From NCBI GenBank assembly GCA_963760795.1, contig CAVXEP010000002.1, forward strand, positions 1 through 64,000: a stretch of 64,000 nt of DNA. Direction: 5' to 3'. The translations under genes and the position numbers were made by a program. Below the pieces are notes generated by a model. The model was not told where the DNA came from. It saw only the letters and a list, made by a program, of their open reading frames with translations, and did no database searches. The DNA is from an uncultured delta proteobacterium. Its GTDB lineage: Bacteria > Desulfobacterota > Binatia > UBA9968. Of this stretch, positions 1 to 64,000 are shown one piece after another. How positions within the stretch are numbered: position 1 is the stretch's first letter; the number at the start of each line of letters is the position of its first letter.

Positions 1-581
1 GAGGTCGCCGTAGCCGAGCTTGCGGCCCGACGCCTGGTGCAGGACCTCGTGGTTGACCGCCTTGACCTCCTTGGGGTCGACGTCCCACTGGTTGGCCGCG
101 CGCGCTCCAGCATCTCGCGCAGCGCGGCGCCGATCACCCGCATCGACTGGATGTGGTGGCGCATGCTGCGCGAGCCGTCGGTGTCCTGGTTGCCGTACTT
201 GACCTCGTCGCCCGGCGCCTGGACGATCTTCACCCGCGCCCAGTCGGCCTCCATCTCGTCGGCGATCACCATCGGCAGGCTGGTGCGCGAGCCGGTACCC
301 ATCTCCGAGCGATGCGCGACGATGGTCACCGTGCCGTCCGGCGCGATCGAGACGAACACGTGCGGGTTGGTGACGACGCCGTTCGGCATGTCGAGCCCGC
401 CGTGCGGGTAGGTCTCGAACGCCTTGGCGGTGTTGAACGGCAGGATGGCCGCGGCGATCACCGCGCCGCCGCCCCACGCCGTGCCCTTGAGGAAGGAGCG
501 CCGGCTGACGTTCGCGAACACCACGCGCTCGCCGACTGCCCTGGCGGTCGGCGCGATCTGCTGGTTCAGATAGTGCAACAT
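1..581 (-). CDS. Xanthine dehydrogenase-family molybdopterin-binding subunit (IorB-like), 5' part, runs off the window
   Basis: Manual translation from ATG at 581: MLHYLNQQ...VSRRSFLKG (Tat-like motif)...VSIAPDGTVTIVAHRSEMGTG...ADEMEADW...YGNQDTDGSRS. Lies directly downstream of a 2Fe-2S subunit. May contain an indel near the window edge. Confidence 0.85.
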   Translation of the reverse strand, partial: MLHYLNQQIAPTARAVGERVVFANVSRRSFLKGTAWGGGAVIAAAILPFNTAKAFETYPHGGLDMPNGVVTNPHVFVSIAPDGTVTIVAHRSEMGTGSRTSLPMVIADEMEADWARVKIVQAPGDEVKYGNQDTDGSRSMRHHIQSMRVIGAALREMLERARPTSGTSTPRRSRRSTTRSCTRRRAASSATAT

Positions 582-585
582 GGCA

Positions 586-1038
586 TCACGCTCCCGTGGC
601 AGCCTGGCGGACCGCGGCGACGATCCGCTCGTAGCATCCGCACCGGCAGACGTTGCCGGCCATCGCCTCGTGGATCTCGGCGTCCGAGGGCGCCTTCTTC
701 TCGGCGAGCAGGCTCGCGGCCTGCATGATCTGGCCGGTCTGGCAGAAGCCGCACTGCGGCACGTTGATCTCGCGCCAGGCGACCTGGACGGGATGGTTGC
801 CGTCGGCGCTCAGGCCCTCGATCGTGGTGACCTCAGCACCTTCGGCATCGCCCACCGCGGTGACGCAGGCGCGCACCGCGGTGCCGTCGACGTGCACCGT
901 GCAGGCGCCGCACAGCGCCGCGCCGCAGCCGTACTTGGTGCCGGGCAGCCCGAGCTGGTCGCGGACGTACCAGAGCAGGGGCATGGTCGGGTCGCCGTCG
1001 AATTCCTGGTCGACCCCGTTGACCTTGAGCTTGATCAT
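586..1038 (-). CDS. (2Fe-2S)-binding small subunit of an isoquinoline 1-oxidoreductase/aldehyde oxidase-type enzyme (IorA-like)
   Basis: [17 protein letters not shown]...RAC and QCGFCQ...NVCRC cysteine motifs. Confidence 0.93.
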
Positions 1039-1447
1039 GGTTGTCGATGTCCTCCCTGTGCACAGACCGGTTCACCCGTGCGCGCCGGGCGAGAGCGCGC
1101 ATCCTAGGCCCGAAGCCGGCCCGGCACTAGATGCAAAAATCTGCCCATCCGGCGAAAACCGGCGGCGCTCGCGGGAGCGCCAGTTTCCGTCGCGCCGCTG
1201 TCGAGCGGCACGAGGGCGGGCGCTCCGTCCCCGGTCGGGTTCGAGTGGCTCGGCGTCCCGCTCACGCGTCCGGGTCGCGCGCCGTCGGGTAGCCCGACGC
1301 CGGATCCGCGCCGTAGACGCGCGTGCTCACCCCCCCACGCTCGGCACCCCGCGTCGGAAAGCCCAGCCCGGCTTCCCGGTCACCTCTGAGGAACCGGTTC
1401 GGCCAATCGATGTTGTTCCCGGCAGAGATCGATCATGGAGACGCGAA

Positions 1448-1639
1448 ATGCCAGCCAAATCGAAGTCACAGCAAAAGGCGGCGGGCGCGGCGCTGGCCGC
1501 CAAGCGTGGCGATCAGAAGGTCAGCGACCTCAAGGGGCCGGCGAAGTCGATGCACGACTCGATGAGCGAGAAGAAGCTCGAGGACATGGCGTCGACCAAG
1601 CGCAAGGGCAAGCCGGAGCACGTCTCAAAGAACAAGTGA
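1448..1639 (+). CDS. DUF3008 family small basic protein
   Basis: MPAKSKSQQKAAGAALAAKRG...SMSEKKLEDMASTKRKGKPEH, with GGAG RBS upstream. This is the C-terminal part of the 653..1639 ORF call. Confidence 0.85.
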   Translation: MPAKSKSQQKAAGAALAAKRGDQKVSDLKGPAKSMHDSMSEKKLEDMASTKRKGKPEHVSKNK

Positions 1640-1683
1640 GCGCCGCGGGTGGTTGCGGCCGTCTCGCGTGCGGGTGCTGCGCC

Positions 1684-2025
1684 TCAGGTCGGGCTGTCGC
1701 CGGCGGGCCGGACCGTCGCGATGCGCAGGAACTGCTCCACCTCGTCGGGTCCGCTCGGCCGCGGGGCGCGGGTCTTGCGGCCGGGCGGCGCGACCCAGGT
1801 GTACCAGAAGGCGACCCATCCGAGCGCGGCGGAGATCGCGTCGCCGAGGTCCAAGAGCGCGTGCAGCAGCTCCATCGCCCGTCTTCCTGGCCCAGCGGCC
1901 GCTGAACGCGTGCCGGATTGCGCGTCCGCGGAGCCGATCGTGGCAAGCTGCGCGGCCGCAATGGCGCCTGCGGCTGAGGTACTGAGAAAGCCGCGCCGGG
2001 TAGGCGATGTCGATGTCGCGGACAT
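1684..2025 (-). CDS. Hypothetical or chimeric ORF: Tat-like leader joined to a short hydrophobic peptide
   Basis: PTRRGFLSTSAAGAIAAA leader with AAGGAG upstream; the remainder is not recognisable. Confidence 0.35.
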   Translation of the reverse strand: MSATSTSPTRRGFLSTSAAGAIAAAQLATIGSADAQSGTRSAAAGPGRRAMELLHALLDLGDAISAALGWVAFWYTWVAPPGRKTRAPRPSGPDEVEQFLRIATVRPAGDSPT

Positions 2026-2167
2026 GGTGCTTCTCCTTGGCCCTTGCTCGCTTCTTCCGCATCAGAGGATGCTCGGCGCAGCGCCGTGAACCAATCATAT
2101 GGCGGCGACCAAGAGCTTGCTGATTTTCATCGACAGATCCCCGAAAGCGACGACGGCAGGAAACACC

Positions 2168-2597
2168 CTATGGACGAACCTCCTTGCCCGGCGAGGTGAA
2201 CGTCACTGTTTGCGCGGTAAGGACGTTGCCTTCAGGCGTCCACCGCCTCGATCAGCACCTTGTGCTCGCCGCGCGGCATGCCCACGAGGATGATGGTGTT
2301 GCTGTTGACCGTAATCCGCCCACTGCCAGGGCAGGTCGTCGACGGTGATGTGCAGATGGCCGACCCGCGGAGACACGTTGCGTGCGGCCGCCCCGCCGAC
2401 TGGCAGGATGCGCAAGTTCTCCACGCGGTACGGGATGAACACGAGGTTCTGGGCCAACGGCCGGGAAGCGGCGGCTCCACGATCAGTCTGGGCGCTGGCT
2501 CGTTGTCGATGGGGACGACCGTGCTCTGGGCGAAAGCGCCGATGGCGAGCACGGTGCCTGCCGCGATTGTGGCAAGCGTGTTGATGAGCAGGTTCAT
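2168..2597 (-). CDS. DUF6130-like exported protein, split by indels
   Basis: Frames join to MNLLINTLATIAAG...EPAPRLIVEPPLPG/PLAQNLVFIPYRVENLRILPV...GHLHITVDDLPWQWAD.../NTIILVGMPRGEHKVLIEAVDA/EGNVLTAQTVTFTSPGKEVRP. Confidence 0.7.
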
Positions 2598-2656
2598 TGC
2601 ATTTCTCCTTGGATATTCGCCGCGGGGGTATCGTTAGGCGGCGGATGACGCGCACG

Positions 2657-3889
2657 TCAGGCGCGCCATCCACCGTACGACCTTGGAACTATCGCAGCGA
2701 CTTGAACGCTGCGCGCATCTCGTCGCACGAAGAGCTCCGGCTGCTCCCAGGCCGCAAAGTGCGTGCCCTTGGGGAAGCTGTTGTAGTGGATGAGCTTGGG
2801 ATACGCCTTCTCAGCCCAACTCTTCGGCGCCTGGTAGATCTCTTCGGCGAAAGCGCTCACGGCGACCGGGATCTTGATGCCCCTCACATCGAAGAAGCCG
2901 CCGGGCGGAAGATTATGCCGGGTGTCCCAGTAGAGGCGTGCTGAGGAGATCGCGGTGTTCGTCAGCCAGTAGAGCGTGACGTTGTCGAGGACGTCGTCCC
3001 GCGTCAGCCCTTCCGGCTTGCCGTCGAAAGCGCGCGCGATCATCCGGTAGCTGCGAATGTCATGGTCGATCATCCACGCCGCAAGGCCAACCGGAGAATC
3101 GACGATTCCGTACAACGTCTGCGGGCGGTTGTTCATCTCGAGGGCGTAGCCCAACCCGTTCTTGTAGAAGTCGTCGAGTTGATCCCACGCGTGTTTTTCA
3201 TCAGGCGAGAGGCCGGCCGGCGGCGGGCCGCCAACCGCGAGTGCCTTCGACACATCGGGGGGAACGGTGGCGGCCATGTTGGTGTGAATGCCGAGCAATC
3301 CCGGCGGCTGTTGCAGGGCCATCACCTCGGAAACGGCGTTGCCCCAGTCGCCACCCTGCGCCACGTACTTTGTGTAGCCGAGGCGTTGCATCAGCGTCGC
3401 CCACGCCTTGGCGATGCTGACCGGGTTCCACCCGGGCGCCGTCGGCTTGCCGGAGAAGCCGTAGCCCGGCAGCGACGGAATCACGAGGTGGAAGGCATCC
3501 GCTGCACTCCCGCCATGGGCCGTGGGATTTGTCAGCGGCTCGATGATCTTGAGCTGCTCGATGATGGAGCCGGGCCATCCATGCGTGACGATCATCGGCA
3601 ACGCATTCTCGTGCTTGGAGCGCACGTGGATGAAGTGAATGTCGAGCCCATCAATGTTGGTGATGAAGTTGGGCAGGGCGTTGAGCCGCGCTTCCACCTT
3701 GCGCCAGTCGTGCTCTGTCGCCCAATAGCGCGCCAGCTTCTGAATGGTGTCGAGCTGCACGCCTTGCGAGTCGTCCGTCACCTGTTCCCGCTCAGGCCAC
3801 TTCGTGGCGTTGATGCGCCGGCGCAGGTCGGCGAGCTCCGCTTCCGGAGCATGGAAAGAGAAGGGACGGATTTCGTCCTTGGTAGCCAT
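2657..3889 (-). CDS. Epoxide hydrolase (EHN domain plus alpha/beta hydrolase)
   Basis: IRPF...LADLRRRI N-terminus, HGWP oxyanion motif, AQGGDWG nucleophile, GTHFAAWEQP. C-terminus probably frameshifted. Confidence 0.93.
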   Translation of the reverse strand: MATKDEIRPFSFHAPEAELADLRRRINATKWPEREQVTDDSQGVQLDTIQKLARYWATEHDWRKVEARLNALPNFITNIDGLDIHFIHVRSKHENALPMIVTHGWPGSIIEQLKIIEPLTNPTAHGGSAADAFHLVIPSLPGYGFSGKPTAPGWNPVSIAKAWATLMQRLGYTKYVAQGGDWGNAVSEVMALQQPPGLLGIHTNMAATVPPDVSKALAVGGPPPAGLSPDEKHAWDQLDDFYKNGLGYALEMNNRPQTLYGIVDSPVGLAAWMIDHDIRSYRMIARAFDGKPEGLTRDDVLDNVTLYWLTNTAISSARLYWDTRHNLPPGGFFDVRGIKIPVAVSAFAEEIYQAPKSWAEKAYPKLIHYNSFPKGTHFAAWEQPELFVRRDARSVQVAAIVPRSYGGWRA

Positions 3890-4119
3890 CTGGGAATCTC
3901 CTTGCTTCGATGGTTGGCCAAGTGTGTCGCTCGCCGCGGCCAGAAGCGCGAAGAAGGGGGACAGCAGCGGTCACGGCCGCGGCGCCGATAAGGGCGGCGG
4001 CGACGCCGGTCGATCTTTTCCGGGGTGGTGTTCATCGTGAGTTTCCTCGGTTCGATGCCACGTGGTCGATAGGCATCCACGGCGCGTAGGAAGGCCGACG
4101 CATTAGTGTGGCGGCCTCT

Positions 4120-4376
4120 TTACGTTTCGCGTGCTGCCTGTGGCGTGTTCCGGAAGCTGATGGCCATCCGGTTGTAGGCATTCATCAGGCTGATCGCGAT
4201 CGTGAGATCGACCAGTTCCTTTTCCTTGAAGACGGCGCGCGCGGCCTGGAACGCCTCATCTGGCACGCCGGTCTCCGACACCCGGGTCACGAGTTTTCGG
4301 CCCAGGCAAGCGCGGCACGCTCACGCTCGCTGAAGAGATGGCCACCTTCCGCCCAGGCTTGCACCAGTGCGAGCTC
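4120..4376 (-). pseudogene. 3' fragment of a carboxymuconolactone decarboxylase/AhpD-family gene, cut at the junction
   Basis: Manual translation: LALVQAWAEGGHLFSERERAALAWAE..VTRVSETGVPDEAFQAARAVFKEKELVDLTIAISLMNAYNRMAISFR. The 5' half is missing. Confidence 0.75.
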
Positions 4377-5421
4377 CCGCCGAGCCGTTCCAATTGGACA
4401 TTACCGTTACTGGAGACCTGGCGTCCATAAATGAGACCTTCAAGACTCCTAAGAAGCTGTCGCGCAACACGCGCTTTCCAAACCCTTTTGCGCGGCAAAT
4501 GGAATTCTTTTCGACCAACGAATTCATAGGAACTATTAGCAAGAGTTGCGGAATCAATATAACGAGGAATTTCGCGTTTATTTCGAGAGCAGAGGTATAG
4601 GCGCTCATCAAGATCAAGGTGGTCGCGAATATAGTACTCGGCAAATTCCTTAATAACGGTAACACTCCTCGCAAGCCGTAGACGTTCCGACGATTTATCA
4701 ACGTCTAAGTTCTTTTTCCCTGGACTTCGGCGGATATGGGCGATCGCATGACGACAATCGTCAGAAAGGTACTTTCCTAGCGTCCGGTTGGCTAAGGGCA
4801 GCTTGCTCATCGTTTCCGGATCAAGTGCCAGCTGAGACCTTTGCTTCCGGTATGTCCGGTCCACGAACCCAATCGGATCTGTACCATCCACCTCAATAAC
4901 CTGCCAGAAAAAAAGAAAAGACAAGTAGTCATTGTTTGATGCGTGGGCTTCACGAAAAAGCGCAAGAGCTAACCGCTGGGTCTCATTCTTTATAGGGGGA
5001 ATTGTTACAAGGTCGTAGCCTCCTGCAATGCCTTCAAATGCGATCTTATGAAATGTAAAAACAACGGGCCTACAAGTTTTCAAAGAAGCAATCCGAAACC
5101 CTGTCCCGCCCGAGTTCCAAAGAGCTACCTTTGCATGATTTTCCCACGCGAGGGCGCTAGAAATTCTGCGGCAACAGAAAATGCATGATCTTGAGCACGC
5201 TCGTCGTTCATAGGAGTGATAGTTAAAAGCTGGTCGGCCCATTTTCGCGGGTTGTTCTGCACCAGTTTGAACTGGATTCCACCGTATTCGAAGCAACAGT
5301 AGTTTCGTACTAACCGGCGTGTATTATCGAAGGCGATGTGCATTAAGTAGTTAAGCGTTGGTGCGACATTTTGAGCTGAGATTATTGACGTCGGTGTTTC
5401 ACGGTATCTGTTCTGAACCAT
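4376..5421 (-). CDS. MauJ-like/ApeA-like HEPN-domain protein, frameshifted near 5160; 3' end runs into the junction
   Basis: ORFs 5125..5421 and 4256..5296 join at ..SVAAEFL/SALAWE. Motifs LALALFREA..SNN.YLSFLFFWQVIEV and Rx4H (CRHAIAH). The DNA is AT-richer than its flanks. Confidence 0.65.
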
Positions 5422-5472
5422 AAAAATTTCTCCAATAGAACTATCTCCACTCGATTCAGGCCTGAGTATTGA

Positions 5473-5700
5473 CTATTTAGCCAGTTCTCGGGCCAGCCTC
5501 TCTTCCGTTTGTTTATTCCGATGTCCCTGGTACCAACCGTACAACCGGCTAATCATCGACGCGTCCCGATGCAGCCGCCGCCCCAACTCCTTGGTCGTTA
5601 TCCCGCTCCACTCCCGCGCCAGATAAACCAGCTGCGCTCTGGCCGCCACCCACTGCCGCTGCCGTCCCGCCTGCAGCAACGCTGGCTCGTCAACTATTCT
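5473..5700 (-). pseudogene. C-terminal DnaA_C-like HTH remnant, probably from an IS200/IS605- or RAYT-type transposase
   Basis: GRQRQWVAARAQLVYLAREWSGITTKELGRRLHRDASMISR; no HUH catalytic domain upstream. Confidence 0.55.
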
Positions 5701-6098
5701 TAACTGGTAATGCGCTTCTTCACGCGGCTGTACAAGATTTCAACACACTGCGCAGGTGTCTCCTCTTTAGCAGATTCAATAGCGTTGCGAGCGATACTCT
5801 CAGGGGTGAAATCGGGATCGAGATATTTATCAACCACTTGCCGCGGTGCAGTTTTTAGGTCGATTTCTAGTTTGTTTTTATGCGACTGGTCCAAGTCCGA
5901 ACTGCGAATATTGAGAAGTGCCAAGCTCCGCGCAAATTCCAGTCGCGATTCTTCTGACCATGCAGCGCTTTCCCATTCCAACGTTCGGGTAGCTATGGCA
6001 CAGGGATGGGGAGAGCCAAAATAGAACCAAGTGAAACCGAAATACACCGTTGCAATGGATACAATCGCCAGAGCGGTAAATTTTGAAAATCTGTTCAT
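5700..6098 (-). CDS. Hypothetical protein with an N-terminal membrane anchor or signal
   Basis: 132-aa ORF, hydrophobic N-terminus, two Cys, AT-richer codons. Confidence 0.55.
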   Translation of the reverse strand: MNRFSKFTALAIVSIATVYFGFTWFYFGSPHPCAIATRTLEWESAAWSEESRLEFARSLALLNIRSSDLDQSHKNKLEIDLKTAPRQVVDKYLDPDFTPESIARNAIESAKEETPAQCVEILYSRVKKRITS

Positions 6099-6177
6099 AG
6101 CTCTCGCGACTTTTCCGCGGCTTTACATTCGCAAATTCGAGATTCGGGCTAGGTCTTAGGCAAGTCTGACAAGGCCG

Positions 6178-6606
6178 CGGTTCCGGTCATCTGTCTCCTG
6201 CCTCCTCAGCCGATGGAGCGGCGGCCGATGGCCCTTCACGCACGGCGTAGGTTACCACGGGCTCGGCGATCCCTTTTACGAATTCGGCGGGCATGGGCAT
6301 GAGCACGAAGCGCGCGTCGAGCTCGGCGCTTAGCGCCTCGGTCACGAGGATGTCCGCCTGATGGATGCGCGTGAGCGTCTGCACGCGCGCGGCCACGTTC
6401 ACGGTGCGTCCGACAAAGTCATACTCCATCCGCTCGCGCGAGCCCACCAGGCCGACAAGCCCCAAACCGCGGTCGATGCCGATTCCCAGAGCAAGCAACG
6501 GCAACCCCTCCCGCCCGAGCTCGACATTGTATTCGCGGATGGCCGCGCGCATCGCGAGGGCCGCGCGCACGGCATCGTTGCACTGCCACGGATTGGGTTG
6601 CAGCGC
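6178..6606 (-). repeat. 5'-truncated copy 1 of the cyclase 3' end
   Basis: Aligns by eye to 8872-9291 with 5 substitutions; shares the post-stop flank GCGGTTCCGG (+ strand) with copy 2. Confidence 0.95.
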
Positions 6607-6729
6607 CCGAGCTCCGGCTACCTGCGCTTCGGCTCCGCTATCGAAGGGTTCAAGTCATTAAAACACCGAGCGATTGAAACGACTAGAACCGTTTCGTTGA
6701 TTGTTCGTTTGTGCAAATCCAAGGTATCG

Positions 6730-7059
6730 CTATGCGGCCCGCGGCGTCGTGATGATCTGTGATAGCTCGCGCTCCGTTGCTCCCAGAGAGATAAGCGAGC
6801 GAATCAGCAAATCTAAAGAAACCGATGGATCCCCGGCCTCCATTTTGGCGACGCGCGACTGGCTAGACTGAAGTTTCGCGGCGAGATCCACTTGTGACAA
6901 GCCTCTTTGCTGTCGTCGTTGCCTCAAACCTGCGGCAAATTTTATCTTCAGTTCGATATACGCAGACTCCTCGCTAGAAAGACCCAGGAAATCCTTGACG
7001 GTCCCCACCTTCCAACCCCTCGCGCGCAGCCGTTCTTGTCTTTGTTTACGCATCTTCAT
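6730..7059 (-). CDS. XRE/HTH antitoxin (HigA-like)
   Basis: GWKVGTVKDFLGLS...RQQRGLSQVDLAAKLQSSQSRVAKMEAG..SVSLDLL; overlaps the end of the toxin gene. Confidence 0.88.
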   Translation of the reverse strand: MKMRKQRQERLRARGWKVGTVKDFLGLSSEESAYIELKIKFAAGLRQRRQQRGLSQVDLAAKLQSSQSRVAKMEAGDPSVSLDLLIRSLISLGATERELSQIITTPRAA

Positions 7060-7378
7060 AATCCTTTAAGCGTCTTTTACATGCGTTAATAACCGCTTTG
7101 GGCGTCGCTCGGCTCTTCTTGCTGAAGACTTCCAGAATGACGATCGCATCCGCATCGAGCCGATAGATGATTCGCCAAGTGGCGCTCTCATCGTTGATCC
7201 TCAATTCGTGGCAGCGGGTCCCAATCGCGGGCATCGGTCGGGAATGAGGCATTCCCAGCGTTTCGCCCTGTTGCAGCTTCCGAAGCAAATAGCCCGCTTC
7301 CAATCTGGCCGGCTGGGAAAATGGCGGAGTCTTAACCTCTCCTTCCAGCCAGACCAGCGGTTTATCGGCCGATGCCAT
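7046..7378 (-). CDS. RelE/ParE-superfamily toxin (HigB/Gp49-like)
   Basis: KPLVWL.GEVKTPPFS..ARLEAGYLLRKLQQG...PHSRPMPAIG.RCHELRI...WRIIYR...IVILEVFSKK; toxin-before-antitoxin order. Confidence 0.9.
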   Translation of the reverse strand: MASADKPLVWLEGEVKTPPFSQPARLEAGYLLRKLQQGETLGMPHSRPMPAIGTRCHELRINDESATWRIIYRLDADAIVILEVFSKKSRATPKAVINACKRRLKDYEDA

Positions 7379-7385
7379 CAAACAC

Positions 7386-7414
7386 ACTGTATGTCAGATA
7401 TGACATTTCGTCAA
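7386..7414 (-). promoter_or_regulatory. Sigma70-like promoter with an overlapping palindromic operator for the TA operon
   Basis: Minus strand TTGACG-17 bp-TACAGT, 7 nt before the ATG; palindrome ATGTCA-N4-TGACAT at 7391-7406. Confidence 0.7.
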
Positions 7415-7417
7415 TCG

Positions 7418-7741
7418 GCGGTTCCGGTCATCTGTCTCCTGCCTCCTCAGCCGACGGAGCGGCGGCCGATGGCCCTTCACGCACGGCGTAGGTTACCACG
7501 GGCTCGGCGATCCCTTTTACGAATTCGGCGGGCATGGGCATGAGCACGAAGCGCGCGTCGAGCTCGGCGCTTAGCGCCTCGGTCACGAGGATGTCCGCCT
7601 GATGGATGCGCGTGAGCGTCTGCACGCGCGCGGCCAGGTTCACGGTGCGTCCGACGAAGTCATACTCCATCCGCTCGCGCGAGCCCACCAGGCCGACAAG
7701 CCCCAAACCGCGGTCAATGCCGATCCCCAAGCAAGCAACGG
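7418..7741 (-). repeat. 5'-truncated copy 2 of the cyclase 3' end
   Basis: Aligns by eye to 8872-9186 with about 6 substitutions and a 1-nt deletion. Confidence 0.95.
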
Positions 7742-7854
7742 ATCTAAAAGATCATCTTTTTTTCCGGTATGAAAGGTGAAATAAGCTAAATCAAATAGAG
7801 AAAAGCTGCTTCTAACTGGTCCGTATCGACACGACCAGGGAAAGGACGAGAAAC

Positions 7855-8649
7855 ATGCTGGAGCTTTATCACAATGATATGTCGACATGTGCCCAAAAAG
7901 TCCGCCTTACGCTCGCGGAAAAAGGGCTTGCGTGGGAGGGTCGCCACCTTGATCTCAGGGCAGGCGATCAGCAGAAACCCGAGTACTTAAAGCTCAATCC
8001 CAGGGGTGTCGTGCCCACCATCGTCGACAACGGGAAAGTCGTGCGGGAATCCACGGTGATTATGGAATACCTCGACGATGAGTACCCGAAGCCGTCTCTC
8101 CGTCCATCGAATTCCCATGCACGAGCGCAGATGCGTTTATGGACCAAACGGCTCGACGAGGGCCATCATGATATCGCAACTGCCACGCTCAGCATGGGGA
8201 TCGCCTTTCGTTTCCAATATCTCGAGAAGGGGCAGGAGGCGTACGACGCGCTGATAAACAGAATACCGGATCCTCTCAGACGCGAGCGGCGACGCGACGT
8301 GATTTATAACGGCGTAGAAGCCCGAGAATTCACAACCGCCGTGCGCATGTGGGAAGCGCTGCTTACGGACATGGAAAAATCACTCGACGGCACTCGGTGG
8401 CTGGCGGATGACACTTATTCGCTCGCGGACACGGCTTATACACCCTACCTCACTCGACTCGATCATCTGAACCTCCTCGACTGGATGGCAAAACGCCCGC
8501 GACTCGCGAACTGGTACGAACGAATACGCGCTCGGCCGAGTTATGAGAGCGCAATCAAACAATGGGAAAACCGCGCCTATATCGATCTTATGCGCACAAA
8601 GGGCGGCGAAGTCTGGCACAGAATCAAACGAATGATCGACGAGCTATAA
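7855..8649 (+). CDS. Glutathione S-transferase family protein
   Basis: MLELYHNDMSTCAQKVR..LAEK, YLKLNPRGVVPT, ESTVIMEYLD, YSLAD. Confidence 0.92.
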   Translation: MLELYHNDMSTCAQKVRLTLAEKGLAWEGRHLDLRAGDQQKPEYLKLNPRGVVPTIVDNGKVVRESTVIMEYLDDEYPKPSLRPSNSHARAQMRLWTKRLDEGHHDIATATLSMGIAFRFQYLEKGQEAYDALINRIPDPLRRERRRDVIYNGVEAREFTTAVRMWEALLTDMEKSLDGTRWLADDTYSLADTAYTPYLTRLDHLNLLDWMAKRPRLANWYERIRARPSYESAIKQWENRAYIDLMRTKGGEVWHRIKRMIDEL

Positions 8650-8871
8650 AAATCCAGCGCACGGGGACCGGTAAAACATCTCTTCCAAATCTTTCAAAGG
8701 TTCAAATAGGGGAACACGTTCCAGAAGTTCGAATCGTTAATTGACCCGGTCGGTTCCAGACGTTTCAATGCTACGGTGTCAGGCTTCATACGCGTTATTG
8801 TTATTGTAGTTGTCTATTTTCTCTTTTCCGGTCGCGATCTGCAGTGTCCCGGCGGCGCTTCCCGTCGGCCG

Positions 8872-9702
8872 TCATCTGTCTCCTGCCTCCTCAGCCGATG
8901 GAGCGGCGGCCGATGGCCCTTCACGCACGGCGTAGGTTAGCACGGGCTCGGCGATCCCTTTTACGAATTCGGCGGGCATGGGCATGAGCACGAAGCGCGC
9001 GTCGAGCTCGGCGCGTAGCGCCTCGGTCACGAGGATGTCCGCCTGATGGATGCGCGTGAGCGTCTGCACGCGCGCGGCCACGTTCACGGTGCGTCCGACG
9101 AAGTCATACTCCATCCGCTCGCGCGAGCCCACCAGGCCGACAAGCCCCAAACCGCGGTCGATGCCGATTCCCAGAGCAAGCAACGGCAGCCCCTCCCGCC
9201 CGAGCTCGACATTGTATTCGCGGATGGCCGCGCGCATCGCGAGGGCCGCGCGCACGGCATCGTTGCACTGCCACGGATTCGGTTGCAGCGCGCCGAAATA
9301 GGCGACGATGCCGTCGCCCAGGAAGTGGGCGACATGGCCGCGGTGCTCGTGGATGGCATCGCTCATGCGCTGGAAGTAGCCGTTGAGCACACGCGCCAGG
9401 ACGGCCGGCTCGAGCCGGTCGCTCATCGCGGTGGAACCGACGAGATCGGCGAACAGAACGGTCACCACTTTGCGCTCGGGAGCCGCCGCCTCGATCGCCG
9501 ACTGCACGCCGTCGGCGATGAGGTGCTGCAGCACACCGGCTGGAACAAGCGCGAGCAGGATTGCTGGAGATGCTGGAGGTCGGTGGCGATCGCTTCGAGC
9601 TGGGCCTTCAGCGTCTGGTTCTGCCGCCATTGGCGATAGATTGCGGCGGCGAGTCCCGCCAGGAGCACCAGCAGAGCAACTACGACGACAGGGTCCGGTC
9701 AT
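8872..9702 (-). CDS. Class III adenylate/guanylate cyclase with N-terminal TM helix and coiled coil (indels in the 5' part)
   Basis: VTVLFADLVGST, HFLGDG, GIGI.RG, EYDFVGRTVNVAARVQ, VKG. The alternative frame 9462..9668 supplies LLAGLAAAIYRQWRQNQTLKAQLEAI. Confidence 0.9.
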   Translation of the reverse strand: MTGPCRRSCSAGAPGGTRRRNLSPMAAEPDAEGPARSDRHRPPASPAILLALVPAGVLQHLIADGVQSAIEAAAPERKVVTVLFADLVGSTAMSDRLEPAVLARVLNGYFQRMSDAIHEHRGHVAHFLGDGIVAYFGALQPNPWQCNDAVRAALAMRAAIREYNVELGREGLPLLALGIGIDRGLGLVGLVGSRERMEYDFVGRTVNVAARVQTLTRIHQADILVTEALRAELDARFVLMPMPAEFVKGIAEPVLTYAVREGPSAAAPSAEEAGDR

Positions 9703-10794
9703 GTATTATGGTCCAGCACCGTCGCGCCCATCCGGCACAGCCCATTGGCCAGCGACGCCACACCGATGGCCTCGAGGAGCTGCGGGCCCGAGAGGCGGTC
9801 GCGCAGCATACGGGCGCGGCGCTGTAGCGGCGCGGGCTCGAACCAGATCGTTTCACGAGCGAACGGCACGAGCAGCCGCTCGATGTCGTCGAGCTCGGGC
9901 GCGTCGAGATGAGTCAGGACCTGGGCGAGCGTCGATTCCTTCAATCCCTCTCTCCGGAGAGTTTCACTCACCTCCGGCGCGCAGACCTCGCACCCGAGCC
10001 CGCGCGCGATGACGGCGATCATCAGAAGTTTACAGCGTCGCGTGAGATGGGGAGAGGCCCACATCTCAGCGAGCGTTCGCGCCAATATCGCGCCGATCGG
10101 AGAACCCGCGTAGGTTTCCACGAGCCGGCCGTAGGCATAGGGCGGCACGGGGTCGAGCACGGTGGGCTGCCCGCGATAACGATATCTTTTAACGATCAGA
10201 CCGAGCAAGGGCCGGAGCAGCCGTACGTAAAGGTGATCGGGCATGCTCTCGATCGGATACGCAGGGATCGCGGGGATCGTATGGGCGCGGTTGTGGAAAT
10301 CCGTCAATGCCGCCGTGAACGCGATTTCTTTCATCTCTTCGAGCCCCAAGCCCGAACGACGTAGAGTCTCACGGGCAGCCCGCGCTCCTGCGGGACCCGA
10401 GCGCGACTGGCTTCGCCCGAAGGCGACAGCCGCCATGGTCCGCGGCGGCAGATCGGCCCGCCTCAGGTCCTGTTCCATGCGCTGGATACGCGCCCAGGAC
10501 ATTCCCTGAGCCCACAGCAGTCCCCGGACAGCGGCATAGCAGAAACGGCATGAGTTCTCCTGGCTGACGACCAGCACGACAAGATCCGCTACGGTCCTGA
10601 TCGAGGTGCATGAGCAGCCCGTACTCGGGATGCATATCGATCACGGCTCGCGCCATCCAGGGGACCGGCGCGAAGTAGGCGATCATCGGGTGGGGAATCC
10701 CTTGCCTTCGCCGCGCGTAGGACTGTAACGCCGGGTCTGGAAAGGGCTCGACCAGGGGCGACTCCCATTCAACCTGTTGCAGGACACCGTTCAT
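9699..10794 (-). CDS. Tandem AhpD/CMD-like protein with two CxxC motifs, frameshift near 10590
   Basis: VVSQENSCRFCY and IARGLGCEVC; stop codon overlaps the cyclase ATG (ATGA). Confidence 0.75.
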
Positions 10795-10836
10795 GATCTG
10801 ACTCGAACGCGCTGGCTGAGTGATCGGAGGCCGCCG

Positions 10837-11901
10837 CTATTGACGTGACGGCAGCGGCTCGACCCCCGACATCTTTTTCAACATATCGATGACCTCGGGA
10901 TCGCGGGGCATCTCGTGGATAATCTTGGTCAACTCTTCCGGCATCAACGGCGACGCGTCGTCGGTGATGACTTTTTTGAACTCGGCGCGAAATTCCGGGT
11001 CCTTAAAGGCTTTGCGCATTCCTTCCTGCAATATCTCGACTCGATCTTTAGGTGTGCCCGGCGGCAGGACAAACGGCATGGACGCGGTCCTGAAACTGCG
11101 CCACATCGACAGGAGCTTTCGTTCCCTATCGGTTTTTGCGAAGGTCTCGATCTCCGGAAGTTGAGCAAGCCTCGGATGGGACGGCTTATCGTTTTTCGGC
11201 ACCGCCAAGATGGCATGAAAATCCATGATACCCTTGTCGATCCAGTCGCGATTGCGGGTCAGCACTGAAGTCACGTTGTTCGATCGCGAATCGATTTCTC
11301 CGCTGTTGAGCGCCACATCGGCTTCCAGCGCGGAATAGCCCGTGACGAATTTCGGCGCTTTCAAATCGAGAAAGTAGGCAAACAACCGCGCCGAGATATA
11401 AGCCGCCCCGCCCACCTCCTGGGCGCCGAGCTTGACCCCGCTCGCCGCTCGGAATTTTTCCAGACTGTTGAGGCCAAGCACGCTGCGTGTGTAGATCACA
11501 TTGTGGTTCTCGCTGATCGGGGTGCCGAGAACGATGAATTTGTCGATATCGTACATCACGCCGGTCTCGCGCATGACCTGCAAGCCGACGATCGAACTGC
11601 TGAGCGCTCCGATCGTGAGACCGTCGGGCTTGGCGTTTTGAAATACGTAATTGGCCGCCTTGCGGCCGCCGCCGCCTTCCATAATTTCTACAAAAATAGT
11701 CGGATTCCCCGGAATATATTTGCTTAGGTATTTTATAACGGTTTTAAGCCGCAAGCTGACCACGCCGCCCGGATCGTTGTTGATAATCTTCAGCGTCTTG
11801 CCTTGATAAAAAACCGCTTGGGAAAAAGCCGGAACCGGAGAAACTCCCGTCGACAAAACGAGAGCGGCAACTATCATTAGGAGCGGATATTTTTTTCTCA
11901 T
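10837..11901 (-). CDS. Bug/TctC-like tripartite tricarboxylate transporter substrate-binding protein
   Basis: Signal peptide; FYQGKT, YIPGNPTI, GGGGRKAANY, KPDGLT, PPGTPKDRV. Confidence 0.88.
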   Translation of the reverse strand: MRKKYPLLMIVAALVLSTGVSPVPAFSQAVFYQGKTLKIINNDPGGVVSLRLKTVIKYLSKYIPGNPTIFVEIMEGGGGRKAANYVFQNAKPDGLTIGALSSSIVGLQVMRETGVMYDIDKFIVLGTPISENHNVIYTRSVLGLNSLEKFRAASGVKLGAQEVGGAAYISARLFAYFLDLKAPKFVTGYSALEADVALNSGEIDSRSNNVTSVLTRNRDWIDKGIMDFHAILAVPKNDKPSHPRLAQLPEIETFAKTDRERKLLSMWRSFRTASMPFVLPPGTPKDRVEILQEGMRKAFKDPEFRAEFKKVITDDASPLMPEELTKIIHEMPRDPEVIDMLKKMSGVEPLPSRQ

Positions 11902-12072
11902 GAGCCTCTCCTCAACTCCAAGCCATATAGACGCGCACGTGGGAACGGGGTCAAGCGCTTATTTTTGACATCGCCCCGACGGGGAAGCAGTTTTTTATTC
12001 AGCTTCACAACTTCTTGCTCCGCGCCGTCGCGTAGAGCGCGCAGCTTGAACCGTGATATTTTTGCTACGTAT

Positions 12073-12285
12073 CTAACGCGCTTTCTCCAACTCGGCCAAA
12101 CGAGTCTTCGCCTGATTCGCGTAAGGCGAGTCGGGATATTCTTCTACGATCTGCCGATAAAGTTTCGTCGCGTGCGGCCTATTGTTCTGCTTTTCTTCCA
12201 ACTGCGCGGTATCGTATAAATCCTTCGCTTTATCGCCGCAGCCCACGAGCAGCAGGAGCAGGCAGACGGCCAGAAATCTTCGCAT
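12073..12285 (-). CDS. Small lipoprotein with a single TPR-like repeat
   Basis: Lipobox LLVGC; ATKLYRQIVEEYPDSPYANQA. Confidence 0.75.
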   Translation of the reverse strand: MRRFLAVCLLLLLVGCGDKAKDLYDTAQLEEKQNNRPHATKLYRQIVEEYPDSPYANQAKTRLAELEKAR

Positions 12286-12395
12286 GGGCATTCTCCTAAA
12301 TTTATTATTGGTCCCAGCTATCCTAATAGATCTGAACGGCGTGCTTGTTCAATCGTCAGCTCGCGCGACAGACAAGAGATCCTGGTTCTTTTGTT

Positions 12396-13443
12396 TCACC
12401 GAGACGGCAACGGATCGGCGCCGGACAGCTTTTTAAAAAGCTCGACCACGTCGCGGTCGCGCGGCAGTTCGCGGATCGCTTTGTCCTGCTCTTCCGGTAG
12501 TAACGGCGATGCGTCGAAGCCGGAAAGCTTCTTGAACTCACGATGAAAGTCCGGATCTCGAAGCGCTTTGCGAAAAGCCTCCTGGAGGATCTGCACCTGC
12601 GGCTTGGGCGTGCCCGGCGCGAGCACATAGGGTGTGCCGACGAGCCTGAAAGCTCGATACATCGTCAATAGTTTGCGCTCCGCCTCGGACTTGGCGAAAC
12701 TTTCAATTTCAGGCAAGCGCGCAAAGCCATCCGGCCGGTTTCCTCTGGGGATTTCGACAATCGCATGGAGATCCAACAAGCCCTTTTTCATCTCTTCGGC
12801 ATTGCGCTGGCCGAGGGTTTCAAGCGCATTCGCTCTGCCGTCCAACTCGCGGCGCTCGAGCGCAATATCGATTTCCGGGCCGCCGTAGCCGGTGACGAAT
12901 CGCGGGTCTTTGAGACCCAGCAAATACGCAAACAGCCGTCCGGTGATATAGATGTCATGCCCGACCTCCTGGGCGCCGATGCGCACGCCGCTTGCGGCGC
13001 GCAATTTTTCCAAGCTGCCGAGGCCGGCCTCTTTGCGCGTGAGAAATACGTAATGGAAGACGCTCACGGGCGAGCCCAAGTAAGTCAGCTTGTCGATGTC
13101 GTACTGCACGCCGACGGTATCGAGGATCGCATTGGTCACCAGGGAAGACGACAGTGCCGCCGATGGTTAATCCGTCCGGCTTGGCGACGCGATAAATGTG
13201 ATTCGCCGCCTTGCGTCCGCCGCCGCCCGGCATGTAATCGGAGACGATCGTTGGATTGCCGGGAATATATTTCTGCAGAAATGGGAACAAAGCCCGGCGG
13301 CGCAGATCGCCGGTGCCGCCGGCGTCAACGATCTGCACGACGGTTATGGTTTTGCCTTTGTAAAAATCCGCCTGGGCGTATGCATGCGCGACCGGCATGC
13401 AGACCGATAAAACCAAGGTAACTGCGAGAAAAAGCATTCTCAT
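12396..13443 (-). CDS. Bug/TctC-like substrate-binding protein, frameshift near 13140
   Basis: DFYKGKTI, YIPGNPTI, MPGGGGRKAAN, KPDGLT, APGTPK. Confidence 0.85.
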
Positions 13444-13574
13444 CAAGGCCTCCCCTGCTCTCTCCCTATTATCTACCGTATTCGTCCCATATTTAGCCCT
13501 CACAGAAATCTTCGAGACGACAGCGAACCGGCAGGCCGCGGCGCCGTCAAAGCGCGTCGCCACGAGGCTTGACA

Positions 13575-14924
13575 TCACGGCATGGCGGCGGCCGCGCGGG
13601 CGTAGCGCGTGCTGTAGGGCTTCGGCGAAAACTCCGGCTGATAGCTACACTGGCCCTCGAAAGTCGCGCGCAAGCGCTCGCACCCAGCCGCAAGCGCTTG
13701 CGGCGTCGGTTTGACGCCCTTCTCGATCCACTGCATAAGCGCATCGAGCGCGGCGCCGAGCTCGGGCGCGCTTTGCCCGGTGTGCACATTCTCGTTCGTA
13801 TAGGCCTGCACCAGACGATCAGCGTGGCCGGCGGCATGGACCGTGTCACGATACGCGGACTGCACCTCAACTACGACTTGCGGGTCGTTGATCGAATGGA
13901 TCGACAGAACTGGAATGGCCGGCGTGCCGTTCGGCGCACCGTCAACCTTCAGTGCGGCGAGCGCCTCCGGATCGGCAGCGAAGCGCACGACGTCCCGGTT
14001 CAATTCGTCGTCGTTGCTCGAGCCGCTGTAGCGCACGCCGACATTGGAAAACGCACTCCGTCCGTTCGTCGTGCGTTCGCCGATCTCGCGGAGCAGGAGC
14101 GTCGCCGCCTGCATGTGGCGAACCAGGAAATTCTCTGGAAAGCGCATGACCCCGAGGATATTGGCAAGATTCTGCTTCTGCAGTTCGGTCCTCGCCGCGG
14201 CCTGCTTGGAAATGCCGGTGCATTCGTCGATGACCGCTTCAAGGTCCTTGAGCGTGATCTTCATCCCCGCCGGTATTCCGCTCATGAGTGGATACTGCGG
14301 CTCGTCCGGACGGGGCAGATTTTTGCAATAGTACTGGTAGACCACCCGCAGGTCGGCGCGGAACTCGTAGCCCAGCGGTGCGCCGGCAACGAAGCCGCTG
14401 TTGAAGAACGCGCCATCGTAGTTCGTGCTACCGTCCGCGCCTTTGGCGTAGATTTCAACGAGCTTGCTGCCCACGAGCCCGCCCCAGGACGCGCCGTGAA
14501 AGATCGTGCGCCGTGGTTGCGCGATCCGGTCGACGAAGAACTGGCGAGCATGTTCGGAATCCTCCGCAGCCGCGCGCACGCCGTAGCCTTCGCGCCGGAA
14601 GGTCGAGGCGACCCAAGCAAATCCCTGGCGGACAGCAATCGAATATTTGGCGAGATCCGGCTGGCTGGTCGCCGCAATCGGCGGCACGATATGCGGGCCG
14701 CCATGGGCGAAGACGATCAGATGCCCGTTCCAGTTTTTCGGCATCGCCGCCAGGAGATAGGCGCCGCTCGCATGCTTGGCGGAATAGCAGGTCGCGATGT
14801 CGGCAACGGGTGTGGGACATGCCGTCGTGTCCGGCAGCGCGGGCTTCGTAACCTCTTGGGCGTCGCCCGGCATGCATGTAAGAATCGTGAGCAGCCAAAT
14901 GGTTACCGACCCAAAGTGTCCCAT
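13575..14924 (-). CDS. Exported alpha/beta hydrolase-fold protein
   Basis: Signal peptide; WNGHLIVFAHGGP, GASWGG nucleophile elbow, IHSINDP, VHTG. Confidence 0.7.
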   Translation of the reverse strand: MGHFGSVTIWLLTILTCMPGDAQEVTKPALPDTTACPTPVADIATCYSAKHASGAYLLAAMPKNWNGHLIVFAHGGPHIVPPIAATSQPDLAKYSIAVRQGFAWVASTFRREGYGVRAAAEDSEHARQFFVDRIAQPRRTIFHGASWGGLVGSKLVEIYAKGADGSTNYDGAFFNSGFVAGAPLGYEFRADLRVVYQYYCKNLPRPDEPQYPLMSGIPAGMKITLKDLEAVIDECTGISKQAAARTELQKQNLANILGVMRFPENFLVRHMQAATLLLREIGERTTNGRSAFSNVGVRYSGSSNDDELNRDVVRFAADPEALAALKVDGAPNGTPAIPVLSIHSINDPQVVVEVQSAYRDTVHAAGHADRLVQAYTNENVHTGQSAPELGAALDALMQWIEKGVKPTPQALAAGCERLRATFEGQCSYQPEFSPKPYSTRYARAAAAMP

Positions 14925-15042
14925 GCGTTTGCCCTTTACAGTGGATGACTAGTAAATTTAGGTCGGTGACAGGGTGTCCGCCCTATAGGTTATGGCCATC
15001 GGCTTGTTGATCCCTTCTGCAGGCGAGAATTCCAGGCTGCAG

Positions 15043-15465
15043 CTACTTCAATACGTCGGCCTGCGCCGGCAAACGGCTCGCGCCTGTTCGCGCCTTCTTA
15101 TTCCCGGCTACGGCCGGCTGGCTAAGCTTGACGCCGGTGTCGACAAACTTGACCTCGTCCTGGGTGAAGCGCAATTTCTCGCCCTTGTGATCGGCGAAGA
15201 ACTGCGGATCAAGCACCTTGAAGTAGATCCCATGTTCGTACTCCCAATACTTGGGAATGCGCGTCTTGCCCACGTAGAGCGCCCAGCCCGACGACGTGTA
15301 CGGTAGCTTCGTCTTGAGCCGCACCTTCACTAAGTACGCCACAGGTTCGATGGACTTGCGCGCAGCAGCGCTCAAGTGGGCAATGGCGGCGCTATCGGTC
15401 TCGGTGGGCTGCGCGGCGGCCACCTCGACAGCGGTCACCTTCGGCGGAACTGGCGGATACATCAT
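15043..15465 (-). CDS. Hypothetical protein
   Basis: 140-aa ORF with GGAGG RBS, immediately downstream of a hydrolase. Confidence 0.6.
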   Translation of the reverse strand: MMYPPVPPKVTAVEVAAAQPTETDSAAIAHLSAAARKSIEPVAYLVKVRLKTKLPYTSSGWALYVGKTRIPKYWEYEHGIYFKVLDPQFFADHKGEKLRFTQDEVKFVDTGVKLSQPAVAGNKKARTGASRLPAQADVLK

Positions 15466-15482
15466 GGACCTCCAAAATCACA

Positions 15483-17113
15483 TCAATTAACCAATTGCAG
15501 ATCGCCGACATAGACGATCCCGGCGGGCCGCCGGTCAAAGACAAAAGCAATGGAGCGGAGATCACTGGGATCGACGCCGCATTCCACCAGGCGTTGGACG
15601 GGGAATCGCAGGGTTTGCATAATGATCTTCGCTCCGCCAATCGTAGGAGCAGGATAGAGCAGCCGGTGCAGAGAACTGGCCGGAATCGAGGCCGTCGCGA
15701 GCTGCTGGCGACTTCGAGGGTAAAGTCCTGATCGCGATTGGCTGGGTTGCTGGCCTCCGTGGACTGGCCAACCCGAAGCGAAAGCGTTTTGTAGCGCTCG
15801 GCCGGAAGCGTTGCCGGATCGACCCGCACAAGGAGGCGCGCACCCAGGGTCGACCAGGCCAGTCGAAGCGTGACCGTGGTCGTCGTGCCGGGCACCAGGT
15901 TAGTGAGCTGGCGCGCGGCGATGACACTGTCGGCAAACACGGCCCCCTGTACGGGCAGTGAGACCGCCGGCGCCAAGAGCCCCTCCTGGTGGTGCTGTAC
16001 GAAGATCCGCTCCGGACTCTGGTACTGCGAGACAAATTCCGTCCCGGCCGGCACCCAGGCGGTGGCGGCGCCGTTGTCCTCGAGCACTGCGAAATACTCG
16101 GAGCGATTCAGCAGCACGGCTTGCGTCAGGGCGCCGAAATGAACCTTGGCGATCTGCTCCTGGCTAGGGCGCGGCATGGCCGGCACCTCGGGCGCCCAGA
16201 TGCTGTTGAACTGATTGTGATTGGCATTGTACACCCATAGCAAAGCCTTCCATTTCCCGCTGGAAACGGTCGGGTTGGCGAGGTCAACCGCGTGCGCGCG
16301 GTTGTACGTATGGTGCCCGGGGAAGCTGGTGACATCACCGTCCCGGCTGCCGTGGATGACGTAGTAAGGATCGGGCACGACGGTGAGTCCGGTCAGCGGC
16401 TGGTATTGCCCGTCGGTCGGCGCGATGGCGCCGATAGCCTTGAGATTGAAACGATACGGGCCGAGAGCGGCCGCGCCGGTGCCATCGAGAGGAATTACCG
16501 GACTCATGCTATCGGGTTGAATGGCCGAGAGCCGGTTGAAGAACGAAGCGTGACCCACGGCCTCGCCGCCGCGCGAATGGCCGACGATCATGATCCGGTT
16601 TAGATCGATACGGGCCTGGAGGGGATGACCTGCCGTGTTATTCCAGATCCGGAACTGTTTGAGGTGTTCGAGATGAACAATAGCCCGGCCGTCGTTCTCG
16701 CCAAAGTTGCCGCCGTTGAGAAAGTTCACGTCAATCGTCGCGGCGATGATACCGTGCGAGGCTAATAACTGGCACAAGTAGAGATAGCCAGGAGTGGAGT
16801 TCTCGATGGGCGAATGATTCCCGTGGACGAACACGACCAACGGGAAAGGGCCACGTCCGCGGGGCACGCACACATGCCCGTTGAGAGGCACAGTCGTGTT
16901 GGTGAAGGGCCACGCCGCACCGCTACCAAGGTTGGCGAACGCCGAGATATTCAGTCGCCCGGTGACATAGGCAGGATCCGGGGACGAATAAATAGCGTAC
17001 TGGAACAAAGTGACCGGATAGGTAAGCCCAGACGAGGCGTAGATGACAGTGTCGAACGCTACTTCACCGGCGAGTGCAGGATTCCTCAGAGTGATCAATT
17101 CCGTTCCAGCCAT
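15483..17113 (-). CDS. Alpha/beta hydrolase with a C-terminal beta-rich domain, frameshift near 15690
   Basis: GPFPLVVFVHGNH, LASHG, GHSRGG, IAPTD, HGSRDGDV, ANHNQFN. Confidence 0.75.
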
Positions 17114-17213
17114 GTTCACTCCACCAGACTCGGATTCGGAGCCAAATCTTGCAATCACACATTATCATCGGAATGCGAGACGCGCCCCCATGCTAGAATT
17201 AGCGCCTCAAATC

Positions 17214-18608
17214 TCAAGCCTTGTGCAAAGGCGATCTGAGAATAGCCATCAGCATCCCAACGTTTTCCACCTTCTCTAGACCGCGAACCAAGCCAACACT
17301 GCGCTCGATGTTGTCCTGGCTTAACTGAGCGCGTGCACAGTCACGGTATTTCATTAGAAGCTCGTCGTCGGTCAGCGGCAGCGAGGCATCGCCCCGCGGT
17401 ATATCCACTCGCGCACTCAAGCTCCGCCCATCAGTCGTCTTGATCGTCACCGGATTACCGACGAACTCGGTGTCCGGACCGACGTCCGCTAGGCCCGGCC
17501 AGATGGGTACGTTGGGGAAGGAAAGCTGAACCTTCTTCCTAGCTTCGACAATGTTGTGATCGTTGAGCTTGTGATCCGTGAAAGTCTCGAGCGTCACCTG
17601 GTGATCCACTACGGCGGCGGCGATGCAGTGCGGCATGCTGAACTTGGCTTGATACGGCGTCGCCGGCTCGGAGAAGGCGAGCACACGCAATGCGCGCTCC
17701 GAGGTGCCGACGTCGACGGCGGCGATATCTTTATCGTTAAGGTGGTGTTCGCCCAACAACTGGAAAACGCCATCGAGCGCCCGGTGCGTGTGGTAGCAGC
17801 TCGGATACATTTTTAGACTGATGCCCGGAGACTCAATGTAGAAGGGCTTGCCCAGACCGTCCGCCATGCGCTCGGCATCATAGTGGCCTGGCCCCACCAG
17901 GGTGTCGTAAAAGCCGTTCTTCCCTTCGATGATATTGGGATTGGCCGTGATCCCCGCTTGCGCCATGAGTGCGGCGATCACGCCGTTGCGGCAAGCGTTG
18001 CCCGCCGCCATTGCCCCGGCCATGCTGCCGTGGTTGGCCGACAAGCCGCAAGCGGAATTTCCCGCGATGCCCAACGCCATTCGAGTTTTCGAGACATCTA
18101 ATTTTAGCAGCTTGGCGCAGGCCGCCGCCGCGCCGATGGAACCGTACCAGGTCTGGTGGTTCAGACGCGCCTGCATGAGCTTGAAGTCCGCATGCAGCGC
18201 CAACTTGCCCTCGACTTCCAGTCCCAGGATGTAGGCAGTGAGGAGATCCTGTCCCGAGGCGCTCAGCTGCTCGCCGAGGCTTAGGACGGCGGGCAGAACC
18301 AAGACACTGGGATGGCCAATCTTCACACCGCAGTCGTCGTAGTCCAGGGCATGGGCAATGGAGCCATTGGCCAGCGCCGCATCTGGAACCGCGGCTTTGA
18401 GACCAGCGCCAAATACCGATGCTTGCGGCGGCCCGCCGAGCTTGGTTACATAACCTGTGATGGTTTGACTGACCGGCTCGGCAACGCCGGCCAGTGCGGC
18501 TCCTACGCAGTCCAGCGCAGAGCGCTTGGCTTTATCCACGGCGTTGCGCGGTATGTCCGCGTAATCGGTGTCAACTAGGAACCGGGCAATTTTCTCAGTG
18601 GCACCCAT
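17214..18608 (-). CDS. MmgE/PrpD family protein
   Basis: AALANGSIAHALDYDD...GHPS, KMYPSCYHTH, AKFSMP. Confidence 0.92.
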   Translation of the reverse strand: MGATEKIARFLVDTDYADIPRNAVDKAKRSALDCVGAALAGVAEPVSQTITGYVTKLGGPPQASVFGAGLKAAVPDAALANGSIAHALDYDDCGVKIGHPSVLVLPAVLSLGEQLSASGQDLLTAYILGLEVEGKLALHADFKLMQARLNHQTWYGSIGAAAACAKLLKLDVSKTRMALGIAGNSACGLSANHGSMAGAMAAGNACRNGVIAALMAQAGITANPNIIEGKNGFYDTLVGPGHYDAERMADGLGKPFYIESPGISLKMYPSCYHTHRALDGVFQLLGEHHLNDKDIAAVDVGTSERALRVLAFSEPATPYQAKFSMPHCIAAAVVDHQVTLETFTDHKLNDHNIVEARKKVQLSFPNVPIWPGLADVGPDTEFVGNPVTIKTTDGRSLSARVDIPRGDASLPLTDDELLMKYRDCARAQLSQDNIERSVGLVRGLEKVENVGMLMAILRSPLHKA

Positions 18609-18669
18609 GATTCACCTCTTTGAGAAATGCAAAGGGAACAGCGTGGGTGACCTTGTATTGCATCTCGAT

Positions 18670-18939
18670 CTATCCCGCACGCCTAAGTTTCAACTCGTTA
18701 TCTAACTTGACAGCCGGCGCACCATACAGCGTTTCCGGGGCGATGTCGGCGCCGTTTGACCACGCGATTGTCGGGCCGTCGATAAAAAATTTTTTGAAGT
18801 AAACCTTGCTTTTCAAGGGTCTGAATATCGGTCCGGTGAGCCAGGGTTCAAAGTCGATCACCTTCTTCGTGCCGTCATTAAACTTCACTTCGATCAGGTA
18901 GTCCTTAACGTATTTAGCTTTTGTTACTGAAGGCAGCAT
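18670..18939 (-). CDS. DUF2442 family protein
   Basis: YLIEVKFNDG...GPIFRPL...TIAWSNGADIAPETLY. Confidence 0.85.
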   Translation of the reverse strand: MLPSVTKAKYVKDYLIEVKFNDGTKKVIDFEPWLTGPIFRPLKSKVYFKKFFIDGPTIAWSNGADIAPETLYGAPAVKLDNELKLRRAG

Positions 18940-18947
18940 CCGTGCTC

Positions 18948-19208
18948 CTATTTTAACGGCTCGATTCTCGTGAACGGTCGCTTCTGCCGCATGTGCTCCC
19001 AGTTCTTTTTGAGTTCTACTTTATGGCGGTGTGCCCACTTCTTGATCAGATCCTTGGCAGTTCGAGATTCAATCTCACCTTCGAGCAACTTCCCGTCGAA
19101 ATCGAACGTTGCGTTTTGTCCTTGGTATTCCGCATGGAAGTGCGGCGGGTTGTGATCCCGGTAGAACATGCGAATTATTATTCCAAAGAATACGCATATG
19201 GTCGGCAT
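18948..19208 (-). CDS. DUF4160 family protein
   Basis: MPTICVFFGIIIRMFYRDHNPPHFHAEY...LKKNW...IEPL. Confidence 0.88.
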   Translation of the reverse strand: MPTICVFFGIIIRMFYRDHNPPHFHAEYQGQNATFDFDGKLLEGEIESRTAKDLIKKWAHRHKVELKKNWEHMRQKRPFTRIEPLK

Positions 19209-19320
19209 ACAACGAAATAGCAAAGAATTGGGAGTTATTCAGGAAAAACCACCTTGGAAGTTAATAGCTATTGATATTAGGGGTTGAGAATCAGGTCAAT
19301 CTGAATTCCCGCCGACATAC

Positions 19321-19381
19321 AGTTGGAGCGACTATCGGTCGCCCCAACTGCTTTGCGTATTTTTTGCGTTCTTTGCGGCTA
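19321..19381. repeat. REP-like palindrome followed by a TTTGCG 9-mer array
   Basis: AGTTGGAGCGAC-TATCG-GTCGCCCCAACT, then TTTGCGTATTTTTTGCGTTCTTTGCGGC. Confidence 0.65.
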
Positions 19382-19393
19382 ATTCTTCTCCCC

Positions 19394-21110
19394 CTACGCC
19401 GCCGCCTGCAACGCCGCGCCGTTGCCGCCGCCGAGCACGGTTCCCGGCAGCGCGCCCGTGTGACTTTCCTTCTCCACCAGCACCTGGCCGTTAACGACGG
19501 TCATCTCGATGCCGACGGCTTTCTGAATAAAGCGCTTCTCATTGCCCGGCAAGATCTTGCACCATCTCGGCATCGCACTCCCGGACGGTTGCCGGATCGA
19601 AGACACATAGATCCGCCGCCATGCCGCGGCGCAATAAACCGCGATCCGGCAGGCCGAAGATCGACGCGACCATGAAGGTCAACTTGCGCACGGCTTCTTC
19701 CACCGTCATGATTTGTTTCTCGCGCACCCAGTAGCCCAACAGCCGCGTCGCGTAGCCGAAGCCGGCGTCATAGATCAAATGCGCGCCGGCGTCGGACTGG
19801 CCGACCAGCACGTAGGGGCTCTTGATGATCTCCGCCACCGCCTTCTCGTCGCCGTTGGTGCTCGAGGTTTGAAACTCGGTGTCCAAACCTTCTTCCAAAG
19901 ATAAATCGAGAAAAGCGTCGATGATGTCTTGATTGCGAATCTTGGCGATCTCCACGACGCTCTTTTTCTCCAGATGCTTGTTTTCCGGTTTGACGGCGTT
20001 GATTAAGTAAACCAGGTCCCAGCGCCGCGAGAAGCGCGACGACTTGGTTTCTTCCACCGCTTCGTAGCGCATCTTCTTGCGCGTCTCGGGATCCTTGATC
20101 GCCTTGATGCGCTCTTCCAACGGCAGGAACAGAATCGTCTTCCAGGTCGGCAGATCGTCGAACACTTGAGCAGTCTTCATAGTCAGCCGGTTGTTGAACA
20201 AGCGCGCGTTGCACAGCGGATAGGACTGCACGCCGCGGTCGATGGTCTCGCCGGCCAGGTCTAACAGCTCGCGCCATTCGTTGGGCTTGTCCCAGCGGTG
20301 AGTGATGCTCTGCCAGATCACCGGCCGACCGGAGCGGCTGGAAATTTCCTCGAACAACTTCACGCTCTCGCGCATCGGCACCGAGACGCCGAGCGAACCG
20401 CGGGAAATCTGCACAGCGCCTTGATTGATCTCGCCGAGCGCGCAGGCCAGTTCGATAATTTCTTCGTCGGTGGCAAAGCGGCTCTGGATCGGCGTGCCGT
20501 CGGCGTACATATGCACGGGATTTTGATTGGTCGAGAAACCGGCGGCGCCGGCGCGCACGCTGGCTTTGAGCACTTCTTTCATCTGTTGGATTTCCGCCGG
20601 CGTGGCGGCGCGTTCGAGGGAAGCTTCGCCCATGACATACTGGCGCAGCGCGCAGTGACCTACCAATGATGCGACATTGACGCCGAGGTTGCCGCGCATG
20701 GCATCGAGATATTGTCCGAAGGTGGTAAAACCCCACTTCACTCCGGCCTTCAAAGCCGGCAGCGTGATCGCTTCGACGCGCTCGAAACTTCGCAAGATCG
20801 TGTCGCGATCCGGTTCTTTGCACGGCGCCAACGACAAGCCGCAGTTACCGGGGATGACTGTGGTCACGCCGTGATAGCAAGAAGATGTCGCCAGCGGGTC
20901 CCACAACAGCTGGGCATCGAGATGGGTATGAAAGTCGATGAAGCCCGGCGACACCGCCAGCCCGTCGGCGTTCACCACTCGCTTGGCGCTGCCGTTGATC
21001 CGTCCCATCTCAACGATCTTGCCATCCTGCACCGCCACGTCGCCCAGATAAGACGGCAGCCCGCTGCCGTCATAAATCCGCCCGCCTTTGAGCAAAATAT
21101 CGTAAGCCAT
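19394..21110 (-). CDS. N-acyl-D-amino-acid deacylase-like amidohydrolase, frameshift near 19550
   Basis: GGRIYDGSG, PGFIDFHTHLD, GNCG, SDAGAH, ADLCVFD, C-terminal VVNGQV. Confidence 0.9.
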
Positions 21111-21145
21111 GAATTACCCTCCTTGGGTTGCCGGCAATTTTTCTG

Positions 21146-21175
21146 AGCTTACCGAGACTATGGCGTAGCTGTCAA
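21146..21175 (-). promoter_or_regulatory. Possible sigma70 promoter of the amidohydrolase
   Basis: TTGACA-18 bp-TAAGCT on the minus strand. Confidence 0.35.
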
Positions 21176-21285
21176 CCATTTCTAACGACACAAAATATTG
21201 CGTCGTTCAGAGAATTCCACTAGTCTCGGCAACTAACAGCGGACAGCTTGGGGAAAAGGCTTAGGAATGCGTCGAGCGCCTCATG

Positions 21286-21360
21286 CTTCGACCAGCTCGG
21301 CAGAACGGAAAATCATCGTGCCATCAGACTCCCTGCCGTTCGTCCTGAGCCGTGTCGAAG
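21286..21360. repeat. Inverted repeat of the CTTCGAC..CTC / GAG..GTCGAAG family
   Basis: CTTCGACCAGCTCGGCAGAACGG ... CCGTTCGTCCTGAGCCGTGTCGAAG; related half-sites near 30361-30380 and 57659-57679. Confidence 0.7.
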
Positions 21361-21416
21361 GACTCCGAGAGGGTTTTCAGCAACCTACGAACGCACCGAA
21401 CTAACAAAGACTGGAA

Positions 21417-22473
21417 ATGCCAATGCAACTTTTCGCCGTAATTTTATTTTTGATTTCGCTTGCCAGCGCCCCCGCGTGGAGCCAAACCGCCAAAACCGCC
21501 GCCGAGCTGGGTAGCTACACCGGCGCCGACCGCGAAAAGATCTTATTCGAAGGCGCCAAGCGCGAGGGCAAACTGGTTTGGTACACCACGTTGGCGACCG
21601 ACCAGAACAAACAGATCGCCGCCGCCTTCGAGAAAAAATATCCCGGCGTCAGCGTCGACACGTTTCGCACCGGCTCGAGCGCCCTGGCGCAGCGGCTGCT
21701 GACGGAAGCCAAAGCGCGCCGCTACATCGCCGACGCCATCGAGACCACGCCGCCGGGACTTGATGACGTTCCGCGACAGCCAGTTGCTCCTGCCCTACAC
21801 GTCGCCGCATCTGGGCGCGTTTCCCGAGGACGCCAAGGAGCGGGCGTCCAAGACGCTGGTCTATTGGACCACCGTGCGCGAATCCTACGTCGGTCTGTCC
21901 TACAACAAGCGCAACGTCAACAGCGCCGATGTGCCGAAAAACTTTGACGGCCTGATGCGCCCGGCGCTGAAAGACAATATGGGCATCGCCGGCGAAGACA
22001 CCGGCGCGCGCATGATCGGCGCCATGGTCAAAGTCAAAGGCGAAGCCTGGGTGCGCAAGCTGAAGGAACAAAACATGCGCATCCACATGATGGCCGGCAG
22101 CGCGCTCACTCAACTGGTCGCCGCCGGCGAGATCTACGCGTCGCCGAGTCAGTTCTACAGCGCCACCAACGTCGCCGCCAAGCGCGGCGCGCCGGTGGCG
22201 TGGGTGCCCATGGATCTGGTGGTCGCCAGCGCCGGCGGCGCCGCCGTGTCAGTCAACGCGCCGCGGCCCCACGCCGCGCTGCTGTTCACCGATTTCCTCA
22301 TGAGCCCGGACGGCCAGAAACTCTACGAAGATTTATTCTTCGGCGTTGCCCAGAAAGATTACGGCTGGAAACGCTGGTATCCGGAAAAAGCCGGCACCCT
22401 GGCGCAATACGAAGAAGCGCTTGACGGCTGGCACAGACTGATGAAGGAAATCACCCGGAAGGGCAGCGGATAA
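21417..22473 (+). CDS. ABC-type extracellular solute-binding protein (AfuA/FbpA-like fold), frameshift near 21760
   Basis: Signal peptide; AKREGKLVWYT, AFEKKYPG, LVAAGE, GAPVAWV, APRPHAALLFTDF. Confidence 0.85.
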
Positions 22474-22485
22474 AGCGCGTTTAGT

Positions 22486-22635
22486 CGTTCAAACGTTCAA
22501 GCCGTTCAAATCGTTGTCGCGAAGAAGATTCGGAACCGAAAATTTGCAAGATCGTAGCCCGCATGCAGCGGGAGCGGAATCCGGGACTCTTGATTTGAGA
22601 ATTTGACGCTTTGATCGGCTTGAACTATTTGAGCG
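22486..22635. repeat. GTTCAA/TTGAAC 9-mer inverted arrays enclosing a GTAG-type REP
   Basis: GTTCAAACGTTCAAGCCGTTCAA ... GTAGCCCGCATGCAGCGGGAGCGGAATCCGGG ... TTGATCGGCTTGAACTATTTTGAGC, between convergent genes. Confidence 0.7.
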
Positions 22636-22647
22636 GTCCCTTCCGGA

Positions 22648-25600
22648 TCACGACAGCAGCAGTTCCAGATCATCCCGCGTCAGATTGCGCATCACGCTGT
22701 TGTCGGCGGTAATAATCGCGTCGGCCAGGTCGCGTTTGGATTTTTGTAATTCCAAAACTTTTTCTTCCACCGTGTCGCGGGCGATCAGGCGATAGGCGAA
22801 CACCTTGCGCGTCTGGCCGATGCGGTGGGCGCGGTCGATGGCTTGGGCTTCGACGGCGGGGTTCCACCAGGGATCGAGCAGATAGACATACTCGGCGGCG
22901 TGCAGGTTCAAGCCCAGGCCGCCGGCTTTCAAGCTGATCAGAAACAATTTGGCGTTGGGATCGTTTTGAAACTCCTCGACCCTGGCTTGGCGGTCGCGGG
23001 TGCGGCCGTCGAGATAGACGTAGGGAATGTTTTGCTTATCCAGGCGGCTGCGCACGATCGCCAGCAGGCTGGTGAATTGCGAGAACACCAGCGCCTTGTG
23101 ATTTTCCTCGAGCACCTGATCGAGCTGCGCCAACAGGGTATCGACCTTGGCGCTCGGCTCGGCGATTTTTCTCTTGTCGATCAAGCCCGGATGGCAAGCC
23201 GCTTGGCGCAGCCGCAGGAGCGCTTCGAGCACTTGGATTTTGTACTGCCCCGAGTTTTCGCCGGTGCCGTTCTGCAAAAGCCGCGCCCGGTAGTAGTCGC
23301 GCAGCTCGTCGTAGAGCTTCTTGTCGTTGCCTTCGAGGTCGCAATAGATCGTCTGCTCGGTTTTCTCCGGCAGCTCGGGGGCGACTTGCGCTTTGGTGCG
23401 GCGCAAAATGAACGGCCGCAGCGCCTTGCCCAGCACTTGGCGCGTGCTCTCGTCGGGATTCTTGCCGGCGCGGCCGAACACCGCCGCAGTGCCAAGCATG
23501 CCGGGATTGAGGAATTCAAAAAGGCTCCACAGCTCGCCCAGATGATTTTCCACCGGCGTGCCGCTCATCGCCAAACGGTGATCGGCCTTGAGCAAACGCA
23601 CCGCTTTGGCCGCCAGCGTGCTGGAGTTCTTGACCGCTTGCGCTTCGTCGAGGATGCAATAATCGAAACGAATATTTTTGAATTGCACGGCGTCGCTGCG
23701 CAGCGTGCCGTAGGTCGTCAAAACTACGTCATAGTTATCAAAATGATCGCCGGGTTTGAGCCGCGCGACGCCGGTGTGGTCGAGAATGCTCAGCTTGGGC
23801 GTGAAGCGCGCCGACTCCTGTTTCCAATGAAATATCAGCGAGCGCGGCACCACCACTAAGGCCGGCGGCGGCGAGTTTTCCGGGTCGTTGCGGCGCAGTT
23901 CCCGGCGCGCTTCGAGCAGCGCGAGGACCTGAATGGTTTTGCCCAAGCCCATGTCGTCGGCCAGGCAGCCGCCAAAACCGAAGCGCTGGAGAAAGTGCAG
24001 CCAGCCCAAACCTTCGAGCTGATAGTGGCGCAGTTCGCCATGAAACTCGCCGGCGGGCGCCACCGCCGCCACGCCGGAAAAATCGCGCAGCTCCCGGCGC
24101 ACTCGCTCGAACACCGCGTCGAAAGAGACCGCCGGTTCGCTCGCCAATAGCGCGTCGAGCAGGCCGGCTTGGGAGCGCTTGAAGCGCATGCCATCGCCTT
24201 CGAAAGTACCGAGACCGGCGAGCATGCCGTATTTCTTCATCCACTCTTCGGGAATGATGCCGAGCGAACCGTCGTCCAGTCGCACCGTCTGCTCGCCCTG
24301 CTTGATCGCCCGCAGCAAGCGCGGCAAGCCGACCCGGCTATCGCCGAACTCAGCGGCGCCGTCGACGCCGAACCAATCGACGCTGGAGTTGACCTGCATA
24401 GTGAGCCCACCGGCGGTGCGGTAAAGGCTGCCCTGGGCCTCGATATGCCAACTTTCGCCGGACAACACTCGCACCACTCGAGCGAGCTGGTCGGGCGCCA
24501 GCTGCAGGTCGGCGCGGTCGTATTCCCAGCCTTTGCGAAAGCCCAATTGCTTGAGCCGAGCGAACGCCTTATCCTCCGCGGTGAGATCGCGGGTCACCAA
24601 GCGGCGCCGCTCCTTCTGATAGAAGCCGCCGCCGCGATGCTGGTGCGGCACCACCGAGCCGTCATAGTCGAAGGACAGCTCCGCGGTGAGGCGCTCGCTG
24701 TTCCAATTGTTGTGTTTACCGGGTTTTAATAATAGCCGCGGCTGCGGCGCGCCGGCGACGGTTTCGAACTGCAATTCAGCCGGCAACTCCAAGCGCGGCC
24801 GATTGGGAATCGAGACCAGCTCGTCGAGAAAGACCTCGGCGTCTTCGACCGCGAAAGACAGCGCCGTCGGCACGCGTAAAACCGACACCCAGGCGAAAGC
24901 GCCGTGATCGTTCAGGCGCGTGATACGGCCATTGTAAAAAACTAAACCGCCGGCGAGCAGCAAGACCGGCTGCGCTAAATCCAACACTTCCTCGCCGCGG
25001 CGCAGCGAGCCGGCGAGCCGATAGCGCGCGCTGTCGGTTTCCCGCTCCACCGTCAGACAAAGCTCCCAAGCCGGACCGTCATCCCAGACGAGCGGCGTCG
25101 CATCGTCCAACTTCGGACTGCGCAACAGACACCGTCCAGTCTGGCACATTAGCGGCAGCGCCAGGTCCCACAAATTTTCCGGCACGGCGAACAACGACGG
25201 CGCGGAATCGTAGTAGGACGAATAGCTATAGCCCAAGTCCTGGCGCGCGCCGAACAGCATGGCGGTGATGCGCCGGTCCGCGGGATCGGTCAGGGCGTCG
25301 AGCTCACGCGAGTAGAGCCGTTGGCTTTTGAGCTTGCCCCATTCGCCGTTGTTCTTACGCTCGCGGCGGGCGACTTCGAGGGTCAATTTTTGCCGGCTCA
25401 GGGTGTAATCGGCATCGATCAGATAGAACAGTTGGCGCTCCGGCGCCGGCCGGTCGTTGAACGGCGACGGCGCCGGCGTCAAAGCGTGCCGCAGGGTTTG
25501 CAGCTGCTGCTTCCAATTCGGCTCCTGCGATTTTGCCGGACGCGTCCGGCGCGCCGCCGTGGCCGCCGGCTGATCACCGGCACTGCGGGCACTGCGATGG

Positions 25601-25899
25601 TCGTCGGAGTCGAGAATCTTCTTCAGACAACCGCGCAACTCGGCCGCCATCGCGGTCGCCCAAACATGCTTGCAAGCGTTGAAATCGCTGGTGAAAAACG
25701 GGCAGGTACAAGAGTAGTCGATAAAGCCATCGGCGACCGTCAAATTCACTCGATAAACCTGCGACCCCTGCACTCTGGCGCTGACATTGCTATCGCCGGC
25801 GTCGAGCAGACGCACCGCGCCATGGGCAAAGTAGGTGCGCCCGCGCTTCTGCGTTATCGGCGCGGTCTCGCCATCGAGTTCGTCGGTCAGATATCCCAT
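22648..25899 (-). CDS. SWIM zinc finger plus SNF2-family helicase/ATPase
   Basis: CTCP..CKH SWIM motif; LRHYQ, LADDMGLGKT, DEAQ, SGTP.EN, ISLKAGGLGLNL, QAIDRAHRIGQ. Confidence 0.95.
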   Translation of the reverse strand: MGYLTDELDGETAPITQKRGRTYFAHGAVRLLDAGDSNVSARVQGSQVYRVNLTVADGFIDYSCTCPFFTSDFNACKHVWATAMAAELRGCLKKILDSDDHRSARSAGDQPAATAARRTRPAKSQEPNWKQQLQTLRHALTPAPSPFNDRPAPERQLFYLIDADYTLSRQKLTLEVARRERKNNGEWGKLKSQRLYSRELDALTDPADRRITAMLFGARQDLGYSYSSYYDSAPSLFAVPENLWDLALPLMCQTGRCLLRSPKLDDATPLVWDDGPAWELCLTVERETDSARYRLAGSLRRGEEVLDLAQPVLLLAGGLVFYNGRITRLNDHGAFAWVSVLRVPTALSFAVEDAEVFLDELVSIPNRPRLELPAELQFETVAGAPQPRLLLKPGKHNNWNSERLTAELSFDYDGSVVPHQHRGGGFYQKERRRLVTRDLTAEDKAFARLKQLGFRKGWEYDRADLQLAPDQLARVVRVLSGESWHIEAQGSLYRTAGGLTMQVNSSVDWFGVDGAAEFGDSRVGLPRLLRAIKQGEQTVRLDDGSLGIIPEEWMKKYGMLAGLGTFEGDGMRFKRSQAGLLDALLASEPAVSFDAVFERVRRELRDFSGVAAVAPAGEFHGELRHYQLEGLGWLHFLQRFGFGGCLADDMGLGKTIQVLALLEARRELRRNDPENSPPPALVVVPRSLIFHWKQESARFTPKLSILDHTGVARLKPGDHFDNYDVVLTTYGTLRSDAVQFKNIRFDYCILDEAQAVKNSSTLAAKAVRLLKADHRLAMSGTPVENHLGELWSLFEFLNPGMLGTAAVFGRAGKNPDESTRQVLGKALRPFILRRTKAQVAPELPEKTEQTIYCDLEGNDKKLYDELRDYYRARLLQNGTGENSGQYKIQVLEALLRLRQAACHPGLIDKRKIAEPSAKVDTLLAQLDQVLEENHKALVFSQFTSLLAIVRSRLDKQNIPYVYLDGRTRDRQARVEEFQNDPNAKLFLISLKAGGLGLNLHAAEYVYLLDPWWNPAVEAQAIDRAHRIGQTRKVFAYRLIARDTVEEKVLELQKSKRDLADAIITADNSVMRNLTRDDLELLLS

Positions 25900-26102
25900 T
25901 TCAAACTAACAAGGGTAACGTACGCATCGAAAGAAGTCTATGTTTGATGGTGCGAAACCAATGTCTGGCGGCATATTTGGCTTAAAGAGCTCTAGCTGCC
26001 AAGGGAAAGAGACTGTTTCGCCACGAAGTGGTTCATGGTCTTATGCTTGTCTACAGAATATGAAAATGGCTGGGATTCCCTCCATACGCGGTCTGCTTGA
26101 CG

Positions 26103-26180
26103 CGTCATTCCCGCGCACGCGGGAATCCAGGTTTGGTCTGCGCCCAATTAGCCTGGATACCCGCTTGCGCGGGTATGACG
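26103..26180. repeat. Nested inverted repeat with a dRS3-like ATTCCC-N8-GGGAAT core
   Basis: CGTCATTCCCGCGCACGCGGGAATCCAGG / CCTGGATACCCGCTTGCGCGGGTATGACG; 29-bp arms with 3 mismatches. Confidence 0.85.
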
Positions 26181-26236
26181 GAGTCCCGCAGGCTCTTCGT
26201 TGTGCATATCATCCCCTCACATCTATTTTCTAAGGA

Positions 26237-26308
26237 GGCACGAAGGACGCGAAGGGTTAAGCTAATCAATGCTCCGAACTTCGTGGTCTTCGTGTGCTTC
26301 GTGGTGAG
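26237..26308. repeat. CACGAAG/CTTCGTG 9-mer hairpin element
   Basis: Reverse complement aligns with 40320-40400, including the interior. Confidence 0.8.
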
Positions 26309-26411
26309 ATCCGCTCGTCCCATCATGTCGTCGTAGTCGAATACCGACTTTCAATTGACAACTCGGCGTAGCGCGTGCGACAAAATCTCTGAACAATTTC
26401 GTGGAGGCAGC

Positions 26412-27446
26412 ATGAAAATCAACACAACGCGGATCATCGACGCCGACGGCCATGTGCGCGAGACCGACGAGGAAATTATCGAGTATATGTCCGCCGGCTA
26501 CCGCAACCGGCGCGACGCCATGCTGTATTTCCCGCTGACGCCGCATCATGGCTGGCATCGTTCGATACCCGCCAACGACTTTCGCCCGTCGGACTTCCGC
26601 GTGCCCGATTGGCGCGAGTGGGTCGACAAGCTCGATGAAGGTCGATTCGAATTGACCGTGCTCTATCCGACCCGCTTCATGCATGTCGGCCAGATCGGCA
26701 ATCCGACCTACGCCGTCGAACTGTGCCGCGCCTACAACGATTATCTCAACGATCGTTTCTTGATTCACGACCGGCGCTTCCGCGGCATGGCGTTGTTACC
26801 GATGCAGGAGCCAAAGGCTGCGGTCAAGGAATTGCGCCGGGCGGTGAAACGCTATGGCATGGTCGGCGGCATCCTCCCCGCCGATGGCTTGCAGCTGCCC
26901 CTCGGCCACAAGCAATACTGGCCGGTCTACGAAGAGGCCGACCGGCTCGGCTGCACGCTGGCGGTGCACTCCTGCAACTCGTTGCGCGACAACGACCGTT
27001 ATCTGGTGCCCAATGAAGCGGCGACGTTGACCCATGTCATCCCGCAGATGCGCCAGTTCACCAACATCATGTTTTCCGGCGTGATGAATAAGCTGAAAAA
27101 GCTGCGCCTCGGCTTTCTCGAAGCCGGCAGCGGCTGGACGCCCTACTTGATCGGCAAGATCGAAGAGCGCCTCGAACGGGTCGCGCCGGCCGAGCGGCCG
27201 GTGTTGCCGAGCGAACTGTTGGCGCGCAAGCAACTTTATTTTCAATGCGGCGAGGAAGTGACGACCAAACGCGATGTCGAGCTGCTCGGCGACGACTGCC
27301 TGCTCTGGGCTTCCGATTTCCCCCACGAAGCGACCCGCACCGACATGAAAAAGCTGGTGAAAGAACACTTCGCGCGCAAAGACCTGAGCCCGGCGGCGAA
27401 AAAGAAAATCATCTACGACAACGCCAAACGGTTCTACAACCTCTAA
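26412..27446 (+). CDS. Amidohydrolase_2 family protein
   Basis: IIDADGHV, VLYPT, CRAYND, FLEAG..W, WASDFPH, DNAKRFY. Confidence 0.9.
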   Translation: MKINTTRIIDADGHVRETDEEIIEYMSAGYRNRRDAMLYFPLTPHHGWHRSIPANDFRPSDFRVPDWREWVDKLDEGRFELTVLYPTRFMHVGQIGNPTYAVELCRAYNDYLNDRFLIHDRRFRGMALLPMQEPKAAVKELRRAVKRYGMVGGILPADGLQLPLGHKQYWPVYEEADRLGCTLAVHSCNSLRDNDRYLVPNEAATLTHVIPQMRQFTNIMFSGVMNKLKKLRLGFLEAGSGWTPYLIGKIEERLERVAPAERPVLPSELLARKQLYFQCGEEVTTKRDVELLGDDCLLWASDFPHEATRTDMKKLVKEHFARKDLSPAAKKKIIYDNAKRFYNL

Positions 27447-27450
27447 AACT

Positions 27451-27587
27451 CGTTCAAAACGTTCAATCGCTGCGCTCAGTTCAACCGCTTCGCTCAGTTC
27501 AATCCCCCACCTCTTTCCTCCCCCGCGACGCGGGGGAGGATGAAGGAGGGGGTTTGAACGGCTTGAACGTTTTGAACGATTTGAACG
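27451..27587. repeat. GTTCAA/TTGAAC arrays enclosing a strong GC hairpin; possible bidirectional terminator
   Basis: TCCTCCCCCGC-GAC-GCGGGGGAGGA, then TTGAACGGC TTGAACGTT TTGAACGAT TTGAAC; fills the gap between convergent genes. Confidence 0.8.
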
Positions 27588-27589
27588 CG

Positions 27590-28588
27590 CTACGGCTGTA
27601 GCGCCTTGATAAATCCGCTCTGCTCGATCTCGCGCACCAGCCGGCCATCGGCGAACTCCTCCGGCTTGGCTCCCTTGGCCTTGGGATTCAGTTTCTCCAA
27701 CTCTTGGATCAAGCTCGCTACGCCGGCCATTGAAGGATGAGGCGGTATCGCGAAATTGGTCCGGACAGTCGTGTCATAGCTTTCTTCCAAAATCTCTTTG
27801 TCGTCCGTGCGAAAATATTTGCCCATGACTTTAAACGCGAAGTTCTTGTCCTTCTGGGCGCGCGCCGCTCCTTCGATATACGCCCGGAGAAAACGCCGCA
27901 CCGTGTCCTCGTTGCTGCGCAAATATCGCCGCGTCGTCAGCACGCCGTTGATGTGATACTCGGCGTCCAGCTTGGTCATGTCGAAGAGCAGTTTGAATTT
28001 TAGTTTGCGCGCCTGAAGTGTCCCCGGCGGCGACAGGGAAGCGGCGGTGACCTTCCCCGCAGCCATTGCCGACAGACCCTCCGCCGGACCGCCGGTTTGG
28101 ACCATGGTCACGTCTCGGTCCGGCTCGACACCATGGGCGCGCAGAGCGATGCGCGAGGCGAGATCCGAAAGCGTGCCGAAGCGGGTGACGCCGAAGACCT
28201 TGCCCTTGAGGTCTTCCATCCGGTTGATGCCCGGCACGGCGTAAACCCAGAAGAGAAATTTCTTGACGATGGTCGCGATGATCACGGTATCGGCGCCGGC
28301 GAGGTTGGCCTGGATCGAGGCGGCGCCGCCTAGCTGGATGATCGGCAGTTCCCCGGAGAGCATCGCCTGGAGCGCCAGCGAGCTGCCCGGGATGCTGATC
28401 GCCTCGACGTTGAGGCCATGCTTATCATAAAAGTTACCCTCCTTGGCGAACCAGAGCGACATCTGCGTCGACGACGCAGATCCGCCGCCGATGCGCAGCC
28501 TTTCGAGCTTCTTATCTTGGGCCTCGGCACCAGCCGCCAGAAACATCCAGGCCGAGATAACCCCGCACGCGATCAACCCTCGATTCAT
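27590..28588 (-). CDS. ABC substrate-binding protein, NMT1/SsuA-like
   Basis: Signal peptide; AKEGNFYDKHGLNVE, DLKGKVFGV. Confidence 0.85.
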   Translation of the reverse strand: MNRGLIACGVISAWMFLAAGAEAQDKKLERLRIGGGSASSTQMSLWFAKEGNFYDKHGLNVEAISIPGSSLALQAMLSGELPIIQLGGAASIQANLAGADTVIIATIVKKFLFWVYAVPGINRMEDLKGKVFGVTRFGTLSDLASRIALRAHGVEPDRDVTMVQTGGPAEGLSAMAAGKVTAASLSPPGTLQARKLKFKLLFDMTKLDAEYHINGVLTTRRYLRSNEDTVRRFLRAYIEGAARAQKDKNFAFKVMGKYFRTDDKEILEESYDTTVRTNFAIPPHPSMAGVASLIQELEKLNPKAKGAKPEEFADGRLVREIEQSGFIKALQP

Positions 28589-28986
28589 GGCTCGCCCTCC
28601 TTACCGCCGATTTCATAGAAACCGCCATCCTTGGCGCGCTCCGCAACCGTCCGCTTGCGCCACAGCGACCATGGGAAAGGCAGCGGCAGAGTGCCGCACC
28701 AGCCCTGGCTGCGCGCTTGGTTTTGCGCCAGCAGCTTTTCATAAAGTCTGACAAACTGCTCGACTTCGTACTCGGTGCGGCTCGCGACCACTTGCCCGGA
28801 AGTCTTGTTGACGATCACCAGCCGCGGCAGGGTCGCGCCGGTTGCGGCATCGCCTCCGCTCACTTGAAAAACCCAACCGAAAGCGCGCTCCGCGCCGGGC
28901 CACTCGACGACTGATAGTTCGGTGGACGCAGCGCCGGAACTTAGGCGCGCCAGAATCAACTCCTTGGCTTGTAGCCTGGTTAGCAT
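28585..28986 (-). CDS. Hypothetical protein with weak YrhB/Imm35-like resemblance
   Basis: ERAFGWVF...IVNKTSGQV...EQFVRLYE; stop codon overlaps the next start. Confidence 0.45.
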   Translation of the reverse strand: MLTRLQAKELILARLSSGAASTELSVVEWPGAERAFGWVFQVSGGDAATGATLPRLVIVNKTSGQVVASRTEYEVEQFVRLYEKLLAQNQARSQGWCGTLPLPFPWSLWRKRTVAERAKDGGFYEIGGKEGEP

Positions 28987-29029
28987 GGTACTTTTACGTT
29001 CACGAACTCCGCGTAGGATGACGCCAACT

Positions 29030-29863
29030 TCACCGATCGCCGGCAAGAAAGTCGCTCACTAGCCGGTTGAAACGATCGGCTTGATCCCACTGCACCCAGT
29101 GGGCGCACTGGTCGAACAAGTGAAACTCCGCGTTGGCAATCAGTTGAAACAGCAACAGGCCGCGTTCGACTGAAACACCGCGGTCTTGGTTGCCCCACAA
29201 AAGCAGCGTCTTGGTTTTGAGCTTGGGCAGTTCTTCGGTGAGCGAACGGGGCGGTTTGACGCCTTGGCGCGCTTGCGCCGCGGCGTGATTCTTGCCGATG
29301 CTCATCTCATAACGCGCTCGCACCAACTCCTCGGTGACCAGCTCTTTGCGGTGCAGCGTGCCCAGCGTCAGCGCGCGCATATTTTCCAGACTCGGAACAT
29401 ACTCGCGCAGCTCTTCGGAATGTTTCTGCCCCAAGGCTTGGGACTGCGCCGAACCTTTCGGCGCCAAGGTGCCGCTAGTCGTCGTGACGAACCTGCCGAC
29501 GCGAGCATCTTCGAGGGCCAAGCGAGCGGCGATATAACCGCCGACGGAGTTGCCGATGACGTGGTAACGATCGAGTTTCAAGGCGTCGACGAACGCCTTG
29601 GCGTGGGTGACGCGATATTCGATGGACAGGTCGGCTGGATTGTCACTGCGGCCATACCCCGCTTGATCGTAGGCGTAGACGGTGAATCCGGCGGCGGCCA
29701 GCGGTTCAATATTCAACTGCCAATTGACCTGGGCCGATGCGCCCGGCGCCGCGCCATGAAACAACACCACGGGAAAGCCGTTGCCGGCTTTAACGTAGAA
29801 TGTTTTCAGCCCGTCGGCATCGATGTAAGCTTCCACGCTATTTGCCAATGCCGGCTTCGGCAT
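29030..29863 (-). CDS. Alpha/beta hydrolase, meta-cleavage-product hydrolase-like (MhpC/BphD type)
   Basis: HGAAPGAS..NW, GNSVGG, LLWGNQDR, CAHWVQWDQ; start codon uncertain. Confidence 0.8.
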   Translation of the reverse strand: MPKPALANSVEAYIDADGLKTFYVKAGNGFPVVLFHGAAPGASAQVNWQLNIEPLAAAGFTVYAYDQAGYGRSDNPADLSIEYRVTHAKAFVDALKLDRYHVIGNSVGGYIAARLALEDARVGRFVTTTSGTLAPKGSAQSQALGQKHSEELREYVPSLENMRALTLGTLHRKELVTEELVRARYEMSIGKNHAAAQARQGVKPPRSLTEELPKLKTKTLLLWGNQDRGVSVERGLLLFQLIANAEFHLFDQCAHWVQWDQADRFNRLVSDFLAGDR

Positions 29864-30158
29864 AACGCAGCACCTTGCCGCCCTTGGGCGCGCGCGTCGG
29901 CCCGTAGGGCGTGCCTTTTTCGATGTAGATGCACGAGCCAGCGGAATAGGTCGTGCCGCCGACCTCGATCTCGCCTTCGAGCACATAAAACATTTCATGA
30001 TATGGATGACTGTGCACCGGAATATCGGTGTCCGGCCCCCAGTGGCGGATCATCATCTCCGGTCCACTTCCGCCCGGCGAGACATGCAGCCACTTGGTAA
30101 AGCCGCGGCCGCTCTTGACCTGCTCGACATCGTTTTCATTCACTACATGTATCGCCAT
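29838..30158 (-). CDS. Cupin domain protein
   Basis: PVHSHPYHEMFYVLEG...GSCIYIEKGTPYGP. Confidence 0.85.
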   Translation of the reverse strand: MAIHVVNENDVEQVKSGRGFTKWLHVSPGGSGPEMMIRHWGPDTDIPVHSHPYHEMFYVLEGEIEVGGTTYSAGSCIYIEKGTPYGPTRAPKGGKVLRYAEAGIGK

Positions 30159-30189
30159 AACCCCTCCAGCGTAATATGAAGCTCGCTTT

Positions 30190-30320
30190 TCACCACCAAC
30201 AAGACGCGAAGAGCACGAAGTTTGGAGTACCAATCCCGATTCTTTTTTGCGCCCTTTGCGTTCTTTGCGGCCATTCTTCAATTCGGTTGCGACTGCGCCG
30301 CCCTATGCGTTCGTGGTGAA
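30190..30320. repeat. CACGAAG element interrupted by a TTTGCG element
   Basis: TCACCACCAACAAGACGCGAAGAGCACGAAGTTTGGA ... TTTGCGCCCTTTGCGTTCTTTGCGGCC ... TTCGTGGTGAA. Confidence 0.65.
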
Positions 30321-30396
30321 TCATCCCTATCCTAACACTGTGCCCTTTGCGTTCCCGATCGCGCGGAGACTTGTCGAAGGGTGCGACCAATCCCGC

Positions 30397-31621
30397 TTAT
30401 CCCACCGTCGCGGTTATTCCCAGGTTGCGCTCGCTCTCCGGCACCCACTTCTCATAGGCTGGAATGACAATCATTTGATTCTTCGCCGGGTCGCGCACGA
30501 TGCATCTCGGATCCTCGCCGCGCTTTACTTTGTCGATTTCGCGCAAATACATCTGACGCAATTTAATAATGCCGTCGTCGATGGCCGGGCCGAGATTTTC
30601 ATTTTCGCGGTCGGCAATCGGCGGCATGCTGTCGACCACCATGCCGTCCTCGATGAAATGCAGCGGCGGAATCGGATAGCCAAGCTCGGGACTATCGGAA
30701 TCCAGGTATTCTTTATAGGGCACGATGAACTGCTGCGGCGGCTTCCAACGCTTGCTGAACGGATCGCCTTCATACTTGCCGGGATTGTCCGACGGCTTGA
30801 AGCGCACGCGCATGAGCAACGTGTGGGTGTCGTCGATGGGCACGCTCCAACGCGCCGCCGACACCGGCGTATTGGCGTTCTGACCGGACAAATAGCGCCC
30901 GCCACTGCCGCCACAACTGACCCCGGGCATGAGCAAGTGATGCTCGCGGTAGTTGAGCAGGCCAGGCTCTTTAGTATTGCGATAGGCTTTGTAAACCATG
31001 CCCCATTCGGTTTCGTGAAAGCCCAGCTCCGGCTCGCTGCTCATGATATCCGGCCAAGCGCCGCCATGGGTGAAACTCGGATGCACCGGGTCCATGCCAT
31101 TCTCGACACACTGCAGCCAATTGCAATTCTGTATGCCTTGGATCGTAATATACACTTCGCCGTCGCCGACGAGAAAATTATAGCGCGGCACCAATGGCGC
31201 CGGCTGCGGTCCAAAGTAAGCGAAGATCAGTCCGCCGAGTTCTTCGACGGGATAGGCCGGCAGGCGAATCGACTCTTTTTTCAACTCGCTATTCGGCGGC
31301 TCGCCGGGAATCTGCCGGCAGCGGCCGTCGCGGTCGTACAACCAGCCGTGGTAACGGCAGCGCACCCCGTCCTTCTCGACGTCGCCGAGACATAAATTCG
31401 CCCGCCGGTGCGCGCAGTAGGCGCCGATGACGCCGGCTTTGCCGTTGCCGTCGCGAAACAGGACTAAGTCTTCGCCGAACACGCGAATGAACGTCGGCTT
31501 GATTTTCAAATGCGCCGGAAATCCCGACGGGCCACCAATAGCGCCGCAAAAACTCCCCCATCGGCGTGCCCTTGCCGGTGCGCGTGAGAATTTCATTTTC
31601 TTCTTTGCTGGTTTTGTACAT
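30397..31621 (-). CDS. Rieske non-heme iron oxygenase alpha subunit (phthalate/vanillate type), frameshift near 31520
   Basis: EENEILTRTG.GTPMGEFLRRYWWP; CAH..CRYH; ENGMDPVH...H; ED. Confidence 0.9.
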
Positions 31622-31637
31622 TTAATGTTCTCCGGAT

Positions 31638-31810
31638 ATTTAACCACAAAGAGCACAAAGTTCACAAAAATAAGGGCCGTATGCGGAGGGCTCCGAGTTC
31701 GCCATTTGAGAATTTTGCGTTCATAGGCGGCCAAGTCTCAGACGGCAACGTCGGATCGCCTCGCATCCAGCATCTATTTTTTGTGAACTTTGTGCCCTTT
31801 GTGGTTAAAT
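31638..31810. repeat. Long inverted repeat of CACAAAG 9-mers
   Basis: ATTTAACCACAAAGAGCACAAAGTTCACAAAAA and its inverse with 1 mismatch; spacer about 100 bp. Confidence 0.85.
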
Positions 31811-31818
31811 TCTTTTTC

Positions 31819-32884
31819 CTACTGTCCCAATATCTTTTTCATGCGCTCGATCACGTCGGCCGGCTGGGTCATGACGCGTTTGCCGATGGTTTCCAATTCC
31901 TCGCCGGTCACCGGTTCGAGTTCCCAACCGCGGGTTTTTGCTTCGGCGACTAACTCCGGCGCGGTCAGCGCTTTGTTGAAGGCGTCGCGCAAGAGCTTCA
32001 CCCGGTCGGCGGGCACGCCCGGCGTCGTCGCCAGCGGCCGGCCGATGTAGTCCGGCGAAAGCAAGACCGTCGCCAAACGGCGCGTAACATCCGGGGCCTT
32101 GCGTTTGTCCATCAATTCATGAAGCGTCGCGACGTCGGCAATCCGCGCCATCGCGCTTGGCGCCGCCGGTGATCAGCACCCGGGCAAAGCCGTTCTTCGC
32201 CCAACTTTTGCTCGGCTCGCTGCCGAAGTAGCCTTCCAAACTGCCGGCGCGGCACTGCACTTCGTTCTTTTGAATCGCCAGATCGATTTCCGCCGCGCCG
32301 GGATAGCCGAGGACGAGATTGAATTTCACCCCTAATCCTTCTTCAATCAAGCGCGGGAAGTAATGTCCCACTGTGCCCAGCGCCGTGGCGCCGCAGCGCG
32401 GCCCCTCGGCGGCGCCGCGCAGGTCCTCGATGGTTTTAAACGGCGAGTCGCCGCGGATGTAAATAATCCGCTGGGTCTGTTCCGGCGAGCCGAGCCAAAC
32501 AAACTTGGCCCAATCGAACTGCACTTCCTTGGCACCGATCAGTTGATTGAAAAAGAGCCCTGGGGTGAAAAAACCCATGGTCAAACCGTCCGGTTTGGCG
32601 ACGCTATACAGATAATTCGCCGCCGTCAGGGAACCGGCGCCGGGCATGTTTTGGAGAATGATCTGCGGTTTGCCGGGAATATACTGGCTCATCGCTCGCG
32701 ACAGCGCCCGCCCCCATAGATCGCTGATGCCGCCGGCGGAAAAACCGATGACCAGCCGAATGGTTTTGTCTTCGTAGAAGTTTCCCTGGGCGACGGCTGA
32801 CCCACTCGTCAGTAAAAGCAAAGAAACCGCAAGTCGCGATGACCAGCGGTTTCTTCCAGCAGAATGAATATTCCAGATTGGCAT
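31819..32884 (-). CDS. Bug/TctC-like substrate-binding protein, frameshift near 32150
   Basis: NFYEDKTI..GFSAGG..D, NMPGAGS..AANY, KPDGLT, GYPG. Confidence 0.87.
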
Positions 32885-32910
32885 TTTGCCTTTTAACTTT
32901 TGCCTTGGAT

Positions 32911-33882
32911 CTATTGTCCCTTGAATTCCAACCGCGGATCCCAGGTGTGCAGCAGGCCCAGTTCATCGAGGGCTTCTTTCAAATATTTAAAATTATAGTA
33001 GTCGCTTACCGGTTTTTTCGGCAGCTTCCACTCGCTGGTGTAGAAGTCCACCTTGCGCTGATACGCCTCCAAGTCGAGCACCGGCCCCCACTCTTTGTGC
33101 ACTTCGTCATAAGCCAGCGTCGCCAACTCGCGGTTGATGAAATGATTGTGGCGCAAGATCGAATCGAGGGTTTCCTGCTTGCTGTGGCGCGCCACCATGA
33201 CTCCGCGCAAGAGCGCGCGAATCATGCCTTTGACCACCAACGGCTTCTCGGCGATGACCGCCGGCGAAGTGGAAAAGCCCGCCTCGGGGATCGAAAAAAG
33301 ATCGCGGCAGGACTGCAGCGCATGACCGCCCATCTGCACGGCGATGTTCCAGTGCGGTGGATCGCAGCACACCGCGTCGACTTCGCCGCGTTCGAACAGC
33401 CCCAGGCGAAAGCGTTCGGTGTTGGGCGGCTTGCCGCGGCTGTCGATCCACGTCACATCCTTTTCCGGATCGACGCCGAAGTGGCGCATGACCATCTTGG
33501 CGTCCATGCTCGACCCGCCTTTGAGGTCGCCGGCGATCTTTCTTCCTTTCAAGTCGCCTACATCTTTGACATAGGGCTTGGCGACGAAGACATGCGCCGT
33601 GCGGTTGGCGATCGACACGACGTTGACTTCGCCGTCGATATGATCGCGGTTTTCCAGCACCGAGCGAAACGGCGGCGAGCCGCCGGGCGATTGAAAGATT
33701 ATCGCGCCGTCTTTGCGCCATTGGTGGCGCGGGTGTTCGCTGTCTGGAATCCCTTGCACCGGCCGCAGATCGACATCCAAGCCTTCCTCTTTAAAAAATC
33801 CCTTGTCGTAGGCGACCCACATCGGCGCGATGTTAAGCGGCAAGGCCGGGCCGAACACCACGATTTTTTCATTGGAAATCAT
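32911..33882 (-). CDS. NMT1/THI5-like PBP-fold protein lacking a signal peptide
   Basis: PMWVAYDKGFFKEEGLDV, DLKGRKIA, GEVDA; the mature fold starts directly at Met1. Confidence 0.78.
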   Translation of the reverse strand: MISNEKIVVFGPALPLNIAPMWVAYDKGFFKEEGLDVDLRPVQGIPDSEHPRHQWRKDGAIIFQSPGGSPPFRSVLENRDHIDGEVNVVSIANRTAHVFVAKPYVKDVGDLKGRKIAGDLKGGSSMDAKMVMRHFGVDPEKDVTWIDSRGKPPNTERFRLGLFERGEVDAVCCDPPHWNIAVQMGGHALQSCRDLFSIPEAGFSTSPAVIAEKPLVVKGMIRALLRGVMVARHSKQETLDSILRHNHFINRELATLAYDEVHKEWGPVLDLEAYQRKVDFYTSEWKLPKKPVSDYYNFKYLKEALDELGLLHTWDPRLEFKGQ

Positions 33883-34058
33883 TCACACGCTCCTTGCCAA
33901 GATCGATAAGATGATCGATGAAATGCTCGCTAAGCCCAGCGAACACTCTCAATCGTTTACAGGCGTGCGCCGGCAAGGTCAAGCCTCTCGCGTTGACTCT
34001 AGGCAACCGGAGTGTTACCCCCGTTGCAATCATAATTGCCCTGGAAAAGGATTTGACA

Positions 34059-35102
34059 ATGTACTTGCTCGCCGCGCTGGTCACGCTCTCTTTGTTTTGC
34101 CAACAGGCCACCGTTCACGGCGCCGAGACCAAAGCGAAAGAGCTGTTGAAGCTGCGCGTGGGTCTCGCCTCCTCCCCCGTGCCGCCGCTGCCCAATTCGG
34201 TTAATTGGTTGGCCAAAGACCTGGGCTTCTATCAGCGCGAAGGACTCGAAGTCGAATTGATCGAATTGCAGGGGACGCCGCTGGCGGTGGCCGCGATGAT
34301 ATCCGGCGACATCGATGTCGGCAACATCGCAACCTCCGAAGCGATTCGCCTGACCGCGGCCAAAGCCCAACCCCTGCGCGCGATTCACTCGCCCGACGCG
34401 CGGCTTTATTTTCTTGTCGCCGCGCGCGACGAGATCAAATCGGCTCAGGATCTGCACGGTAAATCTTTCGCCGTGGCGCGCCTCGGAAGCGTCGATCACA
34501 CCCTATCGATGGCCGCGCTCAAGGGGCTCGGCGTGAACACCGCTAACCTGACGGTTCTCGCCATGGGCGTGCCGTCGATCCGTGCCCAGGCTCTGGTGGC
34601 CGGCCGCGTCGACGCGACGACAATGTCGGTGGGCACCTGGGCGACGATTCAACGCGAAGCCGGGGTCAAAGTGTTGATCGATCAAAACCTATTTTTCGAA
34701 AACGCCACCGTAGTGGAAAAGGTCAACGCGGCAACGGCCAAAGTCATCGAGGAAAAGTCCGAGCAGCTGCGCCGCTTCACCGCGGCGATCATAAAAACCA
34801 GCCGCCACTTCGCCGACAACCAAGAGGCCTGGGTCAACGCCATCACCAAGCGCCGGCCCAAGCTCGACCGCAAAGACGCGGCGAATTTATGGACGGGCTT
34901 TAAAACCGCCTGGGCGGTCAACGGCTTGATGAATCTCGAGCAGTACAGAAAAACCGCCGAGTTCAACTACCAAACAGCGTCATTCGAGAAAGTTCCCAAG
35001 ATCGACGTCATCGAATGGACCGACACCCGTTTCGTCGACGACGTGCTCAAAGAGATTGGCGTAAACCAGAAATTCGACCCGCCGGGCCGGACAATCCGTT
35101 AA
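34059..35102 (+). CDS. ABC substrate-binding protein, NMT1/SsuA-like
   Basis: Signal peptide; LAKDLGFYQREGLEVE, ALVAGRVDA. Confidence 0.85.
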   Translation: MYLLAALVTLSLFCQQATVHGAETKAKELLKLRVGLASSPVPPLPNSVNWLAKDLGFYQREGLEVELIELQGTPLAVAAMISGDIDVGNIATSEAIRLTAAKAQPLRAIHSPDARLYFLVAARDEIKSAQDLHGKSFAVARLGSVDHTLSMAALKGLGVNTANLTVLAMGVPSIRAQALVAGRVDATTMSVGTWATIQREAGVKVLIDQNLFFENATVVEKVNAATAKVIEEKSEQLRRFTAAIIKTSRHFADNQEAWVNAITKRRPKLDRKDAANLWTGFKTAWAVNGLMNLEQYRKTAEFNYQTASFEKVPKIDVIEWTDTRFVDDVLKEIGVNQKFDPPGRTIR

Positions 35103-35178
35103 CGAGGTCGAAGAACCAGAATAGCCGTTTAGCACTGAATCACCTACATCAGACAGACCACGCCCGATCCAAAACCGA

Positions 35179-35213
35179 TTCGAACGTTTGGAACGTTTTG
35201 AACGGCTTGAACC
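35179..35213 (+). repeat. TTGAAC 9-mer array
   Basis: TTCGAACGT TTGGAACGT TTTGAACGG CTTGAAC. Confidence 0.7.
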
Positions 35214-35216
35214 TTG

Positions 35217-36566
35217 TTATTCTAGCGCCGGCACGGTCACCGACTCGCGTGCGCCTTCGACCCAATCGACATTATCCGGAATCACCACGGCGCTGCCGCG
35301 CACGCGATAGACGCTCGCCTCGCGCGCGCCGGTGGGCATCCTGTGGTGATCGCGCCACGCCTGAGCCGCTTGCAACAGCATCAAGCGCGCTTTGATGACG
35401 GTCAGGTCGCCGGCGCAGAGATTCTCTTTGGTGCGGTCGAGGATCGGCGCCGGCCCTTCATTCTCGGTCACGCAGACATCTTGCAGGTTCACTCCGGCGA
35501 TGCCGAAGCGCCGGGTTTTATGCAACTCCCAGTTCATCAAGTAATCGTTGGCCTTGTTGGCCTTCATGCGGATATGTCCAAATGGCACGGAATTAGTCGG
35601 CGCATCGTAGGCTTCTTCGGCGAAGACGCCGCGCAGGGTTTCTTTGGAGGACCCTTTGACGCTCTTGTTAGGAAACCATTTGATCTGCCATTTGACGCAG
35701 CTCTCATCGTCGACCGGAATGTAGGCGCGCGCCTGCTTCTGATCGCCGCCCGGCGGCATGGTGTAAAAGGGCATGATGAATTGATTGACCCGCCACAAGC
35801 TCTTGCCATCCCCCGCCGACCGCTTGGCGCCGTAGGTAAAACCGCCCGGCGTGTCGGCGATCGCCACGTCCATTGGCGTGCGCGCACCGGAGCGCTGCGC
35901 CACTTTGTGCTGGTCCGGCTGGTGCGCGGCCGTCAACTCTTCATCGGCCAGATCGTAGGGCGAGTGCAACCACATGACGTGAGTCGGATCGATCCCGCCT
36001 TCGAGCACTTGCAAGTAATTGCACTCCTGAAAGAACAAACGATATTGCCGGTCCTCGTCGCCGACCCGGAGAAACTCCAGATCCGGCAGCTCGGGCACCT
36101 CTTGCCCGCGCCCCATGTAGGTCCAGATGATACCGCCGCGTTCGACGCATGGATAAGCCGGATGATGAATGCGCTCGGTGAACGCCAGCTCGGCAGGAAT
36201 GTTCGGCATCTCCAGACATTTTCCAACCGGAGCAAACTTCCAGCCGTGATAAATGCAGCGCAGGCCGTCTTCCTCGACCCGGCCGTAAAACAGCGGCGCC
36301 AACCGGTGTGGGCAAAAGGAACCGATCAAACCGAGCTGGCCGTTCTTGGCGCGAAACAATACCAAATCCTCACCGAGCAATTTGATCCGCACCGGCCGCC
36401 CGCCGGGCTCCTGCACATCCGCCGCCGGGGTCACGGGTATCCAGTACTGGCGGAACAGATTGCCCATCAACGATCCGGGGCCAACTCGGGTCAGCGCGTC
36501 ATTTTCTTCGCTGGTAAAGTTGTGAATCGCCTCTCCCCCGGCTTGATACATGCTCTCGGCTTTCAT
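35217..36566 (-). CDS. Rieske non-heme iron oxygenase alpha subunit (phthalate 4,5-dioxygenase-like family)
   Basis: LTRVGPGSLMG.LFRQYWIP; CPH..CIYH; EGGIDPTH...LH; QD. Confidence 0.92.
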   Translation of the reverse strand: MKAESMYQAGGEAIHNFTSEENDALTRVGPGSLMGNLFRQYWIPVTPAADVQEPGGRPVRIKLLGEDLVLFRAKNGQLGLIGSFCPHRLAPLFYGRVEEDGLRCIYHGWKFAPVGKCLEMPNIPAELAFTERIHHPAYPCVERGGIIWTYMGRGQEVPELPDLEFLRVGDEDRQYRLFFQECNYLQVLEGGIDPTHVMWLHSPYDLADEELTAAHQPDQHKVAQRSGARTPMDVAIADTPGGFTYGAKRSAGDGKSLWRVNQFIMPFYTMPPGGDQKQARAYIPVDDESCVKWQIKWFPNKSVKGSSKETLRGVFAEEAYDAPTNSVPFGHIRMKANKANDYLMNWELHKTRRFGIAGVNLQDVCVTENEGPAPILDRTKENLCAGDLTVIKARLMLLQAAQAWRDHHRMPTGAREASVYRVRGSAVVIPDNVDWVEGARESVTVPALE

Positions 36567-36670
36567 CGGCGTCTCCTCTGCCGCGAGATTCCCTTAATCC
36601 CTCGCAGCTGTCAAACTTCGGCGCCACGATGGCAAAATCTCCGTGACCCGGGTCCGATCCGATCCTGACG

Positions 36671-36706
36671 ATTTGAACGGTTTGAACGGCTTCAACATTT
36701 TGAACG
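36671..36706 (+). repeat. TTGAAC 9-mer array
   Basis: TTTGAACGG TTTGAACGG CTTCAACAT TTTGAACG. Confidence 0.7.
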
Positions 36707-36795
36707 AGTTATCCTCGAACTTGACAGTAAAATAATGAAGTGGAATGGTGACTGCGCGATCAATCACCATTCTAAATGCTCAGGAGGGATCTCTC

Positions 36796-37872
36796 ATGAT
36801 TGGCTTGTCCCACGGCGGCACGACTATCTATTCATCTCCGACACCATCAAATCGAATGCTCGTCGGCACCCGCGAAGGCGCGGTCACCCTCGAACGTGAC
36901 GCGCCGGGTACGGAGTGGCGCATCGGCCAGCGCGCCGTCACCGACAAACATATCAGCGCGATCATGAAAGAACCGGAGAGCGGCCTGGTCTTCGCCGGGG
37001 CGTTTCACGGCGGCGTCATGGTCAGCGCCGACGAGGGCAAAAGCTGGGAAGCGCGCAACAATGGCATGACGCAGAACAATGTCTACTCGCTGGCAGCGAA
37101 AAATATCAACGGCCATGTGCGCCTGTTCGCCGGCACCGAGCCGGCGCATCTCTTCGTCAGCGAAGACTTGGGTCTCAACTGGCGCGAGCTGCCCGCTCTG
37201 CGTTCCGTGCCGAGCGTGCCCAAGTGGAGCTTCCCGGCGCCGCCCCATGTCGGCCATGTCAAACATATCAATTTCGATGCCGACAACCCGAATACGATCT
37301 ATGCGTCGGTCGAAGTCGGCGGCTTGTTGCGCAGCACCGACGGCGGCGAGAGTTGGGACGAATTTCCCGGCCTCTACGAAGACGTGCACCGCTTGATGAT
37401 TCATCCCGCCGACACGAGCTTTTTATACGCCGTCACCGGCCGCGGCCTCTACACCGGGCCGGAGCGCGGCGCGCGCTGGGAGCAGTGGACCAAAAGAGAA
37501 GACGAAATCGGCGGCTACCCCGACGGCTTCGTATTCCGCCCCAGCGATCCGAAACTACTTTTCATGACCGCCGCCCACGATGCGCCGGGCACTTGGCGTA
37601 ACACCCACTTCGCCGGCGCGCGCATCTCGCGCAGCAAAGACGGCGGCCGCAGTTGGGAAATATTGAAGAACGGTCTCCCCGACCGGTTGCAAGCGAGCAT
37701 CGAAGCGTTCTGTCTTGAAGAAGCGGGATCATCCACCGAGATCTACGCCGCGACCACCGCCGGCGAAATCCTCTGCAGCGGCGACCTCGGCGACAGCTGG
37801 AAAGTCGTCGTCAAAGGATTAGCGCCGATTTCCAAGGCCGGACATTACCGCGCGCTGGTGCAAGCGGCTTAG
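36796..37872 (+). CDS. BNR/Asp-box beta-propeller protein, cytoplasmic
   Basis: Repeated SxDxGxSW boxes (SADEGKSW, SEDLGLNW, STDGGESW, SKDGGRSW, SGDLGDSW); AGTEPA, PPH..HV, DVH. Confidence 0.85.
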   Translation: MIGLSHGGTTIYSSPTPSNRMLVGTREGAVTLERDAPGTEWRIGQRAVTDKHISAIMKEPESGLVFAGAFHGGVMVSADEGKSWEARNNGMTQNNVYSLAAKNINGHVRLFAGTEPAHLFVSEDLGLNWRELPALRSVPSVPKWSFPAPPHVGHVKHINFDADNPNTIYASVEVGGLLRSTDGGESWDEFPGLYEDVHRLMIHPADTSFLYAVTGRGLYTGPERGARWEQWTKREDEIGGYPDGFVFRPSDPKLLFMTAAHDAPGTWRNTHFAGARISRSKDGGRSWEILKNGLPDRLQASIEAFCLEEAGSSTEIYAATTAGEILCSGDLGDSWKVVVKGLAPISKAGHYRALVQAA

Positions 37873-37889
37873 TTCACGGGTGCAATTAA

Positions 37890-37954
37890 GTCGGGGCGAA
37901 AGATTTTTCGCCCCGACAATCCTATTTTGTGCCCTTTCGCGTTGCTTTGCGGCT
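37890..37954. repeat. REP-like palindrome plus a degenerate TTTGCG array; possible terminator
   Basis: GTCGGGGCGAAA-GATT-TTTCGCCCCGAC, a perfect 12-bp stem, between convergent genes. Confidence 0.75.
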
Positions 37955-37976
37955 AGTCTTCCGAATCTTAAATTTC

Positions 37977-38748
37977 TCAGGCCAGCTGGGGTCGGCCAGC
38001 CGTGATGCCGCCGTCGATGACGTAGACACCGCCGGTGATCTGCCGGGCTTTTTCCGAGGCAAGAAACAACGCCAACTCCGCCACGTCACTCGGTTCGCCG
38101 ATCCGGCCGAGAGGAATCTGCTTGGGCAAGTTCTTGATCTCGTGAGATGGGATCAACGGCGTGCGTGTCGCGCCGGGGCAGATGCAGTTCACCCGGATGC
38201 CGTAGGCGGCGAATTCCAGGGCGGTGGTTTTGGTCATCATCACCAGTGCGGCTTTCGACGCGCAGTAGGCCAAGCCGCCGGCGTAGCCAACCAGTCGCGG
38301 CGGTTGATGCGATGTTGATAATCGTCCCCTTGCTCCACTTGAGATGGGGCAAGCCATATTTGCTGCTGAGAAATGCCGCGCGCGCGTTGACCGCCATGAC
38401 ATCGTCCCACTGCGCCGCCGAAGCCTTGTCGATGGGCGCGAGTTTCTGAATGCCGGCGTTGTTGCACAGGACATCGATCCGGCCAAAACGTTGCACGGTG
38501 CGGCGGATCAGAGCGCGGATTTGAGACTCGCTACGCACATCGGCGAGAAAATAGACCGCGTCACCGCCCAGGGCCCGCAGTGTCGCCACAACCCGGTGCC
38601 CTTTGCGCCGGTCCAGACCGCCGATCGCCACGCGATAATCTGCTTCGACGAACTTGCGCGCGATCCCAAGACCGATGCCCGAATCCCCGCCGGTCACGAG
38701 GAGCACCGGCGGTCTGTTCAGATGTGATATCGGGTTATTTGCTATCAT
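37977..38748 (-). CDS. SDR family oxidoreductase, frameshift near 38295
   Basis: TGGDSGIG, NNAG, YCASK, IRVNCICPG, ITG..IDGG. Confidence 0.9.
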
Positions 38749-38840
38749 GAGAATTGCCAAGTCGTCTCTCCGGCGGCTCGAACTTCGTCAACAAAAGTCC
38801 GCAGGTCGAGTGCCGCTTGCAAGCGCTGTTGGTTATTCAT
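38745..38840 (-). pseudogene. Possible N-terminal remnant of a UbiD-family decarboxylase
   Basis: MNNQQRLQAALDLRTFVDEVRAAGE with an AAGG purine tract just upstream; stop codon overlaps the SDR start. Confidence 0.4.
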
Positions 38841-39005
38841 CCTTGTGGTTGTTGCTCCACTGTAGGTCAAGATTGTGCTGCGTACGCTATCGATATTTAC
38901 TAGCATTCTCACCGGGCAGCCCACGCAAAATTTCGGATGATCTGGAATACCCGAAGGGGGATTGACTCCCGCCAAAACGTAAAGCACGCCAAGTGCGGAA
39001 TCGTT

Positions 39006-39160
39006 GTCATTTCGACCAGAGGGAGAAATCTCTCCTAGATCCGTCGCATTTGCTCGGGATCACGGGCACCAGTCCGTCGCCTTTGCGAGCTTAGCGCCTT
39101 TGCGGGAGATATTCCGACTTTCGCTTGCCGCTGTGCCGCGCTAGGTTCTTCGTGGTGGAT
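39006..39160. repeat. Composite intergenic element; second copy at about 56225-56315
   Basis: AAATCT.TC.TAGATC..TCGCATT.GCTCGGGAT...TCCGTC.CCTTT...GCGGGAGATA.TCCGA is shared between the two sites. Confidence 0.7.
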
Positions 39161-39196
39161 AATCATCCACAACGACACGCTGAAGAACCAAACAAA

Positions 39197-40279
39197 CTAT
39201 CTGCCATTGGCGCCCAACCCGTAAAACCGGCGCGCGTTGCCACCGAGCACCGCCGCTTTGTCGGCGCTGTCGAGATCGCCGCGCGCGAGCAGCTGGTCGA
39301 TCTCATGACGGCATTTCTCGGCGTTGAAAACCTCGTGGGGAAAGTCGCTGCCAAAGACAAACGCGTCGCGCCCGGCTTTTTGCACGGCGAAGCCCAAGCC
39401 ATCGTCGTCGACATCGAAGCCGACATAGATACGTCCGTCGCGCATTTGCCGGCGCAGATAATCGCTCGCCTTCTCGCCCGGCTGCGGGCCGCCGACCGGT
39501 TGATCGTCGAAGTCCACTTGCAGGTGGCCGGGATGATAGGAACGGTCGAGGCGATCGAGGAAAAATGGCACCCAGGTCGAGCCGCCTTCGAGAAAGGCAA
39601 CGCGAATACCGGGAAACCGCTCGAAGATGCCATGGGCGAGCAGCCCGGCGGCTTGAATGGCGATGCCAAAAGGATGGCCCAGCGCGTGCACCGGATAGTA
39701 GGTGCTAAAACCGTCCATGCCGAGATGGTGCAGCGAACCGACATGCACCGCCAAGGCGCAGCCGAGCTTCTCCGCCTCCTCGTAGATCGGCCAATACATC
39801 TTGGCGCCGAGATGATCCTTGATGCCCTCGCCATTGGACGGCAGCATGCCGCCGAGCATGCCAAACTCCTTCACCGCGCGGCGCAATTCGAGGACGGCGG
39901 CGTCGACATCTTGGATTGGCAACAGCGCCATCCCCTTGAGCCGGGAATTTTTGCTGGTGAACTTTTCGTAGAGCCAGTTGTTGTAGGCGCGGCAAGCGGC
40001 GACCGCCCAGTGCGCCGAAACAAACCGGCCTACGGCGAGGCCAAACGTCGGATAGAGCACGCTGGACGAAATCCCGGTCTCGTCGAGAAAACGCACCCAC
40101 TCCTGCGGTCCGGGATTTTCCAGCCCGGCGCGATTGCCAGAGGGCCGCAGATAGTGAAAGTGCAGATGATCGAGCACCGGAAAGATCTGCGACGAACGAT
40201 TACCCGCCGGCATATATTTGGCGATCGCCTCTTGATCGGCGATATCGTTCACATGGCCGTCAGCGTCGATGATTTCCAT
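39197..40279 (-). CDS. Amidohydrolase_2 family protein
   Basis: IIDADGHV, VLYPT, CRAYNNW, FLEGG..W, FGSDFPH. Confidence 0.9.
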   Translation of the reverse strand: MEIIDADGHVNDIADQEAIAKYMPAGNRSSQIFPVLDHLHFHYLRPSGNRAGLENPGPQEWVRFLDETGISSSVLYPTFGLAVGRFVSAHWAVAACRAYNNWLYEKFTSKNSRLKGMALLPIQDVDAAVLELRRAVKEFGMLGGMLPSNGEGIKDHLGAKMYWPIYEEAEKLGCALAVHVGSLHHLGMDGFSTYYPVHALGHPFGIAIQAAGLLAHGIFERFPGIRVAFLEGGSTWVPFFLDRLDRSYHPGHLQVDFDDQPVGGPQPGEKASDYLRRQMRDGRIYVGFDVDDDGLGFAVQKAGRDAFVFGSDFPHEVFNAEKCRHEIDQLLARGDLDSADKAAVLGGNARRFYGLGANGR

Positions 40280-40319
40280 GAAGTCTCCTAGTCTGCCCCG
40301 CATTAAGAAAGGGGCACAC

Positions 40320-40400
40320 TCACCACGAAGGACACGAAGCGCACGAAGTTCGGAATTTTATTAATCTGAACCCTTCGTGTCCTTCGTGCCTTCGTGGTGA
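40320..40400. repeat. CACGAAG/CTTCGTG 9-mer hairpin element
   Basis: TCACCACGAAGGACACGAAGCGCACGAAG-TTCGGA...AACC-CTTCGTGTCCTTCGTGCCTTCGTGGTGA. Confidence 0.85.
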
Positions 40401-40663
40401 ATTCCTTTAGTGACCCAATGTACACCGGTCACCGAGCGGCTGAACAGGTTGCCGGCTCGATGATCGATGGCGCCGGCCATTTCTCCTCGGCCAGGACGAT
40501 GACCCAAGCTGTAAAACAGACTCGTTACAAGCACAAGAGCCGGCGCAGTTGCGCGCGCCTGTCTCCGGCGCCGACCTAAGCGCGAGACGCGCTGTCGCAA
40601 CGCGATCCAGTTCCCGTCTCCTCGATTGAAGGCGCGAAAATTACATGGTAGACGAAACGGACT

Positions 40664-42733
40664 ATGTCCAAGTACCGAGTTACCGTCGACACCGGCGGCA
40701 CCTTTTCCGACTTTGTTTTCTTCAACGAAGACAGCGGCGAGATCGCCATCACCAAAGTTCCGTCGACGCCAAAAGAACCGTTTCAAGCGGTGTTGAACGG
40801 CGTCAAAGAACTGATCGACCAGGGCGTGGCCGCCGGCGATATTTCATTCTTCTGCCATGGCACCACCGTCGGCACCAATGCGCTGCTCGAAGAAAAAGGC
40901 GCCAAGACCGGCTTGATGGTCACCCAGGGCTTTCGCGGCATCTACGAAGTCATGGAGCAGACCCGCGGCTACGGCCCGGCGACTTACGATCTGTTCTTCG
41001 AGAAGCCGCGCTTGCTCGCCCCGCCCTATTTGACCGAAGAGATTCCCGAGCGCGTCGATTTCAAAGGCAACGTGCTCAAAGCGATCGACGTCGAAGCGTC
41101 GCGCGCAGCGATCCGCCGGCTCAAGAAAAAAGGCGTGCAGTCGGTGGCGGTGTGCTGTTTGTTTTCGTTTTTGAATCCCGATCATGAGCTCAAGATCAAA
41201 GAGCTGTTCGCCCAAGAATTTCCCGAAGCGCGGCTATCGCTGTCCTATGAAGTCCTGCCGCAGATTCGCGAGTTCTACCGCTTGAGCACGACGGTGATCA
41301 ACGGCTACATCCAGCCGGTCATGGCGAGCTACTTGGGCCACCTGGAAAACCGCATGCGCGAGATGGGCGTGACCACGCCCAAGCTTTACATCATGCAATC
41401 CAACGGCGGTGTTTCGACCTTCAAAGGCTCGGCGGAAAAGCCGGTGGCGACGGTGCTTTCCGGCCCCGCCGGCGGCGTCATCGCGTCCATGGGTACTTGC
41501 GAGCGGGTCGGCATCGACAACATCATCACCTTCGACATGGGCGGCACCAGCTGCGATGTCGCGCTGATCCACGAAGGCAATCCGGTGATCACCACGCAAG
41601 GTAAAATTAACCTGCGCCCCATCGCCCTGCCGATGCTCGACATCCACACAGTCAGCGCCGGCGGCGGCACCATCGCGCGCATCGACGCGGTGGGCGGCTT
41701 GCAAGTGGGGCCCGACAGCGCCGGCGCCGATCCCGGACCGGTGTGCTACGACCGCGGCGGCGAAAACATCACCGTCACCGATGCCAATATGGTCTGCGGC
41801 GTCCTCGATCCCGATCATTTCCTCGGCGGCCGCATGAAGCTCGACAAGGAGAAGGCGCAGCGCGTCCTGGAGGAAAAGTTAGCCAAGCCGTTGAAGCTCG
41901 ATCTCCTCGAAGCCGCCGACGGCGTCTTGAAAATCATCGACGCCAAGATGGAAGAAGCGATCAAAGCGGTGTCATCGGCGCGCGGCTACGACATCCGCGA
42001 CTTCACCCTGGTCGCCTTCGGCGGCGGCGGACCGATGCACGCCGGTCGCATGGCGCTGGATTTGGGCATTCCATCGGTGCTCGTGCCGCTCACCCCGGGC
42101 GTCCATTCGGCTCTGGGCTTGCTGATGTCAGACGTCAAACATGACTATGTGCGCTCCAAACTGGTGGGCCTGGAAGATTTAGATCTCACCGAGATCAACC
42201 ATATGTTTCATCAGCTGATCGAGCGCGCTAAAGCCGATCTCATGAGCGAAGGCTTCATCGACGAAGAGATCAAGATCGAGCCCTATCTCGATCTGCGCTA
42301 CGCCGGCCAGGGCTACGAGCTCACCGTTCCCTCGCCGATGCCGCCATACACCCAGCATGATCTGACCGTCATGCGCGGCCGTTTCGACACCATGCACGAG
42401 CAGAACTCCGGCCATAAAGCCGAGAGTGAACCGGTGGAGCTGGTGAGCTTGCGCTTGATCTCCCTCGGCTTGGTGCCACAGGCCAAACTGTCGCCCGGCA
42501 AAGTCACGGGACGAAAAGTTGCAGCAGCGAAACTCGGCGAACGCAAAGTTTACTTCGGCAAAGAGCATGGTGTGCACACCACCCAGGTGTACAATCGCGA
42601 CCTGTTCGAGCCCGGCCACCAAATCACCGGGCCAGCCATCGTCGAGCAATTGGACACCACGACGGTAATTCAACCTGAACAAGAAGCCGTCGTGGACGAG
42701 TATCGGAATATCATCATCCGTGAAAAGAAATGA
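40664..42733 (+). CDS. Hydantoinase/oxoprolinase A subunit (ATP-binding)
   Basis: VDTGGTFSD, HGTT..TN, SGPAGG, DMGGTS, SAGADPGP, FGGGGP.H, DLRY.GQ. Confidence 0.95.
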   Translation: MSKYRVTVDTGGTFSDFVFFNEDSGEIAITKVPSTPKEPFQAVLNGVKELIDQGVAAGDISFFCHGTTVGTNALLEEKGAKTGLMVTQGFRGIYEVMEQTRGYGPATYDLFFEKPRLLAPPYLTEEIPERVDFKGNVLKAIDVEASRAAIRRLKKKGVQSVAVCCLFSFLNPDHELKIKELFAQEFPEARLSLSYEVLPQIREFYRLSTTVINGYIQPVMASYLGHLENRMREMGVTTPKLYIMQSNGGVSTFKGSAEKPVATVLSGPAGGVIASMGTCERVGIDNIITFDMGGTSCDVALIHEGNPVITTQGKINLRPIALPMLDIHTVSAGGGTIARIDAVGGLQVGPDSAGADPGPVCYDRGGENITVTDANMVCGVLDPDHFLGGRMKLDKEKAQRVLEEKLAKPLKLDLLEAADGVLKIIDAKMEEAIKAVSSARGYDIRDFTLVAFGGGGPMHAGRMALDLGIPSVLVPLTPGVHSALGLLMSDVKHDYVRSKLVGLEDLDLTEINHMFHQLIERAKADLMSEGFIDEEIKIEPYLDLRYAGQGYELTVPSPMPPYTQHDLTVMRGRFDTMHEQNSGHKAESEPVELVSLRLISLGLVPQAKLSPGKVTGRKVAAAKLGERKVYFGKEHGVHTTQVYNRDLFEPGHQITGPAIVEQLDTTTVIQPEQEAVVDEYRNIIIREKK

Positions 42734-42744
42734 CTTTCTTAACG

Positions 42745-42830
42745 ACTGGAACCTTTGGAACGATTGGAACCGCTGGAACTGTCAGACAGAAGGTTTCCAT
42801 AGGTTCCAAGTGTTCCAGACGCTCCAATCG
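42745..42830. repeat. TGGAAC/GTTCCA 9-mer inverted arrays inside the operon
   Basis: CTGGAACCT TTGGAACGA TTGGAACCG CTGGAAC ... GTTCCAAGT GTTCCAGAC GCTCCAATCG. Confidence 0.75.
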
Positions 42831-42844
42831 GAGAACGAGGTAGC

Positions 42845-44582
42845 ATGTCAGCTGTAGATCCGGTAACCCTGCAAGTCATCCAAGCGCGTCTCGCCGGCAT
42901 CGTCCAGGAGATGCAAAACTCGCTATTTCGCACCGGCTACTCGACGATCATTCGCGAGTCCCAAGACGCCAGCTGCGCGCTGCTCAATCGCCAGGGCGAA
43001 GTGGTCGCTCAACATGTCGTCCTGCCGCTCCACATGGGCGCCTTTCCGGCCTGCGCCGCGGGGATTTTAAAAAATTATACGCCCGACGAAGTGCACGAAG
43101 GCGACGCCTTCATCACCAACCATCCCTATCTCGGCGGCAGTCCCCATGCTCCCGACATGGCGGTGTTGTCACCGATATTTTTTCACGGCGAGTGGGTCGG
43201 CTTCGCGGCCAATCTGGCGCACAAGAGCGACATCGGCGGCCCGGTGCCGGGCAGTTGCTGGAGCCAGGCGCGGGAGATTTACCAGGAAGGGTTGCATGTC
43301 CCGCCGATCAAGTTCGTGCATAAATTGCAGATCAGCAAGGACATCGAAGCCATGCTCGGCGCCAATAGCCGCACGCCGGAATTAGTCATCGGCGACCTGC
43401 GCGGCCAGGTCGGCGCGGCGCGCTTGGGCGAACGGCGCTTTCAAGAATTGATGGAGCGCTACGGCAAGGAGACGATTTTACAATCCTTCGAAGAACTTTT
43501 TGCCTTGACCGAAGCTAAGGTCCGCGCCGAGATCGCCTCCTGGCCCGATGGCGAGGGCACAGGCGAGCGCTTCGTCGACAGCGACGGCATCGAACTCGAC
43601 AAACCGGTGCGCTTGCATGTGCGCATGGAGAAGAAAGGCGACCGGCTGCTGTTCGATTTCACCGGCTAGCGCCGATCAGACCAAGGGGCCGGCGAATATC
43701 CGCCCGACCATCGTGCGCGCCGCCTGCGCCTATCTGCTCACCTGTCTGGTCGATCCAGCACTGGCGATCAACTACGGTTTAGCCCGTTGCATCGAAATCA
43801 AAGTGCGCGACGGCAGCGTGGTCAATCCAATTTTCCCGGCGCCGGTGAATACCTACAATCCCACCGTCCACGCCCTGGTCGAATCGCTCCTCGAAGCGTC
43901 GAGCCAGATTACGCCGCATAAAAAAGTCGGCGACGGCTGCAGCAGCCGCTCGATCATCATCGGCGGCCGCAGCAACAAGACCGGCAAGGGTTATGTGCAA
44001 TACGAAATCTTCGGCGGCGGCTCCGGCGGCCGCAGCGGCAAGGACGGCGTCTCCGGCACCAACGTCAATCAATCGAACGCGAAAATCGCGCCGATTGAAA
44101 TCATCGAGTCGGAATTCGCCACCCGTGTGAAACGCTTCGAGCTCATCGCCGACTCCGGCGGCCCCGGCAAGTTCCGCGGCGGTTTGGGCTTTGTCCGCGA
44201 GTATGAAGTGCTCGACAACGACGCGCGCTTTTCCCTGCGTTCGACTAAACACGATATCGCGCCCAAGGGCATCGACGGCGGCGCCGACGGCAAGACCGGC
44301 CACTGCGTTTTGAATCCCGGCCAGCCAGGCGAACGCGTGATCCCGTCGCGCTTCTCCGACCATGTGCTCCACCCCGGCGAGGTTTTTTGCCTCGACACCC
44401 CCGGTGGCGGCGGCTTAGGTAATCCCCTCGAACGCGACCCCGAGCGCGTCTTGAACGACGTGCGCAACGGCTACGTGACGCAGAAAAGAGCGCGGGAAAT
44501 TTATCGCGTCGCCATCGACAGTGCCGACAGCGATTTCATCGTCAACCAAGCCGCGACAGCGCAATTGCGCGCGCAAAACTGA
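42845..44582 (+). CDS. Hydantoinase B/oxoprolinase subunit, copy 1, frameshift near 43665
   Basis: DPVTLQVI, YSTIIRESQD, NHPY.GG.H.PD, HKSDIGG, DSGG.GKFRGG, TPGGGG.G.P. Confidence 0.92.
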
Positions 44583-44583
44583 A

Positions 44584-44655
44584 ATCGAAGATGGAGGATC
44601 GAGGATAGATGATAGCATTTCGCGATCCTCTATCATCCATCATCTATCCTCGATT
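44584..44655. repeat. 7-mer ATCCTCG-type inverted arrays
   Basis: AATCGAAGATGGAGGATCGAGGATAGATGATAG ... ATCCTCTATCATCCATCATCTATCCTCGATT; related half-element near 61355-61380. Confidence 0.75.
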
Positions 44656-44686
44656 CCATGAGTGACGCCGTAAAGCTTCGCATCCT

Positions 44687-46423
44687 ATGACCGTCGATCC
44701 CATCACCCTGCAAGTCATCCAAGCGCGCCTGGCCGGCATCGTCCAGGAGATGCAGAATGGACTGTTCCGCACCGGCTACTCGACGATCATCCGGGAATCC
44801 CAGGACGCCAGCTGCGCGGTGTTGAACACCCGCGGCGAGGTGATCGCCCAGCATGTCGTCTTGCCGCTCCACATGGGCGCCTTTCCCGCCTGTGCTTCGG
44901 CAATCCTGAAAACATTCTCCACCGACGACATTCACGACGGCGACGCCTTCATCACCAACCATCCCTACTTGGGCGGCAGCCCCCACGCTCCCGACATGGG
45001 CGTGTTCACGCCGATCTATTTTCGCGGCGAATGGGTCGGCTTCGCCGCCAACATGGCGCACAAGAGCGATATCGGCGGCACCGTACCCGGCAGCGGCAGC
45101 GGCACGGCGCGGGAGATTTACCAGGAAGGGTTGCACCTGCCGCCGGTAAAGTTCATGGCGCGGCTTCAGCCGGTCAAGGAGATCGACGCCGTGATCGCGG
45201 CCAACAGCCGCACACCGGCGCTGGTGTTGGGCGACCTGCGCGGCCAGGTGGGCGCGGCGCGATTGGGCGAGCGGCGCGTCAGCGAACTCATGGAGAGGTA
45301 CGGCAAAGCGATCATTTTGGAATCCACCGAGCTGCTTTCCGCCCACACGGAGAACCGCGTGCGCCGGGCCATCGCCGCGTGGCCGGACGGCGAATCCGCG
45401 GGCGAAAGCTTCGTCGATCACGACGGCATAGATCTGACTAAACCGATTCGCATCCATGTCAAAGTAAAAAAGACCGGCGATCGGCTGCACTTCGACTTCA
45501 GCGAATCGAGCGATCAGACTCAAGGGCCGGCAAACATCCGCCCGCCGCTGGTGCGCGCCGCCTGCGCCTATTGTCTGGTCGCCCTGGTTGACCGCTTCCT
45601 GCCGATCAATCATGGACTAGCCCGCTGCGTCGACGCGACCTTTCGCGAAGGCAGCGTCGTCGATCCGCGCTTTCCCGCCGCAGTGAATACCTACATGCCG
45701 ACGGCGCTCAGCGCCACCGAAGCGATCCTGCGCGCACTGGCGTACTTCGTCCCCGACAAACGCATCGCCGGCGGCTCCGGCAGCGCGGCGCTGGTCTTGG
45801 GCGGTCGCGACGCGCGCAGCCAGCGCGCCTACGTTCACTATGAGATTTTCAGCGGCGGCACCGGCGCCCGCGCCGGCAAGGACGGCGTATCGGCGACGGC
45901 GTTTCACCTGAGCAACTGTAAGACCGCGCCCATCGAAATCATCGAGTCCGAGTTCCCCACGCGAGTCGAGCGCTTCGAGATGCTCGCCGACTCCGGCGGC
46001 GCCGGCGAATGGCGCGGCGGCTTGGGCTTTGTCCGCGAGTATCGAATACTCGCCGACGAAGTTCGCTTCTCCATGCGCACCGACAAGCATGCCGTCGAGC
46101 CCTTCGGCAGTTCCGCCGGCCTACCCGGCGGCAAAGGCGCCTGCCGGATCAATCCAGAGACAAAAGATGTTAAGTCTCTGCCTTCCCGTTTCGGCGATCA
46201 CCGCCTCGGCCGCAATGAGATCATCCGCGTCGAACGGCCCGGCGGCGGCGGCCTGGGAAATCCGCTCGAACGCCCCGTCGAAAAAGTCCTCGAAGACCTG
46301 CGCCAGGGCTATGTCTCAGTTGCCCGCGCCCGCTCCGACTACGGCGTCGCCGCCCAGATCGTCGATGGCGAGCCCAGTCTCCACGAGGGAGAAACTACGC
46401 GTTTACGAGGAAAATTTGGTTAA
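44687..46423 (+). CDS. Hydantoinase B/oxoprolinase subunit, copy 2
   Basis: Same motifs as copy 1; clear paralog of 42845..44582. Confidence 0.94.
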   Translation: MTVDPITLQVIQARLAGIVQEMQNGLFRTGYSTIIRESQDASCAVLNTRGEVIAQHVVLPLHMGAFPACASAILKTFSTDDIHDGDAFITNHPYLGGSPHAPDMGVFTPIYFRGEWVGFAANMAHKSDIGGTVPGSGSGTAREIYQEGLHLPPVKFMARLQPVKEIDAVIAANSRTPALVLGDLRGQVGAARLGERRVSELMERYGKAIILESTELLSAHTENRVRRAIAAWPDGESAGESFVDHDGIDLTKPIRIHVKVKKTGDRLHFDFSESSDQTQGPANIRPPLVRAACAYCLVALVDRFLPINHGLARCVDATFREGSVVDPRFPAAVNTYMPTALSATEAILRALAYFVPDKRIAGGSGSAALVLGGRDARSQRAYVHYEIFSGGTGARAGKDGVSATAFHLSNCKTAPIEIIESEFPTRVERFEMLADSGGAGEWRGGLGFVREYRILADEVRFSMRTDKHAVEPFGSSAGLPGGKGACRINPETKDVKSLPSRFGDHRLGRNEIIRVERPGGGGLGNPLERPVEKVLEDLRQGYVSVARARSDYGVAAQIVDGEPSLHEGETTRLRGKFG

Positions 46424-46494
46424 TTTGGTAGCAAAGACCCAGTGCCTCTGCTATATCTTAACGAAATAATTTATTTCCTGAAGGAGGAAAACAT

Positions 46495-46782
46495 ATGGCA
46501 GCAGCGAAAAAGAAAGTAGCGAAGAAGAAAAGAAAACCTAACGCGGCGTTCATGAAACCGGTTCAGCCGGACGTCAAACTCGCACTGGTCGTCGGCAGCA
46601 AACCGATCCCACGCACCGAGGTGACCAAGAAGCTGTGGCAGTACATCAAGAAGAACGGCCTGCAGGATAAAAAGAAACGCACCAACATCAACGCCGACGA
46701 CGCGTTGAAGGACGTGTTCGGCGGCAAGAAAACCGTCACCATGTTCGAGATGACCAAACTGGTCAGCAAACACGTCAAGTAA
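46495..46782 (+). CDS. Stand-alone SWIB/MDM2-domain protein with a lysine-rich N-terminal tail
   Basis: RKPNAAFMKP...LALVVG..PIPRTEVTKKLWQYIKKNGLQD..KRTNINADDALK.VF...VTMFEMTKLVSKH; AAGGAGG RBS. Confidence 0.93.
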   Translation: MAAAKKKVAKKKRKPNAAFMKPVQPDVKLALVVGSKPIPRTEVTKKLWQYIKKNGLQDKKKRTNINADDALKDVFGGKKTVTMFEMTKLVSKHVK

Positions 46783-46803
46783 CTTTACTTACCGAATAAT
46801 GCC

Positions 46804-46849
46804 AAGGGCCGAGAACATCGCCGAGCCGGTGTCCTTGGCCTTTGTGTTT
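46804..46849 (+). terminator. Probable intrinsic terminator of the SWIB gene
   Basis: AAGGGCCGAGAACATCG / CGGTGTCCTTGGCCTTT imperfect stem followed by a T-rich tract. Confidence 0.5.
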
Positions 46850-46983
46850 GCATCTCACGTTTGCCCGTTCACGCTATAGTTACGCGGCATCGAATGCCAG
46901 CGCATCGCGGCGGGTCCTATCTCGTATCCGGTTTTCTTGCGCACCGAATCACCTCCGCCAGGTCCCACGGATATCCCGGAGAT

Positions 46984-48013
46984 TTAGTTTTCCATAAGCG
47001 GCTTCAGCCGTTGAATGATATCGGCGGACGGCACGCCGGCTTCCTTGATGAGCGCTTCGAGCTCCTCGCCGGTCAACGGCGCAGCGTCGAGACCTTTTTT
47101 CTTCGCCTCGGCGATCAGTTCTGGATCGTTCATCATCTTGTTGAAGCCATCGCGCAAAAGTTTCAAACGATCGTTCGGCATGCCCGGCGGGCCGAAAAAC
47201 GGCCGGCCCATCTCATCGGGGATCAGCAGTATCTTCGCCAAGCGGCGGTAAATCTCGTTGGTCTTATGCTTGTCCATCAACTCCCACAAGGTCGGCACGC
47301 TCGCCATGCGCGGATCGCGCTTGGCTCCGCCCTGCACCAGCACACGGGCGAATCCGGTCTTCGACCAGGTGCGCAACGGCTCGCTGCCGAAGTACGCCTG
47401 CACCGTGCCGCTAAAGCAGTGCACCTCGCCCTTCTCGATGGCCAGATTGACATCGGCTGCTCCAGGATAACCCGGCACGATCATCAGCTTGAGCCCGAAA
47501 GTATCCTGCAACAAACGCGGGAAATAATACGCCGCGCTGCCGATCCCGGTCGACCCGCACCGCGGCGTTTCCGCCACCGTGCGCATGTCTTCCAAAGTTT
47601 TGATTCCCAAATCGGCGCGCATGTAGAAAATCCGATCGGTCTTCTCCGGCGAGCCGATAAAACTAAACTTGAACCAGTCGTACTGCACTTCCTTCTTCCC
47701 GGTCACCTGCTCGATATACATCGCCGGGCTCGACCACACCGAGCGTCAACCCATCCGGCTTGGCCACGCCATAAATGTAATTCGCCGCCACCATCGACCC
47801 GCCGCCGGTCATGTTCTGCACGACAAACGTCGGATTTCCCGGCACGAAGCGGCCGAGATGGCTAGCGATCACCCGCGCCCACACATCGAACGCACCGCCG
47901 GCGGCAAAGCCGACGCGGATCTGCACGGTTTTGCCCTGGTAGAATGGCGTCTGGGCGGACAATGTTGACACGGTAATGAAACTAATAAACAAAGCTGTGA
48001 AAACTTTCATCAT
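46984..48013 (-). CDS. Bug/TctC-like substrate-binding protein, frameshift near 47730
   Basis: PFYQGKTV..GFAAGG.FD, NMTGGGS..AANY, KPDGLT, GYPG, GRPFFGPPG. Confidence 0.87.
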
Positions 48014-48255
48014 TCAACTTCTCCCTGGTCTATTCGTATGCAGATATGGCTAAGATCAATCAAACACCATGGACGTGCAGCTGAAAATTCCGAATGGATG
48101 CGTTCAAAATCTCGATAATGAAATGATAGGTGTACACCGCCGCGCCGATTTCCGTAGTGACAAGAGACGATTTTTCAGATCGGTCTATTAATGCGGGAGA
48201 GACCAAAATTGAATTGAATTCGCCATCGAATGAATCCTTCGCTCGGCAAATCAAC

Positions 48256-50148
48256 TTAATCCAGCTGCGCCCACTCGCTGAACTCTTCCAGCCCCAATAA
48301 TTTTAATGTGTCCATGTACGGCCGGCCGGTTTTTTCGTGGCGGCCTGAGAGTTGGTAATATTCGCGGACCATTTCGGGGAGCCACTTGGCGATGGTGAAG
48401 CCTTGGTATTTGCCGTCGGGCACGGGGTCGAGGAAACGTTGGCCCACTTGCTGCCAGTCGTGATCGGCGATCCAGCCGCGCTGGGTGCCAAAAATGCTTT
48501 GCAAGATCGCGCTGCGGTGGCCGGCCAACATCGCCTCGTCGAGATCGAAATTCCATCCCGTCGTCGCGTTGAATGAATCGACGATACTCTTCAGGCCGTC
48601 CGGCTTGCCATGCATCTGGGCGAACCAGCAGCCGCCCATGATGCCGACGAACTGGCGATACTGCTCGGCGTTGACGTTGGACTGCGGCCAGCCGGTGGGA
48701 TCGTCGCGGTCGAGCGGTCCCCACTTCTCGCGATACTTCAGATCCGGCGGCGGATTGGCTTGGCCGCCGCCCTGCGGCTTCATGCCGCCGCTGGCGACGA
48801 TCTCGCGCAGCATGTTGGCGAAATGCGGCCGCCAATCGTGCATCGCCGGCACGCCGCGCTTGGTATGCACCACCCAATTGACCGCGTCGCCGCCGATCGC
48901 TTCGGCGACTTCGAGGGGACCGTCGGCGATCAAGTTGCCCCACTTGCCCTGGCGCCGCGCGGTCATCTCTAATAATTTATCGATCGCTTCGACGTTGCCC
49001 CACTCGAGACGCAGGCCGTCGCAATCCTTCTCGGTGACCAATCCTTTTTGATAAGCTTCGAACAATACGCCGGCGCCGAAAGAGAAGTGGCCGCACTCGA
49101 TGCCGAGATCGTTGATGCGCTCGGCCAAATAAAGCGTCGCGTTGCCTTTGACGCCGAGATTCCAGAAAGTATCGAGCCACTCGGCGCCGGCGTTGAAGTG
49201 GCCGACCTTGCCTTTGAACTCGCCTTCGCCGATTTCCACGTCCCACGGACAGAGCCGCGCGCATTGAAAGCAGGGGCGCTGGACGACACGATTCTGTTCG
49301 AAGCCGCGGTTGTGATCGCCGATCAGCGTGCTCTGCATGTTGTTGTTGGGCAGCGCTTCGAGATGGCGCGCATGGCCGGTACTGTAACGATCTTTGAGCG
49401 CGTACTGCTGCAGCGTCTTGCGCCAGCGCAGACCGGCTTCGACCAGGGCCGCTTTATCGCGCAGCGGCGGTCGCTTGGTGCCGTGGACGACGATGGCCTT
49501 CAACATCTTCGAACCGAAGATCGCGCCGCCGCTGTGCGACGCCGAATGATTGAAATCGTTGCACAGCATCGCCGCGTTGACTCGATGCTCGCCGGCGGGA
49601 CCGATGCCCATGACCCTGGCGTCTTTGATGCCGACCGCGGCGCGCAGCGATTCTTCGGTATCCCGCGATCCCTTGCCCCAAAATTTGCTCGCATCGCGCA
49701 GCTCAGGCTTACCGTCGTTGATGAACAGATATTGCGGCGACTTCGCCGCCCCTTGAAGAATGATGCCGTCGTATCCCGACTGTTTGAGATAAGCGGCCCA
49801 GTAACCGCTCGCCGCGCCGCGTCCGAGAGTATTGTTGGTCATTGGACTTAAGAACACCGCGCAAACTTTGGTACCGCCGGGCGTCAAGCCCGTGCCGGTC
49901 AGCGGTCCGGTCATCATCACCATCTTCGCTGCCGGGTCGTAAGGCTTCACGTCCAGCGATTGTTCACGCATGAGAATATACAGCGCCAACGCTTGGCCGC
50001 CGATGAACCGGCGCAGATCCGGCTCTTCGGGTAAATTCTCGTCGGTCAGCGCGCCGGTGGTCATATCGACGCGCAGAATCTTGCCCATGTAGCCGCCGGG
50101 AAGCGGGGTCACACGCCGCTGCGGAAAAAGATCGCTGGTGCTTGGCAT
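48256..50148 (-). CDS. Aldehyde:ferredoxin oxidoreductase (W/Mo bis-pterin AOR family)
   Basis: GYMGKILRVDM, GPLTGT, SPMT, GYDGII..G, IGPAGE, GSKMLKAI, CFQCARLC, EYYQLSG. Confidence 0.9.
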   Translation of the reverse strand: MPSTSDLFPQRRVTPLPGGYMGKILRVDMTTGALTDENLPEEPDLRRFIGGQALALYILMREQSLDVKPYDPAAKMVMMTGPLTGTGLTPGGTKVCAVFLSPMTNNTLGRGAASGYWAAYLKQSGYDGIILQGAAKSPQYLFINDGKPELRDASKFWGKGSRDTEESLRAAVGIKDARVMGIGPAGEHRVNAAMLCNDFNHSASHSGGAIFGSKMLKAIVVHGTKRPPLRDKAALVEAGLRWRKTLQQYALKDRYSTGHARHLEALPNNNMQSTLIGDHNRGFEQNRVVQRPCFQCARLCPWDVEIGEGEFKGKVGHFNAGAEWLDTFWNLGVKGNATLYLAERINDLGIECGHFSFGAGVLFEAYQKGLVTEKDCDGLRLEWGNVEAIDKLLEMTARRQGKWGNLIADGPLEVAEAIGGDAVNWVVHTKRGVPAMHDWRPHFANMLREIVASGGMKPQGGGQANPPPDLKYREKWGPLDRDDPTGWPQSNVNAEQYRQFVGIMGGCWFAQMHGKPDGLKSIVDSFNATTGWNFDLDEAMLAGHRSAILQSIFGTQRGWIADHDWQQVGQRFLDPVPDGKYQGFTIAKWLPEMVREYYQLSGRHEKTGRPYMDTLKLLGLEEFSEWAQLD

Positions 50149-50170
50149 ATTATTTCTCGTCAAATGCGCA

Positions 50171-50262
50171 GGGAGTGTTGGAGTACTGGGTATTCTCCGA
50201 ACCCACCACTCCATTACTCCATCACTCCAATCTTTCGCGGCTCCATCACTCCAGCGCTCCAT
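50171..50262. repeat. 8-mer ACTCCATC arrays; related copy at about 54266-54295
   Basis: GGAGTGTTGGAGTACTGG ... CACTCCATTACTCCATCACTCCAA ... CTCCATCACTCCAGCGCTCCA. Confidence 0.7.
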
Positions 50263-50270
50263 TCATCTCA

Positions 50271-51261
50271 TCACATCCTGAACGCTTCCTTGACGAACAA
50301 ACTCTCCAGCGGCAGCTCTTTTTTCACCAACCCCTGCTCGATCTGGTAGCGGTTGAGCGCCTGGAGCGATTTCTTATCCGCCTCGGTCAACACGCCGGCG
50401 TAGGGATCGTAACCCAACAGATCGCGCTCCTTGGCGTAGCCTTCGGCCTCTCCCGGTTTGAAATATTTCACCGCTTGGCGATTGGCTTCGCGAAACGCTT
50501 CGATCGACTTTCGCCGGCAAATCGGGATATTTTTCCGCGGTCTCCTCGCGGATCGCCATGATATGGATGATCGGATAGATCTGTGTCCGTTTAACATAAC
50601 GGATGATTTCTTCGGTGTCGTCGAATAACGGTTTGACGCCGGGGAACTGCCCCATCACACCGGGCAGCGACCCGCCGCCGAACAAACCCGTGTAACCCGA
50701 GTCGCCGGCAACCAACGCCGCGCCGAGCTTGCCCTCGCTCAACAACCGCGACAAATGCGACTTCTCCTGGCCGAAAGGCGGCGGCGGGTCGAGGCGCTCG
50801 ACTTTTACCGGCAGCTCGTTGGCGATGTAAACTTCTTGGCCCGACACGAACCAGTCGACATCCGTGGTCTTGATGTCATGCTCGTCGAGCAAGTAGCCGC
50901 GCGCCCACGACACCGCCGTGGCGCCGTAGCGAAACGCGCCAACCTGCTTGCCTTTAAGTTCGCTCGGATGATTCACTTTGCCGGCGCAGTGAAAAATATT
51001 TCGCTGCCGCGGCCCGCGCTGGAAAAACACCGGCAACGCCAAGAAACGCTTGCCCTTTTCTTTGGCGCGCATCAATGTCGCAGTCGACATTTCGGCAAGA
51101 TCGAATTCGCCCTGGACGAATCGATAATGCATCTCCCCCGGCGTGTATTTGTCGCCGACGTATTCGAAATCATAACCGTCCAGCGGAATCAGTCCGTCGA
51201 TGAGCGCGCGATTGCGCGGATTCGGATTAGTCGCGAAAGTGATTTTTGGTTTGTTCGCCAT
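50271..51261 (-). CDS. 4,5-dihydroxyphthalate decarboxylase-like PBP-fold protein, frameshift near 50510
   Basis: RALIDG, EFDLAEMS, ALPVF..R, LKGKQVG..Y..TA.SWARG.L, IYPIIH, DPY, Y..EQGL. Confidence 0.75.
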
Positions 51262-51297
51262 GTTCGTTATCCTTCTGAATTGCGACATATTTCTGTT

Positions 51298-51361
51298 CAC
51301 CACGAAGGCACGAAGGAAAGACGTCGTTTCCGAACTTCGTGTCCTTCGTGCCTTCGTGGTG
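51298..51361. repeat. CACGAAG/CTTCGTG hairpin element
   Basis: Perfect 20-bp inverted arms CACCACGAAGGCACGAAGGA. Confidence 0.85.
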
Positions 51362-51367
51362 CGATAT

Positions 51368-52075
51368 CTATCCCAAGTGTTTCCGCAGAAACTCCAAGCC
51401 GCGCGCCCACGACTCGCGATCGGATTTTTCCACATACCGGTCCGGATGATGCGGGTCCATGAACGAGTGGCCGGTGTCTTGGTAAACGTAGAAATCGTGC
51501 GCCTTGCCATGCTTGGTCAGCTCGGCAGCGAGCTTCGCCATGTCGTCCAAAGTCGGATTCTGATCGGTGGCGCCGAAATGACCTTGGATCGGGCAGGAAA
51601 TCAGCGCCGTGCGTTCGAACGGCGTCGGCCCCTCACCCCACTGGCGAAAACAGCTGCCGCCGTACCAGGTGATCGCCGCTTTGAAATCCTTGCTCGCCGC
51701 CGCCATCAGGTATGCCACCCGCCCGCCCATGCAGAAACCAAGAATCGCCACTCGCTTGCTGTCAACCAGCTTGTTGCCGCGCAAGTGCGCCATGGTGGCA
51801 TCGATGTCCTTGATGATGTTGGTGTCCCGCGCCCGGCCGCGCCGCGTCGGTCCGTCATCTTTACAGTCCGGCCCATCGCGATGATAGAGATCCGGGCACA
51901 CGGCGAAGTAACCGTCGCGCGCGAACCGCTCGGTCATCTCCTCCATGAACTTGTCCACGCCATACTGATGCTGGATCACCACCACCGCCGGCAGCGGCCC
52001 GTTGCCATCGGGCTGGGCCGAAAATAAATTCATCGCGCTGCCGTCAACGTTAATCTGCTCACGAATCGTTTTCAC
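51368..52075 (-). CDS. Dienelactone hydrolase family protein
   Basis: PAVVVIQH.YGV, PDLY, GFCMGG, GATD, GHSF. Confidence 0.92.
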   Translation of the reverse strand: MKTIREQINVDGSAMNLFSAQPDGNGPLPAVVVIQHQYGVDKFMEEMTERFARDGYFAVCPDLYHRDGPDCKDDGPTRRGRARDTNIIKDIDATMAHLRGNKLVDSKRVAILGFCMGGRVAYLMAAASKDFKAAITWYGGSCFRQWGEGPTPFERTALISCPIQGHFGATDQNPTLDDMAKLAAELTKHGKAHDFYVYQDTGHSFMDPHHPDRYVEKSDRESWARGLEFLRKHLG

Positions 52076-52222
52076 AGTTCACCTCGATTGAATTCATCTC
52101 TCGCTTGTATCCGTATCGCTAACCGATCGGCAAATCTATGTGCATCGACATCTGCCGATTTCTTATCTGCGAACTTTGCGTTCTTTGCGGCCAATCTTGC
52201 GCCTGCGAATCCTACCGCGCGA

Positions 52223-54007
52223 TCACTTACTGCGCTGCGCGAAGCTCATCTCCTCGACCAGCGTCGGCAAATACGCCGCCACTAGCGCCGGCGTGCCTTT
52301 GCGCACTTGATCGAGCGCCAGCTTGAGCGCGGCACCTACTTGCTCCGGCTCGCTCACGGTGGTGCCAAAACAGTTGGCCGCCTCGGCGAGCTTGGCGAAA
52401 TCCGGCGGCGGGTCGAAAATGCCGCCTTCGTAATTTTCCGTGCGCACCGCCACGCCGTTGGGATAAGCGCGCTTGAGCCCGTTTGTGCCGGTCGTATACG
52501 ACCGGTTGACGAAGACCACGGCCAAAAACGGCGCCTTATAGTGCGCCGCCGACCACAGCGCCGGCATCGGCGTGCCGAACATGAAATAGCCGTCGCCGGT
52601 GGCGAGCACGACATCGCGATCGGGCGCCGCCAATTTGGCGCCAAACGCCGCGCCGCTGCCCCAGCCGCCCGACGAACCGCCGCTGGCGAAATAAGTTCCC
52701 GCTTGTGATCGTCCATGATGGTCGCAGACAAATCCGGAGTTGCTGATCGCGTCATCGAGTAAGATGGCATCAGGTTCGAGAATCTTTCCCAGCTGATAGG
52801 CGACCCAGCGCGGGTGCATCGGCTTGCGCTTTCCCGCTTCCTGGCCCTGCTGCTCTGCCTGCGCGATCATTTCTTGCTTACGCGCCGCCAAACGCTCGCG
52901 CCGCTCGGCGATGCGGCTCATGTCGCTCTTCGACAACAGCGCGGTGGCCGCGTCGTGAATCGCCTGCGCTGCCGCCGCCACCGACACCGGCAACCAGAGA
53001 TCGGCTTGAAACTCCATCGTCTTATAGTTGGACATCACCGGATCGGCATCGACCCAAATCGTCTTGCTGCCCGGCTTGGGCGCAGCGTTGGGCGAGATGT
53101 ACGGCACCAACGCTTCGAGCATGAGCGATACATCGGCATCCTTGACCTCCGGCCCGGTGCCGTAAAGCGCGTGGGTGGTGGGAAAATTCAAACGGTCCAA
53201 ACGGTCGGCATCGACCAGCGGCAGCGCGAGCAACTCGGCCAACCGAACGATCGCCGCCACCGCTTCCGGATTGCGCCCCGCCGCGGCGGAATAAATGCAC
53301 GGATTACGCGCGTCGATCAGCCATTGAGCCGCGCGCTTGGCATCGGCGGGATCGGGCCAAGCCGGCCGGGCGACACCGAGTTCGTCGCGCGTCGGAAAAT
53401 AACTTTTGCCTGGCAACTTGAGCATGGCGGTCTCGCGCGGCACCGTCAAATACGCCGGCCCCTTGGGTTCGCTCATGGAGATTTGCAGTAACCTGCTGAT
53501 GAGCAATCCCGGATTGTCCTGATGTTCCAGACGGTGATCGACTTTGGTGTACTGGCGCACGATGCCGCCTTGATCGCGCGGCTCTTGCACCCACTGCACC
53601 GGGCTGTTGCGCGCGCCGGCCATGGAGCCGGGATAAGCGCGCGGGCCGGTGCCGGCGGTGATCAACACCGGATAGTTGCCGCGCCACGCCGTGTGAATCG
53701 CGCCGCCGTAATTGAGCGTGCCGACATCGACATGCACCGCGGTGGCCGCCGGCTGATTGCGCACCATGGCGCTCCCCAGCGCGGCGTTGAGCGCCACCGC
53801 TTCATGGGTCACGGTGATCAGCTTCGGCGCCGGCCAGCCGCGCTCGTTGGCCTTGGCAATACTCTCCTGCCAAAACGCAATCTCCGAGCCCGAGACGAAA
53901 AATAAATGATCGATGCCGCCCAGTTTCATCGACTGGACCAGCGCGTCCGACCAATCCTCGCCGGGATATTCCTGCCAGCGCGCATCATGGGAAATTGCCT
54001 CAGCCAT
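52223..54007 (-). CDS. Thiamine-diphosphate-dependent enzyme, paralog 2
   Basis: THE catalytic Glu; HVDVGT.N; GDG...N ThDP motif (TGDGYFMFG...VFVNRSY). Confidence 0.9.
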   Translation of the reverse strand: MAEAISHDARWQEYPGEDWSDALVQSMKLGGIDHLFFVSGSEIAFWQESIAKANERGWPAPKLITVTHEAVALNAALGSAMVRNQPAATAVHVDVGTLNYGGAIHTAWRGNYPVLITAGTGPRAYPGSMAGARNSPVQWVQEPRDQGGIVRQYTKVDHRLEHQDNPGLLISRLLQISMSEPKGPAYLTVPRETAMLKLPGKSYFPTRDELGVARPAWPDPADAKRAAQWLIDARNPCIYSAAAGRNPEAVAAIVRLAELLALPLVDADRLDRLNFPTTHALYGTGPEVKDADVSLMLEALVPYISPNAAPKPGSKTIWVDADPVMSNYKTMEFQADLWLPVSVAAAAQAIHDAATALLSKSDMSRIAERRERLAARKQEMIAQAEQQGQEAGKRKPMHPRWVAYQLGKILEPDAILLDDAISNSGFVCDHHGRSQAGTYFASGGSSGGWGSGAAFGAKLAAPDRDVVLATGDGYFMFGTPMPALWSAAHYKAPFLAVVFVNRSYTTGTNGLKRAYPNGVAVRTENYEGGIFDPPPDFAKLAEAANCFGTTVSEPEQVGAALKLALDQVRKGTPALVAAYLPTLVEEMSFAQRSK

Positions 54008-54295
54008 AATCAAAGTCTCCTCTCGCAATCGTTCAGAAGTTCTCCGCGTTGTTCCGGATTTTTAATTTTTGACTATTGGTTTCTTATTCGCTCGCGTCCC
54101 CAGAGACTCTCATCGAAGCCGCTCTTCACCATCTCGTCCAAATATTTCACTATCGATCAGACTGTTGCGGCTTGATATTCTTCGCTCCGGCGTCGGTGGG
54201 CGTCCCGAACCTTTGTGCCTTTTGCGTTCTTTGCGGCCATCCCTCCGAATCCGAAATTCCCCCAACACTCCACGACTCCATCACCCCACTCCCCG

Positions 54296-56047
54296 TCACG
54301 CCAACGGATTCTTACAGATCACATTGAGCAGCGCCTGGCGCTTTTCTTCTCTCACCACCCGCAGCGCCTTCGCTAACGCATCCGGCAATGCCGCCGGGTC
54401 TTCCACCCGCGCCGCGTAGGCGCCGCAGGCTTGCGCCGTCAGCTCGAAGTTCGGTGACGGCGTCAGATCCGTGCCGGGAAAGTTGCGCGTCCTGGCCGCC
54501 ACGCCGTCGGGATAGAGACCGCGCGCCGCGTTCAGACTCGCGTTCCAGACTTGGTTATTGTAGATGACCGTCAAGAATGGAATCTGATATTTCTGCGCCG
54601 TGAAATGACATGCCGTCGGCGCGCAGAACATATACGAGCCGTCGCCTTCCGCCGCGATGACGGTCGCGTCCGGTTTTCCCAATTTCATGCCGATGGCCGC
54701 GCCCAGGCCCCAGCCAAGATGGCCGGCGAGCGGCGTGTTGAACATCGAACCGGGCCGGTTCAAATGAATCACTTCCGCCAACTTCGAGGTAATCGACTCG
54801 TTGGCGATGATGGTCTTGTCGTCCATCGCGTCGCCGATACACTTCGACAGCCAGTAGGGGTGAATCGGCGTTTGGTTTTTCACCGCCTCGACGCTGGCGT
54901 CCATCTCACGGATCATCGCCTGATGCTCGGCCTCGGTTTGCTTGCGCCGCTCGTCGAGTTTCGCTTGTGACACCGCGCCGCCTTTAAGCTTGTTGCGGAT
55001 GATCGCGTTCAGCGCCGGCAGCGACACTTCCGAACAACCGCTCACCGGTAAGTCGGCGGGAAAACCCCAACCGGGTATGCCGGTGAACAGCGGATCGCGC
55101 TCCAGGTGAGCGATCTTGACGCCGTCGCGCAAAACGTTGCGGTTGGGCGGCTCCCAGGGCACGTCGGTGTCGATGAAAAACAACACATCCGAGTTGCGAA
55201 CATACTTGGTCACCTGGGTGCCAAGATGCATCGGGTGGTCGGTGGGGAAATTGACATAATTCATTTGCTGGACAACTGGGATCGCCAGCAACTCGCTCAA
55301 CTCGATCAACGACTGCACCGCTTCGGGATTGCGGCCGAGATATTTCGTGACGATCAAGGGACTTTCCGAGCCGATCAGCCAGTCGGCGATTTTTTCCAAC
55401 GAAGCTTGGTCGGCTTGCGTCTTACTCGCCGGCGCCAGCGCATCCGGCGCAAACACCTGGGTCGATTCGAGCACCTCGGCCAGCCACTCCCGCGGCAAAG
55501 TCATGTACACCGGGCCGCGCGGTTCGCTCATGGCGATCTTGTAGGCGCGCGACACCACCGCGGCGAGATTCTGATTAGTGCGAATTTCGTAGTCCCACTT
55601 GACAAACTCGCGGACCACGCCGCCTTGATCGCGCGACTCTTGGCGCCAGTGAATGTTTTGGCTCTTGCCGCCGCGCAGCTCGCCCTCGGTGATCGGCGTG
55701 CGCCCGGCGCAGAGAAACAGCGGCACGTTGGCCGACGCCGCGTTGATGATGCCGCCGAGCGCATTGGCCGTGCCCGGCAGCGTGTGCACCAAAACCATCT
55801 GCGGCTCTTGGGTGACATTATAGTAACCATGGGCCATCGACACCGCCGCCTGCTCGTGCGGCACGACGATGGGCCGAATGTCGCGCGGATCTTCGCTCGC
55901 CGTGCGTGCCATCGCTTCGATCAGCGGGCCGTGATCGGTACCGGTGTTGGCGAACATGTAACGCACCGAGCCCAGCGCGCGCATCTGCGCGAGAAATGCC
56001 TCGGCGCCACTGGAAACGGCTACGGTCTTGTTTGGCGTGGTCATCAA
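54296..56047 (-). CDS. Thiamine-diphosphate-dependent enzyme, paralog 1
   Basis: FANTGTD, PHE, HW.QE..DQ, LGWGLGAAIG, EGDGSYMF...YNN. Confidence 0.92.
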   Translation of the reverse strand: MMTTPNKTVAVSSGAEAFLAQMRALGSVRYMFANTGTDHGPLIEAMARTASEDPRDIRPIVVPHEQAAVSMAHGYYNVTQEPQMVLVHTLPGTANALGGIINAASANVPLFLCAGRTPITEGELRGGKSQNIHWRQESRDQGGVVREFVKWDYEIRTNQNLAAVVSRAYKIAMSEPRGPVYMTLPREWLAEVLESTQVFAPDALAPASKTQADQASLEKIADWLIGSESPLIVTKYLGRNPEAVQSLIELSELLAIPVVQQMNYVNFPTDHPMHLGTQVTKYVRNSDVLFFIDTDVPWEPPNRNVLRDGVKIAHLERDPLFTGIPGWGFPADLPVSGCSEVSLPALNAIIRNKLKGGAVSQAKLDERRKQTEAEHQAMIREMDASVEAVKNQTPIHPYWLSKCIGDAMDDKTIIANESITSKLAEVIHLNRPGSMFNTPLAGHLGWGLGAAIGMKLGKPDATVIAAEGDGSYMFCAPTACHFTAQKYQIPFLTVIYNNQVWNASLNAARGLYPDGVAARTRNFPGTDLTPSPNFELTAQACGAYAARVEDPAALPDALAKALRVVREEKRQALLNVICKNPLA

Positions 56048-56158
56048 ACTATTCCTCCTGTCGGCAAAACGGTCTCACTCTGTCAGGTGTCAAAATAGTT
56101 TGCAATGATAATTTGGCCATTCGTAAGCCGCGGTGGCGAAGACGCAACCAAGAAAAAG

Positions 56159-56353
56159 AATGGCCGCAAAGAACGCAAAGGGCGCAAAATAAAAAACGTG
56201 AGTGTCTGAGCGGCTTTGAAACCCAGCTCGAGAAGGGTCAAATCTTTCTTAGATCTTTCGCATTCGCTCGGGATAATAGGCAGCGTCCGTCACCTTTCGC
56301 GGGAGATAATCCGAGTTTCCCTTTTGTGCCTTTTGCGTTCTTTGCGGCCAATT
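56159..56353. repeat. Complete TTTGCG-family inverted element enclosing a composite repeat
   Basis: AATGGCCGCAAAGAACGCAAAGGGCGCAAAA ... TTTTGTGCCTTTTGCGTTCTTTGCGGCCAATT; half-elements near 19352, 30245, 37926, 52175, 54212, 58884 and 60245. Confidence 0.8.
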
Positions 56354-56405
56354 CTCCAAGTCCTCATCGGTCAACCAGTAATTGACTTTGTCTTCCCCTG
56401 CCGCA

Positions 56406-57598
56406 ATGATCGAAACTTCCCATGTCGAGCAGCGAATCATCAGCAGCAAGCATCACTCGGCACATCCGTGGCTCAAGGACTTCGTCCTCACCTGGCTTTG
56501 CCGCTTCGGGATTTTTCTTGCCCATCATGTCACTCGGCCGCTGCTACCGCTCTATCTGATTACCTTCGGCGCGTCGTCGACGGTCATCGGCGCTGTGATG
56601 GCGGTGTTCACGATCACCGCTACGATGATGCGCATTCCCATCGGCCTGCTCATCGACCGCGTCGGCCGCAAACCGTTTTTGCTTTACGGCATCGCCTTTT
56701 TTACCGCCGGCAAGTTGGGTTATCTGTGGGCGCCGTCGATTTTGCTCATGCTGCCGTTTCGCGTGTTGCATGGTCTCGGCTGGTCCGGCTGCACCACCGC
56801 GGTCTCGACCATCAACGCCGACATCGTGCCACAAGCGCGGCGCGGCGAACTGATGGGCTACGCCGGCATGGCCAGCAGCCTCGCTTCCGCGTTGGGACCG
56901 GTGCTGGGTTTCGCGCTGTTTCATCGCTTCGACTATTCCGGCGTATTTCATCGGCGCCAGCGCATTACTGAGTCTTCAGCTTCATCTTCGCCGTTCCAGT
57001 CGCGGAGCCGAAACGACCGGCAACCGAACCCTACAAAGCCGAGCGCTGGATCGACAACATCATGGTCAAAGAATCCCTCGACCCGGCCATCGGCGTGGCG
57101 TTTCTTTCCTTCGGTCACGGCGGCATTCTAACTTTCTTGCCGATCCATGCCTTGAAAATCGGCCTGGCCAATCCCGGTATCTGGTTCGGCGTTTACGCCG
57201 CCTGCATACTCCTGAGCCGGCCCATCGCCGGACCGATCTCGGATCGAGTCAGCCGTCGCGCCGTGATCATTCCGGGGTTGATTTTGAATCTCGCCGGCAT
57301 CGTCATGCTGGCGTTCTCGACGACGTCCAATGGCTTGATGGCCGCGGCGATCGTCGGCGGCTTTGGCACCGGCGCGGCGCAACCAGCGCTAATGACCCAG
57401 GCGGTGGATCGCAGCGACGGCCAACGGCGCGGCCAATCGCTGGCGCAGTTTCAGTTCTTCTACGACCTTGGTATCGGCATCGGCTCCTTGACCCTCGGCG
57501 CGTTACTTGATTTGGTCAACCAAAGTTTTCGAATCATGTATCTCGCCACCGCGGTGGTGGCACTGCTCGGCCTATGGATCAATTGGCGGGGCAAATAA
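56406..57598 (+). CDS. MFS transporter, frameshift near 56950
   Basis: GLLIDRVGRK and GPISDRVSRR motif A copies; RRGE, RRGQ; multiple TM helices. Confidence 0.88.
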
Positions 57599-57698
57599 TT
57601 CGGCTCGTTCCGCATCAATCTTTTTCCGGTTCCCTCGCCAATTCCGATGGCAGAGGGCCTGTCCTGAGCGTGTCGAAGGAGCGAGGGTGAGGGAAACC

Positions 57699-58691
57699 AT
57701 GAACATGTGGCGAAGAATTTGGATAGCAATCTTCACCCTCAGCGGGTTATTTTGCATCCCCACCGCACACTCCCAAGAGCCGCGCAAGATCCGCGTCGGT
57801 ATCCCGACGCTGTCACCGATCATCGCCGCCACGCTGGTGCCGCGAGACCGAGGCTATTTCAAACAGGAGGGTCTCGATGTCGAAACTATCGTGATCCGCT
57901 CGGCACCGTCGGTGCTCGCGCTTGCCGCCAAGGAAATCGATTTTCTCATGACCGGCGGCGGCGGCCTCAGCGGCGCCCTGCGTGGTTTACCGCTGCGCGT
58001 GGTCTTCGCGCCGTTGCGCCGGCCGACCTACGCGCTTTATGCCAAACCGGAAATTCGCACCATCGCCGAACTCGAAGGCAAGCGCGTCGGCATCTCGAGC
58101 TACGGCAGCGGACCCGATCTGCTGCTGCGCGATGTGTTGAAGAAACGAATGAGTGACGGCGGCAAGAAGGTTACCATCCTCGCCGTTGGCAGCGGCACCG
58201 AACGTTACATCGCCCTCAAGACCAACATCGTCGATGCCGCCGTTCTGTCATCGCCGGTAACGTTGACGGCCAAGCAGGAAGGCTTTCGCGAGCTATTTTC
58301 ATTTTTCACCGATAAAGAATACGCCGACATCCCGGTGGCGACTTTTACCCGCGACGACATGCTGCAGACCAACGCCGCGCTGGTCGAGCGATTCGTCCGC
58401 GCCCAGGTGAAAGGATTGCTCTACATGCGCGCCAATCGTGACGGCGCCGCCGGCGCGCTGGCCCGCGCGCTTAAATCGAAAGAGAGCGAAACCGGCCCCG
58501 CCTTCGACGAGATCCGCCCGACCATGACTGAGGACGGCACGATCACTCTGGACGAACAACGCAAAGCGCTGGAATATTTGCTCTCGCCGGCCCAACAGAA
58601 GGAACCGCCGCGTCTAGAGCGCATTTACGATTTCACCCTGGCGCGAAAGGCATATCAGGAACTCCAAGCGCGCGGCTGGAAACCGGAATAG
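57699..58691 (+). CDS. ABC substrate-binding protein, NMT1/SsuA-like
   Basis: Signal peptide; RGYFKQEGLDVE, LEGKRVGISSYGS. Confidence 0.85.
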   Translation: MNMWRRIWIAIFTLSGLFCIPTAHSQEPRKIRVGIPTLSPIIAATLVPRDRGYFKQEGLDVETIVIRSAPSVLALAAKEIDFLMTGGGGLSGALRGLPLRVVFAPLRRPTYALYAKPEIRTIAELEGKRVGISSYGSGPDLLLRDVLKKRMSDGGKKVTILAVGSGTERYIALKTNIVDAAVLSSPVTLTAKQEGFRELFSFFTDKEYADIPVATFTRDDMLQTNAALVERFVRAQVKGLLYMRANRDGAAGALARALKSKESETGPAFDEIRPTMTEDGTITLDEQRKALEYLLSPAQQKEPPRLERIYDFTLARKAYQELQARGWKPE

Positions 58692-58845
58692 CAGGGCAAT
58701 TCGTGCTTGCGCCCGATCGGCAGCAGAAATATGACCCGGCACGTTTGATGTCCCGCCCGCGCTTTACACGAAAGCAAAGTAAGACGGGATTTCGAGTCGA
58801 CCTAATCAGTAGCCGTTGGTTTCGCGCCGAAGGTCGGTTGCAAAA

Positions 58846-58982
58846 AGGGCGGGTTTTAAACCCGCCCCTACGATCCAGAAATTTTTTGTGTTCTTTGCGT
58901 TCTTTGCGGCCAATCCTTCCGAATCCGACTCCCCCTCAGTCAACGATTTGAACGGCTTGAACGTTTGGAACAATTGGAACGG
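58846..58982. repeat. Stack of a GTAG REP, a TTTGCG array and a TTGAAC array
   Basis: GGGCGGGTTTTAAACCCGCCCCTAC; TTTGTGTTCTTTGCGTTCTTTGCGGCC; TTTGAACGGCTTGAACGTTTGGAACAATTGGAAC. Confidence 0.8.
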
Positions 58983-60157
58983 GTTTTATTCTTCATGCCG
59001 CATTCGAGATGAAAAAACTTCACGGCGTTGCCGGCGAACATCGCCTGCCTTTCGTTTTCCGGCACTCCGGCGAACTGCTCGTCGGCTAACTCGCGCGATT
59101 TCGGCCAGCGCGTGACGATGTGCGGGAAGTCGGTGGACCACATGACTTTGTCGACACCGACCATGTGGCGTAACTGAATGCCGATGGGATCGTCGAATAC
59201 GCCCCAGTGGGCATGCTCGCGCAGGTATTCGCTCGGCAGCTTTTTCAGCTGGGGCAAGCCCAAGAGTTTTTCCGCCCAGTGGCAGTTGACCTTATAGGTC
59301 TGGTCCATCTGCTGGTAGAAGTAGGGAATCCAGCCGATGTTGTTCTCCGCCCAAAAAATTTGCAGCTTGGGGAAGCGGTCGAACACGCCGGTAAAAATCA
59401 ACTGCGTCGCTTCCACCGCGCCGCAGTGATAAATCCCCTGGCGCGCCAGGCGCTGGAGAAAATCGAACGGCCGGTCTTCGCCCTGGGGATCTTTCGGATA
59501 TTTCATCAGGTAAACGTCGCGCTCGTCGGTGCGGCGCGGAAACGACGTATGGATCGTCACCGGCATGTCGAGGTCGATGGCCGCGGCCCAGAATTTGTCG
59601 TCTTCGGGAGTCGGGAAATTCTTGCCGCTCGGGAAAGTGTGCAAGCGCACCGCTTTGAAGCCTTTTGCTTTGCAGCGCTTCATCTCGGCGACGTTTTCGT
59701 CCGCGCCGATATCCGGCATCACCGCCACACCGATCAAACGGTCGGGGTCGACAGCGCAGTACTCCTCGATGAAATGGTCGTTGAACGCTTGGACGATGGC
59801 GAGAAACGCGTCGCGGTCTTTAATCTTGGTGTTGCGCGCTTCGCTGGCAAACAGCAGCTCGCCGTCGACGCCGTCGGCGTCCTGCTCCTTCAACCGCTGT
59901 TGCGGCGAGCCAGCGCCGACCGAGCTGTCGAAATCGAGACGGGTCGGATCGAATTTCTCTGGTCCCTTGCCGGCGAATAAATTTGTGCCGCGGTATTCCA
60001 GCGGCTGGCCCTCTTCGACGATGGCATCGCGCCCGTCGGCGAGCTTGATGCGGCGCGGCGCGCGGTCGCGATACTTGGCCGGCACCCGGTGCGTCCAGGT
60101 CTCCGGCAGCGATTCGTAATGACTATCGGCGGAAAAATAACGGTACTTGCGGGCCAT
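58940..60157 (-). CDS. Amidohydrolase_2 family protein; true stop possibly near 58993
   Basis: FSADSH, RLKEQDADGVDGE, AFND, E..IGWIP, MWSTDFPH, GNAVKFF. Confidence 0.9.
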   Translation of the reverse strand: MARKYRYFSADSHYESLPETWTHRVPAKYRDRAPRRIKLADGRDAIVEEGQPLEYRGTNLFAGKGPEKFDPTRLDFDSSVGAGSPQQRLKEQDADGVDGELLFASEARNTKIKDRDAFLAIVQAFNDHFIEEYCAVDPDRLIGVAVMPDIGADENVAEMKRCKAKGFKAVRLHTFPSGKNFPTPEDDKFWAAAIDLDMPVTIHTSFPRRTDERDVYLMKYPKDPQGEDRPFDFLQRLARQGIYHCGAVEATQLIFTGVFDRFPKLQIFWAENNIGWIPYFYQQMDQTYKVNCHWAEKLLGLPQLKKLPSEYLREHAHWGVFDDPIGIQLRHMVGVDKVMWSTDFPHIVTRWPKSRELADEQFAGVPENERQAMFAGNAVKFFHLECGMKNKTRSNCSKRSSRSNR

Positions 60158-60267
60158 TGAAGCAAATCCTCCTAGCGATTCTTAAGCAAGCAAACATGTT
60201 GATACGGCATCACGCAGGCATTCTCTGGAATTCGGATATTCCTCTTTGCGTTCTTTGCGGCCATTCC

Positions 60268-61356
60268 CTACGGCACCAGAATATCCTTCATGATCCTTTC
60301 CATCGGCTTGGACACCAACTCGGACTGCTCGGGACCGACGATCAGAAGCGGGATGCCCCGCTCTTCCAAATTGTTGAGCTCGTCATAGATTGACTTGACG
60401 CCCTTGCGCCCGGAGATCCTGCCGGTCGAGGCGAGAATCTTGGCGCCCTCCGCCGATTTCATGTAGTCAAGGAAAAGCGCGGCGGCATGGGGATTTTTCG
60501 TATTGGTGTAGATGCCGATGGCGCCGCTGATATGCGCCGGCGTCGGGTTGGGAAACACCAGCGCAGCCGGACAGCCGCCTTGCTTCATGCGCAAGAGGCC
60601 GTCAGGATAGATTTCCACGGCGACTTTGAATTCACCGGCGCACAAGAGCTGCGCTTGCAGCGTATGGCCACGCCGCACGATGGCGCCGTGTTTGATCAAT
60701 CCCTCGACGAAGGCGCGAGTTTTCTGCTCGCCCCATGCGGTCAACCAGCCCATCAACGCCCGCTCGGGCTCCATATCGATGGAGAGAGCGCCCTTCCACT
60801 TGGCGTCGAAGAGATCGTCGTAGCCTTTCGGCGCATCTTCTTTCCTGACCAGCTTGGTGTTGTAGCCCAGGGTCGACACACCCAAACTATCGGCGTGCCA
60901 ATAACCGTCTTTATCCGTGTACTCCTTGCCGAAGTTCACCGACTCGGGTGAATGGTAGCGCGTCCAGATGCCCGAGCGCTTGAGCGTCATGACATTTTCG
61001 GTGCCGACCAGCACCGCGTCGGTATCGAGCTGACCGGTGCGGTGCTCCGTCAACGTGCGAAACACTAGCTTATTGCCGCTGCCACGCCAGAATTCCGCCT
61101 TGATGAACGGATAGCGCTTCATGAAGCCGGCGGTGTAAGCGCCGAGCAGCGCGGCGGCGGAAATGCCGTAAAACTTGAAACCGCCTTCCTTGCGCGCGCC
61201 GTCCTCAAGGCGCTTTTGCCGCTGCGCCGGCGGCAGTTTGTTGATCTCGCTGTAAAGCGCTTCGATAGACGCGGCATGCGCGCTTGAGAACAGCGGACAA
61301 ACTAACAGCAATGAAGTCAGCGAATAGGCCAGCAATTTCCTCGGCGCCATCTTCAA
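60268..61356 (-). CDS. ABC-type extracellular solute-binding protein (AfuA/FbpA-like fold)
   Basis: Signal peptide; GARKEG, FMKRYP, YNTKLV, PKGYDDL..KWKG, LLCAGE, PHAAALF.DY. Confidence 0.85.
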   Translation of the reverse strand: MKMAPRKLLAYSLTSLLLVCPLFSSAHAASIEALYSEINKLPPAQRQKRLEDGARKEGGFKFYGISAAALLGAYTAGFMKRYPFIKAEFWRGSGNKLVFRTLTEHRTGQLDTDAVLVGTENVMTLKRSGIWTRYHSPESVNFGKEYTDKDGYWHADSLGVSTLGYNTKLVRKEDAPKGYDDLFDAKWKGALSIDMEPERALMGWLTAWGEQKTRAFVEGLIKHGAIVRRGHTLQAQLLCAGEFKVAVEIYPDGLLRMKQGGCPAALVFPNPTPAHISGAIGIYTNTKNPHAAALFLDYMKSAEGAKILASTGRISGRKGVKSIYDELNNLEERGIPLLIVGPEQSELVSKPMERIMKDILVP

Positions 61357-61384
61357 TCCTCCATCGTCGATCCTCGACCCGGAC

Positions 61385-62476
61385 TCACTTCATCGTGCAA
61401 TGCGGATGATAATCCATCTTGCAACGCGCGCCCGCTTTCTTCATCGCCACTTCGAACTCGGCGTGGATCTGCGGATCTTCGTCTTCGTACTCGATCTGAT
61501 CGCCGCCTTCTTTGACGCTCTTGTAGACATACGCCTTGCCGCCGGCTTTCGGCTTATCGCTGCCCCAACCGATGGCGAGAAAGAACACCGGCTCGGCGCT
61601 GCCGTTGAAGTGCTGGTGAAACCACATTTCCGGCGGCACGAACACGCTGCCGGGACCCCATTCGACGCGCTCCAACGGCTTATTTTCATGCCAGAGGATC
61701 GAGTAGCCGGTGCCGCGGATGATCAAAACGTGAATGCCCGGACCATGGCGGTGCGCTTTCTTGTAAGCGCCGACGCCCCAGTGCGAGACATGAGACTTCA
61801 CCGTCTGCTTGACCATGCGAAACACCGTGCTCTTGGCGCCGCCGCCGCGATCGAAACCGCCGGAATAAGTCTCGCACACGCGCACGTCGGCGACGAAGTT
61901 GGTCGCCCACTGCTGCGCCGGGGCGGCTTGCTTGAAGTAACCGTCCTCAGAGTTGTAACGGTCTTTGAAGACAAAAGGATTCTCGAAAACGAATTCGTGA
62001 TTGTTGAACGTGTCGATCACCCGCGGCGCGCTAGTCATGGCGATGTAGCGCGCCGAATCCAAACCTGACGCGTTGTGATGCTCATGCCACGCGTTCATCG
62101 GGATCGCAAAATAGCTGCCCTCTTGCCACTCGAAGGTCTCTTTGTGGCTTGGGTCGATCCACACCGAAGTCGCGCCCTGGCCTTTGAGAATGTAGATGGT
62201 TTCCTCGAACAAGTGGCGGTGCGCCTTTAGCGATTTCCCCGGCGGGATTTCCGCGATATAGGAATCGTTAAAGCCGCCGGTGCCCTCTAGATTGAGAAAC
62301 GCCGCCATGCCCGCACCGCTGGACTTCCAGGGTGCTAACTCAACCGCGTTAACATCTTGAATCGCCAAACCGCGATAGGTCGGCAAGCCTTCGTCTTTTT
62401 TCCACTGTTCGTAGGGCGAAACATACGCAACCCGTTCCTTAACTTCATCTTCCGCCGTGACCGGTGTGTCTGCCAT
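61385..62476 (-). CDS. Bicupin protein (gentisate-dioxygenase-like architecture)
   Basis: HRHLFEE...G.G...P.NAWHEH and KAHRHGPG...GTGY...P.MWFHQH. Confidence 0.82.
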   Translation of the reverse strand: MADTPVTAEDEVKERVAYVSPYEQWKKDEGLPTYRGLAIQDVNAVELAPWKSSGAGMAAFLNLEGTGGFNDSYIAEIPPGKSLKAHRHLFEETIYILKGQGATSVWIDPSHKETFEWQEGSYFAIPMNAWHEHHNASGLDSARYIAMTSAPRVIDTFNNHEFVFENPFVFKDRYNSEDGYFKQAAPAQQWATNFVADVRVCETYSGGFDRGGGAKSTVFRMVKQTVKSHVSHWGVGAYKKAHRHGPGIHVLIIRGTGYSILWHENKPLERVEWGPGSVFVPPEMWFHQHFNGSAEPVFFLAIGWGSDKPKAGGKAYVYKSVKEGGDQIEYEDEDPQIHAEFEVAMKKAGARCKMDYHPHCTMK

Positions 62477-62565
62477 GTTTGTTTCCTCCGTTTTGATTTG
62501 ACTCAGTAATGCTTATGAAAAATACGCGATCACCTATGTGCCTATGTCCGATCTGCCATCCATCC

Positions 62566-63246
62566 TCATCCCACCGCCAACATCGCATCGGCGAGGGCGC
62601 CGCGCAAGGCGCGGTCGATCAGCAAGCCATCCCGCGTCGCCGCCAACACGGCCTGCGCCGCCGCTTCGCTGTCGACGTAGCGTTGGAAGATCGGCTCGAA
62701 GATATCTGAATGATCCTCGTCAGCCACCGCGTGAACTTCGGTCTGGAAATCCTTTTCCGCGATCTTCATTCCTAGCTCCGCCCGCTGCTTGCGCTTCCAG
62801 CGCTCGACCAAACCGCCGCCCTTGACAATGGCGTTGTTGTTGCGTCGTTCGAGGATATGCGAGTAGATCAAGCCCTCCAACCAGGGCTTCTCCCGCGCAC
62901 AGTAAAGCCAAGCGTAATGCGCGGCCTTGGCGCCGGGCGAGAGCTGCGACTCGTCGGCCAATTGCAAGTCGTCTTCGGTTACATGGGCGCGGCCCATGCG
63001 CTCGTCGTGGATCAGCTCGTCTTTCTCATGGGCCCAGATCGCCCGCTTGACTTCAAGCGGCGCCTTGCCGGAAACAAACGCCCAGCAGTCGCGCCGGTTG
63101 TTGGCATAGAAGGTCATATGATTTTGGTAGACTTCTACACGGCCAGGCGTGAGCTTCACGGCGAACAGTTTTTTGAACTCAGGGGTATCGAACTGCCGGT
63201 TGACCATTTCATCGATGGTCGGACGTATGTTGGGCCAATGAGACAT
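62566..63246 (-). CDS. Heme-oxygenase-like diiron protein (CADD/PqqC/TenA fold)
   Basis: HEKDE...RAH, ILER, and HAVADEDH (H-x3-D-x2-H); GGAG RBS before the ATG at 63246. Confidence 0.7.
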   Translation of the reverse strand: MSHWPNIRPTIDEMVNRQFDTPEFKKLFAVKLTPGRVEVYQNHMTFYANNRRDCWAFVSGKAPLEVKRAIWAHEKDELIHDERMGRAHVTEDDLQLADESQLSPGAKAAHYAWLYCAREKPWLEGLIYSHILERRNNNAIVKGGGLVERWKRKQRAELGMKIAEKDFQTEVHAVADEDHSDIFEPIFQRYVDSEAAAQAVLAATRDGLLIDRALRGALADAMLAVG

Positions 63247-63283
63247 GGTTAATGCTCCATAACTATTCACGATAAGAAGTCAT

Positions 63284-64000
63284 TCACGCAACCGAGATCT
63301 TGTACAACTGCGCCGCGTTCTGCCACAGGATTTTCTGTTTATCGGCGTCCGCCACGCCGGCGAAACTTTTCGCCAGCGCCGCTTGGGTATTCGGCCAGGT
63401 CGAGGTCGCTTGCGGGAATTGGCTCGACCATAAAATATTGTCCGTGCCGATATAGTCACGCACGCGCAGGCTGGCGCGATCGTACCAGCCGACCAAGTAA
63501 CATTGCCGTTTGAACAGCTCCGACGGCATGAGATCGTAGCCGTTCTGCGGCAACTGGTCGCCGGTGGCCTGAAAGTCGGTGTACTCCAGTAAATAGGCAC
63601 CCCAGCCGAGCCCGCTTTCGGCCAAGACGATTTTTAGTTTGGGGAAGCGCATTAAAATCTTCGAGATCAAAAGATTGACCAACACCGAAACCGAACTCGC
63701 CGGCCGGGTGATCGCCTCAATCGCCGCCACGGTGGCCGGCGCATAACCTTCATACGCGGGAATTTGAATCTTCGCCGACGCGCCGGCATGAAAACAGATC
63801 GGCACACCGAGCTCCTGGCACGCCGCCCATACCGGATCGTAAACCGCATCGTTAATATGCGGCAATTCGCGCAATTCCATGGGAATCGATGGATAGATTA
63901 CGCCGCGGTGGCCGTTGGCGACGCAGCGGCGGATTTCCGTAACCGTCGACTCGATCGGCGCCAGCGGCACGATGCATTGCGGCACGAAGCGTGGACTGAC
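63284..64000 (-). CDS. Amidohydrolase_2 family protein, 3' part; start lies beyond the window
   Basis: YDPVWAACQELGVPICFH, RFPKLKIVLAESGLGW, PSELFKRQ, LWSSQFP, QNAAQLY. Confidence 0.87.
   Translation of the reverse strand, partial: VSPRFVPQCIVPLAPIESTVTEIRRCVANGHRGVIYPSIPMELRELPHINDAVYDPVWAACQELGVPICFHAGASAKIQIPAYEGYAPATVAAIEAITRPASSVSVLVNLLISKILMRFPKLKIVLAESGLGWGAYLLEYTDFQATGDQLPQNGYDLMPSELFKRQCYLVGWYDRASLRVRDYIGTDNILWSSQFPQATSTWPNTQAALAKSFAGVADADKQKILWQNAAQLYKISVA

Follow-up and report, generated by a model that had tools for sequence, protein, structure and literature searches.

Cassettes bracketed by displaced cyclase tails in an uncultured delta proteobacterium, and a possible origin by recombination with circular donor fragments

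How does a bacterial gene come to be followed by truncated copies of its own 3' end, separated from one another by unrelated genes? The question is raised by the window analysed here, the whole 64,000-nucleotide stretch of contig CAVXEP010000002.1 from an uncultured delta proteobacterium. On the minus strand, a class III cyclase gene is followed by an inverted glutathione S-transferase (GST) gene, a cyclase tail, a HigBA pair, a second cyclase tail, a hypothetical gene, an HTH remnant and a HEPN-like gene (Table 1). This order, which had been proposed in a sequence-only reading of the window, was confirmed by gene calls and Pfam. The two truncated cyclase-tail copies bracketing GST and HigBA are a real observation.

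Table 1. Features of the cyclase locus and its downstream array (window coordinates).
Feature	Position	Strand	Match or remark
AhpD/CMD-family gene	9699..10794	-	Pfam CMD; gene 1 of two-gene anchor operon
Class III adenylate/guanylate cyclase, anchor gene	8872..9702	-	Pfam Guanylate_cyc PF00211, E 5e-21
Flank B, behind present cyclase end	8800..8871	-	Same flank after cyclase tail in congeneric genome G041, 93% match to 8800
TTGAAC/TGGAAC-type short intergenic repeat patch	8680..8790	.	Between converging cyclase and GST ends
Glutathione S-transferase, newest-cassette cargo, inverted	7855..8649	+	Pfam GST_N/GST_C
Non-homologous joint 1	7741..7742	.	Joins DNA upstream of GST to cyclase position 9186; 1 base in common
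Displaced cyclase tail, copy 2	7418..7741 (tail 7741-7427, then 10 bp flank)	-	316 bp, 97.8% identity
HigBA-like toxin-antitoxin pair, older-cassette cargo	6730..7387	-	Gp49/RelE-type toxin PF05973, HTH antitoxin PF01381
Non-homologous joint 2	6606..6611	.	DNA after higA to cyclase position ~9292-9296
Displaced cyclase tail, copy 3	6155..6610 (tail 6610-6186, then 31-bp flank A)	-	426 bp, 98.6% identity
Hypothetical membrane-anchored protein, earlier downstream neighbour	5700..6098	-	Pfam: no match
HTH remnant, outside repeat-bounded cassettes	5476..5679	-	Bac_DnaA_C E 1e-4, below cut-off
MauJ/HEPN-like gene, low GC, frameshifted	4256..5421	-	Pfam MauJ E 5e-14

The source assembly (6.58 Mb, 89% complete) derives from a bin with 6% contamination and many indel errors; the array lies on a 213-kb contig, which starts 6 kb from it. 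The anchor operon has a GC content of about 65%. The full cyclase described earlier is present as the anchor gene, but its reading frame is broken in the assembly near 9549, as is that of AhpD near 10593-10596. Short-read contigs differ from the assembly by one base at both frameshifts (at AhpD in all four runs), which are thus probably sequencing errors. The flank B region was recovered in other runs (contigs 8434-8916 and 8685-8886). The adjacent repeat patch shows 9-nt length variants in run X6, and a similar patch is found at the GST end in another genome, G018.

Copies 2 and 3 end at the same stop codon and have in common a 10-nt post-stop flank and two substitutions, with A in place of C at 9015 and G in place of C at 8940 (S/R and V/L changes), while each carries private changes; all of these features had been noted before and hold in the sequence. 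Copy 2 lacks the native start and carries one 1-bp deletion. No further cyclase-tail copy was found elsewhere in the 6.58-Mb assembly. The inserts measure approximately 1.1 and 0.8 kb, and three of their four borders were recovered in independent short-read contigs from other studies. For instance, a 997-bp contig of run X1 bridges the border between copy 2 and higBA, and contig 6577-6868 of run X2 bridges joint 2; contig 5948-6193 of run X1 covers the edge of the hypothetical gene.

At 9015 and 8940, the alleles of the present cyclase are unlike those of both copies and of the nearest relatives. The substitutions common to both copies also occur in the full genes of the closest relatives and are the ancestral states. 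It is the end of the intact gene that was replaced; its last 150 nt or so and the following flank look donor-derived. Flank A, the oldest flank, stands directly behind the full cyclase in two other genomes (G003 and G019).

The GST gene carries its own upstream region (7742-7854) and has homologues in G018 (88%) and in locus L165 (97%). The same HigBA pair is found directly behind the full cyclase in L161 and L175, with 90-91% identity. Over all cassettes, the cargo includes many toxin-antitoxin pairs, as well as ordinary enzymes and transporters, and is inverted in the case of GST and of a methyltransferase. Contrary to the earlier view of cassettes accreting into a signalling gene, the cyclase remains intact and the cargo lies behind it. 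The remnant once called a transposase is a short HTH remnant with dispersed homologues in relatives and a weak Bac_DnaA_C match below the cut-off; it is probably the C-terminus of a RAYT-type transposase. The MauJ/HEPN-like gene stands outside the tail array.

Comparison of homologous AhpD-cyclase loci, which the sequence-only reading had proposed, revealed that downstream cargo and copy number vary. In five genomes of the genus and in two contigs from soil, cyclase tails stand beside different cargo. Of the related loci whose downstream sequence reaches 1 kb or more, 4 of 18 carry tail copies, in line with the local hotspot that had been suspected. Tail lengths in relatives range from 72 to 317 bp. 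Twelve different tail start points, from about 9296 to about 8935, are spread over some 360 bp, which agrees with the earlier view of homology-anchored capture at variable crossover points; no shared motif was visible by eye at joints or cassette borders.

The serial accretion of one- or two-gene cassettes, first proposed for the window, is supported by donor-type, pre-insertion and multi-insert alleles in relatives. In donor-type alleles (L161, L175), the full cyclase is followed by higBA without GST; similarly, the first flank of L168 follows the full cyclase in L169, and the outer flank of G003 follows it in L166. Empty-site alleles, featuring a single copy of the target, were identified for the GST cassette (L161/L175), for G003 (L166) and for L168 (L169/L171). 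For the higBA cassette of the window, no exact empty site was found that extends past 31 bp of flank, and a donor allele for the cassette joint of G003/G019 was found in none of 31 genomes. L168, L169 and L171 belong to one species (99.0-99.5% identity upstream). L168 holds a four-tail array and corresponds to the arrangement of L171, at 99.35% identity across 1392 bp, plus two additional cassettes adjoining the gene. Its second tail matches the L171 gene end, with 2 mismatches in 80 positions compared with 9-15 for 14 other full genes. The alleles of these three conspecific contigs fit a stepwise addition adjoining the gene. One T allele, close to where the second tail of L168 begins, at first looked donor-derived but was dropped as uninformative, being carried by gene and copy alike.

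The full gene of L168 shows no difference from L169 over about 155 nt and then runs into a foreign flank. The first displaced tail of L168 carries 13 substitutions relative to L169 in about 118 nt (P 3e-8 against 1.5% drift), and thereafter follows the end and flank of L169, with 98.5% identity across 845 bp. This tail is a reciprocal mosaic, beginning as foreign and finishing as resident sequence, which is the pattern predicted by a single crossover with a circular piece carrying tail and cargo. Copy 3 of the window also has a foreign start and a resident end: in comparison with G019/G003, the full gene matches at the first 3 differing sites and the copy at the last 2. The three copies of the window are only 1-2% apart and hence offer few informative sites; copy 2 fits the expected pattern relative to G019 at 4 of 6 sites. 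Results at other loci are mixed, as asparaginase and SelO show the expected trend and XDH does not. At the TPP locus, 12 differences fall within the first 117 nt and none within the last 65. In G003, gene and copy have private alleles in common across the middle, which requires gene conversion. Bases shared with donor-type alleles at three joints number 1, 1 and about 4. The clear mosaic comes from a single copy on a single short-read metagenome contig, and that contig could be a chimera.

The explanation that we favour and hold to be moderately probable is that a trimmed donor fragment, circularised by end-joining as we infer, is integrated by RecA, and that repeated single-crossover (Campbell-type) rounds build the array. 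Donor DNA would come from a relative with another gene directly behind its cyclase, broken once inside the tail and once past the neighbour gene. The ends of the fragment would be joined almost bluntly, with Ku and LigD as candidates for this step, into a small non-replicating circle consisting of tail fragment, flank and cargo. In one crossover, general recombination between the circle and the resident cyclase tail, as shown by the mosaic at one copy of a related locus, would leave the gene whole with a new end and the cargo next to it; what remains of the tail would end up downstream, truncated at its 5' end and accompanied by its old neighbour. Every round would insert adjoining the gene, pushing older cassettes away. 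Cassettes between two tails may also loop out and re-enter as circles; toxin-antitoxin cargo would resist such loss, which may explain its excess. Judging from identities, the cyclase tail may owe its hotspot character to unusually strong conservation between species and to a free downstream slot. Ku and LigD genes are adjacent in this genome, in which ComEC and DprA are also present. The latter two occur almost universally, and DNA taken up by transformation arrives as single strands. A search for Ku found none in the two outgroup genomes, both of which bear scars, indicating that Ku is not required.

Other routes to the same layout differ in what they predict for the displaced copy. In an HFIR-like linear displacement, as proposed for T6SS and Rhs arrays (PMC5361080), a donor strand would pair with the cyclase and its foreign end would be joined to an earlier point of the tail, leaving a displaced copy that is wholly resident. 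We regard this route as unlikely. It is consistent with the old flank on displaced tails at the cyclase, asparaginase and TPP loci, with the origin of the second tail of L168 in the L171 gene end, with the joint sharing about 4 bases and with the presence of ComEC and DprA, but the first tail of L168, foreign for about 118 nt while the gene is resident, is the opposite of its prediction. Two of the three joints share one base, compared with 3-10 bp in most cases of HFIR; as joints with 0-1 shared bases are also among the HFIR joints reported in E. coli (PMC3240628), blunt joints alone do not exclude it. Rather less probable is an in-place tandem duplication of a segment with the cyclase at its end, after which deletions would have removed all but one neighbour gene and a tail. 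In G018, GST and DinB do lie upstream of AhpD-cyclase, with GST 4 kb upstream of the cyclase, such that one 5.4-kb deletion would yield GST plus tail, and within-genome copies are closer to one another than to copies from other species. However, this genome holds no close second copy of either GST or higBA, GST lies downstream of the cyclase in L165, the DNA upstream of GST is matched as far as the joint much better by L165 and the X2 and X7 contigs than by G018, and a foreign tail that is 8% divergent cannot stem from the same chromosome.

Capture of tail and neighbour by a dedicated trans-acting element (an ISCR/IS91 rolling-circle element, an IS110 bridge recombinase or an unknown recombinase) is very unlikely. 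The layout is similar to that of the second 3'-CS copies made by ISCR elements, two fragments, in G019 and G017, end at the identical base (8943), one of them beside IS110, and RAYT-like remnants and short repeats are frequent near cassette edges. Against this stand the diversity of anchors, 20 unrelated genes with no common joint motif, and the searches for mobile functions. No Y2 rolling-circle transposase was found in 11 genomes, with a control that was equally silent (0/14 genomes). Cargo proteins scanned include no integrase and one transposase in 78, and Pfam identified neither within the window inserts. The cyclase has no relative on viral contigs, the tail has no match on plasmids, and no tRNA or Rfam target was found at the locus. 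None of the 13 tyrosine recombinase matches in the 89%-complete assembly is on the 213-kb contig, which begins 6 kb from the array; the 8 genome matches to the integron integrase TIGR02249 are all under the cut-off and on other contigs, and no attC site appeared when both strands of 5601-9800 were scanned with the simple pattern RYYYAAC...GTTRRRY, so that the earlier claim of neither integrase nor integron stands. RNA-templated retro-copying does not fit: no RVT_1 reverse transcriptase was found in the genome (control positive in 3/14), and the inverted GST and methyltransferase cargo would not be co-transcribed with the anchor. Least probable of all is that the joint between GST and copy 2 is a two-strain chimera of the long-read assembly. 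No contig bridging 7741 was found among the 32 of 284 matching short-read pieces listed, the X2 and X7 contigs, like L165, match up to precisely that base and then continue into other DNA, and the bin has the contamination and indel errors given above; yet the joint is non-homologous, copy 2 has changes of its own, the other three borders were recovered in other studies, and the layout recurs in other assemblies, such as the four-tail L168.

Contrary to the idea that the array is peculiar to a signalling gene, the tail scar is found at those 20 unrelated genes of this genome, and a LigXa-type gene is a second multi-copy anchor, present in relatives. The counts do not show a raised scar frequency in this genus: the rate is about 3 per Mb in this genome versus 3 scars in 1.6 Mb from a pair of outgroup genomes (P 0.6, based on 19 loci, 20 on recount, against a small control and with a purpose-made gene caller). 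Automatic calling returned no scar from 440 kb sampled from G003; the known cyclase copy of that genome was missed because of a frameshift. Replication polarity was discarded, as 7 anchors are leading and 8 lagging among the 15 with clear local GC skew, with a baseline of 60% leading. Tentatively, and with more doubt than confidence, we suggest that the conserved, GC-rich cyclase tail could be a landing pad common to species of a soil genus, in whose population circles of tail and cargo, end-joined or looped out of existing arrays, circulate and integrate by RecA alone. The result would be an integron-like, ordered and rearrangeable array without a recombinase of its own, its toxin-antitoxin cargo kept by addiction, and the same route might explain most integrase-free gene-tail scars in bacteria.

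The scar is known, and its mechanism in nature has so far been a matter of hypothesis; new here is mechanistic evidence, as donor-type, pre-insertion and multi-insert alleles of one locus, including a clean reciprocal mosaic, are present in public data. A simple criterion may be applied to any scar of this kind, namely whether the displaced copy begins with foreign and ends with resident sequence. Were this widely true, recombination of end-joined circles would be a common route of gene gain, one that escapes island and integron finders, since these search for integrases.

Integrons and ISCR complex integrons feature ordered arrays of one- or two-gene cassettes rich in toxin-antitoxin pairs, and a conserved segment recurs in them as a second, incomplete copy. 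The present array resembles them in these respects, but its cassettes have their own promoters and occur in either orientation, and searches for integron integrase, attC-like sites and Y2 transposase (the Y2 control being silent too) found none. As in the integrase-driven tRNA/tmRNA islands and tandem arrays covered by Islander (PMC4383910), the target is restored and a displaced fragment is left at the far end; in contrast to those islands, no integrase and no fixed crossover point were found here, the anchor is protein-coding and the fragments are 70-430 bp long. The T6SS effector-immunity and Rhs arrays described in PMC5361080 also have the newest module beside the anchor, displace earlier ones downstream and involve no integrase, but there the toxic end of the anchor is swapped and immunity genes pile up, whereas here the anchor is unchanged and the genes are unrelated and whole.

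The array, previously suspected to be undescribed, is an insertion with long target duplication, which is a known scar (Nobusato et al. 2000; Furuta, Abe and Kobayashi 2010, PMC2853133) with an experimental precedent (PMC3240628). In the E. coli experiments of the latter report, linear DNA that had been trimmed and closed into a circle produced duplications of 109-950 bp at the end of lacZ, with a duplication PCR product in 56 of 60 clones, 14 of which were sequenced. As proposed for the array, foreign linear DNA with a gene end was trimmed, closed and crossed in once; the report describes a laboratory conjugation assay selecting broken lacZ, whereas here the event is natural, the gene whole and the insertion recurrent at one site. 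Classical HFIR, as characterised in the same report, involves deletions with 3-10-bp microhomology in most cases; the window, in contrast, shows duplication with the old flank kept and no coupled deletion of resident DNA. The insertions surveyed in 2010, for which a tie to DNA breakage by restriction enzymes was proposed, resemble the present ones in insert size (<20 kb), in long, variable and genome-unique direct repeats (>30 bp), in inserts without a mobile-element gene and in empty-site alleles in relatives (PMC2853133). The cargo differs, being restriction-modification genes in the survey, as a criterion of its screen and not a property of the scar, and GST, toxin-antitoxin pairs and enzymes here. 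Moreover, one anchor is reused serially at the locus described here, with up to four tails, and the allele mosaics suggest a circle.

Behind the AhpD-cyclase pair, sequence and Pfam bear out the gene order described by the sequence-only reading. The two displaced, 5'-truncated cyclase 3' ends (tails; copies 2 and 3) are the sole copies of this end in the 6.58-Mb assembly (35 contigs searched) of this soil bacterium, G000. Contigs of four runs from four studies were aligned to positions 5700-10800, and 32 of 284 pieces were listed. Contigs from independent runs join higBA to the copy 2 stop (997 bp), cross the copy 3 start (290 bp) and join the GST gene to the cyclase gene end (497 bp). Among the 32 listed pieces, none crosses the GST-to-copy-2 joint or spans two tail copies. 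Two runs, and likewise locus L165, agree with the window as far as base 7741 precisely, beyond which other DNA follows; we read these as putative donor-type alleles. The array is mostly not an assembly artefact. The cyclase and AhpD genes are frameshifted, probably through long-read errors, since the short-read contigs show one-base differences there.

Features of the window, of related genomes (G) and of individual loci (L)
Feature	Position	Length	Identity	Remark
GST	behind AhpD-cyclase pair			inverted; cargo nearest the cyclase gene
Cyclase 3' end, copy 2	7741-7427	316 bp	97.8%	
HigBA-like pair	between copies 2 and 3			
Cyclase 3' end, copy 3	6610-6186	426 bp	98.6%	
Hypothetical gene	beyond copy 3			
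GC-rich contig start	1-4300			63-71% GC
Tandem Bug/TctC genes	10837-13421			large family
Orphan cyclase tails of G017, G018 and G041	L026 9745-11989; L025 10363-10537; L027 10094-10260; L041 271-405			
Tails ending at window 8943	L024 6806; L026 10552			different species
AhpD-cyclase pair, upstream contexts	L040 7904-9855; L023 10491-12416			
TIR and Argonaute-like genes	L021 11381-14341			
LigXa-type tails	G003:C4 4690-29266; G018:C10 22074-44144; G000:C35 1800-4914			
ku and ligD	G000:C29 252547-253769			adjacent

The GC-rich contig start (58% GC for the contig) contains oxidoreductase and epoxide hydrolase genes and may be either foreign DNA or a chimeric end. In G019, one of the tandem solute-binding genes is reduced to a 130-bp 3' end.

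Among homologous AhpD-cyclase loci, both downstream cargo and copy number vary. The search covered 30 other genomes in the genus and gave strong tail matches in 6. G003 and G019 have one cassette in common, composed of a lipoprotein gene and a gene that we take to be cupredoxin-like, with a tail start at 9121 (window cyclase coordinates). Orphan tails, with no full gene alongside, are found in G017 (four, between other genes, with three of the tails separating a methyltransferase gene and msrA), G018 (one) and G041 (one), and G045 has the cyclase gene only. Of 105 further loci, 64 were examined, and 7 with less than 1 kb of downstream sequence were excluded. Tail copies are present at 4 of 18 loci whose hosts are genus-like (protein identity of 92% or more, or a downstream GC no higher than 0.60), namely L168 (three copies), L171, L241 (G019 again) and L261 (G003 again), and at none of 39 loci of other hosts (Fisher P 0.008, overstated since kin are not independent). 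The variable crossover points noted earlier recur in relatives: tails of the window and relatives start at 12 different points across ~360 bp, with no common motif seen by eye. Toxin-antitoxin modules make up four of eight distinct tail-bounded cassettes, one of the four labelled by sequence reading only.

Two tails ending at the same base are each followed by RGGGAA, and one adjoins an IS110 element broken by another IS. Three different contexts occur upstream of the AhpD-cyclase pair across the genus; G045 carries the pair inverted, among genes that in both G003 and G019 lie ~25 kb downstream. Beside a frameshifted TIR gene (Pfam TIR_2) is a gene read from its sequence as Argonaute-like, which has no Pfam or NCBIfam match; both lie behind the G003 array, at a distance of 1-4 kb.

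Different cargoes directly follow the full cyclase gene elsewhere: higBA (L161, L175), a PIN-toxin module (L169) or a methyltransferase gene (G018, L165). Pre-insertion alleles were identified for G003 (L166) and L168 (L171). L168, L169 and L171 represent one species (99.0-99.5% upstream identity), in which L168 has the L171 arrangement plus two cassettes inserted next to the gene. The alleles of this related species fit the serial accretion proposed earlier, with the latest cassette lying closest to the gene. By this order, the window GST would be newer than higBA, and the copy 3 flank, which in G003 and G019 follows the complete gene, would be the oldest in the window.

Capture is not special to the cyclase gene. 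A self-comparison of G000, which relied on our own gene caller, revealed 21 pairs at 20 genes whose 3' end recurs downstream beyond cargo, versus 4-5 mirror cases at gene starts. These anchors are unrelated (ABC ATPase, hydrolases, SelO, xanthine dehydrogenase, solute-binding proteins and others), and a single transposase but no integrase was found among 78 scanned anchor, cargo and flanking proteins. Other species re-use the tails of asparaginase and LigXa, with breakpoints that differ. We guess that the bias towards tails reflects selection against truncated gene starts that are expressed. Replication polarity was rejected as the cause of scar direction, as scars follow gene direction and not the fork. 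Contrary to expectation, two outgroup genomes, a small control, yielded 3 scars in 1.6 Mb, indistinguishable from ~3 per Mb in G000.

A second multi-copy anchor is the tail of a LigXa-type Rieske gene, of which G003 has four displaced copies and G018 two; one of the four terminates cargo common to G003 and G000. At the xanthine dehydrogenase end (L067-L096), the neighbour after the stop differs in nearly every one of 21 genomes with downstream sequence and often consists of toxin-antitoxin genes; a tail copy within 1.5 kb occurs in G000 alone.

Searches for dedicated machinery agree with the integrase- and integron-free locus described from the sequence. None of the 13 tyrosine recombinase matches lies on the window's contig, no integron integrase exceeded the profile cut-off, and neither an attC-like pair nor a tRNA or Rfam match was found at the locus, nor any RT in the genome. 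Viral contigs contained no cyclase relative, and plasmids gave no match to the tail. A Y2 transposase search gave no match, and its control was equally blank. ComEC, DprA, Ku and LigD are all encoded; the first two prove nothing about competence, being near-universal. Searches recovered Ku from 5 of 7 genomes in the genus and from none of 4 outgroup genomes.

Three routes predict different alleles. Duplication in place would leave gene and copy equally resident, and linear illegitimate joining (HFIR-like) a wholly resident copy. A circle integrated by one crossover would give a copy that begins foreign and ends resident, and a gene with the reverse pattern. L168, the one clear mosaic, has the circle pattern. 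Its gene equals L169 over ~155 nt and then enters foreign flank, and its first tail differs from L169 by 13 substitutions and two gaps in ~120 nt, beyond which it agrees at 98.5% with the L169 end plus 845 bp of flank. In the window, copy 3 follows the circle pattern at 5/5 sites against G019 and G003, three of which could reflect copy decay, and copy 2 at 4/6. The asparaginase and SelO loci lean the same way, the TPP locus only half fits, the xanthine dehydrogenase locus does not follow, and the G003 alleles need gene conversion under the circle model. Shared sequence at the joints, relative to donor-type alleles, amounts to 1, 1 and ~4 bases.

The natural allele series favours circle integration. 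DNA that had entered the cell would be closed into a circle, possibly by Ku/LigD, and cassettes might later re-excise or be retained by addiction. In E. coli, as reported in PMC3240628, trimming and closure of linear DNA with a lacZ end, followed by a single crossover, gave duplications of 109-950 bp and was ten times as frequent as HFIR. Across species the cyclase pair shows 91-96% identity, versus 86-90% for xanthine dehydrogenase ends in 3 of 4 shared genomes, which may be why it anchors well.

A limited search of main texts found no prior description of such arrays in this genus. The locus provides an unusually complete natural series of alleles bearing on the integration route. T6SS arrays (PMC5361080) undergo sequential displacement that works like the window array, and integrase islands (PMC4383910) leave the same mark, but by the membership tests for such islands the array is not one of them. 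By the criteria of Furuta et al. 2010 (PMC2853133), it is an insertion with long target duplication, its cargo being other than the restriction-modification genes of that survey. Of the proposed undescribed homology-anchored capture hotspot, the local hotspot stands and the novelty does not: the array is real, and scars of its kind have been described before.
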